This document shows, in pieces, positions 1 through 64,000 of a DNA stretch of 64,000 nt; the stretch's first letter is position 1; each line of letters opens with the position of its first letter. The stretch is from contig NW_027191405.1 in the NCBI RefSeq assembly GCF_041146345.1, positions 1,798,001 through 1,862,000 of the forward strand, given 5' to 3'. Made by a program: the position numbers and the translations under genes. The notes under the pieces are model-generated. The model did no database searches. It had not been told where the DNA came from and worked only from the letters and a program-made list of their open reading frames with translations. The DNA comes from Neodothiora populina (Eukaryota).

Positions 1-2
1 AA

Positions 3-1091
3 ATCCTCGATCGTCCTCCTACACCAAAGTCTGCATCTATCATCACCCTGAGGATGTGGAAGATGATCATTGGTCAGGCAATTTTCCAGATCGTTGTCAC
101 TTTCGTCCTCAATTTCGCCAAACACAAGGGTGGTAATGGAATCCTCTCTTACAACAATGAGCTGGAGGAGAGACGACTAGCTGCGCTTGTATTCAACACG
201 TTTGTGTGGATGCAGATCTTCAACGAATTCAACAATCGTCGCTTGGACAACAAATTCAACATCCTTGAAGGCGTGCACCGCAATTCCTTCTTCATCGTAA
301 TCAACATCATTATGATCGGTGGACAGGTCATGATCATCTTTGTGGGAGGCAGAGCCTTCAACGTGACAAGGCTTACCGGAGCGCAGTGGGGTCTATCGGT
401 CGGATTGGGTGCTATATCGATCCCCGTTGGTGTTATAATTCGTCTGATTCCGGATAACTGGATCCGCGCGATGATCCCGGATTGGCTCAGACGTAAGGTC
501 CAGCCCAAGGTAGCCATCACGGACGAAGAGACAAATCCGTTTGATGAATTCAATCGTGCGATTCAAGAGATCCGCGACGAGTTGACATTCATCAAGAGGA
601 TCAAAGGCGGTCGACTCAACCAGCTCAAGTTTGCCGTACAACATCCACGCGAGGCTCTCCTTCATTCCCGAAGTCCATCGCGGTCTCGCAGTAGCATGTC
701 GCTTCCGCAGACGCCGATTGGCGAGCACAGTGAACACGATGGCGGAGTTTCTCCTGCACCGTCTCATGCACCTTCGAGTCGTCGCCGTGGACGATCGCGT
801 TCAAATTCGGCATTTGCTGGTGTAGCCGCCGCCGGCATTATGGCTGGCTCCATTGGCGGTTGGAGTCCAATCGATCGTAGTCATGGTGACGAGAGTCCAA
901 GATACTCACATGCGCGGTCAAGGAGTGAGCTGAACCGTGAAAATGGAATAGATTTTCACCCAGACACCAAGTCTAGGGATCCCGTTGTCTTGGAGGATCC
1001 TATGGAGCAAACGGACGATCACCCACCGTCACAAGCCGTGAACACTACACCCAACTTTCCGGTGGGTCCCTTTAAGGGCTCCCCTTCATGA
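3..1091 (+). CDS. PMC1: P-type IIB Ca2+-transporting ATPase (vacuolar PMC1/PMCA type), 3' part; gene begins before the window
   Basis: Open frame from nt 3 (ILDRPPTPKSASIITLRMWKMIIGQAIFQ...FNTFVWMQIFNEFNNRRLDNKFNILEG), the typical Cation_ATPase_C segment, followed by a Ser/Arg-rich tail. Confidence 0.9.
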   Translation: MLDRPPTPKSASIITLRMWKMIIGQAIFQIVVTFVLNFAKHKGGNGILSYNNELEERRLAALVFNTFVWMQIFNEFNNRRLDNKFNILEGVHRNSFFIVINIIMIGGQVMIIFVGGRAFNVTRLTGAQWGLSVGLGAISIPVGVIIRLIPDNWIRAMIPDWLRRKVQPKVAITDEETNPFDEFNRAIQEIRDELTFIKRIKGGRLNQLKFAVQHPREALLHSRSPSRSRSSMSLPQTPIGEHSEHDGGVSPAPSHAPSSRRRGRSRSNSAFAGVAAAGIMAGSIGGWSPIDRSHGDESPRYSHARSRSELNRENGIDFHPDTKSRDPVVLEDPMEQTDDHPPSQAVNTTPNFPVGPFKGSPS

Positions 1092-1676
1092 GCAAGGTCT
1101 AAAGCTCAGAGATGAACCAAGATTGTCTATTGGTTTGATTTTAATATTGCGCGTTAGAGCGTTTCTTCTTCTTTTCGATGGGTGTTTTCCAAGCGGCATC
1201 AAGGGCTGGAATGAATACTGGCACAGGGTTGTCGCCAACAAATATGTCGTTTAATTATCGGCAGGCTACGTCGTCTGCGTTTGCCAACGGTCACGATGGT
1301 ACATACGTTTTTTATTCTGGGATATTCCTAACTTCGCAATACGATACCTTGGTTGTTTATGAGATTCACGCTTTAGTCCTTTGGCAAGTCAACCATGTCA
1401 AAAGTATATCAATAGAGTTGAAGAGGTTTGTCAAGTCGAACATGACAGATATCGCACAGCATACTACTCATACGACCATCATATACCCTTCACGTGAAAG
1501 GGTGATGATGATCGGATTTGGTGCTCAGCCCGCCATCGTACGACCACCATTTTAGTTTACTGCTTCATCCACAAAAGTCGCGTCTGGTACATACCATATC
1601 CCGCAAGTGATGGTACAGTTCAACGCTTCGTACTGCTCAGGCAAAAAAAAACACCAAACAAACGTCCAAAATCACA

Positions 1677-3335
1677 TCACCGCCAAGGATTCGAATCACC
1701 CTCGAGCTCAAAGACATCTCTAGGCTGCGCGCTTCCCTTGCTCAGCGGCCTCAGATTAATGTCGAAATCCTCGTCGTCAGCCGCAAGCCTATCAGTGATA
1801 CACCTAGTACGATGCAGCACCTCAGGGGCCAGCAGCCTCCCACGGTGCTCAGCAGCGACATGCTGCATGAGGACATCGACGCCATGAAACACGGCCGATT
1901 TCTGGCCCATGAACATACAGAACATGCACTGATAAGCATACCGCTCATTGCTCACTCTGTCCTGCTCGACATGCGACTTGGCGAGGAAGTGCCAGCGGAA
2001 ACTGATGCCTTTGCCCGAGTGCCAGATCTTGTCGAGTTGGTCTAGTGGTAGGCGGTATGCGAAGACGCAGCGGCTGGAGCCGCAGGCGAGATAGTGCACT
2101 TCGCTGCTCGACCACCCGTTGTTGAACTCGACTTTTTTCTTCACCGCGTCTTCCGCCCCGCATTGTAGTTTCCAGGCGCCTTTGTAGAAGCCTAGGTACG
2201 CGTTGTCTGCGCCTGGTACTTGTACGCTTGATGATTGTGGTTGGTTAGAGGCTGAGGGTTGCATGTGCAACTCGTGTCCTGGTGACGACCCCGTCATCGC
2301 GTTTGTCCATTGTGCTGATGCTGTTGCTGCTGTCTGGTCGCCCCATATCAGGGTCTGGTCCTCGACGGAGTAGAGGGCTCGATGAAAAGGAGACAATGTG
2401 TCCGGGGATGCCTCCATTGATGATTTGTCACTGTGACGCAAGGCTGGTGGTATGGAGTAAACAGATGGGCCTTCTACAGGTTCATATTGTGATTCCCTGG
2501 GAGAATCTTCGATTCGCTGGTCGTCCTTGGTTTTCTTGAATCGCAAAACTTCGCGATAACTCGGAAAGTAAGAGACTCCACTTTCTGAATTCGAGGTCCT
2601 TCTTCTACTACCTTTCGTCGTCGTAGGTATCGAGATTGCCCTCTGATGACTGGTGAGTGCATGTGTAGCTGGAGGGGATACAATGGTCTCCTGTCGCACC
2701 GCTGATGGAATTGGCGGCATTGAAAATGTCCTCTCTATATAAGGAAGTGGTGGTGAAATGGGCATCTGGATCGGCGCAGCAATCACAAGGCGTTGTCTGA
2801 GCTGCATCAACGCCGTCACCGTTTGGTCTCTACCGAGATCCGAAGCGTACAACGCAGGTCCAAAGTCTATCATCTGGTCATCCTGCAGCGCAGCGGCGAG
2901 CTGTTCGAACAGCTGTGCCTGCAGCTCGATTCTAATCTGGCGTAATTGCAAGAGTGCTTCTGCATCACCCCTTTCGAACCTCGTCCCAAGTCGAGTTACT
3001 CCTCGGACCTTCTCTGACTCGATGTCATGAGCCGCTTCAGTCAGAGATATGTCGAGGTTTTGCGAAGGTGGTAGACAGGCTTGTTTGTTTCGTCTTCTCT
3101 CCCTTATCCTGGTAACTACCTCGCGGCCATCTTCATAGGCGCTGATTATCGCTGCCACGCAAGCCTACCATATCGGCATTAGTAAATCCTCGGGCAATAA
3201 GTCCTCCTGATTAGAGTCTAGTCATGATCATGCTGTGTGATTCAATGCATGTCATGATATTCTTTCTCTTGATATGTTGAGCTACAGGAAAACAGAACCC
3301 ACGATGATTCCAACAATTTTTCCGATTCCAGACAT
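1677..3335 (-). CDS. Conserved fungal hypothetical protein with N-terminal helical domain and C-terminal Cys/His (zinc-finger-like) region
   Basis: Exon 1 3335-3303 (MSGIGKIVGII), then a GTGGGT...TACTAAT...TAG intron, joining in phase to ACVAAIISAYEDG of the 493-aa ORF; C-terminal CMFC...HVAAEH. Confidence 0.7.
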
Positions 3336-3860
3336 AGTCTCGGCTGTCGCGATGAGCAAGTGTTGGGGAATGCCATCCGTCAGTCGGTCGTCATATCAAA
3401 GTATTGAAAGTGTTGGTCATTGGGGTATGCAAGGCATGATGATCCCAGTGCCCGCCGCTGCACTAAGGCGACCATAACCCCCGCACCACGTAGTCGCCAT
3501 GCAGGTTGCGCGTGGCTTGGTTATCGCGCACCTCTGAGTGGATGTATCATTCGATTGATTGGAGCCGGCTTCCAAAAGCAGCTATGCAGCGATTAATTCT
3601 CAACCGCGGCGTTTTCGGAACCTCTTACAGTGCCTGTGCTGATCCATTGAGATGCGGATTTTTAGTGAAGTATTGCGACACTTATAGAGATATATTTGTG
3701 TATATAATATCTGTGAGTCAAGTGGAGCCCGCAACTCACTAGTTCGTCTCGTCGCACTGCTAATCACTCTGCTTGAAGATGGAAAAAAATATGCATGCCA
3801 TCATACTAAATAGACATCAAAAGTATCGGATCGAGACTGGGCCTTCGCGCTTAATACACA

Positions 3861-5411
3861 CTACAGCCCTATGACGAACTCCATACCACCTTCCTCGTCT
3901 CGTGACAGCTCTTGCAGTCCATATCTAGGCGATGCCACACTAAATGCGCGAGTGTAAGTAGGTATGACGATCAAGTCTCCCAATTCTCGCATTCGCTTAC
4001 CTCCAATTCAAGTTTCCAACACACATGCATTTGCAATTCGCGATGAAGAGCTCGATGGCGCATGACAGATCATCTTGTGTATATTCGACATCGGCAGGAA
4101 TCTCTTTGAGCATAGAAAGTAGCTGTGAGATGGAGCGACGCTCTGTTTGACCACAATAAGTCGACAACAGATTGAAGGCTGCGAGCTCGAGTCGCTGAAT
4201 AGACGCTTTCAAGAGATTGATTGCGGTGTCCATGCCACTTTGAGCGCTGTAAGCAAGGTCGCTACACAGCACGACAAGATTCTCAACGAATCCCTCGGCC
4301 TATTCGTGTGGTTGATCAGCACGGTGCTGTCGTATTCATTGGTCTTACTCAACTCACCAGCTCTTTCTTGGCCGATACTATATCGTTAGTGCTGGATAAG
4401 TGTCAACAAGCTGTGTGTAGAGCGCATATCTGAATCGACCTACATCCAATGAACAAGACATGTCTCTTTCCACAAACTACGCATGTCAGGAGATTCAATA
4501 ATGTGTATTGGTATCCTGAGTTCGTTTGCAAATCTGTGATGTTGTCAACAAGTGCGCGCAGCGCAGCCTCGTCAGACACTTACTCGATCATGGCTACTAC
4601 TTGTCGGCAGCAGCTAGAGCCCTCACGGTAATCCCAATACTCCTCGAAGCTTGGGATAGTCCCTATCAGACGGAGTTGCTGTTCACTCCGATAACCATCC
4701 AGGGTCAGTCGAGCTTCATCAAGGAACATCACTCGCTTTTCTGTAACAGCATTAGCTGCGAAAGTGAAGCTGGCGGAAGTCGACCAAAGTGTACCATATG
4801 AATAGCTTCGGCAGAGCGCGCTGCCGATTCTTCGGAAGCTTTCAGCAGTCGGACTGACGCTCTTTCTGTCTTCAGCATGTGCCGTGTCTCCCAGCTTCAA
4901 GCTCTGTTGCACTACTTCAAGTGTTTCGCGGTATAAGGCAGCAAAGGCATCTTGATCGAAGTGATTCGGCATGGACATGGCATCGATTTCGTCATCAACC
5001 AGGAACATCCAGCCACAAAAATAGGTCAAATCAATGAGTTTCTCTTCGCTGGAATATGGGAACCAGACAGACAGGAGATAATCAAGGTTCGCCTTCTTCA
5101 ATTTCATCGTCATGGCTGCACTCATGCTGTACCTGCTTCGCGTTAATCACGGGCACTGACAAGCCATCCAAGATGACTTACTTGTCCAATATATCCGCGA
5201 TAACCGCTTTGACGGTCTCTCGATGAGGATTTATGTCCATCGGCCAGCCACTCATGAGAGGTCGAAGGTCTGGGATGCGGACTTTCTGACCTCGGGATCG
5301 AGACAAGACATTTTCGCGACCGTACGGCTGCAGACTAGACTCCCGATACTGGTCGGTTTGAGGGCCCCTGTAAAAAGCGGGAGATTCGTATAAGGTAGGA
5401 GAAGTATACAT
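3861..5411 (-). CDS. Class I terpene cyclase (probable sesquiterpene synthase), 7 exons
   Basis: Manual splicing gives DDxxD (VDDEID), pyrophosphate-sensor Arg (YWDYREGSS), NSE triad (TNDIVSAKKE) and C-terminal WxxxxxRY (WSVASPRY); six GT-AG introns keep the frame. Confidence 0.9.
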
Positions 5412-6917
5412 ATTGATAAGTGAAGCAAAAGTGATTCAAGGTGCTGTTGCGCAGATGCTCGATATGCGAGATGAAAGACACTTACCAGATGATTGGACGA
5501 ACTCTAGAGGCTGCTCTTATACCTACCAGATCCGCTTGAGTCGCTGATATCATCGAGAGGACAAACCCACAGCATTCAAGTACCATCATCTGGTACATAC
5601 TACGATTGCGTGTCGGAATGCTACTGGTCAGGAGCTCGAGGAACTAGTGCTACTTCGCATTGTGGGCTTGACACAAGCCCTTGTAGTATCGTGTGTTACT
5701 CCGAGGTACCCATCCGCCTCCGGACGGTCCCATCATCCTGGATACTTGCGACACAACGCTCGATAATTCAAATCTTGAATTGTCAATCATTGCACTGTCA
5801 CATTCGACTGCCTCTCTCGGGTACAAACTCTCCGCTAATGCAACTTCGATACAGGCGCCTCGGGATTTTCAATAGTCTGTGAGGAAATGTGGTGAGACCT
5901 ACCCGTCTCATGCGTTACTGTACTCGGCCATGCAAGGGACGCTCGATGGCGCAGACACATCGTATCCGCTAAGTTGAAATCCAGTTGCTGCTTTGGGATG
6001 CATTGTGGACAATAGCCTTCATGTCTGCAGATACCAATAGCGCAGGAAAGATATATGGCCAAGAGAGACTATCAGGGCTCACTGATATACCTGCCGTGCT
6101 CAAAGACGTGGGGAGTCGCCCGGTTTTGAGGGTCGTATCAGACCTTAGCTCCTATATAAGGGCCAAGGAGGCTTGTCGATTCTGGTAGCGGGGCTGCGGA
6201 TTGTTCATAAACAATTCTCTCTTTGCTTTAAATGCGCATGGTCTCATAGAGCAGATTTGCGAAGAGAGATGAGTATCCTCAAGATCGCGTAGATAAAGTC
6301 ATGAGACTTTTTCTCGAATTGGCCCTTTCAGCAGGCTGCGGTATTTACCGCAATCACCCGGGCTTGTCGGCTCAGAGGCATCTCATCTCTGTGTCCGGCG
6401 TGCCCAAGATGGCTCTCTAATGTGAATTTACCTTTGATGCAAACGTTCCACTGTCCAGTTAAGTAATGAGCGGAAGATAGCTAACACTCCCATTGCTCAT
6501 CAAGGGCACGCTGTCGATCAGCCTGGCAAGCGGGGACATATGAAAAGAATGTGGATGAGGTGTGGTGCTGCAGAGCATTGTACAGTATGTTCGAGATGAA
6601 CAGTGGTGCTCTTAGTGCACTTTAGGTATCCATGGCATGCACGCCTCGCATGCGCTCCATGCATCATACCTTAAAGACCCTGACGGACGTAGTGATTAAA
6701 CTGAAAGATCTCCGGTCTTGGCGAGCGACTCCCGGAGAAGACCATGTTATACTCTCGTGCCTTATGATACAATGACCTAGGACGAGTACATAAGGTAGGT
6801 AAGGTATATAAGAGAATTAAATTCATGCTCTTCTACTCGGAAACGAATACAACGTATATCACAATATCTTATCATACATAGCAATCTAAGGTCATATCAT
6901 ACCAAAAGCAATCAAAT

Positions 6918-8268
6918 ATGCCTCAGCTCGTTGGAAAGGAAGTTGGAGAACTGGGTGAGTGGCAAAGGTCATGAAATAGTATAAAGTCCAGTACTAACTC
7001 ATGGATTAGGTTATGGCTTGATGGGTAAGAAAATGGATCGAGCTCGTCTCAACATGTATAGTACAGGATCATGTACTGAACCTGGTTTCTTAGGTCTCAC
7101 CTGGCGTGCGAGTCCTCCCACACAGGAGACATCCTTCCGCGCAATGAAGGCATCTCTCGCTGTCGGTTCGAACTTCTGGAATGGTGGTGAATTATATGGC
7201 ACACCTGAGCGTAACAGTCTTCATCTGCTCTATGAGTATTTCTTCAAGTACCCCGAGGATGCCGAGAAAGTGGTCCTGTCTATAAAGGGCGGTCTAGAGC
7301 GAGGCCAGATGGCTCCCAAGTAAGCATCGCTTATAATGCTATGAAACCTATCCGGATCATAGAGCTAAGATTGTTTCTAGCGGAACGAGGGAGAACGTCA
7401 GGCGCAGTATTGATGAGTGCTTGAATGTACTTGATGGCAAGAAGTTTCTTGACCTCTTCGAGTGTGCCCGTGTCGATCCAAAGACACCAATCGAAACCAC
7501 AATAGAGGCTATTGCAGAGTATATCAAAGAAGGCAAGCTTGGCGGGATATCTCTGTCCGAGTGCTCAGCAGACACAATTCGACGAGCAGCTAAGGCAAGC
7601 ATGAACAAGCAGCACTCCTTGAACTCCGACTGACTATGAGTAGGTTCACAAGATCAGTGCTGTTGAGGTTGAGTACAGTTTGTGGGCAACAGACATTGAG
7701 GTTGGTTTTCTACGAACTATACTATAGAAGAAACGTTACTAATCTCTCGTGCAGAAAAACGGTGTTGCCGAGGCTTGTGCGGAACTCAAGATCCCAATCA
7801 TTGCTTACTCGCCTCTAGGACGAGGTTTCTTGGTAAGTACTCGATGCTAGCATGACACGGCGAGGGCGAAGCTGACAGTTGCCACAGACCGGACAGATCA
7901 AGAGTTTCGATGATCTCACGGAAGCAGACTTCAGACGCACACAGCCTAGATTTCAGGGTGAGAACTTCGAGAAGAACATGCAGCTCGTGCGAGATATTCA
8001 GAAGATTGCCGACAAGAAAGGATGCACTCCGGGTCAAATTGCGACCTCGTGGATCCTCACAAGGCAAAAGCTCCTAGGCACTGTGATCATTCCTATCCCT
8101 GGCTCCTCCACCGAGGAGAGAGTGAAGGAGAACAGCGTCGTGATCGATCTTAGCGAGGACGATTTGTCAGAAGTCAACAGCGTACTCAAGTCGGCGACCA
8201 TTGTGGGTGGCCGCTACGGTGGACCAGGTGCAGCTCTTGAGTGGGGCAACAGTGCTCCATTGCAGTAG
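6918..8268 (+). CDS. Aldo-keto reductase, pyridoxal reductase-like (multi-exon)
   Basis: MPQLVGKEVGELG|YGLMG|LTWR...FWNGGELYG...DLFECARVDP...AYSPLGRGFL...IPIPGSS; several short GT-AG introns. Confidence 0.88.
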
Positions 8269-9178
8269 TTTCTAGCCATGCGGGCATGTTTCAATGAAGG
8301 AGCACTGGTCTCGAACTGGGCACTCAAAAAACATGAATCGAGGCGGTGGCATTACAGTCATTCATTAGCTACTTCAATACTATATGGAAGAACAACCACC
8401 AGCTATATAACAGACTTCGAGGGGCACATTTGACTGTGAAGTCATTGTCAGCTTCAGATAGATACGAGTGCAGTGAGTGTGCAATAAAGGCTCGGTGTGT
8501 CCAATTGTGTCAGATCAAGTGTAGTGTGAATTAATCCTCATAATACGGCTTCCTAGGAAACCGTCCGCAGATTGCCCCTAGAGACAACAGCAGAAGTAGG
8601 ATTTGCAGAATTCAAGTCTGCTCATCACGAAGGATGGATGGGAAAGAATGTGCTAGTATTTGACTTACCTGTGGATCAACAGGGCAACACGATCAGGCGT
8701 CGTCTGACAGCTGTCATAAGGCCGAGACGTAAGTCAGCTGCGTGGTGCTGATGCTTACATTGTAACTACTGTAAGTCGTCAAAGTGTCGCACCATCATAC
8801 AGTGTGAGATACAGGTATGTAGTCACGAACAGGTAAAGGTCTACGAGTGCAAAGCGGAAATTGATGTGTGTACAATTCTGAAGCCTTGTGTTTTAAGTCC
8901 GATGCCAAGACTTGTTCGGCTGCGCATGTCATGTAGACCCAGTGCCAACATCTAAGATACCCTGAGCAGAACAATGTGTTGAAAACTGTATTAATACGAC
9001 TTTCACGAATACCTAACCACAGCATTCTGCTTTTGGATCGGGTCCGGACTAGTGAGCTTATCTTTTACCAGTGACTCCGCTGTGTCGTGTTGTCAATTTG
9101 TTACCAATCTGAAGGGGTCTGTGGGAGTCGAATAACATTTCTAGGCTAACATTGCCCAACAACCTTGAGGCAAGGAAC

Positions 9179-10035
9179 ATGTCTTATATGCCAGATTCTG
9201 TCGGCCAATATAGTGCGGCTGATGTGCACAGCCAGTCGAGGTATGATGGCCCAGCCTATACCTCGACACCACCTCCGCCACCACCAAAGCCTGCTTCCGG
9301 GCGTAACAGCGCAATGGGGACCCCATTAAGAAATGTACCACCGCCTCCACCGCCTCCACCTCCCGGTTATGAGCCCAATCCCTCTGCACAATCTATGGCT
9401 CGAGACCGGCCGGCACCTGATGATTACCAGATCTCACTGCCTACACCTGGCTGGTTGCCACCCTTTGTACAAGATCTATCGTAGGCCTGCCCGTGTTACT
9501 TCGCGGCACAGCGTCCGCATTGCCTCAGCTGACTTGATACAGAACACAAGACCTTCGTACACTAATCGAAGACCCTTCATTACAGGCTTCGCTTCTGAAT
9601 AACCCAGAAACCACTCATCCTTCCATTCCTGCCTCGCGTGCTCCCCTTCAGCAGGCTTTAGAAGGCAACATTGCCTTAGCTTCATCACTGCAGCAGCTTG
9701 AATCTAATCTAACTCATCAGCGTGCCGCAGTTCAGTCGCGTCTACTGGCTCTGCGCGCTCTTGAGCAGCAACACAGATCCAAGATCGCTGAAACTGAACA
9801 TGCTTTACGCAACTTCAGTCCAATGGCTCTTTATCAACGACTGAACACTAGTGTACAGGAGCAAAATGCTCTAGTTAGAGGCATCGAGGAAAGCTTTCTT
9901 GATGAGTCTGCCTTGGCATCCGACAGGGAGCTGTCCGATTTCCTTCGTCGTTTGAGAGAAGCTAAAAGGCTCTCCTTCCTCAGGTCGCAACGCAAGGAAC
10001 GGTGGGACGAAGGCAGGGTGGGTGGTTGGAGATGA
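9179..10035 (+). CDS. VPS37: ESCRT-I subunit Vps37-like (Mod(r) domain) protein
   Basis: Pro-rich N-terminus, intron 9481-9542, coiled coil, C-terminal RKERWDEGRVGGWR as recalled for filamentous-fungal Vps37-domain proteins. Confidence 0.7.
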
Positions 10036-10994
10036 GCAGTCTACCTCTCGAATCGTACCATGGTCTGGGGACAACTGCGGTTCTGCTAGAATCACCTGTC
10101 ACACCTCACGGTAATTGCGGCATCCCGGATCCCAGTACGATCGACACATCTCCCTACTGCATGAACCTCCATGGGGACTCTCTCGGGCATTGCGGACCTA
10201 TGGACACCTACCAACACTTTACAATGCATATGATGAAATTCTCATTCGCTTGTGCATCAGCCTAGCAAGTGTAATCAATTATCGATATGCTAGGTATGGC
10301 AAGGTAAGGCAGCGACTTAATATGCTGGGAGCACGTGAGTCGGCACTAGCCGGGAGCTTTCGCAAACGAGCAAGGTATGTCACACACGCCTACGACATTT
10401 CCTGTCCATACACAACGTTCAACTTCGCCACAACGTTCTTCGCTCTATGAACGTAGTCTGGTCAATCATTGGACGCGTCACTCCCAAATATCCTCATCTC
10501 CATGAATGCCCACATTCAGTCGTGGGTCCGCCTTGTTCCCCCGCATGGAGCGTCCCTCTCCCGGCCCTAGCGTTATTTACCCCACATTGTCTCGTGTCTC
10601 CGGGAAGTTTGGAGCTGCAGGGCCGGGGAAGTTACTATTGGTCGTGTGAGCTCTGGGCTGATCTGGTGTGAGCTAAGGAGCTACACCTCTAGTCACCTCA
10701 GAGACCTTACCCAGACCAGTCAATTGGCCTCGAGCTTGAGTGAAGGAAGCTATCTACCCAGGTCCAGTGACCATGGCAATACAACCATCGTCAGACCAAA
10801 AACCCCGCACCATAACGTGATCAGAAATGCTACTACATCCCTCCCTGAGCTCAGCTCCCTCCTACCTTTCCTTTTTCTCCTCAAGTCTGTCTTGATATAA
10901 GAAGCCAGCCTTTGCCTACCATTTGCTCTATCCATCCAATCCCCGTACAAAGCCAACCTAAGCCTAACCAGCTTTACTTGCAAAAACCCGAACC

Positions 10995-11825
10995 ATGACA
11001 ACAGAAGCCCATATCCCCCTTTCCAAGGTCGATTCTGCTATTGAGCATGGCGATGCTCTCCCTCATGATTCTAAGATCAAGCATCGTCGAACTAGCAGTA
11101 CGGTGTCAGGAGTCTTTAGTATCAATGACCTTGGTACGCATTCTCTTGAGTTCGGTGTCTCTGACAGTACTGACAATGTACAGAGAAAGAGAACGTGGAC
11201 CTTCAAATAGCAATAGAAACGCAGAAAACCGGATGGTGAGTAACATACTAATGTGTTCCTATGTACTTATGTACCGTTGAACGCTTATATATGCCTGTGA
11301 TGCTGCGTTTGATATTCGTCATCACCTATGTGGACAAGGTCTTTTTGTATGGAGCTCGACTGACCTCGATATAGGAAGTTAAATACCTCACCTTCGAAGC
11401 TGGAAGACAAGGAGATGCTTTCGAAGCTTCTCGTAGTTCCTCCGATCAAGAGGATCGACCTGGCTTTCCCTCTCGGTCTCACAGTTACTGCCCGTAACAT
11501 GAAGGGTGTGACGATTAAAGACGCATTAGAAGCAATTTACAAGCAGTTCAAGAAGAAGGTTCGTGTCTTCTGATCTTTCTGATTCGTCATATTGCCCATT
11601 GTCAAACCCACTCATCCGTCTGCACGACACACTGATATTGCCTGCCTTGAGACTAACATATGTCAGGATGACGACGAACTAGGCGAGAACCCCTACTTGG
11701 CCGGTTTCGAGTGGGACAGAGATGAATGCTACACCAAATTCATCGTGCACCAGAAGAAGACAGGTGAGGAAAAGGCGCCCGGAAGCGGTAAGAAGAAGAA
11801 CAAGAAGGACAAGACCGTGGAATAG
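10995..11825 (+). CDS. Small conserved fungal protein of unknown function (4 exons)
   Basis: Spliced product ...HRRTSSTVSGVFSINDLE...IAIETQKTGWKLNTSPSKLED...FPLGLTVTARNMKGVTIKDAL...PYLAGFEWDRDEC; canonical introns. Confidence 0.75.
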
Positions 11826-12809
11826 AGTCTTCGCTCTGCCGAACCAGACCTTTTGCACACACGAATACCTTCTTGCCGCATTCCGCTCTTTTCTTGTTCG
11901 TCGTGTCCACATAGTGTAAGCGGCCCTGGTGTCGAGGTGTACTCTATTGAAGTGTCTTTTTGCCCCTATGCGTAGAGGCATATTTTGACGAGGTTTGCAT
12001 GACCTCTGTCAGGCTGAGATCCGGGCGTTGTCGTCCCGGTAGCCTTTGATGTACTGGTACATCCTTTTATTTCTTGCTTTTAATCCAATAACAACAATAT
12101 TCTTTCGAAACACAATGTCTGCACAACAATCGAATTGTAATGATGTGAATGACAATGTCAATATTGTAATGCTGTATAATGTGCCTGGATAAGGTAAGTA
12201 AGCTTCACCTCGATCCAATACTTGACCATTGAACGTAAATGTCATGTGGTTATATCCATATACATATATACTGTGTTCCTACAAATCAAGGTACATTCAT
12301 CATCGCAATGTCCAGCAGACCAGATTCCCCGATGGAGACTTACTTGTACATACGAACAACCAACAGGAAGACGTCGAACGAAGCCAGGTGGGTAAAGATA
12401 ACGCCTGGCCGACGCTAATTAAGGTACGTTACTTCATGGTATCTGAGCTAGTGCAGGACGACCATATCTGATATTGTACCTGCCATTTCTTACTTCAATC
12501 TTGATACGGCGCTTATTGCGTTTCTCTTTGGCTGTTTACTGTAATTATTGTACTCGGCCATAGGCTGTAGAGAGACTCTGGGCGTGGCCGGTCACTGTTC
12601 GGTTCTTGTCGCCCGGGCTTTGGTGTTGGACACGTGCCGTGCTAGACGACACTATATATTGTGTCCTTAGTCCACATCTCGCAGTCTGGCTCGACTGAGG
12701 TGTTCATCGTACGCGTTGTGGGGTCTATAGCTTGAGGTCTATTCTTGAATAAGACTCGGAAGTCACATCTACAGTCCACCCAGTCTCTTTCATCACCTCA
12801 CCTCTCACC

Positions 12810-14219
12810 ATGGGCCATATCGACCCATCAGCACTAGTCGAGCGAGACCACCTCGCCCCGAACCTACCTCACGCGCACCCCACGGAGTCATACTGGCAGA
12901 ACCCGCCCTCAGACATCGCCGACCACCGCACAACACCTCATCTACCCCCAAGCACCGCCTACATAATAATCGGCAGCGGACTAAGCGGCGCGTGCATCGC
13001 GCACAACCTGCTCTACTCACACGATGGAATGTCTCCAGCCCCTTCGATCCTGATGCTCGAAGCCCGGCAAGCCAGCAGTGGCGCCACGGGCCGAAACGGC
13101 GGGCACACGAAAGCGGCGTCTTACCGTTCGTTTCGAGACCATGAGAGACGCTATGGCACTGAGGAAGCCGTCAAGATCGCGAGGCTCGAGTTGGCGAATA
13201 TTCGGGCTACACATGCGCTGGCCCGTGAGTATGCGCTTGAGTGTGACTCGCTGCCGTGCGATACTGTTGATGTCTTTTATTCGGAGGATGATCTGGCGCG
13301 CGGCAGGGAGGCTGTGGAGCGGATGCGAGAGGTGTTTGGGCCTGATGATCCTGTGGCTAGGTATGAGTTTCTCTCGGCCGAGGAGACGCGAGCGCGGGTT
13401 TTGGTCCCTGATAGTCTGGGCGCGGTCAAGTATGAGGCTGGCAGTATTAGTGCTTATCGCTTTACTATTGGCTTGCTGAAGCGGTGTTTGGCCCGGGGCT
13501 TGAATCTCCAGACGGCTACGCCTGCGATTTCCATTTCGCGGCAGGACACGTCGTCTGGAGAAGACCCCGTGTGGGTTGTTCGGACGGTCAGGGGACATGT
13601 GACGAGTAGGAATGTCGTTGTGGCTACGAACGGCTACACGGCGCATTTGCTGCCTCAGATGAAGGGACTTATTGTGCCGTTGAGAGGGCAGATCACTGCG
13701 CAGAGGCCGGGCTCGGGTCTTCCGCAAGAGGGACTGGAGACGACCGTCAGCTTCATTTACGACACTGGATTCGATTACATGATCACGAGGCCTTCGTCTG
13801 CGTCAGATGCAGGCACGATAGTCATCGGAGGCGGCATAGGGAAGCTGGAAGGGGGCATGGCGGTCGAGATTGGGAGGACAGATGATGATGCGTTGAATTC
13901 GGACTTGACTACGTATCTGGCGGAATGCACTCCGCGGTTCTACGGTAATGGTTGGGGGAAGGATCACAATGAAGGAAGGGTGACGAGAGAATGGACCGGC
14001 ATCATGGGCTACAGCCCAGATGGATTGCCGTACGTGGGTCAAGTGCCGGGCATGAAGGGGGTGTGGCTCTCTGCATGCTTCAACGGGAGTGGGATGGTGC
14101 ACTGTCTCAAGTCTGCAGAAGCCGTCGTTGATATGATGGGCAGTGGCAAAGCCCCGGACTGGTTCCCAGAAGCAATGCAAATTAGTGAAAAGAGACTACA
14201 AGTGGAGGGATCAAAGTGA
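12810..14219 (+). CDS. FAD-dependent oxidoreductase (DAO/DadA family)
   Basis: 469-aa single ORF; IIGSGLSG dinucleotide-binding motif, LEAR...SGATGRNGGH, VVVATNGYT, WTGIMGYSPDGLPYVG. Confidence 0.9.
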   Translation: MGHIDPSALVERDHLAPNLPHAHPTESYWQNPPSDIADHRTTPHLPPSTAYIIIGSGLSGACIAHNLLYSHDGMSPAPSILMLEARQASSGATGRNGGHTKAASYRSFRDHERRYGTEEAVKIARLELANIRATHALAREYALECDSLPCDTVDVFYSEDDLARGREAVERMREVFGPDDPVARYEFLSAEETRARVLVPDSLGAVKYEAGSISAYRFTIGLLKRCLARGLNLQTATPAISISRQDTSSGEDPVWVVRTVRGHVTSRNVVVATNGYTAHLLPQMKGLIVPLRGQITAQRPGSGLPQEGLETTVSFIYDTGFDYMITRPSSASDAGTIVIGGGIGKLEGGMAVEIGRTDDDALNSDLTTYLAECTPRFYGNGWGKDHNEGRVTREWTGIMGYSPDGLPYVGQVPGMKGVWLSACFNGSGMVHCLKSAEAVVDMMGSGKAPDWFPEAMQISEKRLQVEGSK

Positions 14220-15163
14220 GCACTCGGGAGCTTGTTGGGCAATTGCCGAAAGAGGAGCACACGTCTTCGAAATGATAGAACAAGAGTTGACGTCACATGA
14301 GCCGAGTTTCAGCAAATAGACTAGAACAAGGAAAGTCAGCTATGGTCTTGGTGATTCTTCCGAGTATTGAGTATGCAAGTTCAAAGATTGTAGATCAGAA
14401 TGGGACTTTTTTATCAAAGCAACTGCGATTGCGTTGTTTTTGGTGCAGTGCATCTAAGAGCTGGGATTATCGGCCAATTGGCCTTATTCATCATGGTATC
14501 AGAGTAACGAGGGGTGTTTCGTCAGAAATGAGAAGGAGAAGATAAATGCGTACCATTTGATAGTGGATCCGAGTGGCGAACAATTTGAAGCAAACAGGTC
14601 ACAAGTCACAGATTTGTCTCACGAAAGGCGTTTCGGCATGATGAGACGGACATAGCAAGATCTGGCCACATATGGCTGTTCAATATGGGTACTCTCTGCA
14701 AGCAAGTCATTGATTCCTGCAATGGCATGTAAGCTCTGCTGTAATGACTGATCGATTGTCCCCGACTGAGACCATGTAACGTACCCATGGAAGGCGCAAA
14801 GCCTTGTCGATTCGAGCAAATACTTGCCAATCAACACTAGAAAACAAAGGACGAACAGCGAGGAGTTCTGCACCAACGATAGACCTGCGAGAAAGTGAAA
14901 TTGAAAGAAGACGTCTTTGCGGCAACTATAATCAAGCCTCAGACCATGACCGTTAAAATTCTTGATTTGTCGAGCAACAATATCTTTTCGGCTGCTTGAT
15001 ACAGGGTTTTCAAATGCAGCGCTCGGAAAGAGGAGTATGCCCATGAACATCCATTTTTTATGATGCGCCGAGTATCATTTTTGCTCACCACGCCTAAGCC
15101 CATAACCCTCGCCCGAACGGTATCAACCGTTCATGATGCAACAAATTGTAGACTGCGATGCGC

Positions 15164-16141
15164 TTAGAAGACCATCTCGTGGGGCTTGTCGCCGTTTCTC
15201 AGAGAGAAGGTGGCGGCGAGGTATGAAAAGAGGAAAGGCTCCTTCTTGAGGCTGGCAAGAAGAGCCTTGTCGACGGACTTCTGGTCCTCAGCACGAGCGC
15301 TGGCGACCTTCTTGGCCTGTGTGGAGAGGGGCATGTCAGTTTCGCTGGTTGCGATGCGGTTGTGTGTGAAATGGTGGTTCCATACCTCAGGCTTCTCGCC
15401 CTGCTTGAAGAAAGCCTCCTCACCCTTCTTCTCCGACTTCTTCTCCCTGGCGAAGTAAGAGTCGCTGCCAACCTTCTCGACAACGGCGGAGTCGACGGAG
15501 CTGATGTCGACCTTCGTCCTGGTGGCGATAACGTAGCGGGCGTTGACGCGGCGGAGAGGGACACCGTTGACCTTGAAAGGACCGGTGACGAGGAGGACAC
15601 CCTGGGGAAGGTTCTTGAGGAGGACAACGCGCTTGCCGCGGAAGCGACCGGCGAGGAGGATAAGAACGGTACCAGGCTGGAGAGAGGCGCGGGGCTTGCA
15701 AGGACGGACAGTCTTGCGGACCTGTGATGGAAAAGTTGTCAGTGCGCGATCACTCAGGTTTGCCTCATGGTCAGCCACAAAACGCCCTGTCTGTCTTGTT
15801 GAATCAGTGCGGTGGAGCACTCGAAGGATACGAAGATGCGCAGACACTCCCGGTGTGCCTCTTTCTCCGCTTCCGCCTTGATTCTCCTTGATTGCTCTCG
15901 CCTCGGGTTTGGGTGGCTCCTGCTGCGGCTGCTGCTTGCTCCTCCATGCACCACTCTCCCTCCCTCCAACCTTCAATCAAGACTCGGGGGGCGTTTCGCG
16001 GACATGAGATGATCGGTGGCATCGTACCTTCTTGGGCTGGCTATCGGCCTCAGCAGGGTAGTACTTCTGTGCCTGCTGGGCAGCAGCGGGAACCTGCCTC
16101 TCGCCCTTCTGGAACTTCTTGGTGGTGGCCTCCGAAGACAT
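15164..16141 (-). CDS. RPL6: 60S ribosomal protein L6 (eL6)
   Basis: Exon 1 16141-16028 ([15 protein letters not shown]...KYYPAEA), intron 16027-15722, then [23 protein letters not shown]...[21 protein letters not shown], a further intron, and C-terminal PHEMVF; extra intron in the 5' UTR; strong codon bias. Confidence 0.97.
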
Positions 16142-17026
16142 TTTGGCGGATTTGGCGACGGGACTCTGTTGGATTAATCAGTCGGGAAGTTCGCGAGTTG
16201 AAGTCGATGAAGTGTGATGTATGTAATCGTACCGGAAATGGGGTTGTCGTTGGTCGTGAAAATGTCGCGAATGTCCTAAGTCACACAGCCAACAAGACAA
16301 GGGACAGGAAATCTGAGCTGTGTGGATTTGCCAAGCGGGAGGTGCGCGGTGATGCCAAGAAATCGCTTAGCGAGTCCGTCCTCTGCCTTGCCGTTTGCCT
16401 GTCATGGAGCTCCGACGTTCCGACCGACATGACTTGAGCGAGATTGCGGACCCCCAGGCAGCCAGGCTTCCATCCATAATCTCTGTAGATAAAAGCAGTG
16501 TACATGTGATACTGTTCAACAACGATCATCCTGCCTGCGTTGTTTAGTGCTTCTGTGCTTGCATCTGCTAGTGCTAAGGTAGGTAGCCTCAGTACCTTAC
16601 TGTAGGTAGTGTTGCAGGACGACTACTCGTAGCTTGAGTAAGGTCCTTGGATTGCAAAGCACCCGGGCGAGTAATGTTACCCAAGGCAAAGACAAGGTAC
16701 TCCGTACGGTACACAGACCCCAAAGCATCGATGTCATTGTTCATGCTGCTGTGCTTTGTATCTCCACCCACTTGGTGTGTTTGAACCTCGATATAACCAT
16801 ATCCGTCATCCGCTTCATCGTGTGTTTCTATGACCTCAAACAATTCCATCAGCACACCGCGAGATTGGCCTTATAAAGTACTTCGTCCTTCTTCTGTCGT
16901 CTTGCAGAGCCTCTGATCAAGCTCACACGCCCTCCAGATCCACCACTTATCCTTGCACATTTACGGCCAAACGACACGCACCTTATCACAAACCCATCCA
17001 TCTGCGCTTTTGTTGATCACCACATC

Positions 17027-18678
17027 ATGGCATCGAATCCGATAATCACCTTCAAGGCCGGCCAGTGCGAGGCTCAGGTAAGTCGTTTCGTACCTTCGCA
17101 TGCAAGCTGCTACGCCCTGGCGCAATCTGTGTTGACTTGTCTTCCTCCATCTAGGGCAACAAGGTCAAGCCCATCCCGACTCCCGGCTACCTCTACCTCT
17201 ACGAAGAAGATGGTAAATCGATCCTTACTCCACGCTGTGATCGTGACTTCCAATCTGACCTGCTTCTCCTCCCTCCAGAACTACTCCACTTCTGCTGGCG
17301 TCCTCGCTCTGCCCCCTCAGACTCTCCCGAAATCGACTTGTTGATGTTCCCAGGCGATGCCACCTTCACTCCCTATGCCGCCAGCTCCGGCTCCACCTCC
17401 GAGGACACCGTTTCGCCCACCAACGGCCGTGTCTTCTGTCTGCGTTTCTCCTCGTCATCGCAACGCCACTTTTTCTGGATGCAAGCAAAGTCGCAGCACA
17501 GGGAGGGCAAGTCAAGTTGGTTCAGTGCGCGTGACAAGCGGCTAGGAGAGATTGTGAATCAGCTCCTCGCTGGTCAAGATGTCGATGTCGAGGCCGAAGT
17601 CGAGAACCTGAGGAACGGCTCAGGAGGCAACGATCATGAGGATGATGATGATGACGACCACGTCATGGACGATGTCCCCGGACCCGATCACAACCGCAGA
17701 GGCAGCACTACTGGTGGTGCAGGCGCTGATGCTACTGGTGGAGACCCGAACGTCGAAGGACAGGCTAGTCGAGAAGGTGGTGCAGACGGCGGAAGAGCGT
17801 AGGTCTTTCCACTCAACTTCCCTCGAATTTGCGGTTATTATGTTTTGTCGCTCGTGTGCTTTGCAAATGGCGTTGGGAGGTGCCATAGCGTGCATGTCGC
17901 CACCTGCTGCATTCCTGCCAGGTCGGCGCAAGGCGCTGTCGAGTTTGATACATGTCATATAGCGTTGACCTGGCAGAGACGAAGGCATCATGGAGAAATA
18001 CCAAAACATCAACACAGAGAAGAATACATGTATATGCAGCTAGAAACTTATGGCGTCGTTATCGGCCAATAGTATTCATGTCATGCATCACATCAGGACC
18101 ACTTCCGCTGATTTCTTTTCTTTTCGTCTAGTCCTTCAGATACAGATGCCGCCGTACAGAGCTTTCTGCGTTCCCTGCAAGGCTCCAGCAGCAACTACAA
18201 CCAACAATCCACGCCCGCACAATCGTATGATCAGCCTTTCACCACACTCTCGGAGCTACTCGGCTCCAACACCACCATCCCTTGGCTTTCAGCCGCAACA
18301 CCAATGGAAATCGACGCTCTCTGCGCGCATCTACCTGCTTCGCTGTTTCTCCTCGCCCAAGAATCCTCGGCATCCATGACATCCGCCGAAATCCACCCCG
18401 AGAGCGCCCGCGCCGCCATCGAAGCCATGGCCACGGAACAGAAACGCGAGCTGCTGGCCAGGGTCCTGCGAAGTCCTCAACTGACCCAGAGTCTGGGAAG
18501 CCTGACGTTCGCGCTGAGAGATGGTGGCTTGCCTATGGTTGCGGGTGCACTGGGTATTGAGCTCGAGCACGGAGGCACTATCAAGGGAGGCACTGTGCCG
18601 CTCGGAGGCGGTCACGCCGTCGAGGCTTTTCTCGAGGGTGTCAAGCGGGGAGTCGAGAAGGAGAAGAGACGCGAGTGA
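17027..18678 (+). CDS. RPN13: Proteasome ubiquitin receptor Rpn13/ADRM1 (Pru domain plus C-terminal UCH37-binding region)
   Basis: IITFKAGQC|..PTPGYLYLY..|LLHFCWRPR..LLMFPGDATF..RVFCLRFSSSSQRHFFWMQ; intron 17799-18131 joins in frame to a C-terminal exon (RVLRSPQLTQSLGSL). Confidence 0.9.
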
Positions 18679-19280
18679 AATCTGCTGCTTTTAGCACAGT
18701 CACCTCCTGGTCCAGTGGAGTGCATGCTTCGGGCGCGGTGTATCATCACCTTGTGTAGCCCTGACTGATCTCGTTGCCTTAGACTCTACTTACCTCAATG
18801 CAATTGTAGTCAGCCACTCGCACGTTTCGCCAAGATGTTCTCTACAGCATGATGATTGGTTTTCAGAGCGCTTGTTGGGTGAGGCTGAGCTTGCCCGGCT
18901 TGCTGAGCTGGGCTGATAAGGCGTTGATAACCAACGACTCTCAAGCGCCCTTTTGCTGATGACATGTGCTGGTAAGAACGTACATAAGTATACAAAGCAC
19001 TTCCCCCCAGGTCATATCATTGAATCTCAAGTTGTTGAATGCTATTTCTCACACCAAGTTGGCTTCATCCACTACAGCATAACAGCCAGTAATCATCCCC
19101 CATCGACGACGAGAAAAGAACACCCTCTCTTCTACCACACGCACGCACGCACGCACACACACGATTGACATCCTGAACACGACCCTCAATACCGAATTTC
19201 CTGCCTCCCTACGCAACCTGACCTCTTACTCCCTAGCCACCACACTCACCCTCCTCCCGTCTCTGTCCCTCGACAACACG

Positions 19281-19800
19281 ATGCGCGAGCTGGTAGACAC
19301 ACTAACCCACAGCTTCGGGAACATTACCATGACCAGTTTACACACTTTCGCGAAAGAGAGATGCAGCGGGGTTTCCCTCGGGGATGCGTTACTGGTCGCC
19401 GAGGCCGTCACGTGGATCTTCCCTGGACTGCTCATGGGAAGACATTTGTATACGGTTCTTGGCTTCGCGCGGTCGGGCCCTTCAGGCGGTATGTCTCACC
19501 ATCGACACTATACTGTGTCCTCGATATTATCGAGGCAGAGAGCAGTCGGGAGTGAAAGCTTGACTCATGCAGCTGATTTCTTCGTCAGGCTCAATGGCTG
19601 TTTGGTTCCAGTCTGTGTTTGGCGTCAATGCAGTCTTTTCGGTGCTTCAGAGCGCTGCTATGGGCGGCTACGGCGTCGGCGTCGTTGATGGTCTGGTACG
19701 CGCCGTCGCTGCTTTTGGTGCTGGGGGGAATCTCCTGCTGCGGTTCTGGGGAGGTGCGCAGGCGCAGGGTGCAGTTAATGGGACTATTGGTGGTCGTTGA
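19281..19800 (+). CDS. Small Gly/Ala-rich membrane protein, IFI27/Ifi-6-16-like
   Basis: Intron 19489-19588; LGFARSGPSG|GSMAVWFQSVFG...FSVLQSAAMGG motif. Confidence 0.6.
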
Positions 19801-20280
19801 TTCTCGACACCTGGCTGGTAGGAGCTGGGTTGGGCTACTTACCTTGTGGTTGTAAGGTTGCGGCCTGTGGAGATCAGGCGTGAAGAGCTAGCTGGTTTTG
19901 TGCAGGTTATGCATGCCTTGTAGTTGGCGGTCAGCGCTTAGTTGAGATGGGCTGTGTGCGTAGTGGTACATGTGATGCTACACTTAAGCGCTGTGGTTTG
20001 GTGTTCATGCTTCCCATAATCCTTTCGAGATGCTGTGAAGAACGAAAGCAGATATTTTGCGCCGTTCGTGATGCTGTGAAATACGAAATCGGATCATATC
20101 ATGCCCATTTGAGATATCTGTTACGAAATCAATCGTGATAGTGAACGATGAAAGCTGGTTCAAGATAGGTGCTAGGTGTATATACGGACGATAGATGGTA
20201 TAACCTACAAAGAGATCGGCGACGGCCACTGCTTAATTCCCAACCAGAAAACAGCCTGATAAAGAGGGACTCAAACACAC

Positions 20281-21558
20281 TCAAGACGCAGCCGAAGCCT
20301 CCCTTGCCCTCCTCTTACTCCTTCGCTTCCCGCCTTGCGAGGGGCTCTCTGGCTCAGCTTCGGCCGCTTCGCCATCTGCTTCACCTCCTGCTTCACCTCC
20401 AGCAGCGTCCTCATTCCTAGCCGCATCCTTCCCACCTGCCTGGTCTGACTCTCCTCCGAATCGTTCTTTGGCGTCACCGACCAGTCCCTCTGCGTTGTCT
20501 TTGGCATCACCAAGTCGCTCCCGAACATTCCTCTCCTCAGCTTCGTCCTTGAGATCGTCCACGACGTCTGCGCCACCGGGACAAGTCGTCCCAAAGACCC
20601 AATCGAGCACACCCCAATGGCCGAAATTGCCTTTGCCGTTGGTCTCATAATGTGCGTCAGTCCTGCGCGCCATTCCTGACAAGAGGATGCTGGACGGCAA
20701 CACCGCATATCCTGAGTAAATGAAGAGTTCTTCCAGACTTGTAAGAGCCACCAGGATGTGCCAGGTCAAGACGTGATAGCGAAATAGAAAAGCAGGCAAG
20801 TAGAGAGGGATCCATTGTGCCAGAAGGTAACAGATAGGGTGGTCGTACGCAGCAACGATGGAAAAGGGCCGTTGGATAGCATGAGCCCAGCCTTGATGCC
20901 ATTTCGCGATCGGAGACTTACTAGGTGAAGCATGAAGGACATAGCGATGAATTGCGTAATGAGTCAAGCCGCGCATGGCAAGAGCACGCAGGACATCCTT
21001 GGCTATAGACCATGGGGGAGGCACGAAAGTGCTGACCCGTAGACCAGAGCGAAAGTGTAGATATTCCGTTAGTATATACTCGAAAGCGCCTTGGAGAGCG
21101 ACGGCCATCAGAGTGTTGGCTGTTGCGACGGCAGTGATTTTGGCAAGACTGGATCTGGTCATGTTCTGGAGTGGCAGGCTTTTGGAGCCATTGGCCTTGA
21201 TGCTGGTCGCAAGGCTTGGAAGCAGAGCGTCGATACCGAGAAATAGATAACTCGGCAACAGAAAGAACAAGCATCGTATCGCCAATGTGCCGTATATCTC
21301 CACCTCCAAAGGATCATACTTCCATACGAATGTCGTCCAGACGAGCCAGAAGAAGGCTAGGTTGATCGTCGTGGAAGTTGATCCGAAGAAGGGCAAGGCA
21401 AGGAACGACAACATAGGCAGCGGGATCGAAGCAACCGACGTGGCTTTGGACATGGCAGTGCCATATAGTGACCACAGGAAGTCTGTCACCGACGACGTCC
21501 GGCCTTCGAAATAGCCATGATTATAGACGATACTGTCGCGAATGGTTTGCAGCGCCAT
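20281..21558 (-). CDS. Fatty acid hydroxylase / sterol desaturase superfamily membrane protein (degenerate His boxes)
   Basis: 425-aa ORF with transmembrane segments, HYAIHRYVLH, WHQGWAH, AYDHP, NFGHWGVLDWVFGT. Confidence 0.8.
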   Translation of the reverse strand: MALQTIRDSIVYNHGYFEGRTSSVTDFLWSLYGTAMSKATSVASIPLPMLSFLALPFFGSTSTTINLAFFWLVWTTFVWKYDPLEVEIYGTLAIRCLFFLLPSYLFLGIDALLPSLATSIKANGSKSLPLQNMTRSSLAKITAVATANTLMAVALQGAFEYILTEYLHFRSGLRVSTFVPPPWSIAKDVLRALAMRGLTHYAIHRYVLHASPSKSPIAKWHQGWAHAIQRPFSIVAAYDHPICYLLAQWIPLYLPAFLFRYHVLTWHILVALTSLEELFIYSGYAVLPSSILLSGMARRTDAHYETNGKGNFGHWGVLDWVFGTTCPGGADVVDDLKDEAEERNVRERLGDAKDNAEGLVGDAKERFGGESDQAGGKDAARNEDAAGGEAGGEADGEAAEAEPESPSQGGKRRSKRRAREASAAS

Positions 21559-22786
21559 TGTGCAAGATTATGGACCTCAATTCTGTGGGTGCGTCTCGAA
21601 TGTTCAACAAAAGTGGTAACGTTCGGTCAAATAGATGTCTTGTAAATACTACTAATAAGTGCTTTACCTACCTCAAGCTATTCTATGAAGGTACCTCATA
21701 TTGCGATCAGGTTTTCCCATATACACGTTGCGCCTGTATTCCTGGCAATGTCAGATCGCAGTATCGGCCATACGTCATCGTGCTAGCCACCGCTTCCAAA
21801 GCACCTTTGTGTCACCGACCTGGAGAAGTGGACCCTCGAGCATCGCTTCACGTGTTTCTGCATCTGGCTCCATGTTCGATCGAGTGGTCCGAACGCGTAC
21901 TTGCGCAGCTCGAACCGGGCAACCAGGAGCTCAACTCGGCATAGCCATAGATGTCGCATCGATGTGTGGATTTTAGTCCCGCATGATGCCTTGCAAGCTT
22001 GTCAGGGTCTCAGCTTTGCTTGATACTGTAGTAATTAGTAGCAATAATTAATGCCCAAGCAGGCAGGGTTTATCTATGGGAAGCCACAGTCTCCGTACAC
22101 GTGCAAATGGCCGAAGGTTCAGAAGTTTCAGGCAGACTCCCAACCTTAAGTGAGCCATGTGGCCCAGCAAGCCAAAACAAATAAACAATTTATGGTAGAA
22201 GAAAAATATTGGCTAATGGCAGATAGGTAATTCAAAGACAATGTTCAAGCTACCGAGAAACAGTTCTTATGCCGTCGCTTCTCTGCCTGTAGTGCAAGGC
22301 ACAGTATAGTGCCTGCAGGGAAGCCGGAAGATCTTCATGTATGTCAGCACCCCTGAAACGCGCCGTCTACCTCGCCGCCTCATTTCCACTTTCCCCTCCT
22401 CATCACTTATTATACAGTGAAAAAGGGTTTCCTCTGCGACCCCCAGTCCTTCTGCAAGACCTGCGAAGCAAAACTTATGAACAGCACAATCGCCCTTGCG
22501 CTGTTGCGCCATTACACTCTATAGCTTGGGTCTTATGAACATGTTAGGGGGCAGGCACATCACTTGTGCTTATCAGTAGATTCGCATCCTGTCCACAATA
22601 TTACATGCTGCAGAGTAATCGTCGCAACCGCGCTCTATATATATGATCTTTAAACTATCAAGGTCCGACCGACCCAAACGCATCTCGATCTCCATGGTTG
22701 GACAGATTACCTCGACCTGTCATAGGTTCCTGTCTAGATACGATCTGACTTTCCCTACAAGGAGATGAGAGGGCAATCTCGCGAAC

Positions 22787-25700
22787 ATGATGGAAGCCAC
22801 GCCCTCTGCTTCTGATTTGCAACTGCGACATTTTGGCAGCCAGCGAGAGGTTACACAGCGATCGAGCTCTCAGTCGGCGTCAACCAAAGAAAGGGACAAG
22901 GCCAGTCGCGCATCAAGACACAAAGGCTCCGGGCCGCACCTGATTTCCTCCATCATCGCCTCCTTCGAGCAAGTGACGAGTCCAGCACCCTCTCCACCAC
23001 TGTCCAGCTCTCAGTCCGCGTCTCGGGGGGTTCTACCATCCTATGCATCACGCAGAGCTGGCTTTGCGCCGAAACATCAATTGCGACGCAGTGTCAGTCT
23101 CGGCGTAGACTTCAGTCTCTACAGCACTGCGATCAAAGAAGAGTATGGCGGTTACACCTTCTCGGAAAACGGAGATTACGACAACGAGGACGATGACGAA
23201 GACGACAATAATGATGATGCCGCCGAATTTCCCATCGTCCCAACCTCGAGACGGTCACATGGAAAACTACCACATACCACAACACCGTCACCTGCACGTA
23301 GCCTGAAAGACTATCTGCGCTCTAGCTCGCCCGTCTCAAGAAGCTCAGCGTCGCTCAATGGTATAGAGACGGGCAAACCCAAGCTCTATCGTAGCAACAG
23401 CAGACTGAGTCTGGAGAGCTGGCAACATCGACACTCCTTCAGCCAGGTGTCGATAGAAAGCAAGTCAGAGGCGACACCGAGGAAGCCTTCTTCGCGCAAG
23501 CCATCCCGAGACACTCTCAGGCCAGAAACTATTCGAGAAGAACGCATTGCTGCCCTAGTCGTAGATAGCTCACCTCCCAAGAAAAAGGCTACTCAACCAG
23601 CATCTCCCCAAGTGCCAAAATCAGGGAATACGAGCCCTATGGAAAAGTCGCATCGCCCAGACCTTGTGCCTGCCACATCGTCGAAAAATGTGTTAGAGCA
23701 GGAGGAGGATGAGCATGAATATTACGATACGACTTTGAGCAATGTCACAGGAGAATCTTCAAAGTCGACCAAGAAAAACCCTATAACAGACGCGATACCT
23801 CTTCGTGTCTCATCGCTGAACCATACAACAACGCCTCCACGACATGGCAAAACAAAGTCAAAGCGCCCAGACCACAGCAAGCATATTACATCAACCCCAC
23901 AGAGGGGGCTTACTTCTGGGGGGACGTCCAAATCTGTGGATAACACCCCCAGTCGACCCATGTTCGAGGGTCTGGACGACGAGGACACGACCGTCAGGCG
24001 TATCAGAGAGCTAAAGCAGAGGAGGGAGGACAGGCTGAGACGAGAACAGACCACAGCTGAACAACCCCATAGTCGTGACGAAAGCATAACGCTTCCAGAT
24101 CGACGCACGGACGCAAAGTCTACCCGTTCCACGGGTAATCGCTCAGATCGTCCAAAGTCAGCTCAAGGAACTTCTGCTAGTAAACTTTCTCGTAGAGAGA
24201 CGGGCATACTAAAGGCCCATAAAGTCCTCGGGCTAAACAGTCCTTTTGCATCTCAGGACCATTCGCGGACCAATTTGTCTGGGAACCGCTCTCTGGACTA
24301 TGGGAACGATAGCGCAAGCTCGGACGTTATCCAGGGGCCATCTTTTGACAGATCCACCGCACAACTAATCTCCGCGCGAACATCGGATTCGGTAGATGCT
24401 GAACCATCATCTCGACGCATTCTTGAGCCCTCAATCTCGCCCACCATCCGTGATCAGCGCAAACATGACGGACCGAAGACTCGGCCACTAGCAAGACCAC
24501 GATTGCCGGATGGATCTCAATCCAAAGCCTCGGAATCCACTCCACCCAGCACATCACATTCGTCTCGCTCTCGTCTGAGCAGGAGTAACAGTACCAGTCT
24601 GGAGCGCAGTTCGCGCTCCGTTGTATCCACCCTCGCCGACAACGGCAGCAAAAGCCGACGCAAATCAATGAGCGACGCTCGCGATTTCGGCGTGTTCGAG
24701 GAAGTGCTCCAGGAGCGTCGGAAGAGCGTGACTGACTCTGTCGAAAATTATCTTGGTGCTCCGCGTCTGAGCCAGAAGGTCAGGTCTCACCAGGACGGCC
24801 GTATCATAACATTTTCAGAGGTCGGCGATCCGGCCGGCGCCGCGGTTATTGTATGTGTTGGCATGGGTCTCACCCGCTTTGTCACGGCGTTCTATGATGA
24901 CTTGGCCGCCACACTCGGTCTGCGACTCATCACTCTCGACAGACCTGGCGTTGGCGAGAGCGAACCTTACCCGGAACGGGAGCGCGTCGGACCATTGAGC
25001 TGGCCAGACGATGTATTGGCTGTGACTCAACATCTTCGCATAACAAGATTCAGTCTCCTTGCGCATTCTGCAGGCGCTATATATGCACTTGCGACTGCCC
25101 TCACCCTGCCGCACTGCATCGTCGGCAAGGTCCAGCTCCTCGCCCCTTGGATACCGGCTTCCCAATTTGATACGTTTGGCCTCAAAGACAGCTCGCCCGA
25201 CGCGACGCCTGTCGGAGCCCTGCCTCGATCGCAGAGATTTTTGCGTGTTCTACCAATACCTTTTCTCAAGGCCGCCAACGGTGGACTCTTCTCGCCGTCA
25301 TCCTTGAAGCCTTCCAATGTGCGGACGACCTCTACTCCGTTGTTATCACCTGGAAAGGAGAGCGGGAAAAACGGCAAGCCCCGAAAACGACTCGATGCCA
25401 TGCGGCGAGAGAGCATGATCTACATGGATCAGGTGGAGCCGGAGAAGCCTGTCAATACCATGTTTCCATTGCCCGAGGTTGGCGAGGATGAGCTGGCAGA
25501 GATGGAACCTCCAACGTTGAACCTCAGTGCAACAGCCACTCCCATGGATCCCGAATTGACCTTTGTTGCACAGGCTTTGGATGCGGCAGAGCACTCGGCA
25601 CGAGAGCGAAAGAGCGCCTATTCGAGCCTACTGACCGAACGTACCTGGACGTTGGCGACCCGCAACTCCAATCCGGCGGTGGATCTGATCGTCTGTCTGG

Positions 25701-25990
25701 AACGTCACAGGGACATTGGTTTCAGATATGTTGATATACAGCGTCAAATCACCATCACACACGGAAGCGAAGATAAGAGGGTGCCGGTGGAGAATGTACG
25801 ATGGATAGGGGAGCAAATCAACCGACGAGCAGCGGCAAACTGGGACCCTGATGCGAGACAGGAGCTCAAAGAGAGAGGAGGCTGTGAGGTAAGGGTGTTG
25901 CCCGGTGAAGGACACGGGCTCATGGCAAGCCCGGGTGTCATGGCCGACGTGTTGTCGGACATTGCGCGACAGTCGGCAGCCAGGTGGTGA
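22787..25990 (+). CDS. Alpha/beta-hydrolase with long Ser/Arg-rich disordered N-terminus
   Basis: 1067-aa ORF; FSEVGDP..CVGMG, TLDRPGVGES, nucleophile elbow LAHSAG, HGSEDKRVP (Asp), GEGHGLM (His). Confidence 0.85.
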   Translation: MMEATPSASDLQLRHFGSQREVTQRSSSQSASTKERDKASRASRHKGSGPHLISSIIASFEQVTSPAPSPPLSSSQSASRGVLPSYASRRAGFAPKHQLRRSVSLGVDFSLYSTAIKEEYGGYTFSENGDYDNEDDDEDDNNDDAAEFPIVPTSRRSHGKLPHTTTPSPARSLKDYLRSSSPVSRSSASLNGIETGKPKLYRSNSRLSLESWQHRHSFSQVSIESKSEATPRKPSSRKPSRDTLRPETIREERIAALVVDSSPPKKKATQPASPQVPKSGNTSPMEKSHRPDLVPATSSKNVLEQEEDEHEYYDTTLSNVTGESSKSTKKNPITDAIPLRVSSLNHTTTPPRHGKTKSKRPDHSKHITSTPQRGLTSGGTSKSVDNTPSRPMFEGLDDEDTTVRRIRELKQRREDRLRREQTTAEQPHSRDESITLPDRRTDAKSTRSTGNRSDRPKSAQGTSASKLSRRETGILKAHKVLGLNSPFASQDHSRTNLSGNRSLDYGNDSASSDVIQGPSFDRSTAQLISARTSDSVDAEPSSRRILEPSISPTIRDQRKHDGPKTRPLARPRLPDGSQSKASESTPPSTSHSSRSRLSRSNSTSLERSSRSVVSTLADNGSKSRRKSMSDARDFGVFEEVLQERRKSVTDSVENYLGAPRLSQKVRSHQDGRIITFSEVGDPAGAAVIVCVGMGLTRFVTAFYDDLAATLGLRLITLDRPGVGESEPYPERERVGPLSWPDDVLAVTQHLRITRFSLLAHSAGAIYALATALTLPHCIVGKVQLLAPWIPASQFDTFGLKDSSPDATPVGALPRSQRFLRVLPIPFLKAANGGLFSPSSLKPSNVRTTSTPLLSPGKESGKNGKPRKRLDAMRRESMIYMDQVEPEKPVNTMFPLPEVGEDELAEMEPPTLNLSATATPMDPELTFVAQALDAAEHSARERKSAYSSLLTERTWTLATRNSNPAVDLIVCLERHRDIGFRYVDIQRQITITHGSEDKRVPVENVRWIGEQINRRAAANWDPDARQELKERGGCEVRVLPGEGHGLMASPGVMADVLSDIARQSAARW

Positions 25991-26839
25991 TGGCGAAACG
26001 GTCCTGTCTACTGTAAGGCAGTATAATAATTCCAAGGTCGAGGAAGTGCTCTCGATGATGAAACGGTTGCTTGAGGGATGGTGACTGACATGGAGACGAG
26101 GACCACACAATCTCCCGACTTTTGATTTGCATATCTAGATACCCTTTTTCTTTTTATGGTCTATAAGCACCCACGATATACATTAATCTATGTTCTTCTG
26201 ACACGCTGGCCCCAGCCAATAGCCGACATGGAAACATGTGCTGCCAAGACATGCGTCCGGCTGCTGTTGGGCGAGGGGGCGTTCACTTGACAACCCGATT
26301 ATCAAACCTGTCCGAGCGAGGACTGGCCGCGCTAGGCTAGCCAAGGTCGACTACAAGTAATCTCAATCGTTCTGTTCCACTTGCACGATGATGCTGTGTA
26401 GCCAGATTTAGCAGAGAAGCTGGATTGGCTCGTCGATTGATCGTGACGTGTGGTAGCGATTTGTCTAAAAAATAGTAAGGCATCGCGTATGGCGGAGTAC
26501 GAGCTTGGACTTGTATCGGGATCCGGGAGGCTGGTGGATGGCTGGGAAGCTGCAGGAGAGGAGCATAAACCCTCACTATCTTCTGCTGTCACTTCTCCGT
26601 TCATTCCTTTCTCACTCCTGCACACAATCCATATCTGTGGTCTGACTGTCGCTATATACCTCGAGATCTCGACCAAGCTTCTATTCGCTAAATAGACGTT
26701 CAGAAAACGTACAACCGTCGGCCACTCGATACCACTGTCGCTTATCCACTAGAGTCCAGATCCAAACCCAAACCCAAATCCAAGCGGGGAAGTGGGGATA
26801 CCGTGACTGCCGCCTTTCACGAATTAATCATCAATTGCG

Positions 26840-28095
26840 ATGCGGTCCACAGTTGTCTCTTCCGCATCGCTACCACTGCTATATGCATTCACGACTTTGC
26901 TTTCCATCACAATTGCGCCGGTAGGGGCAAGTCCATCTCCAAAAGAATCCTGGAGTCAACTGCATGGTCTGTCATGGCCAGCACTCTTCGGCCGCGGGTC
27001 ATGTGCTGGCACCACTTGCGGCTGGTCTGGTCAACTCTGCTGCTCCGCCGATGAGGCATGTTTCACAGACTCCAACGATCAGGCCCAATGTTCGAAGACC
27101 ACGGCAGCCGTGGCGTCTCCGACTCCTACGGCTCCTGGATTCTGGCAATACTACACTACTGTGTACACCCAGACAGATCTGGTCACTGTGACAAGCACGT
27201 ATAGTTCAGAATGGTGTGCCAGCTCGACCGCCGCAAGCACCTGGGTTGCACCCAGTCCCACCGCGTCTCTGACGTGTAACTACGACCGCAATGAAACTCC
27301 CTGTGGTAGCATCTGCTGTGCGAGCGATCAGTACTGCTATAGCTCTGGCCAATGCAAAGCGGTGGCCGCAGCGAGCTCACATTACTCGTCATGGGATTCC
27401 ACAACCGCCTCCGCGTCTGCTCCCTTACGGCCCACCAGCAGCACTGTGGTCGTTGTGACCGCGACTAACTCGCCCACGACTACTGTGCCCTATGTCGCTC
27501 CTGTCGCCACTGGCGCAAACATCACCCTCACCGGAAGTGCCGCCAACAACTCCAGTGGTCTTAGCGGCGGCGCCATTGCGGGAATTGTCATTGGGGTTCT
27601 GGCTGGTATTGCTCTGCTCATCCTGCTATGCTTGTTCTGCTGCTTCCGAGGCATCTGGCATGCAATCTTCGGCGGCGGAAGACGGCGCTCAGAGCGCGAA
27701 GAGTACTACGAATCGCACCGACGTCGATCTGGCAGCGGAGCGGCAGGCGCTGCTGCTGCTGGTGGTCGTTCGTGGTACGGCTCGCGTCCTACCAGAGTAG
27801 AGACCGGAAGAGAAAAAAGAAGCGGTGGTCTGTTCAAAGAAGGTCTGGGCGTGGCAGCCCTCTTGGCTGGCGTAGCCGCAGTCTTGGGCCTAAAACGAAG
27901 ACACGACCGCAGGAGAGACGACGAAAAGAGCGATCTCAGCAGTAACTATTACAGTTACTACACGAGCGAGAGTAAGTCGCCCCACTCCCTTTGCATTTTG
28001 ATACCGTCAAAACTAACATCTATCCTCCAGGCAGCGCAAGCTCAGACGATCGCCGCACGAGAGACACGAGACGCTCATCTCGTACCAGGCGTTAA
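26840..28095 (+). CDS. Secreted-type Cys-rich, Ser/Thr-rich single-pass membrane protein (Mid2-like topology)
   Basis: N-terminal hydrophobic signal, two Cys clusters (CGWSGQLCC, CGSICC), GLSGGAIAGIVIGV transmembrane helix; intron 27972-28030 gives the C-terminus ...SSRTRR*. Confidence 0.75.
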
Positions 28096-31000
28096 GATAT
28101 ATGACCGCACGACCGCAAGGAGAAACGAAGATGACCAAACGACGAGAGGAAAAAAACATCGAATGATTGAAAAGACTTTTATTTCACGCATGGGGACGGG
28201 GAATCTGGCGCTATCCGGTTGATTTGCTTTTTTGTATTTTTGCTTTCGATTCTCCCAAATTAAGCCAGGGTTGTGTATTATTGGCAGAGCGCCCCCTCTA
28301 TGATCACCACCCTGAGCTTAGCATTCACAGTATAGTACGGTGTGGCGGATGGGCGGTGTATTGCAGTCCCCTCCCGCCTTTTTTTCTTTCTTTTCTATCC
28401 TGTACTTGTGGTTTCATTGCCACATGTACAGTGGTTCATGTTTTTTCCTTACATGTACATAACCAGCTATGGATGGACGAACAGTCGATCGGTGAGGGAA
28501 GGATGGGACAGATGAAGACAGGGACGAAAAGGAGGTATCTGTAGGAAAGAGGCAGACGACGATTGACGATGGCGGTAGTAGACGAAGTTAGATGACTATA
28601 ACCTACCTAATGAAAGGAGCTTTCGCCTTGCATTCATTTCTTGTCCCTGATCTTACGCTAATCGATGTTATATACTCCAGTGACAGTCGCGATATACGTG
28701 AAGATAGGCGTCGGTTACGTGGATCTATCCTGACTATCATCACTCGTTCACGCGGACTTGCAGGATCTTTGGTGAGTGTGACGAGGTACGTGGCCGTCAA
28801 CAGACTATATCCTCCGTATGCGCCTGACCCAAGAGACGACACTTGCAAATCCGCGCTCACTCGTCTCACTTCGCCGTGATGATCAGGAGGACTGTAGGAA
28901 AACCAAGTGACTTGCAAGGGTGAGATGACTTCACCGCGATATTCACTTCTCTACCCACCTCCAGTTAAGTTTTGGTTATGATGAGTTTTTCTCGGTGTGG
29001 TAGTGTCGTGGTAGTTAGGGGAACCCTGTCCGAGCTTCGTTTTCTATTGCTTCGTCTTTTCCTTTTTGTTACGAGTACTATCCCACTATTCGACATCTTA
29101 GCAGCGGTTCATTGTCCTTTCAGTCGTCTTATAACACTCAAGTCATATCGACATCGGAAGTATGAACCCATTTGAGTGTATCAATGATGTGGCATCGACA
29201 GCGCTTGGGGAGGACTGCGGAACCTCTGGAGAGGAAAAGCGCACTTCCAGGGCTCGCATCTCGCGAGTGTGCAAGTCAATGATAACAATGAAGTGTCAAA
29301 TTTGTTCTTCACTTCGAGGTATAAGCATCTGTAAAGTGCTTCTCCAAGAGTCCGGACTCAGTGTGATGTCGATTGAAGCAGTACAATCGTTCTAATCAAA
29401 TCGGCGGGGCTTGGATATACGGTGTATCTCTATTCTCAAGTGGCACTTCTTCATTTTAAAGTAGAGCAGCCTTTCGTGGAGTAAGGAGAGTAGATAGTCA
29501 CTTGCTGTCATATATTATTGTTCTAATTGCTTCGCTGTAAAGCTAAGGGAGGCGTCAGAGTTCCAGCAGTGATTGATGGCTTCATTCACTAAGGCATTAC
29601 ACTAAGTGACTCTCTGAATCCGTTATACATGTTGCACCCGAAGACTCAACTGACTCTTCGGTTACTGTACTATAGCGTTCTGGCACAATCGTCCTTGACC
29701 TGGAACGACGACGTGCATAACCGCTCAGACCAGACTTACCTTCATACGACCAATCCACGAACCTTTACTCAGAAGACACTTGCAGGATGTTCGCACCTCC
29801 TCTGAGGCACTCTACTGCTGCGCAAAACCAACGCGTCACACAGAGGTCTGAGGTGGGCTACCAGGAGTTCATCCGGCAGCTCTGGGTTGCAGCATACTTG
29901 GATCCAGCCTCCGAGGATCCTGCTGCGACGGTCCAGGGCAGCGTTGAGACATCTTCCAAACCTACAGAGTTGGCTCAACTGCGAATGCAGACCAAATATC
30001 GTCCTCCACGAGCGAATTCCCCCGAGGAGGGCGCGCTGACACTTCATAGCTTATGCAGCTCGAGCAGAGTAGAGAAGAGGCATCGTGCCAATGACCAGGG
30101 AATGGTGAAAGGTGTAGATCCTAAAGCAAGGGCATGCTTAAGACCATATATTGATGGTGGCGTCCATATGGATCCACGGAATAGCGGGCAAGGGCTCAAG
30201 AGCAATGCCTTTGTATCAGATAGGAGTTCCCAAAACCCAGCGGGTACAGGTCCTGCCGCGATGGTCTGGTCGACTATGGGTCATCAATCGCAAAGAGTCA
30301 GGACTCCAAGCCGCGATAACCTGGATAAAAGCGATAGACGCCAGACATCAAGATACTTTGGAATGTTCAAATCGGCAAGAACTTAAGAGAGCTATGCCAC
30401 CAAGTATCACGGCTCTGTCGACGGGGTTCCTCGGAAGAAGCGACATTTGAACAGATGGGTGATCTCCTGTCCATAAGACGGCGATCACTGAAGAATGCAA
30501 GTCAGTTCAGAGAGGCGTTTACCCCTGACATAGACGTTGATACCAGAACTGCAGGTTTCTGCATTCATGCAATGTCGCTTTGCGTGGTGCTGTCAGTATC
30601 ATACGACGGCTTCTCCATACATACTACAAGCACTGGGGCGAAATGTAGCCAGTGCTTCGCTTCCATATGTGCCGAGGCTGTCAGGAAACTTGGGCACGAG
30701 CAGCAAGATATGATCTCTCCATGACATGCGCCTAAGCATTGAGAGTTTGCATTTTCAATCATCGCTGCAGAGATGCCAATTCAGAAGCCAGAAGTGCAGC
30801 CGATGAAGATACGCAGTAGCATGGCGATAAAGTAGTGACTTACAGAATCTAAATTGAGATTAGGGCATGGTTGATAGTTTTAATGAGGAAAACAAAAAGA
30901 TCTACAAAGACCTTACGGGATGGATTCGGAGATACCGTGTCTGTGATTACTCCGTACCATTCCTATGATTAATCACACTCTCTATGGGTAATTTATCTGA

Positions 31001-31659
31001 CTGCAACACAAAGCGCCATGTAGCAGAAGAATGGTAACGTCCTACACAACGCGAAGAACATTGGTTTTTTCTTGCTGACCAAAAGACTGTATTCTGTATG
31101 GCTTGTCTGAAAGGATTCCTCGGATCAGCGATCGATCGCAGAGCTTAAAACACATCTACAGGACTTCCAAGTTTTTGGTATACCTCTGTACACATTTGGC
31201 AGTAAACTTCGTCAGCCAAGCACCGGATGGCTGTGTTTGCTCGACGCGACGATGCTTGGCCTGCACTTGGCACATGTTGCGCCCGGTTTCCAGTCGCAAC
31301 GGTGCGAGGGTAAGATGAACTGAGGGTGAAGATAGCACTGGGCTAGTACTTGTAGGGCAATAAACGCATACACATTGCCTCTCAATTGCAGAGTAAGAAA
31401 GTATGATGAAGAGCCTCTGAGCACTTGTAGGTGTCTCTGGTGTCCCCCTCTCCTGACATTCCGTCTTCTTCGTTGTGATCATCCCCCCTCCCTACCCCTC
31501 TACTGTAGGCAGAATCAACAGGAGAATTGAGTTTGTGTTGACATTCCAGATAACAAATTGGTGCTGAATCGAGCGTGTCATCAAAAAGTCCGAGATTAGG
31601 CATTCATCATACTAGGTAGCCACAGTAGCTAGCAAGCAAGGAAGCGAGCAGCGCGCAAC

Positions 31660-34243
31660 ATGAACTCAGACGCTGGCAAAAGTGCGCGGCGGGTCCTCGA
31701 TGAGACGCAACATCAACAGAACGATCTCTCGCGCCCAGACAGATTGGAACATAAACAAGAGCAAAACACACACTGGGGACCAACAGATGGTCCTGCCCAT
31801 CAAACCTCTGCCGGAGCAGCCCAGGAAGAATGGTCACATGTCACCGGTCGCGACGAGGAGCCTCAGTTTTCCGGAAATCACACTGTTCCGGCAAGTGCAA
31901 CCACTCAACCAGTGTCAAGTGACGCCAACGGTATTGGCAATGGCCCTCAGCTTGTGAACACAAGGAAAGGACTACAAGTCTTGTGCGGACCCCTCCTCAA
32001 TTACAGGCGCATGAGCAAGCAAGAGACAGATACCCCGATATGGCACGGTAGCGTTCTCATTGTCGCTACGGCTGGACAACAGCCTCCGCTTCTGAGACTC
32101 CAACATGCAGACGACGGCGATGGTTCATCGGTTACCAGCATCCAGGCCGAGAAGTTGTACGAAGATCCCAAGTCATCGTTCTGGCGCTTCGAGATCAATG
32201 TGCCCTTCTTACATCATGAATCGAGATGGGAGTACCATATCCCTGGCATAGAGTACGTTGACCCTAAGAAGACAATGTCTACAGGACCAAAAGTCTTCTC
32301 CGTGCCGTCCAAATTCGCTTCGATGAGAATCATGTTTCACTCCTGCAACGGCTTCTCCGTCGGTACTGATACGGACGCTTGGTCCGGATGTGCCTTGTGG
32401 AACGATGTCCTGCGTAATCACGAGAAAATCCCTTTTCATGTCATGATCGGTGGAGGCGACCAGATCTACAATGATGGTGTAAGAGTCGACGGTCCTCTCC
32501 GCCCCTGGACCGACATGGCATCTCCCCATAAGCGAAGAAAGTAAGTGATTCGTAAAGTGCCAAACCTCGACGTGCCGCTGACCACCTTTTACCAGCTTCC
32601 CTTTCAATGAAGAACTACGTGCCGCTTGTGATGAATATTACTTCAACAACTATGTGCGATGGTATGGAATCGAACCCTTTGCTTTCGCCAATTGCCAGAT
32701 CCCTCAGTTGAACATTTGGGACGACCATGACATTATCGATGGCTTTGGCTCGTACACCGATCACTTCATGCAGTGTGCAGTCTTCAGGGGTATCGGTGGT
32801 GTGGCACACAAGTACTATCTGCTCTTCCAGCATCACTTACCACCTCCCGTGAGCACCTTCACCACCGACGCTCCGCAAACCCTCCACGCCAACGCGCAAG
32901 GAACCAGCGATGCCGATGCCGTTCAACTGAAGGACACTTATGTCATGAAGACCGAGCACGAAGATCCCTCATACATTATTGGAACATCTCCTGGTCCATA
33001 TGTGGAAGAGCGCAGTCGCTCGATATATTGCCAACTCGGTGCTCGCGTCGCCTTTCTTGGTATCGACGCTCGCACCGAACGTACGAGGCATCAGATCAAT
33101 TATCCAGAGACTTACGACCAGGTCTTCTCGCGTACTTCGAAAGAGCTTGCGGCGAACCCGAACCTGAAACATCTGATCCTGCTTCTCGGAGTTCCAATCG
33201 CGTATCCCCGTCTTCAATGGCTGGAAAACATTCTTCAGTCACCAATCATTGGCCCCATCCGCTTCCTGAACAAGCGATTCGGTCTGGGAGGTGGCTTTTT
33301 CAACCACTTCGACGGAAACGTTGATTTGCTGGACGATCTAGACGATCACTACACTGCACATCAACACAAAAAGGAGCGCAGAGACTTGGTACACCGGCTG
33401 CAGCGTCTCGCCAAGAAGCACAACGTGCGCGTGTCAATCCTCGGTGGAGATGTCCATCTTGCAGCATTGGGCCGCTTCTACAGCAACCCAAAGCTGGGGA
33501 TCCCGGTGGAGAAAGATTGGAGATACATGCCCAACATCATCTCGAGCGCCATCACCAACAAGCCTCCGCCGTCTGTAGTCGCGAACCTTTTGGCTAAGAG
33601 AAACAAGATCCATCACTTGGACACGGAGACGGACGAGACGCTCCTGACGCTATTCGACCGCGATCCAGGGCACGGCAAAGACGGCGTCACCAGCAAAACA
33701 GCGGACAGCAACCACTGCACGATGCCGAGTCGCAACTACGCCATAATAAGCGAGAGCCACGACCTGACCAACTCCCCCTCGCTCGAGCGCGTAGCCAACG
33801 GCAATGGCGTCGCTCACGACCTCAACAACAACAGCACATCCCTGCGCCCACCACCGACCGCGAACGGCAGCATCTCGACCGCAGGCCACTCGGCCAACGG
33901 CGCCACAATCGCCTCGTCGGACCCCTCATCACGCCCCTCCACAACCGGCACCGCAGAGGACGGAACCAGCAGGCCCGCCACTGCCGCCGCCACCGACAAC
34001 AAAGGCGGAGCAGCCCCCAAGATCAACCCTCGAAACGCACTCCACGCCGGCGAGGAGCAAGCAGGCACTCAACACCCCGCAGCCAGCGGCCTGAGCAAGA
34101 CGGAGCTCGGAGGCGAGTTCGGCCTAGACGTCAGCTTCAGAGTGGAGATTTCGCCCAGTGATCGAGAGGGCCATACTGAGGGGTATGGGCTGACGATTCC
34201 TGCGTTGAGTGCGGAGAGATTCAGCAAGTCTGCTGCAAAGTAG
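31660..34243 (+). CDS. PhoD-like metallophosphatase (no signal peptide)
   Basis: MFHSCNG, GGGDQIYND, WDDHDIIDG, DARTERT, GGDVH motifs; intron 32541-32595. Confidence 0.88.
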
Positions 34244-35392
34244 GAGTGGCATCTCTAGACGCTGAGCAGTGGGCGAATTGGTGATGCATCGTCATTGTAA
34301 TGAGCACTTGAAGGACCGCACCCGCATAAAATAGACACGCGGGTGGTTATGATGGCGAGAAGGCGGAATAAAGAAGAAGTGTGGAGGAGGGAGGACTAAT
34401 ACTAAAGCGAATTAATGGGTGTGGATGTAGTGGTGGCGGTAGTGGTGGTATAGCTGGAGCGGCCCTTCATCTCTTCTAATCAGACGATGTCTTTTCCCTG
34501 ATAAAAGAGAAACAGACACCGTCAATAACCCGCCTTTCGTTCCCTTTCTGTTATTCTCTTTTCTCGCAAAAGAAAAAGTCCCGTTGTTCATCGTCAATCA
34601 GATATATTGATACCCACTCAGACTATGATAATTGGACCTCTTTTTCTTTCTTCTTCATCTGCCGGCATTGTGATGATAGCCCATGTCTCCTGCTACACAA
34701 CATATCGTTGATCTCTGCTGAAGCATTGAAGTGGCTTTTGTTCCATTCGATCCCCACCCTACTATTTTCTGCTCCTCCTTAGGTGGCTGATGACTTCTGA
34801 CTGTACGCAGCATCAAGGCGTGCACCCACACCCACCTCCTTTTTTGTCAAAAGGGGGGGAAAGACACGTACTATGTGCTTTTTGAGAGAGTGTGTCTCAG
34901 AGTTTGTGGGTCCTACCACTTCGACAACATTGTTGGAGTACTCGAGTCCCATGCTAGATGGATTCGCGCGGAAAAGGGAAATGCACAAGCAAAAAACCAA
35001 GGGAAAAAAGAAGTAGATGCTGCCATCTGCATAGACCTCGACAAAAGAAGAGAAAAGAAGAGAAAGAAATTGGCCGTTTTTCTTTTCAGCTATTATTTGG
35101 GTTGTGCGTTTGTGGTAATGTGGTATCAAGCGGAGAGAAAGCATCGAGCAACAACAAAAAGAAACTAGAAGAGAAGTAGGGAAAGGAGAAGAAGTAAATA
35201 GGAGAAAGAGAAAAGGAGGTTGCCCGCATTAACGCCAGAAACTCCCTCCGCTCACGAATGCTTTTTGCTCGGGTCAGGAAATGTGAGTAAGACGTGCCAA
35301 GAGGGGCAACATCATGTTTGCAGGCAGGCGTGGTACGGCAAGCGCTATGAGATGTACAGCAGCGGCGGTGACGAGGCAGAATAACCGACGTT

Positions 35393-36623
35393 CTAACGGA
35401 GACCGATGACACTCTTTACTACGGTCAGTAAATGAACTTTGGATACGTATCAACTTTGAACTTACCATTTCGAGGGTCCACACGCGCCTTATCCAGACCT
35501 TCAGGGTACCTTCAACACCTTCGACATTCTCCAGATCGAGACCCTCCCACCAACAGCGACGTGCAGGCTTTCGCCAGAACAGCAGAAGCTTCTGGGCCAT
35601 TCCAACAGCGGCCGAATTGGGATCATGGGAGTCGGTGGTGCGCAGACGGGCCAGAGCGATTGAGCAGATGACGGCCTTGTCAGGCTCACCTGCACGGTGG
35701 CCCCATCGATCAGTATGGTTGAAACCACTGTAGCGCGTTAGCAGTGGCCTTTATGGGATGATCAGAAAAAAGCTTACCCAGCCGTAAGCATCTCGATAAG
35801 ATGTTGCTCGGTGGTTCCGGGTTCCTCGCTCTTGCGTAGACCGCTGAAGATGCCGTCCTGTTTCAGCAATGCTCTGCCAGCAGCTCGCTTCACCTCGATC
35901 ATTTCGGTGGGACCAATGTCTTTGCGTGGCGGAATGGCATAAAAGTCGAGATCCTCGCGAAGAACGATGATGCCGGCGCGGTCCTGGAGCATGTCTCTGG
36001 CGTTGCCGGCCATGGGTTCGACCGGATAAGCATCGGGAAGGTTGGTGAAAAGAGGCTGTTCCTCACGCTCGTCCGCATTTGCAGCTTCGGTGGGAATGGT
36101 TTGTGCGACGATACGGAAGAAATCGAGCATGTATTGTAGGGAGTGGGGATCGTACTGGGAGCGATAAGACATGTCAGATAAGTATACAGAAGGATTGGAG
36201 AGGAGATTATAGAGGGGTCCACTCGAAGTCGGAGCGGGAACGAAGGAGGACATCGGACGGGAGGATGAAGATGCAGGAGTGACTTGGGCAATGGGATGAT
36301 GACTGACATCGACCGGATAGACATCACCGTCGTGATATGCATTCATGTGGCCATCGGGCAGAAGACCGTTGGGGAAAAGTGAGAGGAGGACAAACTCGGG
36401 GAGAGTCAGCAACTCATCACGCGATAGGGTGAAACGTAGGCCCCTGGGGTGCGGCAACAAAGTCAGCAAACCGTACTGTATGTAACGAAAGTGACAGTGG
36501 AGGGAAATACCTCAGGTCGAGAGAGATGTTCTCGTCGGAGACGGCGGCCAAAGTGTTGATGGGAGCAGGGCCTCCTCGAGGGACTTGTGTTATGATGCTT
36601 GCAGCACCGCCAGCGGAAGCCAT
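35393..36623 (-). CDS. WHI2: Whi2 growth/stress regulator (BTB-like, Psr phosphatase partner); may have an N-terminal extension (see findings)
   Basis: MASAGGAASIITQV..LDLR|GLRFTLSRDELLTLPEFVLLSLFPNG..LREDLDFYAIP..LLLFWRKPARRCWW..RVWTLEM|SVIGLR*; four introns. Confidence 0.9.
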
Positions 36624-38353
36624 GACGTAGGTAAAGCCGTCGAGCGGGCTGTCTCCTTCGGTATAGGGTGGTGGAGGCTCTCCGTCGTCGAGGTCCTTGT
36701 CCTTGGAAGAGGAAGGGTCTTTGCTGTCTCGTGGAAGAGCAGCTTTGGTGTCAGCGACGACTGCAGCAGCTGCCGAGGATGACGACGACTCTTCAAAGGG
36801 GGAGCCGGCGCAAAAGCAGGCGGCGGGTTCTCAGCAGAGACAGAGCCGGGAGTAGACTCAGGTGAGAAAGATGGAGGATCCTCCTGAGTGGGATAGTAAA
36901 GCGAGGGGAAGTTATGCGACGAGAACGGCGGTGGATCCGAAGAGTCGGCAGAGTCCTTGGGTTGATCTGAATCTACGGCTTCAGTTGACGCTGCTGTTGT
37001 TTCAGCGGGTCGTGGTGACGGTGTTGCTGTCTCTGTTATCACTGCTAGAGTAGCCGATGTGTCGATTTCGGGGGTCGAAAGTGTGGTTAACGAGTGATGA
37101 GGTGGAGGGGAAATCGACGACTTCTCGGGAGGCGGAGTGTCGTGAGGTGCAAATGAGCGTGTGGTAGGGATGGACGAATGCTCTGAATCCAATGCGGCGG
37201 TGACTCGAAATGTAATAGGTAAGTAGTGTTTCTGCTCCACTGTAGAGTCGAGCGGTCCAGCTTCAAGGGCAGATAGACGATACAGCAGCGCAGCTACTTG
37301 TTGTTATGTCACGCGAACGATCGCGATGTATATGTCTATGTAGAGAGCATCCGTGGGGCGGGGCAGTCTGCAGTAAGTGGAGGTGGAGGCGCTTGTGACA
37401 AGACTGCAGTATCGAAGATTATAGCTGTTTCTACACTCGGTGCGATCGAGAGGGCAGCGCTAGGTATATGAAGTCCGTTGTGGTGGATGAAGGAGAGAAC
37501 AAGGCAAAGGGAAGTGACACGGTGAGACAGGTAAAGAACAGACACGGGACGACGGTACAGCAGGAAATTATACAATACAGTATGGATGAAACGTTGAGCG
37601 AAGTGCACCAGTCGACCGTATTCCTGACACTTGTGAGCTGGTGTCAAGGACTTCTCTGATCGGAGACCAGAACGAGTGGCTAAGAAGGCTTATCAGGTGT
37701 ATATAATCTCGCACTCTGGCAAGTCATGTTGTCACGCTGCTTTGTGAGGCTAATACAACCCCGTACTGAGATACCGCTGCTACTCTGCAAATTGCCTGTG
37801 CTTCCGGTCCACCAGTCCGATCTTACTTGAAGGTCCAGTGTAGGAACTGACAGTAGCTGTACTGTGTGATACACCGAGATCGTACAACACAGCACAATAC
37901 CTACCTACCAATTAAGGTACAGTACCTACATTAGCAGCATAAGAGGGCTGGAGATTCGAACCTTAATCTGGCACATGTTCTTACAGTAAATAATGAATGC
38001 TTGCCTCATGATACCGTACTCATATATGTGATATCGTGCGTATTTATCATACCATATATCCCAATTTTATTCCAAGCTTGTCGTCTGTGCGAACCACCGC
38101 CGCGTAAACTGCGGCTTCTCGACATGCTCCGCTTTCTTTCTGCTTTAAATTCTCAGTTTGTGACAGCTTCTGAACTATTTCAATCCCCACTACCGTTTCT
38201 CAATCTGACCTCACACACACCACTTCCTGCCTCATATGCGAGCTATCACAGCGGACATGGCGCAGGTAGCTGTGTGTAGTCTTGGAGAGTCATTTGCGCG
38301 TAGTGGCTCCACGTAATGTAAGTCAAAAATCTCTCTCTTCATAGATTTGCACA

Positions 38354-38430
38354 CTGGGATGAACTTTTACCGAACAATCCAATTCCTATAGCGTCGTGAA
38401 GGATTATTTACTCTAGAATTACTCTGAGAA
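38354..38430 (+). ncRNA. Box C/D snoRNA, U45/SNORD45-like (18S Am at GGUAAmUUCUAGAG); second guide to 25S GUUGGAUUGUUC
   Basis: C-like GGGATGA 38356-38362, D CTGA 38424-38427 preceded by CTCTAGAATTAC (antisense to 18S GTAATTCTAGAG); GAACAATCCAA 38372-38382 antisense to 25S TTGGATTGTTC. Confidence 0.85.
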
Positions 38431-38686
38431 ACCTAGCAATCCATTTGTTCTACATCATCATTGATGAAAATGCTCATCGCTGACTTGCCATCTGCATTAG
38501 TTATCATCGTCGACACTCCATTCACTCTCGTCATGGACAATTTCTTCAAAGATTCGGTGTTACCTTCGTTGGTTCGACTCCTTGTTCTTTACATCAACAA
38601 ACCGGGCCTCGAATCTTGTCACAGCATTCGAGGCCCAACTCTTCAAAAGGTCAGTTTGAACAGAAATATCTTCCACTACACTTTCT

Positions 38687-38780
38687 TCTGTGATGAAATT
38701 ATGACACACGAATTGGCATTCCTCGACCTTAATATATCATGTCGAAACCGTCGCAATTAAGTTTCAGCCTTGTCTGACCT
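38687..38780 (+). ncRNA. snR41: Box C/D snoRNA snR41 (18S Gm1126; probably also Am541, yeast numbering)
   Basis: C GTGATGA 38690-38696; D CTGA 38774-38777 preceded by TTAAGTTTCAGCCTTG, a 16-nt antisense to 18S CAAGGCTGAAACTTAA with the D+5 rule landing on G; D' CTTA preceded by TTCCTCG. Confidence 0.92.
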
Positions 38781-38883
38781 CCTTTGAAAAATCACTTCTC
38801 CCATCGAAACCAATATTGCATGACTGTGTGCTGACATTGTCTGCTTTAGGTATCCCATCACTGCCACAATCCCTTGCCCCTCT

Positions 38884-39012
38884 TGCATGAAGAAAGTTTG
38901 AACGAACGGGCGGACTTAATGCCGTCTCGGTCGCCATCGGTAAACACGAGGCGTACAAACCTCGTCGATGGATGCGCCGGGAATTGCTTGCTGAGATGTC
39001 GTCACCTGATCC
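38884..39012 (+). ncRNA. snR70: Box C/D snoRNA snR70 (18S Cm1639)
   Basis: C ATGAAGA 38887-38893; guide ACGGGCGG before D' CTTA 38915-38918, antisense to 18S CCGCCCGT; internal ACGAGG/CCTCGT stem; D CTGA 39006-39009; lies between snR41 and snR51 as in the yeast cluster. Confidence 0.82.
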
Positions 39013-39133
39013 ACTTGCCAAACATACGCCTTCTGGAGAACCAAAATACAACATGACAAAATCTGTATACTAACCCCCATGCCTAGGTATGCTTTTCTCT
39101 CTCACCATCACACCGCAATGCAATCGCACATCT

Positions 39134-39227
39134 TAGATGATGAACAACCTTATTCACACTGTTTGACCGGACCAACTTGTAACGAGGTTGGTCTGGAATG
39201 AACATTAAACACTGAAAATTCTGATTT
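39134..39227 (+). ncRNA. snR51: Box C/D snoRNA snR51-like (25S Um2729 via D', Um2724 via D)
   Basis: C ATGATGA 39137-39143; TATTCACACTG before D' TTGA 39163-39166; 12-bp hairpin 39167-39196; ACACTGAAAAT before D CTGA 39221-39224; both guides antisense to 25S ATTTTCAGTGTGAATA. Confidence 0.88.
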
Positions 39228-39451
39228 AATGAGGTAAGCTCAACTCCAGCCTATGACAAAGCTCTTGTGGCTGACGTGCTAAAGCCTGATCCAGATGCTG
39301 CTATGCTTCTTTACCACCGAATTCGCTTCACGGACATCACTTCTTGATGAGTGAGCTGACCCCTCGGTGTAGTGAATCGAAAGAACGACTCGAAAATCTT
39401 CTTAGAGACGATATCATCGTAAGTTCATAATCTACATGCCCCTCCCCACCT

Positions 39452-39536
39452 ATCTGATGAACAAAGATATTCGCTGTGTTCTTCCTGAGACACGTCGTTG
39501 AAGACTACTATATCATTCACTTTGGAGACCTGACAA
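39452..39536 (+). ncRNA. Box C/D snoRNA with dual guides: 5.8S Am (GAAGAmACGCAGCGAA) and 25S Cm (GGUCUCmCAAGG, U55/SNORD55-like)
   Basis: C CTGATGA 39454-39460; TTCGCTGTGTTCTTC before D' CTGA 39485-39488; C' TTGAAGA; TTCACTTTGGAGAC before D CTGA 39530-39533 (one G-U pair in each duplex). Confidence 0.88.
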
Positions 39537-42500
39537 AAATCGCCATCATCATGCATATGCGATATTCCATACCTTTTGCGAGCAGATCACTGACATGTGA
39601 TGCAGATGCAGTGCCCTGAAGATCTTACTAGTTCTATAGCCCGCATAATCAAAAACTTCCCTGAAGGATAAAACCCTCATAGTAAACGTGATGAACCCGT
39701 GCATGTGGTAGCAAGTGTGATACTGCCACGCTAGCACTGTACTGTCACTCCCATATCGTCCTGCATATAAAATCATTCGATAGGCGTGTCTTTGGTGATG
39801 TGTTTCACTAATAAAATCGATGTGGTGTGGCAATCGCTTGGTTTGTATAAGACCGCTGCCATGTGGTGGTGCCTGCCCTGCCATCCCTTCAGTCCCGTGG
39901 TTACCGAGCCAATGGTATGGGTGGGCTACTTACTGTACCTTCAGGTACCTAGCCTAGGTGCTTTAGCTTCTCCAGGAGACACACGTCCCGCCGTCAATCT
40001 ATCAGGGTTCCACTGCATGTCATGGCTACTACTACCTCACCTCACATGCACATGCACATAGCTCGCTCAGGTGCCTTAATTCCATCCTAAACCACTACCG
40101 GGAAATTGATTCGCTGATACGAACACATGGTCTCGTACCTACTATACGTGCATCTAGATATAGGCAGACTTTCGTGCCTTTGTGTTCAATAATCTGATAG
40201 ATATACCTACTTGCTCATATATCTACCTTTCTTACCTCGCTGCATGTGGTATATGCATGGCAGGAGCATCACGAATGAATCCCATCACCGAAATCATCAA
40301 GTCTCATTGATGCTGACTGACCAATAGATCCCGTTCCGCTCAGTCCATGAATCTACCAAGCCCAATAATATGTCATCTGCTGGACATATGCGTATCATTT
40401 ATCTCCCTGTCTCATCTGTATCTGTTCAAGTTTACGGTAAACGGGCAAACGACTAAACCTCACTTTTTCCAATGTGAAGTCAAAGCCATAGAGACGAGCG
40501 TCACGAAAACATCATTCAATATCTTTTACGACATTGGCAAATGCAGTAAAGACAGGTGGATCGACAGATGGCAGGAATACCTAAGGAACTGTAACGCTGC
40601 TTGTTGAAGCTATGCTCTGTAGAGTCTTTGAACCTGAAGAGTAAAGTACTTGTCGAGATTTGATATTGGAGGGCATGTAATCGTCCGCTGGTGCTGTCAC
40701 TATCCCTGTTGCTGTCTGTTTTGTGGGACATGCCGTGATTCGTCTGCCAGAGAGATGCTGAGCTTTCCAATATGAGATCTATACCGTGCAATACACGCCT
40801 AGTTACCTTTAGCAAGGAATGCGAAAAGGCACTTAAAGCAATCAGCAGAACTATCCAGGAACACCACAGTACAACAACAATCTGCAAAAAGGCAGTATAA
40901 CACGCGATATGCCCACTCTACTTCCAAAAGGAAAGAAGAATGCATTGTCCCCTTCCCGTTACTCTTTTCCTTTGTGTTTCCAGAAAGAGCACTAGACTTT
41001 GACAGAAGGCACAGCATACCAATTCCAGTGATGCGTGCATTAGAATGGTTGATCTGCAGAGATGCTGGTTCTAACTATACATACGTAAATACATATGCGG
41101 AAGAAAAAGGTGTCAAGAAGATAAATTGCTCCAGGAAAAAGTGAATGTGGACAGGCGGATTGGACAGGAACAGAGCTCGGAAGATGATTTCATCACATAT
41201 TAAGGTAAAATAGATGGACGGGTGTCCGACTGGCTCTGGCTTGTTGGCTGCTGGGTCTTGACTTGTCTTACTAGGTAACGCATGTTGTTACCAAAGAGGT
41301 CTGGTACGGGGCAGAATAATAAGGGGAGGCAAAAAGACAATACGACTACTACCGCTACAATGCGCGATCGTGTCCGGGTCATAAGGCTCCTCCAAAAGCA
41401 CGAGCTTCGCGCGTGACGGTATAAGGTGGAGGGGGGGACAGTAGCATGTGGTCGCTCGTCACGGCTGGGTGCATATCGGAACGGAGCAGGAGGGAGGATG
41501 AGAAAACCATAGGGAAAACGTCACTCACTCTTTGGACGGAAACGCTATAGGTTGGTTACACAAGGGCTTTTTTTTGGCAGCATGGGGGGCGGGCGGCGTG
41601 GTTGGTCGCAGGTGGCCTAGCGCACATTCCCATCATTCACCCTACCCACGCTTTCGGTCGCTGGAATTTTCCCACATGCCCGCTTAACCAGCTGGCTGTT
41701 CTTGAAGACGCTTTTGATGTTGTCGGAGAATGATATCCCTGCCTTCGGGTTATCTATACATCAAGCAATGTGACAATTCGGGGACGACCAGTATCGCCAA
41801 GAGGTGAGAAAACCGTGGCACTAAGGGTGGTGTCGATTTGAAACACCACGTCAGTCAATCGACTGGGAGTCGTCCCCTGGGGCAGTCAATAACATCGAAG
41901 CTAGATCTGATCGTGCGCAATGAGCATCGGTCGAAGACGGCCTCAAGCCACATGGTCTACTATCAAGCGAGCTCCCCGAGAAAAGCATAAGAGTGACGAT
42001 GTGCAGTCGAGCAATAGTGCCTGTGATTCGTTTCTTGGAATGTGCGTTTGTCTCATTGACCAACTGCACGTTTGCGTCCACTGACTTAGTGATGATTACG
42101 AAGTGCACTTCATTTACTCCGCATGTGGGTGATGAGTACCCTAAGCGCTGCAGTCGATGGATGTGCCGCTGCATGCAGCCCAGGATCTCGTAGATCGGTA
42201 GCCACAGCGGAGGCGAATATGCATGCTTTCGTAGTAGTATGATCCCAGCCCTTTGGTAGTGGCGTAATTTGTCCTGCAGTCCTTCCTAACTGAAGGTGAT
42301 GGATTTTCATAGCGGACCACACAACAGCAGAAGTATGACCTGTTCAGACAAGGCATATGTTAGGAATGTCGGGCTTTGAATCAATTCTTCGACGGACCAA
42401 GTAGCCTTACATTTTAGAAGATTCATAGGGGCAGCTTGGGAAGATACAAACTTGAGCAGAGGTTACGCATCCGGTCATGCTCGTCCGAATCCATTCGTCT

Positions 42501-43229
42501 GCTGGCATCGCAACTCAACCGCATTCGGTTGACGAAGACCAGGCCTCTACGTACAAATACTTGTTACGAGCTTGACAAAGAAGCCAGGCCTGTTAGGATC
42601 TTGCTCTTTGTCACGCACTCAGTGTCTTTTCCATCGCAGTCTTGACATATATCAAAGAAGAACAGGACAAGAGGCCTAAGAAAGGACCAAGTGGTGGATT
42701 GGTCTTCGCAGTGCTAGCACGCCGCAGAGCAGTGTCTGAGAGCTGGTTTCGTGAAAGAAAAATTGCGTACCTGATTGCTGTCGCAACGTTTGTCTAAGGT
42801 TCGTGGAAGTTGCTCATCGCGCACTCGATTGGGATGTGCGACAGCATGCATGCTCCCGTCCATACTCATCTCCGGCAAGCCGGAATCAAGTTAATTCTTG
42901 GAACAGATTATTAAGGCAGCATTGGGTGTGCTAGACTTCATCAGGATCTGCCCAGGTTTGCGACGACATCAGGCAAGGCAGAACTTTGGTCTGAGACATC
43001 TGTGTCGACAGTAGCAGCTTGCCCAAGCTAAGTCGAGGAGTCCTAAACGTAAATCTCCAAGCATAGAACCAGCATCGTGTCATCGATCAAGGGTGGTTGC
43101 TTCCAGTCAAACTTTTCGACCTCTCGAGACGGACAAAGCAGCTTGCCGTCCGCAAGTGCACACCTCAGCAAACGTGAGACACAGCAAAAAGAAGTGGGCT
43201 CTGACTTCGCTTCGACTCAGTACTCTGAA

Positions 43230-44723
43230 ATGTCTACATCCAGATCCAAGCAGTCCGCCAATCTGGTGTCAGATCAGGGCGAACTTGAATACAGCCTTCA
43301 ATATGTTGCGCAGCACAACGCCGAGCAGGACAAATACGTGTATATGGTGGACCCCCCATCGGCGGCCTTGGGTCTCCCCTCATACCAAGCCCCAGAACAC
43401 GCCAATGTAGAAGCAGGTCCCGTCAGTCTACTTGTCTTAGATGAGTAAGGATGCGAATTGACGATTGTGTAGAGCACCTATGATGATCCTTACAAGGATA
43501 TCAGAGAAGAGGAGTACCAGTACTCCGATATGTCCATGCAGACTGGCTCCACTAACCATACGCCCTCGACCCCGTACTCAATTGCTGGCCGTAGTACCCG
43601 AAGCAAAAGAGCAACGCCGCGGACCGACTCACCCATTAGTCCTGGCACAACGGGTCCAGCAGCAAAAGCCAAGGGGAAGAAGAGGGCGAGGAAGGAGCTG
43701 CCTTCAGAGTATCAGCTCAAGGTTCCCTTTTCACTGCTCGAAGTAAATTGGGGCAACATACCACTCAAAGCAGTGCACCAACGCGCACAGTGGTCACAAT
43801 CGGAACGGAAGAGCCAGGCGACGAAAAAGGATGGCCGGATAGCTCGCCCGATGAACTGTTTCATGCTGTATCGGGCGGCATGGGCAGATCGCTGTAAGCA
43901 CTACTTCAAAATCTCCAACCATCAGCTGGTCTCGGCCATTTGTGCATACAGCTGGAATCTGGAGCCCAAAGAGGTGCAATCGCAGTGGAGGATGTTATCA
44001 AAGCAAGAAAGTGATAATCACAAGGCTCATCTGCCGGGGTATCGATACCAACCATCTAAGCCATTAGGCAAACGGGAGCACGAAGACTCTGAGAACGAAG
44101 GATATGGTGTCGATGGTGACCCTGATGGGGATTATGTACCCTCGGGACGACAAACGAAGCAGGCTAAGCGTCAGCAGCCGCACCCGATCGAATATCTCTC
44201 GACAACACCTTACGCATCAGACCCTTACAATGCTCCGGTGCAGACAGAAGGGAACGCACAAGGGTCTCAGATGATCCCGTACAACCAATGGCAGCCATAC
44301 TTCGGTCAAGATGGACACTACTTGTCGGCCCAGAACCAATGGCAGACTGGCATCGGAGAAGCTAGAATGGTGAACAGCACTCCCGTTTCGACCTACTCCG
44401 CCAGTGATGGATTGGTGGGACTGCCGGGTGGCCCCCACCTAGACATGGCTTATCAGTCCCGCACGCATACACCGATGAGCCAATACCAACAGCAAGCTCG
44501 GCCAGAGGATAGCTTCCATAATCAGAACGCGATTGCGTATCGAGAGCACGAACTCCAGGCGAGCACCGACCCTGGCTTTGGGATGAATATCGGCCATGAA
44601 TCGCACTTTACGGAAGCGATGGGTGGATATGGAAATGTCATCCATCAGGACTGGACGGCAGAGATCGATCCGTTATTGAATGATGGGTTTCCTTCCGAAT
44701 ACCCATTCGGGATGAATCAATAG
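43230..44723 (+). CDS. MATA_HMG/Ste11-type HMG-box transcription factor (not MAT1-2-1)
   Basis: RIARPMNCFMLYR...NHQLVSAICAYSWNLEP...HKAHLPGYRYQP; intron 43422-43472 (GTCAGT..TTGAC..TAG) links an upstream exon in phase 0; start codon uncertain. Confidence 0.85.
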
Positions 44724-45199
44724 ATGAGACATAGGTGTAATATTATGGTGTGGCCGGGTGTTATGGAGAAACCTCTCCTTACTCGCGATGAAGCCATTGG
44801 GATAGCATATACTGGGCAACTGGGTAGATCAGCAGCCGCAAGGCTCATACAGACAACCGGAGTTGGAGATTTTTGGTTCTGTAGATGAGGTATTTTATGC
44901 GCAAGGTTTTTGCATGTGACCGATCGAATGGCCTAAACATTTCCAATGAGACGGGTCCTTGTATGCTATTCAAATTCGGTAACGGGATGATGACCATTGG
45001 TCTTCAAGATGCTGGCTCACTTGTGAGATGGCACCAGACATGCCCCGGTTTGCATGAGCAAAGATACAATCAGCGGACCTGGCATGACAGTCGATCAATG
45101 TAATGCGCTTTGCCCAAGCAATTGTTGTCAAGGTAATGTAAGGTAAGGTGCAAGGGATAAGAGCGGATACTAAAGTCCGGGTCAGGCCGAGGACCCAAT

Positions 45200-45265
45200 C
45201 TCGACGCGCGCTCGAGTCACAACGGTCGACGCGTTGAGTCATGCGCTATCGCGTATTACCGCGTC
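45200..45265. promoter_or_regulatory. Cluster of MCB-like (MluI cell-cycle box) elements upstream of PSF1
   Basis: ACGCGC 45204-45209, ACGCGT 45229-45234, TCGCGT 45249-45254, CCGCGT 45259-45264, within 140 nt of the ATG of a DNA-replication gene. Confidence 0.7.
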
Positions 45266-45339
45266 ACTCAATATAGCTTGACAGCCCAAGTACCCAAGAA
45301 TTACTCTGTCGTTGTTCCCAGCCAGGCAAGTCTCCAGGG

Positions 45340-46121
45340 ATGTACGGCGAAGCAGGCAACAAGTTGGTATGTGGTGACTGGTGAAGTACAGGAAATCACA
45401 CACGATTCAGCGAACACAACACTAATTCATGGTACCGCTAGGTGCAACATGCCAAAAGGACACAAGCACTGGCACATCTCCCAGCTTATCAGACAGAATT
45501 GGTCCGGAGCGTAGCACGCGAGGTGCGCGAGCTCAATCGTGATGTTGCTGCACTACTAGAGCCATTCGGCGGTTCCTTCATTCCATCCCAAGAACCTGCT
45601 ACGGCATGCACACTCCTGGTCAACCACTTGAGCATGCGCCGCAACAAACGGTGTCTCTTAGCATACCATCGTGTCAGGACAGAGAAGCTGGAAGAGATGT
45701 GTTGGAATGGCATTGACGTTGTCGGTAGCGAATTGGCACACCAAGTTCTGGGCGGACAGCCGAGCATGGCCGTTCCGGAAGCCAACAAAAGTAGTTTGAG
45801 CCCCGAAGAGGAGGAGTATGTCAGGATGTACGGTGACCTGTTGGCTGCCTACAAAGGCCAATGGACAGATATTGATCTTACAGGAAGCCTTGAGCCGCCC
45901 ACCGACCTGTTCATCGATGTGAGAGTGCTCAAGGATGCAGGCGAGATACAGACAGAATACGGGTGAGCTCGGATTTTCTCCATTTCTGACTTCGTTACGC
46001 AGAGCTCTGCTAACACAGCTCTTGTAGTGCTATCAATTTGACCAAGAACAGCCAATTCTATGTCCGCCAGGGTGACGTTGAACGACTCATCCAGCAGGGC
46101 TATCTACAAAAGCTAAGCTGA
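45340..46121 (+). CDS. PSF1: GINS complex subunit Psf1
   Basis: MYGEAGNKL|VQHAKR..HLSMRRNKRCLLAYHRVR..DLFIDVRVLKDAGEIQTEYG|AINLTKNSQFYVRQGDVERLIQQGYL; two introns. Confidence 0.96.
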
Positions 46122-47618
46122 TGTGTGAGTCGACGATGAAAATGCACTTTCTCACCAGCGATTGCGATTATCCCAGTCTGCAGTAATGCAAGGCAAAAGC
46201 ATTGCGACTCGTCTCAAACGACGTAGCATACCACAACACGTCCCGCACCAAGAATGACGAGGGCTAGCTGCGATACAGTTGGTGGACGGCGCGTGATAGC
46301 GAGCTCACTTCCACCGGCATTCGGCAATCCCTGGAAACCGAGACCTTCCTGCATGCAGTCTAATTTACGGATGCCAAACAGCCTCAAGGGCTTGCGCAAT
46401 GACTATGACAGATGCTTGACAAGGCGAACGGCAGTCCCTTCCGGGCAATCGTCGTTCCTTGGGCTCCGTCAGTATGGTCTCTGATATTGAAGGATGGCGA
46501 GACTGGATCATGCACTTGCCGCATAGGTCATGTACGATAAGCAGCATTTGATGAGATTTGTGGGCCTGGAGCTGCAGGACAAGGGACACTATACCCACAA
46601 GGACTCGGAGAGAGGACTCTACTGTACAAGTACAGTCGAGCACGGCTGCAAGCGGCACGCGTCCGAGAGACATGATTGGGCTCAAGCTTGTTTGTAGTAC
46701 TTTATGGATGAAAAGCCGTGCTTCGATCTGCACGCACAGGCGTAGTACACAGTACAGATACTGCTTTCACTTTGCGCACCAATTGCAGCCTTTTGCGATG
46801 ACGCTGGCTGGTTGTTGTATCACGATATTTTGTAGAAGACATACGTCACGGGAGGATCGAAGTACCACCACAACTCTGCATTCACAGTATCTTCATGTGA
46901 TGCTTATCGATTGCGAAAGTCTTGCTGGAAATGAGCAAAAGCCACTCCGCCCCGCTCGCTGTACAGGCCTTTTAATGTGGAACTTTTCACCATTGGTGTA
47001 TATTGAGATTCGATGCACATGTTCAATAGGTTACCAGCTACCTTGTGATCCACGAAGCGGCTCCACGCCGCGTACAAGCAGCAGTTCAATGGCCGGCCAG
47101 GTACAGGCTGAGCAAGGTTCCTCGTAAGATGCCGCCCTGTAAGTACGTTGTGAGTGGGGAAGCTAGTAATTAAACTTTCAAAACGTAGCTAAGAAATGGA
47201 CTTTATCGGCGCAGACAGGGCAGTACTGTCGTTGCCATTACTAGATATGGGTACACACTGTTACTCTATCATCCTCTCACAGTGCTTTGCTCTATCGGCT
47301 TTATGTGGAGCGTGTCGTTCCACTCCATTGCTATTACTGTGACGGTGCGCGTGTGATTTCTGTACTGCACGGCGGGATGCATTGAGGCGCTACTTGTAGC
47401 TCAACATCTCATCTCAGCAGACGTCGATGGTGAGAGAAAAAGGAAGGAAAAGGGAACTACAGTAGTCGACCGACATCCCAAGCAAGCAAGCAAGCAAGCG
47501 ACCACAAGGGCAGGATCGGAATAGGCACACCCTGTCGTGCTGCATCCCTGCTCTATTCTGTATATTGATACCTGGGTATCAATTAGCTGTACCATTCTTG
47601 CGGAATTGTACCTTGACC

Positions 47619-50600
47619 ATGTCGCGACTTTTCAAAGGACGTAGGGGTTCGGCAGCAAGTCAGCAGCAGCAACAGCAACAGCAACCGCAACAGCAGCAAC
47701 TGCCTTTTACCAACAATGACGTCCAATCTGCCGACTTCCTCAATGATGCAGATACTTCTGCGACTTCCGGATCTGCTGTCATTGACGCTGCGCCTGCCAA
47801 TCTGAACACCAACCGGGGCCGGTCCAGCTCCATCCTGTCATCTTCTTACAAGACACCGGCTCGATCTTATATTCATCATGCTGGACATGGACACCAGGAG
47901 CCAGTCCACTATTCGTCCACGGGCGTGCGTGAGCAGACGGCCGAGCTCTCGTCGTCATTCCTGAGCGAGAGCGACATGCACTCGCGCTTTCCCAAGAGAT
48001 TCTCCCAAGACTCTCAACCAGCCGCCTTCCGCCGCAGTCTCGACTCGAATCCCTCCAGTCGACATTCGCAAGACTTCTCGCCCGCCCCAAACCGTTCTAG
48101 CGTCGCTTCCGATACTGCTTTCGATGCCATTGAGAGAGGCAAGAGGGGTGAGAGAAGACCGACGGCGATCGTGGAACGTCCTGAGCCTGTCTCACCCGAG
48201 GAATCGCTGACCCAGCAGTCTCCGCCTCACGTGTCGAAGCTGTCCGAATTGCTGTCTGACGGCGAAACTCCCCCTCAATCACGCGACGGCCCCACTGCCT
48301 CAACTCCGCCTCGTGCGCGTCCACAGAGCATGGTCCCGAGCCTCGTCGTGAGCGAGGCCGACAGCGACGCTGCCAACAACGCAACCGAGACGAGCCCTTT
48401 GCTTGGTCGGAGGCCGAATTCGTTCCAAAATGGCAAGAGTCTGGATGGTGGCAATGATGAGGTTGACAACGGCGACAATCTTGAACAAGACGACGTTGAG
48501 AGACAATCCTTGCATCGATCAGGCACATGGCGCACAATCCAGCATGCTTATCCCTCCCTCAGGAAACTGGTCCTTGACACATACCACACTGCTTCGCACC
48601 CCAAGAGCTGGGATGTACGTTCAGCTGCGCGTATCGCTGTTGTGAAGCCAGCCATGGCAATGCCCGCCGTTTTCCTCGGTGTGCTTTTGAATCTCCTAGA
48701 TGCCCTGTCTTACGGCATCATCTTGTTCCCCTTGGGAGAGGAAGTCTTCTCTGGCATGGGTGCAGATGGTGTCTCCATGTTCTACGTAAGTTGCATCGTT
48801 GCGCAGCTCGTCTACTCGTCCGGCAGTATTTTCCGAGGAGGCGTAGGCTCCGAGATGATTGAGGTTGTGCCATTTTTCCACAAAATGACCTACATGATCA
48901 TCGGCAGCATGGGCGATGAGAACCCCGACGCTCTCCGAGCTACCGTCATCGTCTCCTATGCCATGAGCTCTATCTTGACTGGTGTCGTCTTCTTTGGCCT
49001 CGGAAGCGCTCGCCTGGGAACGCTTGTCAACTTCTTTCCGCACAGCATCCTCACAGGATGCATTGGCGGTGTCGGTATATTCCTTTTCGTTACAGGTATT
49101 GAGGTATCCGCCAGACTGCCCGGTAACTTTGAGTTCACCGCAGAAGTCTTTTCGCAATTGTTTGAGGCTGACACTGTCGTGCTGTGGCTTCCTCCACTTG
49201 GCCTTGCGATCATCTTGCTGACGGTCAAGCACTTCTATGACCGACCTTGGCTCGTTCCCGCTTACTATATTGGCATCACCGTCCTTTTCTACATCGTCGT
49301 TGCTGCGACTCCCAAGCTCTCCCTCGATACACTTCGCGGCAAAGGCTGGATCTTTGAGGCCCCTGCAGCTGGAGTTGCCTTCTACAACTTCTATTCCTAC
49401 TACAAATTCTCACTTGTCGACTGGGATGCTATCTGGGCAACGGTACCTACACAGTTCGCTTTGACCTTCTTCGGTATCCTTCACGTTCCCATCAACGTGC
49501 CCAACCTCGCCATGGTTGTGCAGGAAGACAACGTCAGTGTCAATCGGGAACTCATCATGCACGGTCTGTCTAACACACTTTCCGGCTGCCTGGGCAGCAT
49601 TCAGAACTACCTGGTCTTTGTCAACAGTGTCCTTTTTATCAACACGGGAGGTGACACTCGTCTGGCAGGTTACATGCTGGCTCTCGCCACTTTTGGTTTG
49701 TGGGTTGCCGGTCCTGTCGTCATCGGATATGTCCCTGTCATGGTTGTAGGCACCCTGATCTATATGCTCGGCATCGAGCTTGCAATGGAGGCAATGGTGA
49801 CAACTTATGGCCGCCTTCACCGCCTTGAGTACTTCACTATTGTTGCCATCGCTATCGTCATGGGTTTCTACGATTTTGTTGTCGGAATCGCTATCGGCAT
49901 TGGCCTCGCATGTCTCGTCTACGTTGTGCAGACATCCAGGAGAACCGTTATCAGAGCAGAGTTCTCAGGCGCTGTTGCTGAATCGACCGTTCGACGCCAT
50001 CCCCGGCAGCGCGAGTATCTCCACCGTGCAGGTTCTCAAGTTCGCGTAATCAAGCTCGGAGGCTATCTCTTCTTCGGAAGTATTGTTAAGGTAGAAAAGA
50101 AGGTTCGGGCCCTGATCGACTCCGAGGCCTTCGCGGCAACTCCTATCCGCTACCTCATACTCGACTTTGACCATGTTACCGGAATCGACTTCTCTGCTGC
50201 GGAGGCATTCGGTCGCATGAACCGTATCCTGCACCGTCGAGATGTGAGGCTAGCACTGGCAGGCGTGACCTTGCAAAGCGAAGTGGGTGAGAGTCTGCAA
50301 ATGGTAGGACTCTTCACCGAATCTGACGATGACGACGCGATACCTTCGCCCAAGGTCTTCGAGAGCCTCAATGACGCACTTGAGTCTTGTGAGAATGAGC
50401 TACTCATTATTCTTAACGAGAGGCATGACATGGCTGCTCATCATAGAGACTCCCAGGTGCAATCGATGGGCATTCCAATTGCGACTGGCAATGATTCGTC
50501 GCCTGCATTCGACATGAGCGTTGGATCACCGCGTCGTAACTTCCTCGTTGAAGCGGCCACGACTACTATCAGCGAACACCGAAACCGTGATTCGACCCGG

Positions 50601-51114
50601 TGGAGGAACTTCAAACAACCACTACCTTTGATACTTCAAGCGTTTCAAGGTGTCACCGACAAGAACGAGGATTTCTGGTTCCGTGCCGTCTCGTATTTTG
50701 AGCGAAAAGAATATCTCAGAGGAAAGGTCCTCTACAGCCGTGGTGACGAACCGGACGGATTCTACCTCCTGCAGTCGGGCATACTACGCGCCGATTATGA
50801 TCTCGACCAGGGCAACTACCATGAAAGTATCGTGGCTGGCACGACCTGCGGCGAATTACCATTTTTCAGCGAAACGAATCGGACCGGCACAGTCGTTGCT
50901 GAGCTGGACTGCGTGGCATGGTTATTGACACCGGACCGATGGGCTTCGATGCAGAAGGACGACCAAGACGTTGCTGCAGAATTGTTGAAGGTCGGCATGA
51001 AACTGAGTGCGGAGAGAATGAACGCAATCACTTCGTGAGTCTCACTACATGCTTTTGAAACACCGTGTGCAGGGCTGACATTGTTACAGATACGTGCTCA
51101 TCACCGCCAGTTGA
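47619..51114 (+). CDS. VSB1: SulP/SLC26-family transporter with STAS and cNMP/RmlC-like domain (Vsb1/YGR125W-like vacuolar transporter)
   Basis: LLNLLDALSYGIILFP, GGVGSEMIEVVPFFH, STAS (GYLFFG..ILDFDHVTGIDFSAAEAF), C-terminal GTTCGELPFF; last intron 51035-51089; N-terminal poly-Q. Confidence 0.88.
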
Positions 51115-52174
51115 GTCGGCTTATTGAGCTGCCTCTAGTATTATAGGTTTCTTTCAGTCAATAACATACCTCAAACCTCCTTTTGTAACAGATCTGTATT
51201 TATTTTCGTTGAGATCAGACGGTCCCACGAGGTTTCCAGTGAAAGATCTACTTCGCCAAGTCAAAGATGGATGGGGAAACTTTACCGAAGCAGTCTATAT
51301 ACACATGCACATCATAGATCATGCGGCTTGTTGCGACACTCGATCACAACTCTTATAGGACCCACTGGCTTTACCTGCCAAGAGTGGCACATCAACGCCG
51401 AGTCAGACACGAGAATCTTCTACTGGAGATTGTGACTGGCCCTGATGCCTCTCGCTTGATGTATGGCGCCTAATAGGACCTCATTTCGCCATGCCAGTTG
51501 CAGCAAAAGGTATGGGGGGTGGCCTGCCACTCGTTATCGCAGTACCGCTACTCGGTCGCAAGCCCGGGTGTAGCCGAGCGAACCACGAAAGATAGACTTC
51601 GTCGCTAACCAGACAAGCGAGAACCCTGTGACGAGTCAATCACTCTGTTAATCGCCACGGGGAAGAGAAAGCAACGGAGATCCCCTGATACTGAAATGAT
51701 GAAATGCTAATTTTCTTCTCCATCTTGTTATGGTCGCAGTATCACTATATCAGCGCAACAATACAGCAAGCTAGATACTGTAAGATGGTACGAGTACGTA
51801 TACGGAGTAAGACACCTTAAATCAGGCGTTGTACTTATACTTGTACAAGCAGGGAGCTCTTGTACCGAGAACCCTGGCGTCTTGTACTGTCATTGCGAGG
51901 GTCCGTCCTGTACCCTGGAGCCCTCGTGTCTGTTCAACGCTCCGGAAGCTAAGTCCCTGAGAAACCCAACCTCTCGTTTTGAGGCCGTGAACGGTCAATT
52001 GCAAAGGGTCCGCCGCGAACGGCGAAGGGCTTGCAATACTCAACATAACCTTTTTCGCGCAACAGCATCAGAAGGGGAAACCAATCCACACGATCGAGAT
52101 CACTTCGGCTCAACTTAAAGTAAGGTTAACACTGCCGCTGCCACTTCGTTTTATCCCACAGACGACAATAACAG

Positions 52175-52198
52175 CAACAACAACAACAACAACAACAA
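52175..52198. repeat. (CAA)8 microsatellite
   Basis: Eight perfect CAA units in intergenic DNA. Confidence 0.9.
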
Positions 52199-54478
52199 CG
52201 CGAAAAGGCCGAGGCTTCTGGCCCGTCCGCGTGGATTCACTCACAGTGAACGATCGTCATTGCCAAATCTGTTTCAGATTGGGGCTGGCAGAATGCAATA
52301 GACACTTGCATCTCCCTGACTTTGGCACACACTACAGCAGTAGTAGCTTTCTGTCTTTCTCATGTGAACGCTGCTGCAGTAGCAGCAGCGGCGGTGACAG
52401 CAGCGAGCAAATATTGGTCACGAGCACTCGCGCAGGGTCTTCAGTCCCAAGTCCTGTTAGAAAAGGTACACGTTATAACGATCCTGCTTTCACCCGATTG
52501 TTCTCCATGGGTCCGAGCGGAAGCAACCACACTAGAAAGCGTGACAGAACAGACATCTCTCCGTAGCTTTTCTTGAGCCTCGGAAAATAGGGCAAAAGCT
52601 TCCCTGGCAATGTCGGGGATTCACAGCGCGGGCGGATGCGCTCTCGATATTCGCAATTTGACACGGTACAAGTCTTACAATTTCGAGCGCGAGTCAAGGG
52701 GAGAAAAGGCCAGAATTAAACGACAAGCCAGAAAACAAGATCGAGGGACCGACGATCATTTAGGCGCTGCTCGCTATTTGCGGTGAAGCCCTCTCCGTCC
52801 GCCACTCCTGACTGACACTGCAACTACTTACCAATTTGCTCTGGGGCAACACCTTAATCTAAAAAACATAACCAGTGACCAAGTTTTCTCTTTGGTGGTC
52901 TTGAAATTTCCCCCACATATAATCCCGAGCGCGTACCGCGAAAAGTAACACCTTCGCAAAGACGAGAACCAATCGAATTATGTAAGATGTTCAAAAGGAC
53001 CAAGGGCAAAAGATTACAATGCGTGTGTATGTGTACCATACTGTACACACGTACTGTTACGTACCTAGTTATCGGCGGGCTCTCTCGAAGGGTGTTATTG
53101 GCATGGCATGGCATGGGATCGCTGATCACGCTCCCATGCACATACTGTATGTACATCACATCCTCTACACACCCCCCTCCAGTCACTCCTTCATCCTATC
53201 AACCCTCTTATCTCGATCCCAACGGAAACTGGAATCGAACTTTGGTTCTCGTGACCGAAATTTCTTTCGTCCTCGTGAGTAGCAAGTGCGGTTCTTTTGG
53301 TAAGATAAACAAGCCAAGTACTAGACCATCGAGCGCGCGCGAGTAGATCAGAGAGACGCACAACAAACGCGGGTTGCAGATGATGTCCAAGTAGAGTGTT
53401 GGAGGAGGGGGTCTGTGCACTTTGAGTTTCAGGCGGCGCCGTTTGTTGCTAGTCAAGACATCTCCCCTCGGTCCCTAAGCATAGTAGCTCGACTATTCTT
53501 TTTTTCCTTCGGTGAGTGTTTCGGCTTGCGTTACTCAATAAGAAAAAGAGAATTTAGGTTTTAGGAGGATCTTTTTTGGGATTCGAAAATAAGCACCAAG
53601 GTGCTCGAGGATCGTAGTTTTCGTAAGATTGCTCGTGTTTCTCTTAATGTTGCCTGACGATGGGAAATTTGGGGGGTGGGGAGGAAAGCCTGAGCCTTGT
53701 TCTTACTCGTCAAGATGATGGGAGTTCCAAGTGTGTGCCAGTGTTACAACTGTACGTGTCAGGTGCTGTAGTAGTGAATCTTTCTACCGAGCGCTTATGT
53801 CGACGTCTTCAAATTGAAACACGGCCGCTTACAGGCTGTGGACAGTGGTACTGCATGGGCTTTTGTGTGCAAACATACCCGAAGCGGCAGGGATCGACCA
53901 CGCCTATCCAGCGAAACGCTCTGTGATTGCAGAGTCTCACATCATATCATGAGGCGACCCTAGCAAACCGCTACTGTACTCGGCAAAATAGTAACATGGG
54001 CTTGCTTCGAACCAAACCAGCCCAGCCCAGCGCGCCCGCCTGTCAAATTTCATTTCATACCTGAGGAAAAGGGGACCCGGAGTTCAGTCATGGTCTAAGC
54101 ACAGACATGTGCAGATGCATCTGCCACGCCCTTGCCCCCTATAATCAAAGTAATCTTACCGTCTCTCCCTCTTCCCACACTCTTTTCTACCATTTCTCAT
54201 CCTTCCAACCAGATCGCCTTACCTTCTTCTATCGTTTGTGAAGATAAGCTGTTTTCCTGTTTGTCTGGATACCAAGAACCCACCAGACACACACACCCTT
54301 TTTCCATATCAGGTGAGTAGAAGAGTGTTTTGCAACACAGACCGAATCACCTTCACCTACATTTTACCTTTTCTTCCGCATCTTTTCCCCACCTTTTCTT
54401 TGCTGATATCAAAACCTCCACAGATAGCTCTTTCTTGACGTGGCTTGCTACCGATAGTCTCTCTTGCAGCACCACAAA

Positions 54479-56365
54479 ATGTCTGCTCCCGAGGCCACCA
54501 CCGCATCGCATGCTGCTCCTGCAGACGCGCCAGCAGTCTCAGAGCCTGCTGTTGCACAGCCTGCCGAGACCACCACCACTGCTGCCACTGAGGAGTCTCC
54601 TGTCGCAGAGACTGCCGCCACGACTGACGCTGCTGTTGTCGCGGAAGATGCACCTGTAGCTGCAACCGAACTCACTGAGCCCAAGGCAACTGAGGCCGCT
54701 GCCGCCGCCGAGACCCCTGCTGAGGAGACGACGACCGAGGGTGCCGTCGCAGAGACTGAGGCCGAGCCCGTCAAGCCTGTCGAGTCAGGTGTGCTCGGCT
54801 ACAAGGCCCCGGGTCTGATCAAGTGAGTGTTGCAAATATTTATGATCTGACCGAAGAAGCTAATCAGCATGAACAGGAGCTTCAAGTTCTCCAAGAAGTA
54901 CTTCTGGCTCGGCGAGGAGCCTGTATCTCACGAGAAGCTCACCACTTACCTGCGCGGTGAGAAGCCAGAGGTTGCTCACTCCACCGCAGCCTGGTCCTCT
55001 CAGACCGGAAAGGGTCTGCTTTACTTCGCCAAGCACGCAGATGACAAGGCCAACCCAGCCGGCGTCCTGAACCTTGTAAGTTGGCGCAATCCATGCGATG
55101 CGATGCAGCAATGCAGAAGTTAACCTATATGACAGTCAGAGGCATTTGACCTCGAGAAGCATGCGCCAACCGAATTCTCCTTCAAGCTGAACGGCCACAA
55201 GCACACTTTCAAGTCCGAGGAGGGATCCAGGGATGGATGGTACGTTGCCATCGAGCAGACCATGGCCGAGGCCAAGGCCTCTCAGGACACCGTCATGGGC
55301 AGCGAAGGTTACAAGGAGGCTCTTGCTCACCTCGCAAAGCCTGCTGTCGTTGTTGGCGGCGCCTCTGCAGCCGTTGCCGGTGCCAGAAAGAGCGTCGACA
55401 CCCCCAAGATCGAAGAGCCCGCCCGTGCCGGATCCTCGTCCAGCTCGTCTGACGGTGAGGCCGCTGCCAAGAAGAAGAGCAAGAGCAAGAGTCGCTCGGT
55501 GTCGAGAAACAACAAGAGATCGTCCATCTTCGGTAGCTTGCTCGGCAGAAAGGAGGAGCACGATGCTAAGAAGGAGGTCGCAAAGGAAGAGAAAGCAGAG
55601 GAGAAGGCAGAGGACAAGGAGATCGCAGTCGAACCTGTAGAGACTCCTGCCGCCGAGTCTTCATCCACACCCGCTCCTCTCGATGCCGAGGCTGTTGCTG
55701 CTCGCGCTACTGCTGAGCCCGCTGCCGAAGAGACCAAGCCCGCCGCCGAGACCGAGCCTGCCGTCGCTGCAGCCAAGGAGGACAGACCCAAGGCCCCCTC
55801 CAAGAGAAACTCGCTCTTCGGTTTCTTCGAGAAGGTCAAGAGCCCTTCGCAAGAGAAGAAAGAGAGCGAGGTTGCCCCAGTCGTCCCTGCAAAGGAAACT
55901 GCCATCTCGGCCGAGCCTCCTGTTCTTCCCGAACCCACAAGCCTGGAGACTTCAGCCGAGCCCACTGTCGTCGAGCCTGTCACTCCGGCCGCGGAGAATG
56001 CAGCTAAGCCCGAGGAGGTTCCCACTCAGGCCAATGCCGACAAGGCCACCACTCCCAAGGAGTCGCGTCGCAAGTCATACTTCGGCACCCAGAAGATCTC
56101 ATCTCTGTTCAGAAAGCCCAGCCAGATGCGTGACAACAAGAAGGAGAACGTTGCACCCGCCTCCGAGGACAAGGCTCCCGAGGTCCCTGCCATCGCTGAG
56201 AGCAGCGAGGTCAAGGCCGAGGATGCTCCCGTTGAGACATCGGCCCCAGCTACCGCCACTGAGACCAAGGCCGAGGAGACCCATGCCAGCGCTGCTGTGC
56301 CAGAGACGATCGCCCCCTCGCACGAGCAGGACAAGAGCGCACCAGTTGTCTCTACCGCTGCGTAA
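54479..56365 (+). CDS. Ala/Glu/Pro-rich protein with Meu6-type PH domain
   Basis: ESGVLGYKAPGLIK|SFKFSKKYFW..AAWSSQTGKGLLYFAK..PAGVLNL|..EFSFKLNGHKHTF; two coding introns plus a probable 5'-UTR intron 54313-54470. Confidence 0.85.
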
Positions 56366-57688
56366 AGTGGTGGCATGATCCGAGCCACGACGGGTGAATG
56401 CGACTGCAGCCAACAGGTCGATCTGGCCACTGACTCATGATGGAGAGGCGGTCGCGGAGCGAACTTTGGTCTGGAGATCGAAGGTGTCGTCTTCGCGACT
56501 CTATAGAGATACCCCCCTTTTGACGCGCCGACTGTCTTGACTGCGAGTCTTGTACTTAATATCCAACTCTCGCCACTCCTTTTATCACAACGGAAGAGGC
56601 GCGCAGAAGAGGCAGTCGCCAAAGAGGTCAATCTGTGTTTTCTTTGTTTTTACATTTCCTGCTTTCTGCCTTTCCTTTTGCTATCAGTCACTGCTTTCCT
56701 TGCACTTGATTGCTTTTCTCTTGCTATGGTTTTTTTTGTCATTCTTCATCGCGAATACCCGTGATACCCTGTCCTGTCCAATCGGTTTCTTTGCGAATGG
56801 GTTATTGAAGGATCACCTAGCTAGGAAGGCTGGGTCGTTGGGCCTGGGAGGGGAGGAGGATTATATGGTGAGAGATGGAAGCCTGGCGGTGACGCATATG
56901 TTCCTGCCTCGTTAGATTGTAATCGAAATCGAATACTACGATCCTTTGATGCTACACGTTCTGCGAGTCTTGCGCAAGTGATTCTCTATGTTCGCGATTC
57001 ACTCTCGCGGAGGATACAGAGGCAAGGTAGGTTTGAAAGTATCAAGAAGGAGGGAGAGAATTGATTGAGCGAGTGGGGCCAATCACCGGCTTCGGATCCT
57101 TGCGGCGCGGCGATGTGAGGAGAATGGACGCAAGTCTAGACCGCCGCCCGCATATCCGTCGAATACTGTGCCGTGCGGTATCGTAATGCACTTTCAGCAT
57201 TCTCATAGAATAGGTACTGTGCAAGTAGATTACTATGTAAAGTAGGATCCTCAGACATCTCCCGCCGGCTAAGAAAAGAACATGACTATAGTGTGTCACT
57301 GGTAACACACACACACATACATCCTTTCATCAACCGCTACAGCAACAACATCAACCAGACCATATCTCTGTACATACAACAGTCACGCTCGAGTGTCCCT
57401 CGTTCGACTCAAAAAAAAAGATTCATATCATCGAACTATCTCGCCACTCCCCTGTCTCCGCAGCCAAACTCCGCAGCCAATATCTAAACCCGCAGAAAGA
57501 CTCCTGGCTCGCAATCTCACATCAATCTTGTACATATCTTTCTTCTGCACTACCAAGAACTCACCTCGCCATCGAGTCCGGATAATCGGCAATAATCCTA
57601 CAGCACTCCATCACGCGACACAGACGAATCTATTACCCCCGACTTTCTTTTAATTTTTTCAATACAGTATGAATCAGTGAGCAAGACA

Positions 57689-58709
57689 ATGGTGAGAATC
57701 AGGCCCTCTTTTCATTTCATATTTGTTTCCTATACACAACACGCTGTCTGTGATGTGCGCGCATGCGACAAATGACTGAGTCGAGCGAGCGCAGGGCTGC
57801 ACATCTTCCCGCGAAATTGGCGATCATGCAGACGCCTCACCCCTCCAACCTGCGCGATCCGTGAACGTCGATGCGACCGGCCACGCTGGCGGAGATCCTT
57901 CGTCGTCGACACAAGCAATCTCCGAAGGCGCGGCCTCTCTGTCTGGTTCAATCGATCATCCCCCACGATCACGGTCCTCGCGAAACAACAACGATGCTTC
58001 GGCGAATGCTCGACCCAATCAGCCCCTGCGCCTGCCTCTGCCCGTGGCGAACTCGCCGGCCTCGTTGACTCTCCACCCATGGACCCACAGAGAACTAGAG
58101 CGACAGCGCGAAGCCTTTTTCGAAACCAGAGTGACAGGCACCGTGGAGACTTGGGCTACCCTCAGGCTCGTCTGTGATATGCTCCGCGCTGGAAACGTGG
58201 CTGGCGCTCAGGGTATACTGGACGCCAGCGGACTCACCTGCCCTACTGGAAGCGTTGTTGCAGAGCGACAAGCCACGCGTAACGGGCGGACGAGCAAGAA
58301 AGGCGGAGTGTACGATGACAAGGGTGTGCTCTACGGTGTTCCGGGCTGGATAGTCGCCGATCCAGAAGATCTTGTCAAAGAAATTGTCGACGAGGATCAC
58401 GATGAAAAGGCAGGCGATATAGACCACTTGACCGCGGGCAGTCATGTGGCAGAAAAAGGCGAGTCGCCAGAAGACTATATCGGAGAGCTGGTCAAAGTCA
58501 AGGCTCGACTGTCCGGGAAAGAAACCGATGTCGTTGTCACCGTAGGCCGTGAGCAGAAGATTGGAGTGGTGGTAAGCAAGATCAAGGACAAGGCCAAGGT
58601 CGACAAGCTACGATTGGTGCACATGGGCAAGATGCTTGGAGAGAACGAGAAGCTCTCCGACACTGCATGGGCGCCTGGTCACGTCTTCAATGCCTTTGTC
58701 TTCGAGTGA
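57689..58709 (+). CDS. Ubiquitin domain-containing protein (UBTD1/DC-UbP-like)
   Basis: ATG-only first coding exon, intron 57692-57794, MGCTSS N-terminus; WTHRELERQREAFFETRVTG..W; C-terminal ubiquitin-like RLVHMGKML. Confidence 0.85.
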
Positions 58710-59383
58710 TGCGTCTGTCTTTTGAAATATTCACGTTCATTTGTCTTTTTGGGGGGTAGGATTTCCCTTTTCATTGCGTCTATGTTTCATTTGTCGTTTT
58801 TTTCTTTTTACTATCGATAGATCGTCATAATTCCGCATAGCATAGCATTGGAGCGAGGGGAACCAAGCGCAGGCGTAAATGGGTTGGGGGCCGTGGGAAA
58901 ACGGGCGGCATTCTTTTACCTTTTCCTGCCTTGTTCCTTTTATTCGTACGTTTGTATATGGATCTATACCATAGGCAGTCAAGATGGCTTCTCTCGAGCA
59001 TTTTATAGCAGGCACAGTCTATTTTCCAGTCACTATATTGTTGAAGCAAGCACACAGCAAGACGCCCATCAATTTGGAGTGAATTCGGAAAGCACTATAT
59101 GGAGTGCCACAAGGATGTACCAGGAAACACACGGTGGCTTACAGTACACAATACATGAACGTGCGATGTGATGCCAACAAGTATCATGCATGCTTATGGA
59201 CGTGTTTCATACTATCACTTTCATACTACCGCCAATTCAGTTGGGTTAACAAAAGTCAGTGATCATCAGTATGCTTAGTGCTTTAGTGATCAACCACTCC
59301 TCTTGGCACATTCATCTCCATCTTCTCCAAAACCACAATTGTTGATCGAACAGCTGCAACTACGACGACCACGATGGAATGTT

Positions 59384-60518
59384 ATGCCAAAGTACATCCC
59401 GCCTCGTAAATCAGGGCCACATCGTATAGCCGGTAAATTCATAACTCTCACTTCTTCTTCGTCGTTCTTGCTACAAACATCGAAGAACCCACGGACTGAT
59501 ATACCTTTCGTGAATAACCAGCAATCGCACTGTATCGAGCTCTCCTTGTGCGATGCGATACGGCACAGGTTGCCAGTGAGCACCGCTCGACTCTGCGCAA
59601 TGTGATTCGGAACAAATTCAGGAGCAATGCCAATTTGCAGAGCACGGTTCTGCTCAGGAATGCTTTCACTGCCGGACATGAGGTATATTGCTCTTTCTCT
59701 TCGATTTGGTCCATGTATATCTCTTGCGTCTCTGACTATTCCACTCTGCCATCTCACAGGCACTCGACCATCTGCACTTCTCGGCCACAGGTCGTCAAGA
59801 AAGCACGTCGTATCTCGCAGACTTGATATCGCGACTCCCAGCCCACATGGCGAAACCCCCTCCACGCGCGCAGCCCGCACCCACCGAGAAGCCAGCATCT
59901 CGTCCTCCCCTAGCGACAGGATGGGAGAACAGCGCCCTCGCCGCCCGTCCCCGCCCGCTGTCCCAACTCAAAGGCGGTAAGCGCAACATCCCCGTTCTGG
60001 TCTCGGCGAATCGCATCCCGATCTTGCGCACTCAGAAGCCTGTGTCGCATGCGCTGTCGGTGTATATCCATGCCCGAGTGGTGCAGAGACAGCGCAGACA
60101 TGATAGGCGGTGGGAATTGATGGAGGCTGCGCGCGTCGCTCAGGGCGAGGATCTGTGGGATAGGGAGATTGAGCGGAAGTTGCAGGAGGCGCGAGATGCC
60201 GAGGAGGATGGGGATCAGGCGGGGGAGGAAGAGGAACAGTCGTCGACGAGCAAGCTGGTTAGTGGAGGGGCGAGAGAGCCCTCGTGGGAGTCGGAGATCC
60301 AGCGCGCGTTGAAAGAGGTCGGCAAGTCCTTGCTGCGCGAGGCCGAGAAGAATAAGTCCTGGGCTGCGAAGATGGTCGAGCTCATTGATCGCGAAAAGGA
60401 AACGGCCGAGAAGGAAAGGAAGGAACGGAAGATGATGCGCAATCAAGAACGCAGGGACAGGAAATTGATGCGAGATACTGAGACCGCGGAGTCAGATAAG
60501 CCGAGTTCAAGTGCATAG
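59384..60518 (+). CDS. Mitochondrial LYR-motif (Complex1_LYR-like) protein
   Basis: MPKYIPPRKSGPHRIA|AIALYRALL...IRNKFRSN...FTAGHE|ALDHL; two introns; charged C-terminus. Confidence 0.75.
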
Positions 60519-60723
60519 CTTGCATATACCCTCATCGCACTCGACGGTCAGGTGAAATCTGCCAGTTCTCCTTGATGGACCTCCGGCGTCACCTGATAGC
60601 ATACGAAAGTATCGAAGTCATGATTCCTCTATTTCCAAGCCTGTGATCGCTCACAACAACATCTACAACATCACACGATTCATGCTATATACACATCATC
60701 AGAGATCCAAATCGTATCTTTCC

Positions 60724-61956
60724 TCAAACAATGTCCTCTTCGTCCAAGACGACCCCGTTCCTCCGCGCCAGATACACCCTTCCAGTCTCATAGGTGCCAA
60801 GATACAACCCACTTCCGACCATCGTCCACACGGCTCTGAGCGCGCCTCCACGGAAGAGCCCTTTCGTGCCCTGATCACGCATGATCTCTTTGGCAATCGC
60901 CCAGCTGCCTTGTCGCTGCTGCGAAGACTTCGAGGCATTCTCTACGGCGTTCTGCAGGCCTTCTTTGCCCGCTTGAGCGCTCTTGCCCATGGCGTCGACG
61001 ATCCCTGAGGATGAAGTGCCTTTGCTCAACGATGATGATGATGACATTACGTTGCTGCTGGTAGTAGTAGTCTGATCCTTGGGCGAGCTGTCCGCTGCGC
61101 CGAGCATTATGCGCGTCTTGATCACGTCGACTGGCGTCGTGATGACAGCCGCCACACTGCCCGCCGACCCGGCACTGATGGCCGTGATGAAGCCGCCCTC
61201 GAACGTCGTGTTAGTCCTCGTGCCCTTGTCGTCTCTATGCTGCTTGATGGCCTCCTTCAAGCGCTCGAACATGGGAAACTGCAGGGCTGTGAAGGGTAGG
61301 TTGCGGCCCGCCAGCGCTGTATATCCTCGCCAGAGCGCTAGTGGGTTAGACTTGAACTTGGCCAGGGTCTGCAAGGTCGCGTTGCCGTTGGTCGATTTGC
61401 TGGAGTCGACCATTTGCGCATTTTGCTTGATCACTTCGGCCGGGGTAAGGATGGCACATGATACGAGCTCTGCGATTGACGACGACGCCGAGTGGATGAA
61501 TGGCTGTGGTAGGAGATGGGTAGAGCCGGACAGGACCGGGTTGTGTTTGGTCAGTGCCGACTTGATGCCCTCGTACGTCGTGAAGAACGCTCCTGCTGGA
61601 CAAGGTCAGTGTCTCATAGCATCTCGGCATTGGGCTTACATGATGCTCACAAGATGGTAGTGTGGCAATAATCACACTGCCTACACCTTGGTATAAACCA
61701 CGGAACAAAGCCCGCTTGTTCACGGCATTGGTCGATGTGTCTACAAAGAGACGTGCATAATCAGGCGACTGCCAGCGAGTCTTGAGTGTGTCCAAAGGAT
61801 AAACAAGTAAATCTACTGTGAAAGCTGCTGCTGCTCCAGCCTGGTGAAGTGTATACGAGTAAGCAGATAGCCCCAATTGGATGGCTTTAGGGGAGCACCA
61901 AAGGGAGAGCGGGGCAATCTTACAATCCAGATATCCCATCCGGTGTTCCCTGACAT
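60724..61956 (-). CDS. Mitochondrial carrier, S-adenosylmethionine transporter PET8/SAM5-like
   Basis: Three PxD/ExxK repeats (YPLDTLKTRWQ, TPAEVIKQNAQ, TPVDVIKTRIM), RNLPFTALQFPMFE; two introns. Confidence 0.88.
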
Positions 61957-62747
61957 TTGGGCTAGGTCAACAACAAAGCGAAGGTTACAATTGTTTCGTA
62001 CACAACACTTATTCTGTAGAATGTATTTGTGTCTTAGGTACTTAGGTTTATAACATCTGTGGATCATGCATGTCGTCATGTCCCGGCCATGACTCGTGCT
62101 GCAGACTACATCGTGTGGGGAGCTTTTTGAACGTCTATATCACTACATCACTCAGACCTCTTGCGACACTTATTCGTTCTCTTATTATTGTATATCTCTC
62201 GCTCCATCGATGCTAGTAGCAATATTGCGAAGCGTATGAGGAGACTTGAGTGAATGTACGGAGATCTGGCTTTGTCAAGCTTAGAATCTCTTGGTCAACT
62301 TCAACCTTTCATCGATTTTGAATAGACTCGACCAAAATTGTGAACATGACAGTGGAGATATGCCTTTGTGATGCCAAACTGTCTAGGCCGTACAATGGCT
62401 CCGTTTCTTGGACATAGCACACCAAAGTAGCTTTCTGTAGTAGGTTAATGAGGTGCTTGAAAACTGGTGCAAGTAGATCCTCGGCGACGCTGCACTGAAG
62501 GACGTTACTGCCTGATCGAGATACAGTTTGTTTCACGCGCCTTCCAATTGTTGGTTACCTTTCCTTTGCTCTCTCGTGCTCCATTCTGCTTATGTGCCTG
62601 CACCTACACACCTGTATCTCTGATTTTGTTGTCTGACTTCTTGCGCCATCGCCTTCTCACTTATTCACCTTCTTTCACTTGTTCCCTCGCCACCTTCAGT
62701 CACGTCACTCCAAATTCTATCGTATCATCCCGCAGTATAAGGTGACC

Positions 62748-64000
62748 ATGAGTGCGGCACGCCCCAGCTCTGGACCCCTCACGTTCTTTGAACGCATGAA
62801 CTCGCTCAAGGGTTCTGAGGGAAATGTCTCTGCTGGAAACACGATTGCTAGCCACGTTGCCCAGGAGAATGCTGAGCACGATACGCGTATTCTCAAACAG
62901 CTCTGGGAGCCGGCACAACAGCCTTCGCCGACTACTCCGAGGACCCTTCCCGGCTCAAGTGACGAGTCCGACAAGGCAGGCTCTTTGGCACAGAGTCTGC
63001 ACTCGCCTCGGCCTGTTCGCTCACAGCATGACTCTGATCCTGAGACTCTGGCTCAACCGATGAATGCCCACGAAGCCCCCTCGAAGCCTGAGGCTCAGCA
63101 GTGGACTTTCGCTTATCCTCGCAGCGATGTAAGATGTGGCGTATGACATCCGTGACGATTCTGTCTGACTTATTGTAGGAGAAAGAAAATACTGCACCTA
63201 CGTCTGCAACCAGCATGAGCAGTCATGATCTCGGCGCACTAAAGTCAAAGACTCCAGCTGAACCGGCCATGTCTCCTAAGGCTCTTTCCGGACCTCATCG
63301 CAGATTTGCCGCTCAGGTCATCAGCAAGAGAGTAGAGAACGCTGCTAAGCCGCCCAGTCCGGCCACTCGGGATGTAGTCACCATCACCAGTCCTGCAGTG
63401 ACCGAGTTACCCGGAGCAAACGTGGAGGAGTCAAGTTCTCCTCAAATCAGTCCTCCCCAATTCAACCCCCTGGCCGCTTTCAAACCACGTTTCGATTCCG
63501 ACGACGAAAGTAGTAGGGGCCAGCCTTCCGTGGTCCAGGCTAGCGCCAGCGTATCCACAAACCGGGATGAGATGGATCGAACCATGGAAGATAGTAGCGT
63601 AAGCCCAAATTTGACTGACTCGTTCACGGCTCACGGTGATCAGACCGTTGCCGCAGATCTAGCTGCCGCGTACAGCAGGCTGTCTTTCACGTCAAACCAG
63701 AGCAGTTGCGAGAAATCTACTAAAATCCACTCAGACTACTCCGCAGGAATCCGTCAAACAAGCCCAGAAATGCTCGGTCCGGGAGCTTCATGACCTTGTC
63801 AAGACTACGACTGAGCCGCACGACCTCAATATTCTTCAGGTCATCAATTTCGAGGAGCGGTTCGAAGACATGGACTGGCGTCTCAAGCAGCTGGAAAAGG
63901 TTTCAAACATTGGTGGAAATGGTGGGGTCGACTTTCCGGTGAACATTCGATTCCGTCAGTGTCATCTGTCTTCTCTGATACATGACTAAACTGACAAAAA
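62748..64000 (+). CDS. Hypothetical multi-exon protein, 5' part; probably continues beyond the window
   Basis: ATG 62748, Ser/Pro-rich exons separated by GTAAGA..CTGAC..TAG and GTAAGC..CAG introns; a later exon reads ESVKQAQKCSVRELHDLVK...FEDMDWRLKQLEK. Confidence 0.55.

Follow-up and report, generated by a model that had tools for sequence, protein, structure and literature searches.

A probable cluster III snoRNA host gene in Neodothiora populina, with five box C/D snoRNA-like units, abutting introns and a split snR51-like member

In the window analysed here, the whole 64,000-nt stretch of Neodothiora populina DNA, the region 38318-39605 (+ strand) was confirmed to hold five box C/D snoRNA-like units, which follow each other 5′ to 3′ on the + strand as U45-like, snR41-like, snR70-like, snR51-like and U55-like. 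As a full model, the locus is very probably the host gene for “cluster III”, a conserved fungal snoRNA cluster, in its Pezizomycotina (“Euascomycete”) version; this gene would give a single RNA polymerase II transcript without coding function, the sole products being five intron-derived box C/D snoRNAs. The analysis demonstrates the anatomy of the sequence, how it is conserved and its complementarity to 18S rRNA. The architecture as such is already published for Euascomycetes (Luo et al., 2013, PLoS One 8:e58547, PMC3596301), and homologues have been cloned (Liu et al., 2009, BMC Genomics 10:515, PMC2780460; Jöchl et al., 2008, NAR 36:2677, PMC2377427).

The gene model comprises the following exons, introns and junctions:

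38100..38317, +, putative exon 1, ending AAT/GTAAGT (start guessed, 5′ end putative)
38318..38500, +, intron A, 183 nt, with the U45-like snoRNA (GTAAGT at 38318, GCTGAC at 38479, TTAG ending at 38500)
38501..38649, +, exon 2, non-coding, 149 nt, ending AAG before the intron I donor
38650..38849, +, intron I, 200 nt, with the snR41-like snoRNA (AAG/GTCAGT at 38650, GCTGAC at 38830, TTTAG ending at 38849)
38849..38850, +, junction 1, zero-length exon (TTTAG/GTATCC; AG of intron I adjoins GT of intron II)
38850..39086, +, intron II, 237 nt, with the snR70-like snoRNA (GTATCC at 38850, TACTAAC at 39069, CCTAG ending at 39086)
39086..39087, +, junction 2, zero-length exon (CCTAG/GTATGC; AG of intron II adjoins GT of intron III)
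39087..39372, +, intron III, 286 nt, with the split snR51-like snoRNA (GTATGC at 39087, GCTGAC at 39355, TGTAG ending at 39372)
39234..39284, +, intron B, 51 nt, nested in intron III (GAG/GTAAGC at 39234, GCTGAC at 39270, AAG ending at 39284, then CCTGA)
39373..39418, +, exon 3, non-coding, 46 nt, between the TGTAG ending at 39372 and ATC/GTAAGT at 39419
39419..39605, +, intron C, 187 nt, with the U55-like snoRNA (GTAAGT at 39419, ACTGAC at 39589, TGCAG ending at 39605)
39606..39830, +, putative last exon, AATAAA at 39810 (end guessed, 3′ end putative)

Introns A and C correspond to “intron A” and “intron C” in the cluster III passages of Luo et al. (2013). Six sets of donor, branch-like CTRAC and AG, the nested intron included, lie at uniform distances, with 35–50 nt from 5′ splice site to C box, 56–70 nt from D box to branch A and 72–83 nt from D box to 3′ splice site. 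The end of intron III is preferably placed at 39372 rather than 39294, because the distance from D box to 3′ splice site is then 83 nt, like that in the other introns, versus 5 nt; L013 and L072, the closest relatives among the matches listed, have a branch motif and an AG at the homologous place. A preliminary description of the locus had proposed five introns with one C/D snoRNA each: five intron-borne snoRNAs are indeed found, but introns I, II and III adjoin and are not separated by exons, and that gene model was incomplete, as it contained neither of the zero-length exons nor the nested intron of snR51.

A metagenome scan for homologues gave at least 113 loci; those listed keep boxes, guides and splice junctions, and the remaining sequence varies. 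The snoRNAs of L013 and L072 are 87–91% identical to those of N. populina. The four unsplit snoRNAs are:

38351..38429, +, snoRNA 1, U45-like; C box GGGATGA 38356-62, D′ guide 38372-83, D′ box CCTA 38385-88, D guide 38411-23, D box 38424-27
38686..38779, +, snoRNA 2, snR41-like (Afu_455; N. crassa CD9); C box 38690-96, D guide 38757-72, D box 38774-77
38882..39011, +, snoRNA 3, snR70-like; C box ATGAAGA 38887-93, guide core 38906-13, D′ box CTTA 38915-18, conserved GTACAAA 38953-59, inner CTGA 38991-94, terminal D box 39006-09
39450..39536, +, snoRNA 5, U55-like (Afu_294); C box CTGATGA 39454-60, D′ guide 39472-84, D′ box CTGA 39485-88, D guide 39516-29, D box 39530-33

Pairing was computed against L146, a complete eukaryotic 18S rRNA. 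Directly beside their D boxes, snoRNAs 1, 2 and 4 carry Watson-Crick runs of 13, 16 and 15 nt to it; when the five joined snoRNAs were shuffled 500 times, the longest run was 9–10 nt in 404 shuffles and reached 13 in 6, and an equally good duplex for the three guides was seen in 0 of 20 shuffles. The D guide of snoRNA 1 pairs with positions 151–163 directly 5′ of the CTGA; boxes and guides are about 90–100% conserved in 28 distinct loci among the matches listed, and the guides agree with the published N. crassa CD17 duplexes for 18S-Am154 and 26S-Gm2875. By its sequence, snoRNA 1 is the orthologue of CD17, with 18S-A154 and 26S-G2875 (N. crassa numbering) as predicted targets; G replaces U in its C box, as it does in L013 and L072. 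The 16-nt run of snoRNA 2 covers positions 1126–1141, and its predicted target is 18S-G1122, the site given for the CD9 duplex (18S-Gm1122; Liu et al., 2009, PMC2780460) and assigned to Afu-455 (Gm1122; Jöchl et al., 2008, PMC2377427).

In snoRNA 3, a 19-nt stretch round the guide is about 90–100% conserved in 62 distinct loci among the matches listed; TCGTCA-N-CTGA is conserved too in the listed homologues. The core pairs with CCGCCCGT, positions 1641–48 of the same 18S rRNA, with the fifth nucleotide before D′ opposite C1644. The predicted target is the C within CCGC of the 18S decoding region; the perfect core is just 8 nt long, its duplex energy being no better than that of 10 of 20 shuffles. 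The guides of snoRNA 5 are about 90–100% conserved in 34 distinct loci among the matches listed, and their identity with the published ones predicts 5.8S-A42/43 and 26S-C1851 (A. fumigatus numbering) as targets; Afu-294, cloned seven times and detected as an 80-nt northern band, has 26S-Cm1851 and 5.8S-Am43 as its assigned targets (Jöchl et al., 2008, PMC2377427).

Because pairing was run against 18S only, five assigned targets rest on identity with published guides. The guides had been described beforehand as antisense to 18S, 5.8S or 25S rRNA; this holds directly for the three 18S guides, with 13–16 Watson-Crick pairs to L146, and for the 25S and 5.8S guides by way of their published counterparts. 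The earlier figure of up to nine methylation sites is about right, as eight guides match either the 18S reference or a relative's published duplex or target. Beyond those eight, two further conserved elements have no assigned target. In snoRNA 2, the conserved D′ region at 38716-38735 is without one.

Rfam was searched at the gathering score and, for the interval 37900-40100, also at E values up to 10. Two units lie above threshold, Afu_455 at 38686-38779 (75.7 bits, cut-off 48) and Afu_294 at 39450-39536 (61.2 bits, cut-off 43), whereas full-length snR51 at 39133-39236 scores 33 bits, below its cut-off of 44; the yeast snR41 model reaches 22.3 bits, also below threshold, and units 1 (U45-like) and 3 (snR70-like) have no match in that range at E up to 10.

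At junction 1, 67 of 69 distinct loci among the matches listed have AG/GT 64–95 nt past the D box of the snR41-like unit (exceptions: L112 with AG/GTCCGT, L008 with none), and at junction 2, AGGT occurs in 52 of 54 (exceptions: L012 with AG/GC, L011 with none), both counts including N. populina itself; a branch motif stands 5–45 nt upstream of junction 2 in 44 of the listed distinct loci. Conservation of the GT behind each inner AG, in surroundings that are free to vary, argues that the inner donors are in use. Introns I to III are most probably excised stepwise, 5′ side first: joining the end of exon 2 (AAG) to the GT after each AG would recreate a donor for the next step, and with a donor rebuilt each time every snoRNA would obtain its own lariat, to be debranched and trimmed to the snoRNP. 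Transcription, this order of splicing and rRNA methylation are what we infer from the sequence. Among 42 spliced EST products reported by Luo et al. (2013, PMC3596301), 18 lacked only intron I, 14 lacked I and II and 10 lacked all three, and no product had lost an inner intron alone. The same authors name, as an alternative compatible with their EST and RT-PCR data, the use of a single donor with any one of three acceptors; here these would be 38650 with 38849, 39086 or 39372, and one big lariat might carry two or three snoRNAs. This we regard as unlikely, since the inner GTs, kept to the extent given above, would be unexpected if acceptors alone mattered, usually extend to a good donor, e.g., GTA(T/C/A), and each snoRNA lies at an about constant distance from its own branch site.

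Intron B interrupts the snR51-like gene, separating the 18S guide from the D box:

39129..39297, +, snoRNA 4, snR51-like (N. crassa CD6; A. fumigatus Afu-277), flanking helix included
39137-43, +, C box; 39163-66, +, D′ box TTGA; 39221-24, +, internal CTGA; 39286-89, +, terminal D box
39151-61, +, D′ guide; 39209-20, +, snR67-like guide; 39221-33 plus 39285, +, 18S guide
39129-33, +, CATCT, pairing with AGATG at 39293-97, +, in the flanking helix

The match of the 18S guide to L146 is a 13-nt run in the unspliced sequence and 15 nt (positions 96–110) once 39234-39284 is removed; for the guide to be placed next to the D box, intron B must be spliced out. Among 56 distinct loci in the matches listed, 42 have intron B at exactly the same site, in two it has slid 3 nt yet leaves the spliced product unchanged, and in seven guide and D box are contiguous without it. 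The 5′ flank of box C pairs with the 3′ flank of the terminal D box, beyond intron B, the best helix averaging 6.45 bp in 42 listed loci versus 4.77 bp in 2000 mismatched pairs, and helices of 10–12 bp with differing sequences occur in L004, L018, L027, L074 and L076. Neither this covarying helix nor the slid intron is mentioned in the cluster III passages of Luo et al. (2013, PMC3596301). Predicted targets are 26S-U2687, 26S-U2682 and 18S-A97/A100 in the numbering of relatives: the D′ duplex of CD6 is that for 26S-Um2687, and the snR67-like guide shares its core with N. crassa CD49, whose duplex is that for 26S-Um2682 (Liu et al., 2009, PMC2780460).

It is also conceivable, though quite improbable, that the snR51-like RNA stops at the internal CTGA, intron B never being spliced out; the snoRNA would then guide just two neighbouring 26S uridines, with the 18S guide and the downstream CCTGA as a relic. 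Consistent with such an end, the guide before the internal CTGA (CD49 core, 26S-Um2682) is present in 38 of the 56 distinct loci among the matches listed, L033, L043, L077 and L078 keep the snR67-like guide without an 18S guide in the searched range, and the Rfam snR67 alignment (23.8 bits, E up to 10) runs end to end and stops at the internal CTGA. On the other hand, 44 listed split loci, two of them with the slid intron, preserve the guide-plus-D sequence after splicing, the covarying helix uses sequence 3′ of the terminal D box and not of the internal one, cloned N. crassa CD6 continues past the internal CTGA across the whole 18S guide (PMC2780460), and the 100-nt A. fumigatus Afu-277 is assigned 18S-Am97 (PMC2377427). 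Splicing of intron B may act as a switch of the snR51-like target.

That the snoRNAs are cut by endonuclease and exonucleases from an unspliced polycistronic precursor, the splice-like motifs being chance, would parallel the unspliced primary transcripts of yeast snR41-snR70-snR51 (Luo et al., 2013, PMC3596301), but is hardly credible given six regularly spaced donor/branch/acceptor sets kept in dozens of listed loci despite variable intron sequence elsewhere, a split snR51-like gene that needs splicing to bring the 18S guide beside its D box, and the description of all Euascomycete cluster snoRNAs as intronic, with EST support, in the same paper. The host exons have no match in any of the at least 113 listed loci (blastn for exon 2); exon 3 is poorly conserved relative to the listed homologues, and in L013 and L072 exons 1 and 2 and the last exon have diverged. 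A small protein encoded by the host, with the snoRNAs as passengers, finds a 51-codon ATG frame, the longest in the spliced model, in its favour, yet is scarcely tenable with exons that diverge in L013 and L072 beside well-kept snoRNAs and with the little coding potential reported for relatives (Liu et al., 2009, PMC2780460; Luo et al., 2013, PMC3596301); the non-coding host proposed at the outset is thus retained.

In the cluster III passages of Luo et al. (2013), nearly all Euascomycetes have U45- and U55-associated introns at both ends, the positions also described earlier for the N. populina units, and all snoRNAs are intronic, which leaves nothing of the novelty implied by the preliminary description. 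The snoRNA order is the same, two interior exons are missing (“intron-intron-intron”), a non-snoRNA intron B lies inside snR51 between antisense element and box D, and the host is non-coding and poorly conserved; these passages show no structural difference from the present locus. Published homologues were cloned as cDNA, some being seen on northern blots (Liu et al., 2009, PMC2780460; Jöchl et al., 2008, PMC2377427). N. crassa cluster III contains CD17, CD9 and CD6 (Liu et al., 2009, PMC2780460), the counterparts of snoRNAs 1, 2 and 4, in an RT-PCR-confirmed, UHG-like host; the clone of CD6, there termed exon-encoded, ends GAG/gua as at 39233/39234 here. Unlike N. populina, the N. crassa list has no snR70-like or U55-like member, and CD6 lacks the snR67-like guide, which sits on the separate CD49. 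In the A. fumigatus cluster Afu-455/Afu-277/Afu-294 (Jöchl et al., 2008, PMC2377427), the first and last are the Rfam families matching snoRNAs 2 and 5, with assigned targets that agree with the guides here, and Afu-277 (26S-Um2706, 18S-Am97) is the counterpart of snoRNA 4; these snoRNAs are given as intergenic and clustered, without an intron model, and U45-like and snR70-like members are absent from that list, although Afu-336, from the same interval and with a 130-nt northern band, may, as a guess, be the snR70-like one.

The S. cerevisiae cluster (Rfam snR41 RF01218, snR51 RF01214) has three snoRNAs in common with N. populina, in the identical order, as proposed beforehand, and shares guides for an 18S G site, an 18S A site and a 26S U site. 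Guides and order in N. populina also agree with those of published relatives, N. crassa CD17, CD9 and CD6. It is unspliced and lacks U45-like and U55-like members; yeast snR41 has an additional second 18S guide, and yeast snR51 is unsplit and without the snR67-like guide. Recursive splicing at zero-length exons, or ratchet points, is known from long introns of Drosophila and vertebrates, where the juxtaposed acceptor and donor (AG/GT) rebuilds a 5′ splice site at each step. While ratchet points there remove very long introns, the abutting introns of N. populina measure 200–290 nt, and the likely benefit of their zero-length exons is a separate lariat for each snoRNA.

Five box C/D snoRNA-like units lie between positions 38318 and 39605 of the plus strand, in a stretch without recognizable protein genes; a motif scan together with a geometry table gives six sets of donor, branch, and acceptor signals and five pairs of boxes, each unit having its C box and its D box. 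The central statement of the preliminary description, that five such snoRNAs are encoded in introns, is upheld by these boxes and splice signals and by the conserved guides; its gene model was incomplete, in that the mutual abutment of introns I–III and an additional intron (B) inside the snR51-like gene were missing from it.

Introns of the putative non-coding host gene and the snoRNAs they carry, from the motif scan
38318–38500, plus strand: intron A, 183 nt, with snoRNA 1 (U45-like); C box 38356, D box 38424
38650–38849, plus strand: intron I, 200 nt, with snoRNA 2 (snR41-like); C box 38690, D box 38774
38850–39086, plus strand: intron II, 237 nt, with snoRNA 3 (snR70-like); C box 38887, D box 39006
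39087–39372, plus strand: intron III, 286 nt, with snoRNA 4 (snR51-like); C box 39137, D box 39286
39234–39284, plus strand: intron B, 51 nt, nested in intron III, no snoRNA
39419–39605, plus strand: intron C, 187 nt, with snoRNA 5 (U55-like); C box 39454, D box 39530

The spacing of the elements is uniform, with 35–50 nt from donor to C box, 56–70 nt from D box to branch A, and 72–83 nt from D box to acceptor. Introns I, II, and III follow each other directly, reading TTTAG/GTATCC at 38849/38850 and CCTAG/GTATGC at 39086/39087. Two of the C boxes differ from RUGAUGA in one base: GGGATGA of snoRNA 1 is also present in L013 and L072, the closest homologues among the metagenome matches listed, and ATGAAGA is found in snoRNA 3, where the fifth position of the box is variable in the homologues (metagenome matches listed). 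The longest ATG-initiated ORF of the spliced exon model, both outer ends of which are guessed, comprises 51 codons. Five ORFs in the interval 35274–42285 were tested, and none has a Pfam match; the closest matches are PhoD-like phosphatase ORFs at 31633–32544 and 32582–34243 and an HMG-box ORF at 43473–44723, all on the plus strand. The PhoD-related phosphatase gene is spread over two ORFs and therefore probably contains an intron. A 126-codon open frame on the minus strand (39549–39929), overlapping both intron C and the last exon, has no Pfam match and is probably spurious.

At the Rfam gathering score, two C/D snoRNAs are found in the whole 64-kb window: Afu_455 (RF01860) at 38686–38779, with 75.7 bits (gathering threshold 48; model positions 1–92 of 92), and Afu_294 (RF01506) at 39450–39536, with 61.2 bits (gathering threshold 43; model positions 1–83 of 83). 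Matches below threshold were sought by a lax search (E up to 10) of 37900–40100; there, snR51 (RF01214) aligns in full length (model positions 1–98 of 98) at 39133–39236 with 33 bits, below its threshold of 44, and the terminal D box of the model coincides with the gap created by intron B. Despite the low score, shared guides argue for homology of snoRNA 4 with snR51. In the same lax search snR67 matches the snR51 stretch with 23.8 bits and snR41 the Afu_455 stretch with 22.3 bits. Units 1 and 3 stayed without a match, as neither the snR70 nor the U45 (SNORD45) family gave one with E up to 10 in 38350–38430 and 38880–39010 on the plus strand; these units owe their names to their guide targets and to Luo 2013 (PMC3596301) and Liu 2009 (PMC2780460). 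Standard pipelines thus miss this gene, since Rfam at threshold detects two of its five snoRNAs.

As 18S rRNA reference served L146, a contig that contaminates a bacterial assembly and is complete by Rfam (1785 bits). It came from a scan of genome contigs with a 15-mer, which returned at least 92 loci, and was the only complete 18S among ten short contigs checked by Rfam. All ten (L146, L131, L190, L168, L162, L133, L151, L165, L153, and L130) are, according to Rfam, eukaryotic 18S contaminants in public bacterial assemblies. Scanning viral contigs for the snR41-like guide yielded two loci, neither of which has an Rfam family.

SnoRNA 1 forms a Watson–Crick run of 13 nt with this 18S rRNA, directly up to its D box, and snoRNA 2 one of 16 nt, which stops one base short of the D box; snoRNA 4 reaches 13 nt in unspliced form and 15 nt after removal of 39234–39284. 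When the five snoRNAs were joined and shuffled 500 times, runs extended to at most 8 nt in 26 cases, 9 nt in 235, 10 nt in 169, 11 nt in 53, 12 nt in 11, and 13 nt in 6; for each of the three guides, not one of 20 shuffles attained the energy of its duplex. SnoRNA 3 pairs through a core of 8 nt with CCGCCCGT at positions 1641–1648 of L146, with C1644 opposite the nucleotide five positions upstream of a CTTA D′ box, the site expected for snR70 from the yeast position; a conserved GTACAAA (38953–38959) is able to pair with 18S rRNA just 5′ of this target. Because 10 of 20 shuffles matched the energy of this duplex, the target of snoRNA 3 is based on conservation and homology. The earlier claim that the guides are antisense to rRNA is upheld for 18S rRNA by the long runs of snoRNAs 1, 2, and 4, snoRNA 3 having the short core.

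Guides of the 26S and 5.8S type, used as negative control, pair with 18S rRNA no better than shuffles do; their targets were assigned via match to published guides, duplexes, and target lists. Within the available portions of the Neurospora crassa data (Liu 2009), the duplexes agree with snoRNAs 1, 2, and 4 in guide core and in spacing to the box, and the fifth base of the D′ guide of snoRNA 5 faces the same 5.8S adenosine as that of CD29 (5.8S-Am42). Eukaryotic 5.8S or large-subunit rRNA was not found in the assemblies carrying the 18S contigs: a 5.8S family search, which covered just the L146 assembly, yielded three weak matches (41–44 bits, two of them in long contigs), probably 5′ ends of bacterial 23S rRNA, and a guide-pattern search of five assemblies with 18S contigs gave three one-mismatch matches, the expected one not among them. 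An 11-nt 18S match in snoRNA 5 (39495–39505) was rejected as a guide, as no box comes after it, it overlaps a conserved C′-like TGAAGA, and runs of at least 11 nt occur in 70 of the 500 shuffles.

Two further conserved elements have no convincing target. On the D′ side of snoRNA 2 (38716–38735), GCATTCCTC and then CTTAAT are 70–90% conserved in 86 distinct loci (metagenome matches listed) and have no run of 9 nt or more with the 18S rRNA of L146; the accessible parts of Liu 2009 (PMC2780460) and Jöchl 2008 (PMC2377427) give no D′-side target for the snR41-like homologue. The other is a short TCGTCA in snoRNA 3 (38992–39005), just before the terminal D box.

Homologues were collected by scanning metagenomes for the snR41-like guide together with its D box, which gave at least 113 loci; in many of them blastn finds colinear pieces of all five snoRNAs, and in none of those listed does it match the 149-nt exon or 39295–39418. 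The alignments of the metagenome matches listed (28 distinct loci for snoRNA 1, 86 for snoRNA 2, 62 for snoRNA 3, and 34 for snoRNA 5) are conserved to about 90–100% in the boxes and guides and variable in the rest, and show that the terminal D box conserved in snoRNA 3 is the CTGA at 39006, not that at 38991. Aligned with L013 and L072, the snoRNAs are near-identical and the exons and intron flanks are not.

In 67 of 69 distinct loci (metagenome matches listed), the junction of introns I and II is kept as AG/GT, 64–95 nt past the D box of the snR41-like unit; it reads AG/GTCCGT in L112 and is absent in L008, the downstream sequence of which looks unrelated. Between the snR70-like and snR51-like guides, AGGT is present in 52 of 54 distinct loci (metagenome matches listed), 44 of them with a branch motif 5–45 nt upstream; L011 has no such junction, and L012 has AG/GC where its close relative L026 has AG/GT, which points to a GC donor or else to loss of donor function. 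Because GT is kept as well as AG, the inner donors appear to be real, and removal of introns I, II, and III stepwise from the 5′ side is favoured on these sequence patterns. The available text of Luo 2013 (PMC3596301) reports EST patterns consistent with stepwise 5′-to-3′ removal and leaves an alternative open. The inner donors have independent sequence support from some 50–85 distinct metagenomic loci (matches listed), and so do the intron splitting the snR51-like gene and a flanking helix whose formation requires the D box downstream.

A survey of this split gene covered 56 distinct loci among the metagenome matches listed. In 7 of them the gene is unsplit, with the 18S guide directly before the D box; in 42 an intron sits at exactly the position of intron B; in two, L020 and L021, it is shifted by 3 nt but would yield an identical spliced sequence, which makes these loci a clear example of intron sliding, with selection acting on the sequence that results from splicing. 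Five have no 18S guide within the range searched, that of L048 lying further downstream. In most loci, with differing sequences, a helix can form between the 5′ flank of box C and the sequence just 3′ of the D box downstream of intron B; the best helix averages 6.45 bp in 42 loci (metagenome matches listed) versus 4.77 bp in 2000 mismatched flank pairs, a control that contains related loci and is hence generous. Helices of 10–12 bp are present in L004, L018, L027, L074, and L076. In the window, CATCT (39129–39133) pairs with AGATG (39293–39297) across the CAG at 39294; partly for this reason the end of intron III is put at 39372, and 39294, which was considered as its 3′ end, is ranked below.

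An snR67-like guide (39209–39220) precedes an internal CTGA (39221–39224) that also starts the 18S guide. Among the metagenome matches listed, which are interrelated loci and not independent events, this guide occurs in none of 7 unsplit genes, in 34 of 44 split ones, and in 4 of the 5 without 18S guide in range. The latter four (L033, L043, L077, and L078) have kept guide and CTGA, and in their lineages the internal CTGA may be the sole D box. It is conceivable, if rather doubtful, that the snR51-like locus gives two different guide RNAs depending on the splice route. With intron B removed, the terminal D box (39286–39289) would adjoin the 18S guide; with intron B kept, or intron III cut at the acceptor of intron B, the RNA could end at the internal CTGA, which would then act as D box for the snR67-like guide; the 26S uridine that this guide would target lies five bases away from the target of the D′ guide. 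Under such a scheme, splicing would govern how much guide is made for 18S methylation relative to 26S. This reading, in which splicing decides which of two D boxes and thereby which target is used, is unlikely and is the sole potentially new one; its components have each been described before.

Homologous snoRNAs have been cloned from N. crassa and Aspergillus fumigatus. According to the available portions of Liu 2009 (PMC2780460), N. crassa CD17 guides 26S-Gm2875 by its D′ guide and 18S-Am154 by its D guide, CD9 18S-Gm1122, CD6 26S-Um2687 by a D′ guide with a TTGA D′ box, CD49 26S-Um2682, and CD29 5.8S-Am42, mapped by primer extension; the host of the cluster is UHG-like. In A. fumigatus, Afu-294 (Cm1851 in 26S and Am43 in 5.8S), Afu-455 (Gm1122 in 18S), and Afu-277 (Um2706 in 26S and Am97 in 18S) form one cluster, and Afu-336, a novel ncRNA candidate from the same interval, gives a northern band of 130 nt (Jöchl 2008, PMC2377427, in the parts available). 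The size of this band fits that of the snR70-like unit, which Afu-336 may represent.

For annotation, a seemingly empty region of ~1.7 kb turns out to be a single non-coding gene that has six introns and encodes five snoRNAs. The novelty implied in the preliminary description is not sustained: the finding is a correct rediscovery of a published layout, because cluster and host are described in Luo 2013 and Liu 2009, as far as their accessible text goes, and biologically it is one further instance of what was published in 2013, with nothing new beyond. In the available portions of Luo 2013 (PMC3596301), cluster III consists of snR41–snR70–snR51, all snoRNAs being intronic in Euascomycetes; two interior exons are missing from this cluster in all Euascomycete species, and intron B sits in snR51 between antisense element and box D. 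The order proposed earlier, with the U45-like snoRNA upstream and the U55-like one downstream, agrees with that account. Like the cluster III host described there, the gene in the window has U45, snR41, snR70, snR51, and U55 in this order on one strand, introns I, II, and III adjoining each other with no exons in between, intron B (39234–39284) inside the snR51-like gene, and a spliced RNA that is poorly conserved and has no long ORF.

Follow-up and report, generated by a model that had tools for sequence, protein, structure and literature searches.

The closest described system is the fungal snoRNA cluster III, composed of snR41, snR70 and snR51. Luo et al. (2013, PLoS One 8:e58547, PMC3596301) reported that this cluster is without both of its interior exons in all Euascomycetes. 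In their account it is flanked by the U45- and U55-associated introns A and C, and a further intron that carries no snoRNA, intron B, separates the antisense element of snR51 from its box D. Their 42 Euascomycete ESTs had intron I removed in 18 cases, introns I and II in 14 and all three in 10, and none had intron II or III removed with intron I retained. Stepwise splicing in the 5' to 3' direction was proposed, and the use of one donor with three acceptors was left as an alternative. S. cerevisiae carries the same three snoRNAs in exons, as a polycistron (PMC3596301). For N. crassa, the cluster has been listed as CD17, CD9 and CD6, of which CD6 (snR51) was cloned at 76 nt and called "exon-encoded" (Liu et al., 2009, PMC2780460). 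No report of lariats from cluster III was found in the published accounts consulted.

Several other systems share parts of this arrangement. In S. pombe, spliceosome profiling and RT-PCR revealed a zero-length exon in SPNCRNA.445, the host of snoRNA61 (Chen et al., 2018, 10.1101/226894). As in the locus described here, a 3' splice site abuts a 5' splice site in a snoRNA host intron, and the arrangement is conserved among related species, but SPNCRNA.445 is another gene in another fungal lineage and has one such junction rather than two. Clusters II and III of Candida are polycistronic snoRNA hosts in which both recursive splicing, with an exon size of 0, and nested splicing occur (Donovan et al., 2016, PMC5033589, citing Mitrovich et al., 2010). 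The exon between snR41 and snR70 is zero in cluster III of D. hansenii. Unlike the locus described here, cluster III keeps an exon of one base in C. parapsilosis and its relatives, where splicing is classical, and the rules of splicing order vary among species in the clusters of the Candida clade and D. hansenii (PMC5033589). Recursive splicing has also been reported for BOT1 of C. neoformans (10.1101/224170).

The ratchet points of Drosophila and vertebrates work on a similar principle, in that an AG|GT site yields a new 5' splice site once the first step is done. Animal recursive splicing subdivides introns of tens of kilobases, whereas the exon-less introns described here are 200-290 nt long and each segment holds one snoRNA. 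In a stwintron, the inner intron interrupts the donor, the branch point or the acceptor of the outer one (PMC8469720). Stwintrons resemble the present locus in being complex intervening sequences that are removed by consecutive splicing reactions. They differ in that the signals studied here abut one another, and intron B interrupts a snoRNA and no splice signal.

Here we describe cluster III in a window of 64,000 nucleotides from Neodothiora populina. The exon-less arrangement, with a proposal of stepwise splicing, has been in print for this cluster since 2013 (PMC3596301), and the window holds another ortholog that differs in nothing essential from the Euascomycete clusters as Luo et al. (2013) describe them. 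The order of the snoRNAs, the two missing interior exons, the flanking introns A and C, intron B and a non-coding host are shared. Since the same cluster was published in 2013, the added value of the locus as such is limited. The main text of Luo et al. (2013) contains none of the words AAAG, consensus, snRNA or weak. Relative to that text, the bare AG|GTA of the internal donors and the conserved AAAAG exon end described below are a modest addition.

The cluster III host gene of Neodothiora populina

The locus represents the cluster III host gene in the form that filamentous ascomycetes (Pezizomycotina) have. Box C/D snoRNAs of the snR41, snR70 and snR51 types lie in the window on one strand and in cluster III order (Table 1). 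The snR41-type unit matches the Rfam family Afu_455 (RF01860) above its gathering threshold (75.7 against 48 bits), and the snoRNA of intron C matches Afu_294 (RF01506), likewise above threshold (61.2 against 43 bits). The Rfam search gave no match for the snoRNA candidate of intron A or for the middle box C/D unit. The guide of the middle unit has a target that presumably points to snR70. Together with the position of the unit and the published order of the cluster (PMC3596301), this target is why the unit is called snR70-type here.

Table 1. Features of the cluster III host gene, in window coordinates.
Feature	Position	Strand	Signals and basis
Intron A with box C/D snoRNA candidate	38313..38500	+	read from sequence
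Intron A donor	38313 or 38318	+	GTAATG at 38313 or GTAAGT at 38318
Intron A boxes	38357-63; 38424-27	+	C-like GGGATGA; D box CTGA
Intron A 3' signals	38480-84; 38499-500	+	branch motif CTGAC; acceptor AG
Exon 2 of the non-coding host gene	38501..38649	+	ends AAAAG (38645-49)
Intron I	38650..38849	+	donor GTCAGT; branch motif GCTGAC 38830-35; acceptor TTTAG ending 38849
Afu_455 (snR41-type) in intron I	38686-38779	+	Rfam 75.7 bits
Junction 1, zero-length exon AG|GT	38849..38850	+	read from sequence
Intron II	38850..39086	+	donor GTATCC; branch motif TACTAAC 39068-74; acceptor CCTAG ending 39086
snR70-type box C/D unit in intron II	~38882-39013	+	C box ATGAAGA 38887-93; D box CTGA 39006-09
snR70-type guide	38906-13	+	ACGGGCGG
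Junction 2, zero-length exon AG|GT	39086..39087	+	read from sequence
Intron III (outer), most likely extent	39087..39372	+	donor GTATGC; snR51-type snoRNA; branch motif GCTGAC 39355-60; acceptor GTGTAG ending 39372
snR51 5' part	39132..39233	+	C box ATGATGA 39136-42
snR51 D' guide	39150-61	+	TATTCACACTGT
snR67-like guide in snR51	39207-20	+	followed by internal CTGA (D1) 39221-24
18S guide of snR51	39221-33	+	CTGATTTAATGAG; overlaps internal CTGA 39221-24
Nested intron B (51 nt) in snR51	39234..39284	+	donor GTAAGC; branch motif GCTGAC 39270-75; acceptor TAAAG ending 39284
snR51 3' part	39285..39297	+	D box (D2) CTGA 39286-89, then 3' half of terminal stem
Exon 3 (47 nt)	39373..39419	+	follows from splice sites
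Intron C	39420..39605	+	donor GTAAGT; branch motif CTGAC 39590-94; acceptor AG 39604-05
Afu_294 in intron C	39450-39536	+	Rfam 61.2 bits

By position, intron A is the counterpart of the intron A that Luo et al. (2013, PMC3596301) associate with U45, and of CD17 of N. crassa (PMC2780460). Intron C is the U55-associated intron C of the former (PMC3596301); a further ATGCAG ends at 39611. The longest ATG-initiated open reading frames between 38000 and 39900 encode 98 aa on the plus strand and 111 aa on the minus strand, and the three longest that overlap introns or exons of the host gene gave no Pfam match. A coding host gene was rejected on these two grounds.

Abutting splice sites in the window and its relatives

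At the first junction, GCTGAC (38830-35) serves as the branch motif; ATTGTCTGCTTTAG comes after it and ends at 38849, and GTATCC (38850) starts directly behind. At the second, TACTAAC (39068-74) is followed by CCCCATGCCTAG, which ends at 39086, and then by GTATGC (39087). The two AG|GT abutments of the sequence-only reading are therefore present exactly where it had placed them. At both junctions the acceptor is the first AG past the branch motif (38848-49 and 39085-86), and the GT is the sole GT ahead of the C box of the next snoRNA. As read from the sequence, ligation would rebuild a donor each time: AAAAG|GTATCC after the loss of intron I and AAAAG|GTATGC after that of intron II. The composite motif CTRAC-N4-30-YAGGTA occurs three times in the window, counting both strands, against an expectation of 1.9. 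A count so close to expectation is no proof in itself, and the evidence for the junctions is comparative.

Relatives were collected by scanning metagenome contigs for an exact match to the 19-nt snR41 guide, so that lineages with an altered guide lie outside the sample. At least 113 stretches were found, and flanks of 1600 bases were available for only 80 of these at least 113 listed stretches. The 113 listed loci and the window form a comparative set of 114 sequences. Among the matches listed, 88 of the 114 carry a snR70 guide 90-260 nt past the snR41 guide, and the C box and guide of the middle unit are conserved in 88 of the 114. The other 26 were removed ahead of all counts. Some of these hold tandem snoRNA arrays outside introns, from another kind of organism, while others are apparently chance matches or contigs that end early. 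The 88 retained among the matches listed fall into 60 clusters at 90% spacer identity.

The survey of exon lengths in orthologous clusters that had been suggested from the sequence bears out the zero-length junctions. Among the matches listed, AGGT is present in the snR41|snR70 spacer (junction 1) of all 60 clusters; 47 clusters extend to snR51, and 45 of them have AGGT in the snR70|snR51 spacer (junction 2). AGGT is also the commonest 4-mer of both spacers. One of the two exceptions at junction 2, L011, has a genuine exon of ~42 nt with the canonical donor GTTAGT. The other, L012, has AG|GC, and its near relative L026 has AG|GT. In shuffled spacers of the matches listed, AGGT was found at junction 1 in a mean of 7.1 of 60 clusters (maximum 15) and at junction 2 in a mean of 11.5 of 47 (maximum 22). 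The base at +3 is A in 59/60 clusters at junction 1 and in 37/45 at junction 2, and the pyrimidine at -3 amounts to 1.0 bit at the first junction and 0.4 at the second (among the matches listed). The junction 1 profile reads YAG|GTA at 1.0-2.0 bits, and the remaining columns from -12 to +12 hold at most 0.5 bits at both junctions, again among the matches listed. Columns -2 to +2 are set by the anchoring of these profiles, as they are in the profile of the intron I donor, and common descent of the clusters means that the events counted are not independent. The argument is therefore that the junction bases were kept while their neighbours were randomised. On this comparison the AG|GT abutments are not due to chance, and the pattern of conservation indicates purifying selection on YAG|GTA, on the AAAAG exon end and on the borders of intron B.

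snR51, intron B and the end of intron III

In a permissive search, the snR51-like Rfam match in the window (39133-39236) reaches 33 bits, which is under the RF01214 gathering threshold of 44. The score is low because intron B separates the D box from the rest of the snoRNA. Four tested relatives with an uninterrupted snR51 gave full-length Rfam snR51 matches of 53.5-58.6 bits, above the cut-off of 44. The uninterrupted form, AATGAGCCTGA, is found in 5 clusters among the matches listed. In the interrupted relatives among the matches listed, the 18S guide ends in ...AATGAG and a canonical donor follows directly. In 34/34 interrupted lineages with enough sequence, (C/G)CTGA stands directly after the first AG past the intron B branch motif, and intron B measures 46-68 nt in the relatives (both among the matches listed). 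By this comparison, 39234-39284 is the nested intron B, lying between the guide and the D box of snR51, and snR51 has its D box in the CTGA at 39286-89. Intron B would have to leave intron III for the 18S guide to be set beside that D box.

The placement of intron B changes the third unit. The sequence-only reading had built this unit on the GCTGAC at 39270-75, but that motif and the AG at 39283-84 belong to the nested intron. It had also closed the block at 39294, for a length of ~645 nt. The CAG at 39292-94 is probably no splice site, as it sits just 3' of the D box, within the bases that pair with those flanking the C box on its 5' side. Among the matches listed, a branch motif lies 47-66 nt and an AG 65-90 nt after the snR51 D box in 33/38 sequences; in the window these distances are 65 nt and 83 nt (AG at 39371-72). 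Intron III most likely spans 39087-39372, judging from these conserved spacings. With this end, the exon-less block measures ~723 nt (38650-39372) and exon 3 is 39373-39419. The likeness to stwintrons that had been drawn for the block did not survive, as its splice signals are uninterrupted. A stwintron reading was rejected because the four introns each have an intact, contiguous donor, branch motif and acceptor.

The snR51 unit may hold more than one snoRNA. The guide before the internal CTGA matches the Rfam model of snR67 at 18/18 bases of the 3' end (permissive search). Among the matches listed, 41 clusters have the 18S guide, and 27 of these, the window included, also carry this snR67-like guide. 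The clusters form a series of 5 that are uninterrupted, 9 with intron B alone and 27 with both intron B and the extra guide, and there are 0 clusters among the matches listed with the extra guide and no intron B. Such a series accords with a stepwise evolution of a dual arrangement. In three further clusters among the matches listed (L043, L078 and L029), the 18S guide is lost and the internal CTGA and the 25S guide are kept. For Onygenales and some Dothideomycetes, the 25S-2724 target has been listed among the D-box interactions of snR51 (Canzler et al., 2018, PMC5824354). The distribution of the extra guide, the loss of the 18S guide in three clusters and the 25S-2724 target make two snR51 isoforms possible. 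We suggest only tentatively, and with more doubt than confidence, that the unit encodes two overlapping snoRNAs chosen by splicing. A short form would use the internal CTGA (39221-24) as the D box for the snR67-like 25S guide, and a long form would arise when removal of intron B puts the second D box (39286-89) beside the 18S guide. Pairing of the intron B acceptor either with its own donor or with the recursive donor at 39087 would decide which rRNA site receives a guide.

A related proposal, which comes close to the third unit of the sequence-only reading, gives up the outer intron as drawn here. The donor at 39087 would be spliced to the acceptor at 39284 (or 39294) by way of the branch point at 39274, the product would be a short snR51 that ends at the CTGA of 39221-24, and 39285-39419 would be exon. 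The match to the snR67 model, the 25S-2724 interaction and the three clusters without the 18S guide all speak for such a product. So do the distances from D1, which are 50 nt to the branch A and 60 nt to the AG at 39284, and the N. crassa CD6 clone of 76 nt (PMC2780460), a length not easily squared with a long spliced snR51. Against the proposal, the 18S guide is kept, and CCTGA stands straight after the acceptor, in all 34 interrupted lineages counted above among the matches listed. Relatives that lack the interruption encode a full-length Rfam snR51, and the branch motif and AG past D2 are conserved as described. The alternative acceptor at 39294 is only the second AG past the branch point and lies inside the terminal stem of the snoRNA. 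We consider this short-form splicing unlikely, and it could coexist with the nested route. The terminal helix formed with the 5' flank averages 6.4 bp for D2, 5.2 for D1 and 3.9 for a control (n=33, among the matches listed). In the window the corresponding values are 5, 6 and 3 bp.

Proposed stepwise splicing of three introns

We regard it as probable, taking the explanation as a whole, that RNA polymerase II transcribes the host gene into a non-coding RNA of which the intronic box C/D snoRNAs are the useful products, and that three abutting introns leave it stepwise from 5' to 3' with one snoRNA per lariat. Intron I would be removed first, and the AAAAG of exon 2 would join GTATCC, by which a donor is rebuilt. 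After intron II is removed, the same AAAAG would join GTATGC, and after intron III it would join exon 3. If the introns are removed one by one, each lariat therefore holds a single snoRNA, which could be released by debranching and exonuclease trimming. We infer the order of splicing in Neodothiora populina, the dependence on the exon end that is discussed below, and the route of snoRNA release. Most of what had been claimed for the block stands: three abutting introns, each with one snoRNA, removed in steps, for which the published ESTs (PMC3596301) and the conserved YAG|GTA both speak, and snoRNAs as the only evident product. The third unit had been misdrawn.

Intronic box C/D snoRNP assembly depends on the distance to the branch point. 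Each intron of the block would keep its own branch point and acceptor, ~70-85 nt past the D box of its snoRNA. In the window, the distances from D box to acceptor are 70, 77 and 83 nt. Among the matches listed, the relatives have the D box of intron I 64-95 nt ahead of the 3' splice site (median 71), and the median is 71 nt at both junctions. These regular distances fit the known dependence on the branch point.

A single donor at 38650 might instead be joined to any one of three acceptors (38849, 39086 or 39372), with one splicing event per transcript and lariats that carry one to three snoRNAs. Luo et al. (2013, PMC3596301) stated this as an open alternative, and their ESTs fit it equally well, as every one joins exon 2 to one of three acceptor-side positions. 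It would also agree with internal donors that mostly have no G at +5. With only the acceptors in use, however, the GTA behind each AG could drift freely: among the matches listed, the GT after the AG and the A at +3 are kept at both junctions amid randomised neighbours, which is unexpected if these bases merely began a retained intron. The products with intron I removed would moreover be dead ends that still carry snR70 and snR51. A GTA under selection directly after an acceptor is hard to explain if it never serves as a donor, and this favours true re-splicing. We hold the use of one donor to be quite improbable. Removal of the whole block in one step as a long intron, with internal signals as relics and snoRNAs cut out by endonucleases, would recall the S. 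cerevisiae polycistron with its three exonic snoRNAs, but it is scarcely credible in view of the Euascomycete ESTs that have intron I alone or introns I and II removed (PMC3596301) and of the conservation of branch motif, YAG and GTA alike.

Under stepwise splicing, the locus would be a clean natural case of splicing that serves purely as an RNA-processing device, with exons shrunk to nothing and with each intron still holding a branch point at the proper distance from its snoRNA. The locus can also serve as a check on annotation, as zero-length exons and an intron inside a snoRNA are beyond gene finders.

Internal donors and the end of exon 2

Evidence at the sequence level for selection on the internal donors bears on the question left by Luo et al. 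(2013, PMC3596301). Among the matches listed, G is found at +5 of the internal donors in only 14/60 clusters at junction 1 and 20/45 at junction 2. The donor of intron I has it in 52/57 (in 3 loci the candidate donor with G at +5 was chosen) and that of intron B in 35/36, both among the matches listed. In the window, GTATCC has neither G at +5 nor T at +6, which makes it a poor donor and counts against re-splicing there.

The bases at the end of an exon contact the U1 and U5 snRNAs. The internal donors may have decayed to AG|GTA and may be efficient only once they are joined to an A-rich exon end. Such a dependence would enforce the 5' to 3' order. It would also penalise insertions between AG and GT and so fix the exon length at zero. 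This offers a testable idea for the order of splicing, in which weak AG|GTA donors may rely on one re-used, conserved exon end. Across 57 loci among the matches listed, the end of exon 2 has A at -5, -4 and -3 in 44/57, 47/57 and 54/57, and exon 2 is unconserved apart from this AAAAG end. At the end of exon 3, A occupies the same positions in 8/25, 8/25 and 10/25 of the matches listed.

An Intron Within snR51 and a Second Guide

The third of the end-to-end introns, intron III, carries an interrupted snoRNA. A spliceosomal intron of 51 nt separates the 18S guide of snR51 from its D box, and therefore snR51 itself needs splicing while it is still within the larger intron. The intron that interrupts snR51 was already named 'intron B' (Luo, 2013; PMC3596301). 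Upstream of it, a snR67-like 25S guide runs up to an internal CTGA, and this CTGA overlaps the snR51 18S guide. The snR51 unit thus has two candidate D boxes. Among the relatives in the matches listed, the extra 25S guide is confined to carriers of intron B, being found in 27 clusters (groups at 90% identity) versus none of the five in which snR51 is uninterrupted.

Coordinates of sequence features in the window
Feature	Position	Remark
snR67-like 25S guide, internal CTGA and snR51 18S guide	39207-39233	
Intron B within snR51 and D box beyond	39234-39289	spliceosomal, 51 nt
Final five bases of exon 2	38645-38649	AAAAG
TGATGA and GCTGAC, intron A	38462-38484	
TGATGA and GCTGAC, intron III	39345-39360	
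Tandem ATGCAG ATGCAG, end of intron C	39600-39611	
Branch site-short gap-YAGGTA match	~51406	minus strand

Exon Ends and Junctions in Relatives

Exon 2 is non-coding and unconserved apart from its last five bases. At the orthologous exon 2 ends among the matches listed (L003-L112; L-numbers denote metagenome loci with the exact 19-base snR41 guide), AAAAG is present in 35 of 57 lineages and nearly all are A-rich. The end of exon 3, unlike that of exon 2, is without such conservation.

Junction 2, between introns II and III, has two exceptions. The L011/L038 lineage has a genuine exon of ~42 nt with a canonical donor at this position, and the L012 contig reads AG|GC where a near-identical relative has AG|GT.

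The other end of intron III was compared across 38 sequences. In 15 of them (e.g., L004, L013, L017, L022, and L035), GT(A) directly follows the acceptor, and a canonical GTAAGT-type donor lies ~50-70 nt further downstream in those relatives. Such an arrangement looks like a recursive-splice exon of optional use. At this acceptor, the window has TAG|TGAATC.

Other Occurrences of the Guide and Small Motifs

The 19-base guide is also found outside this kind of organism, on contigs from a different one (L001, L002, L025, L054, L060, L067, and others). In these contigs, a second snoRNA follows the guide-bearing one, and the stretch separating the two lacks splice signals, so that they form a non-intronic tandem cluster.

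The motif combining a branch site, a short gap, and YAGGTA has a sole further match in the window. In introns A and III, TGATGA occurs 7-12 nt 5' of the branch motif GCTGAC, so that a C-box-like and D-box-like pair flanks the branch point; some relatives have TGATG at the corresponding place. The tandem hexamer that closes intron C provides two candidate acceptors 6 nt apart.
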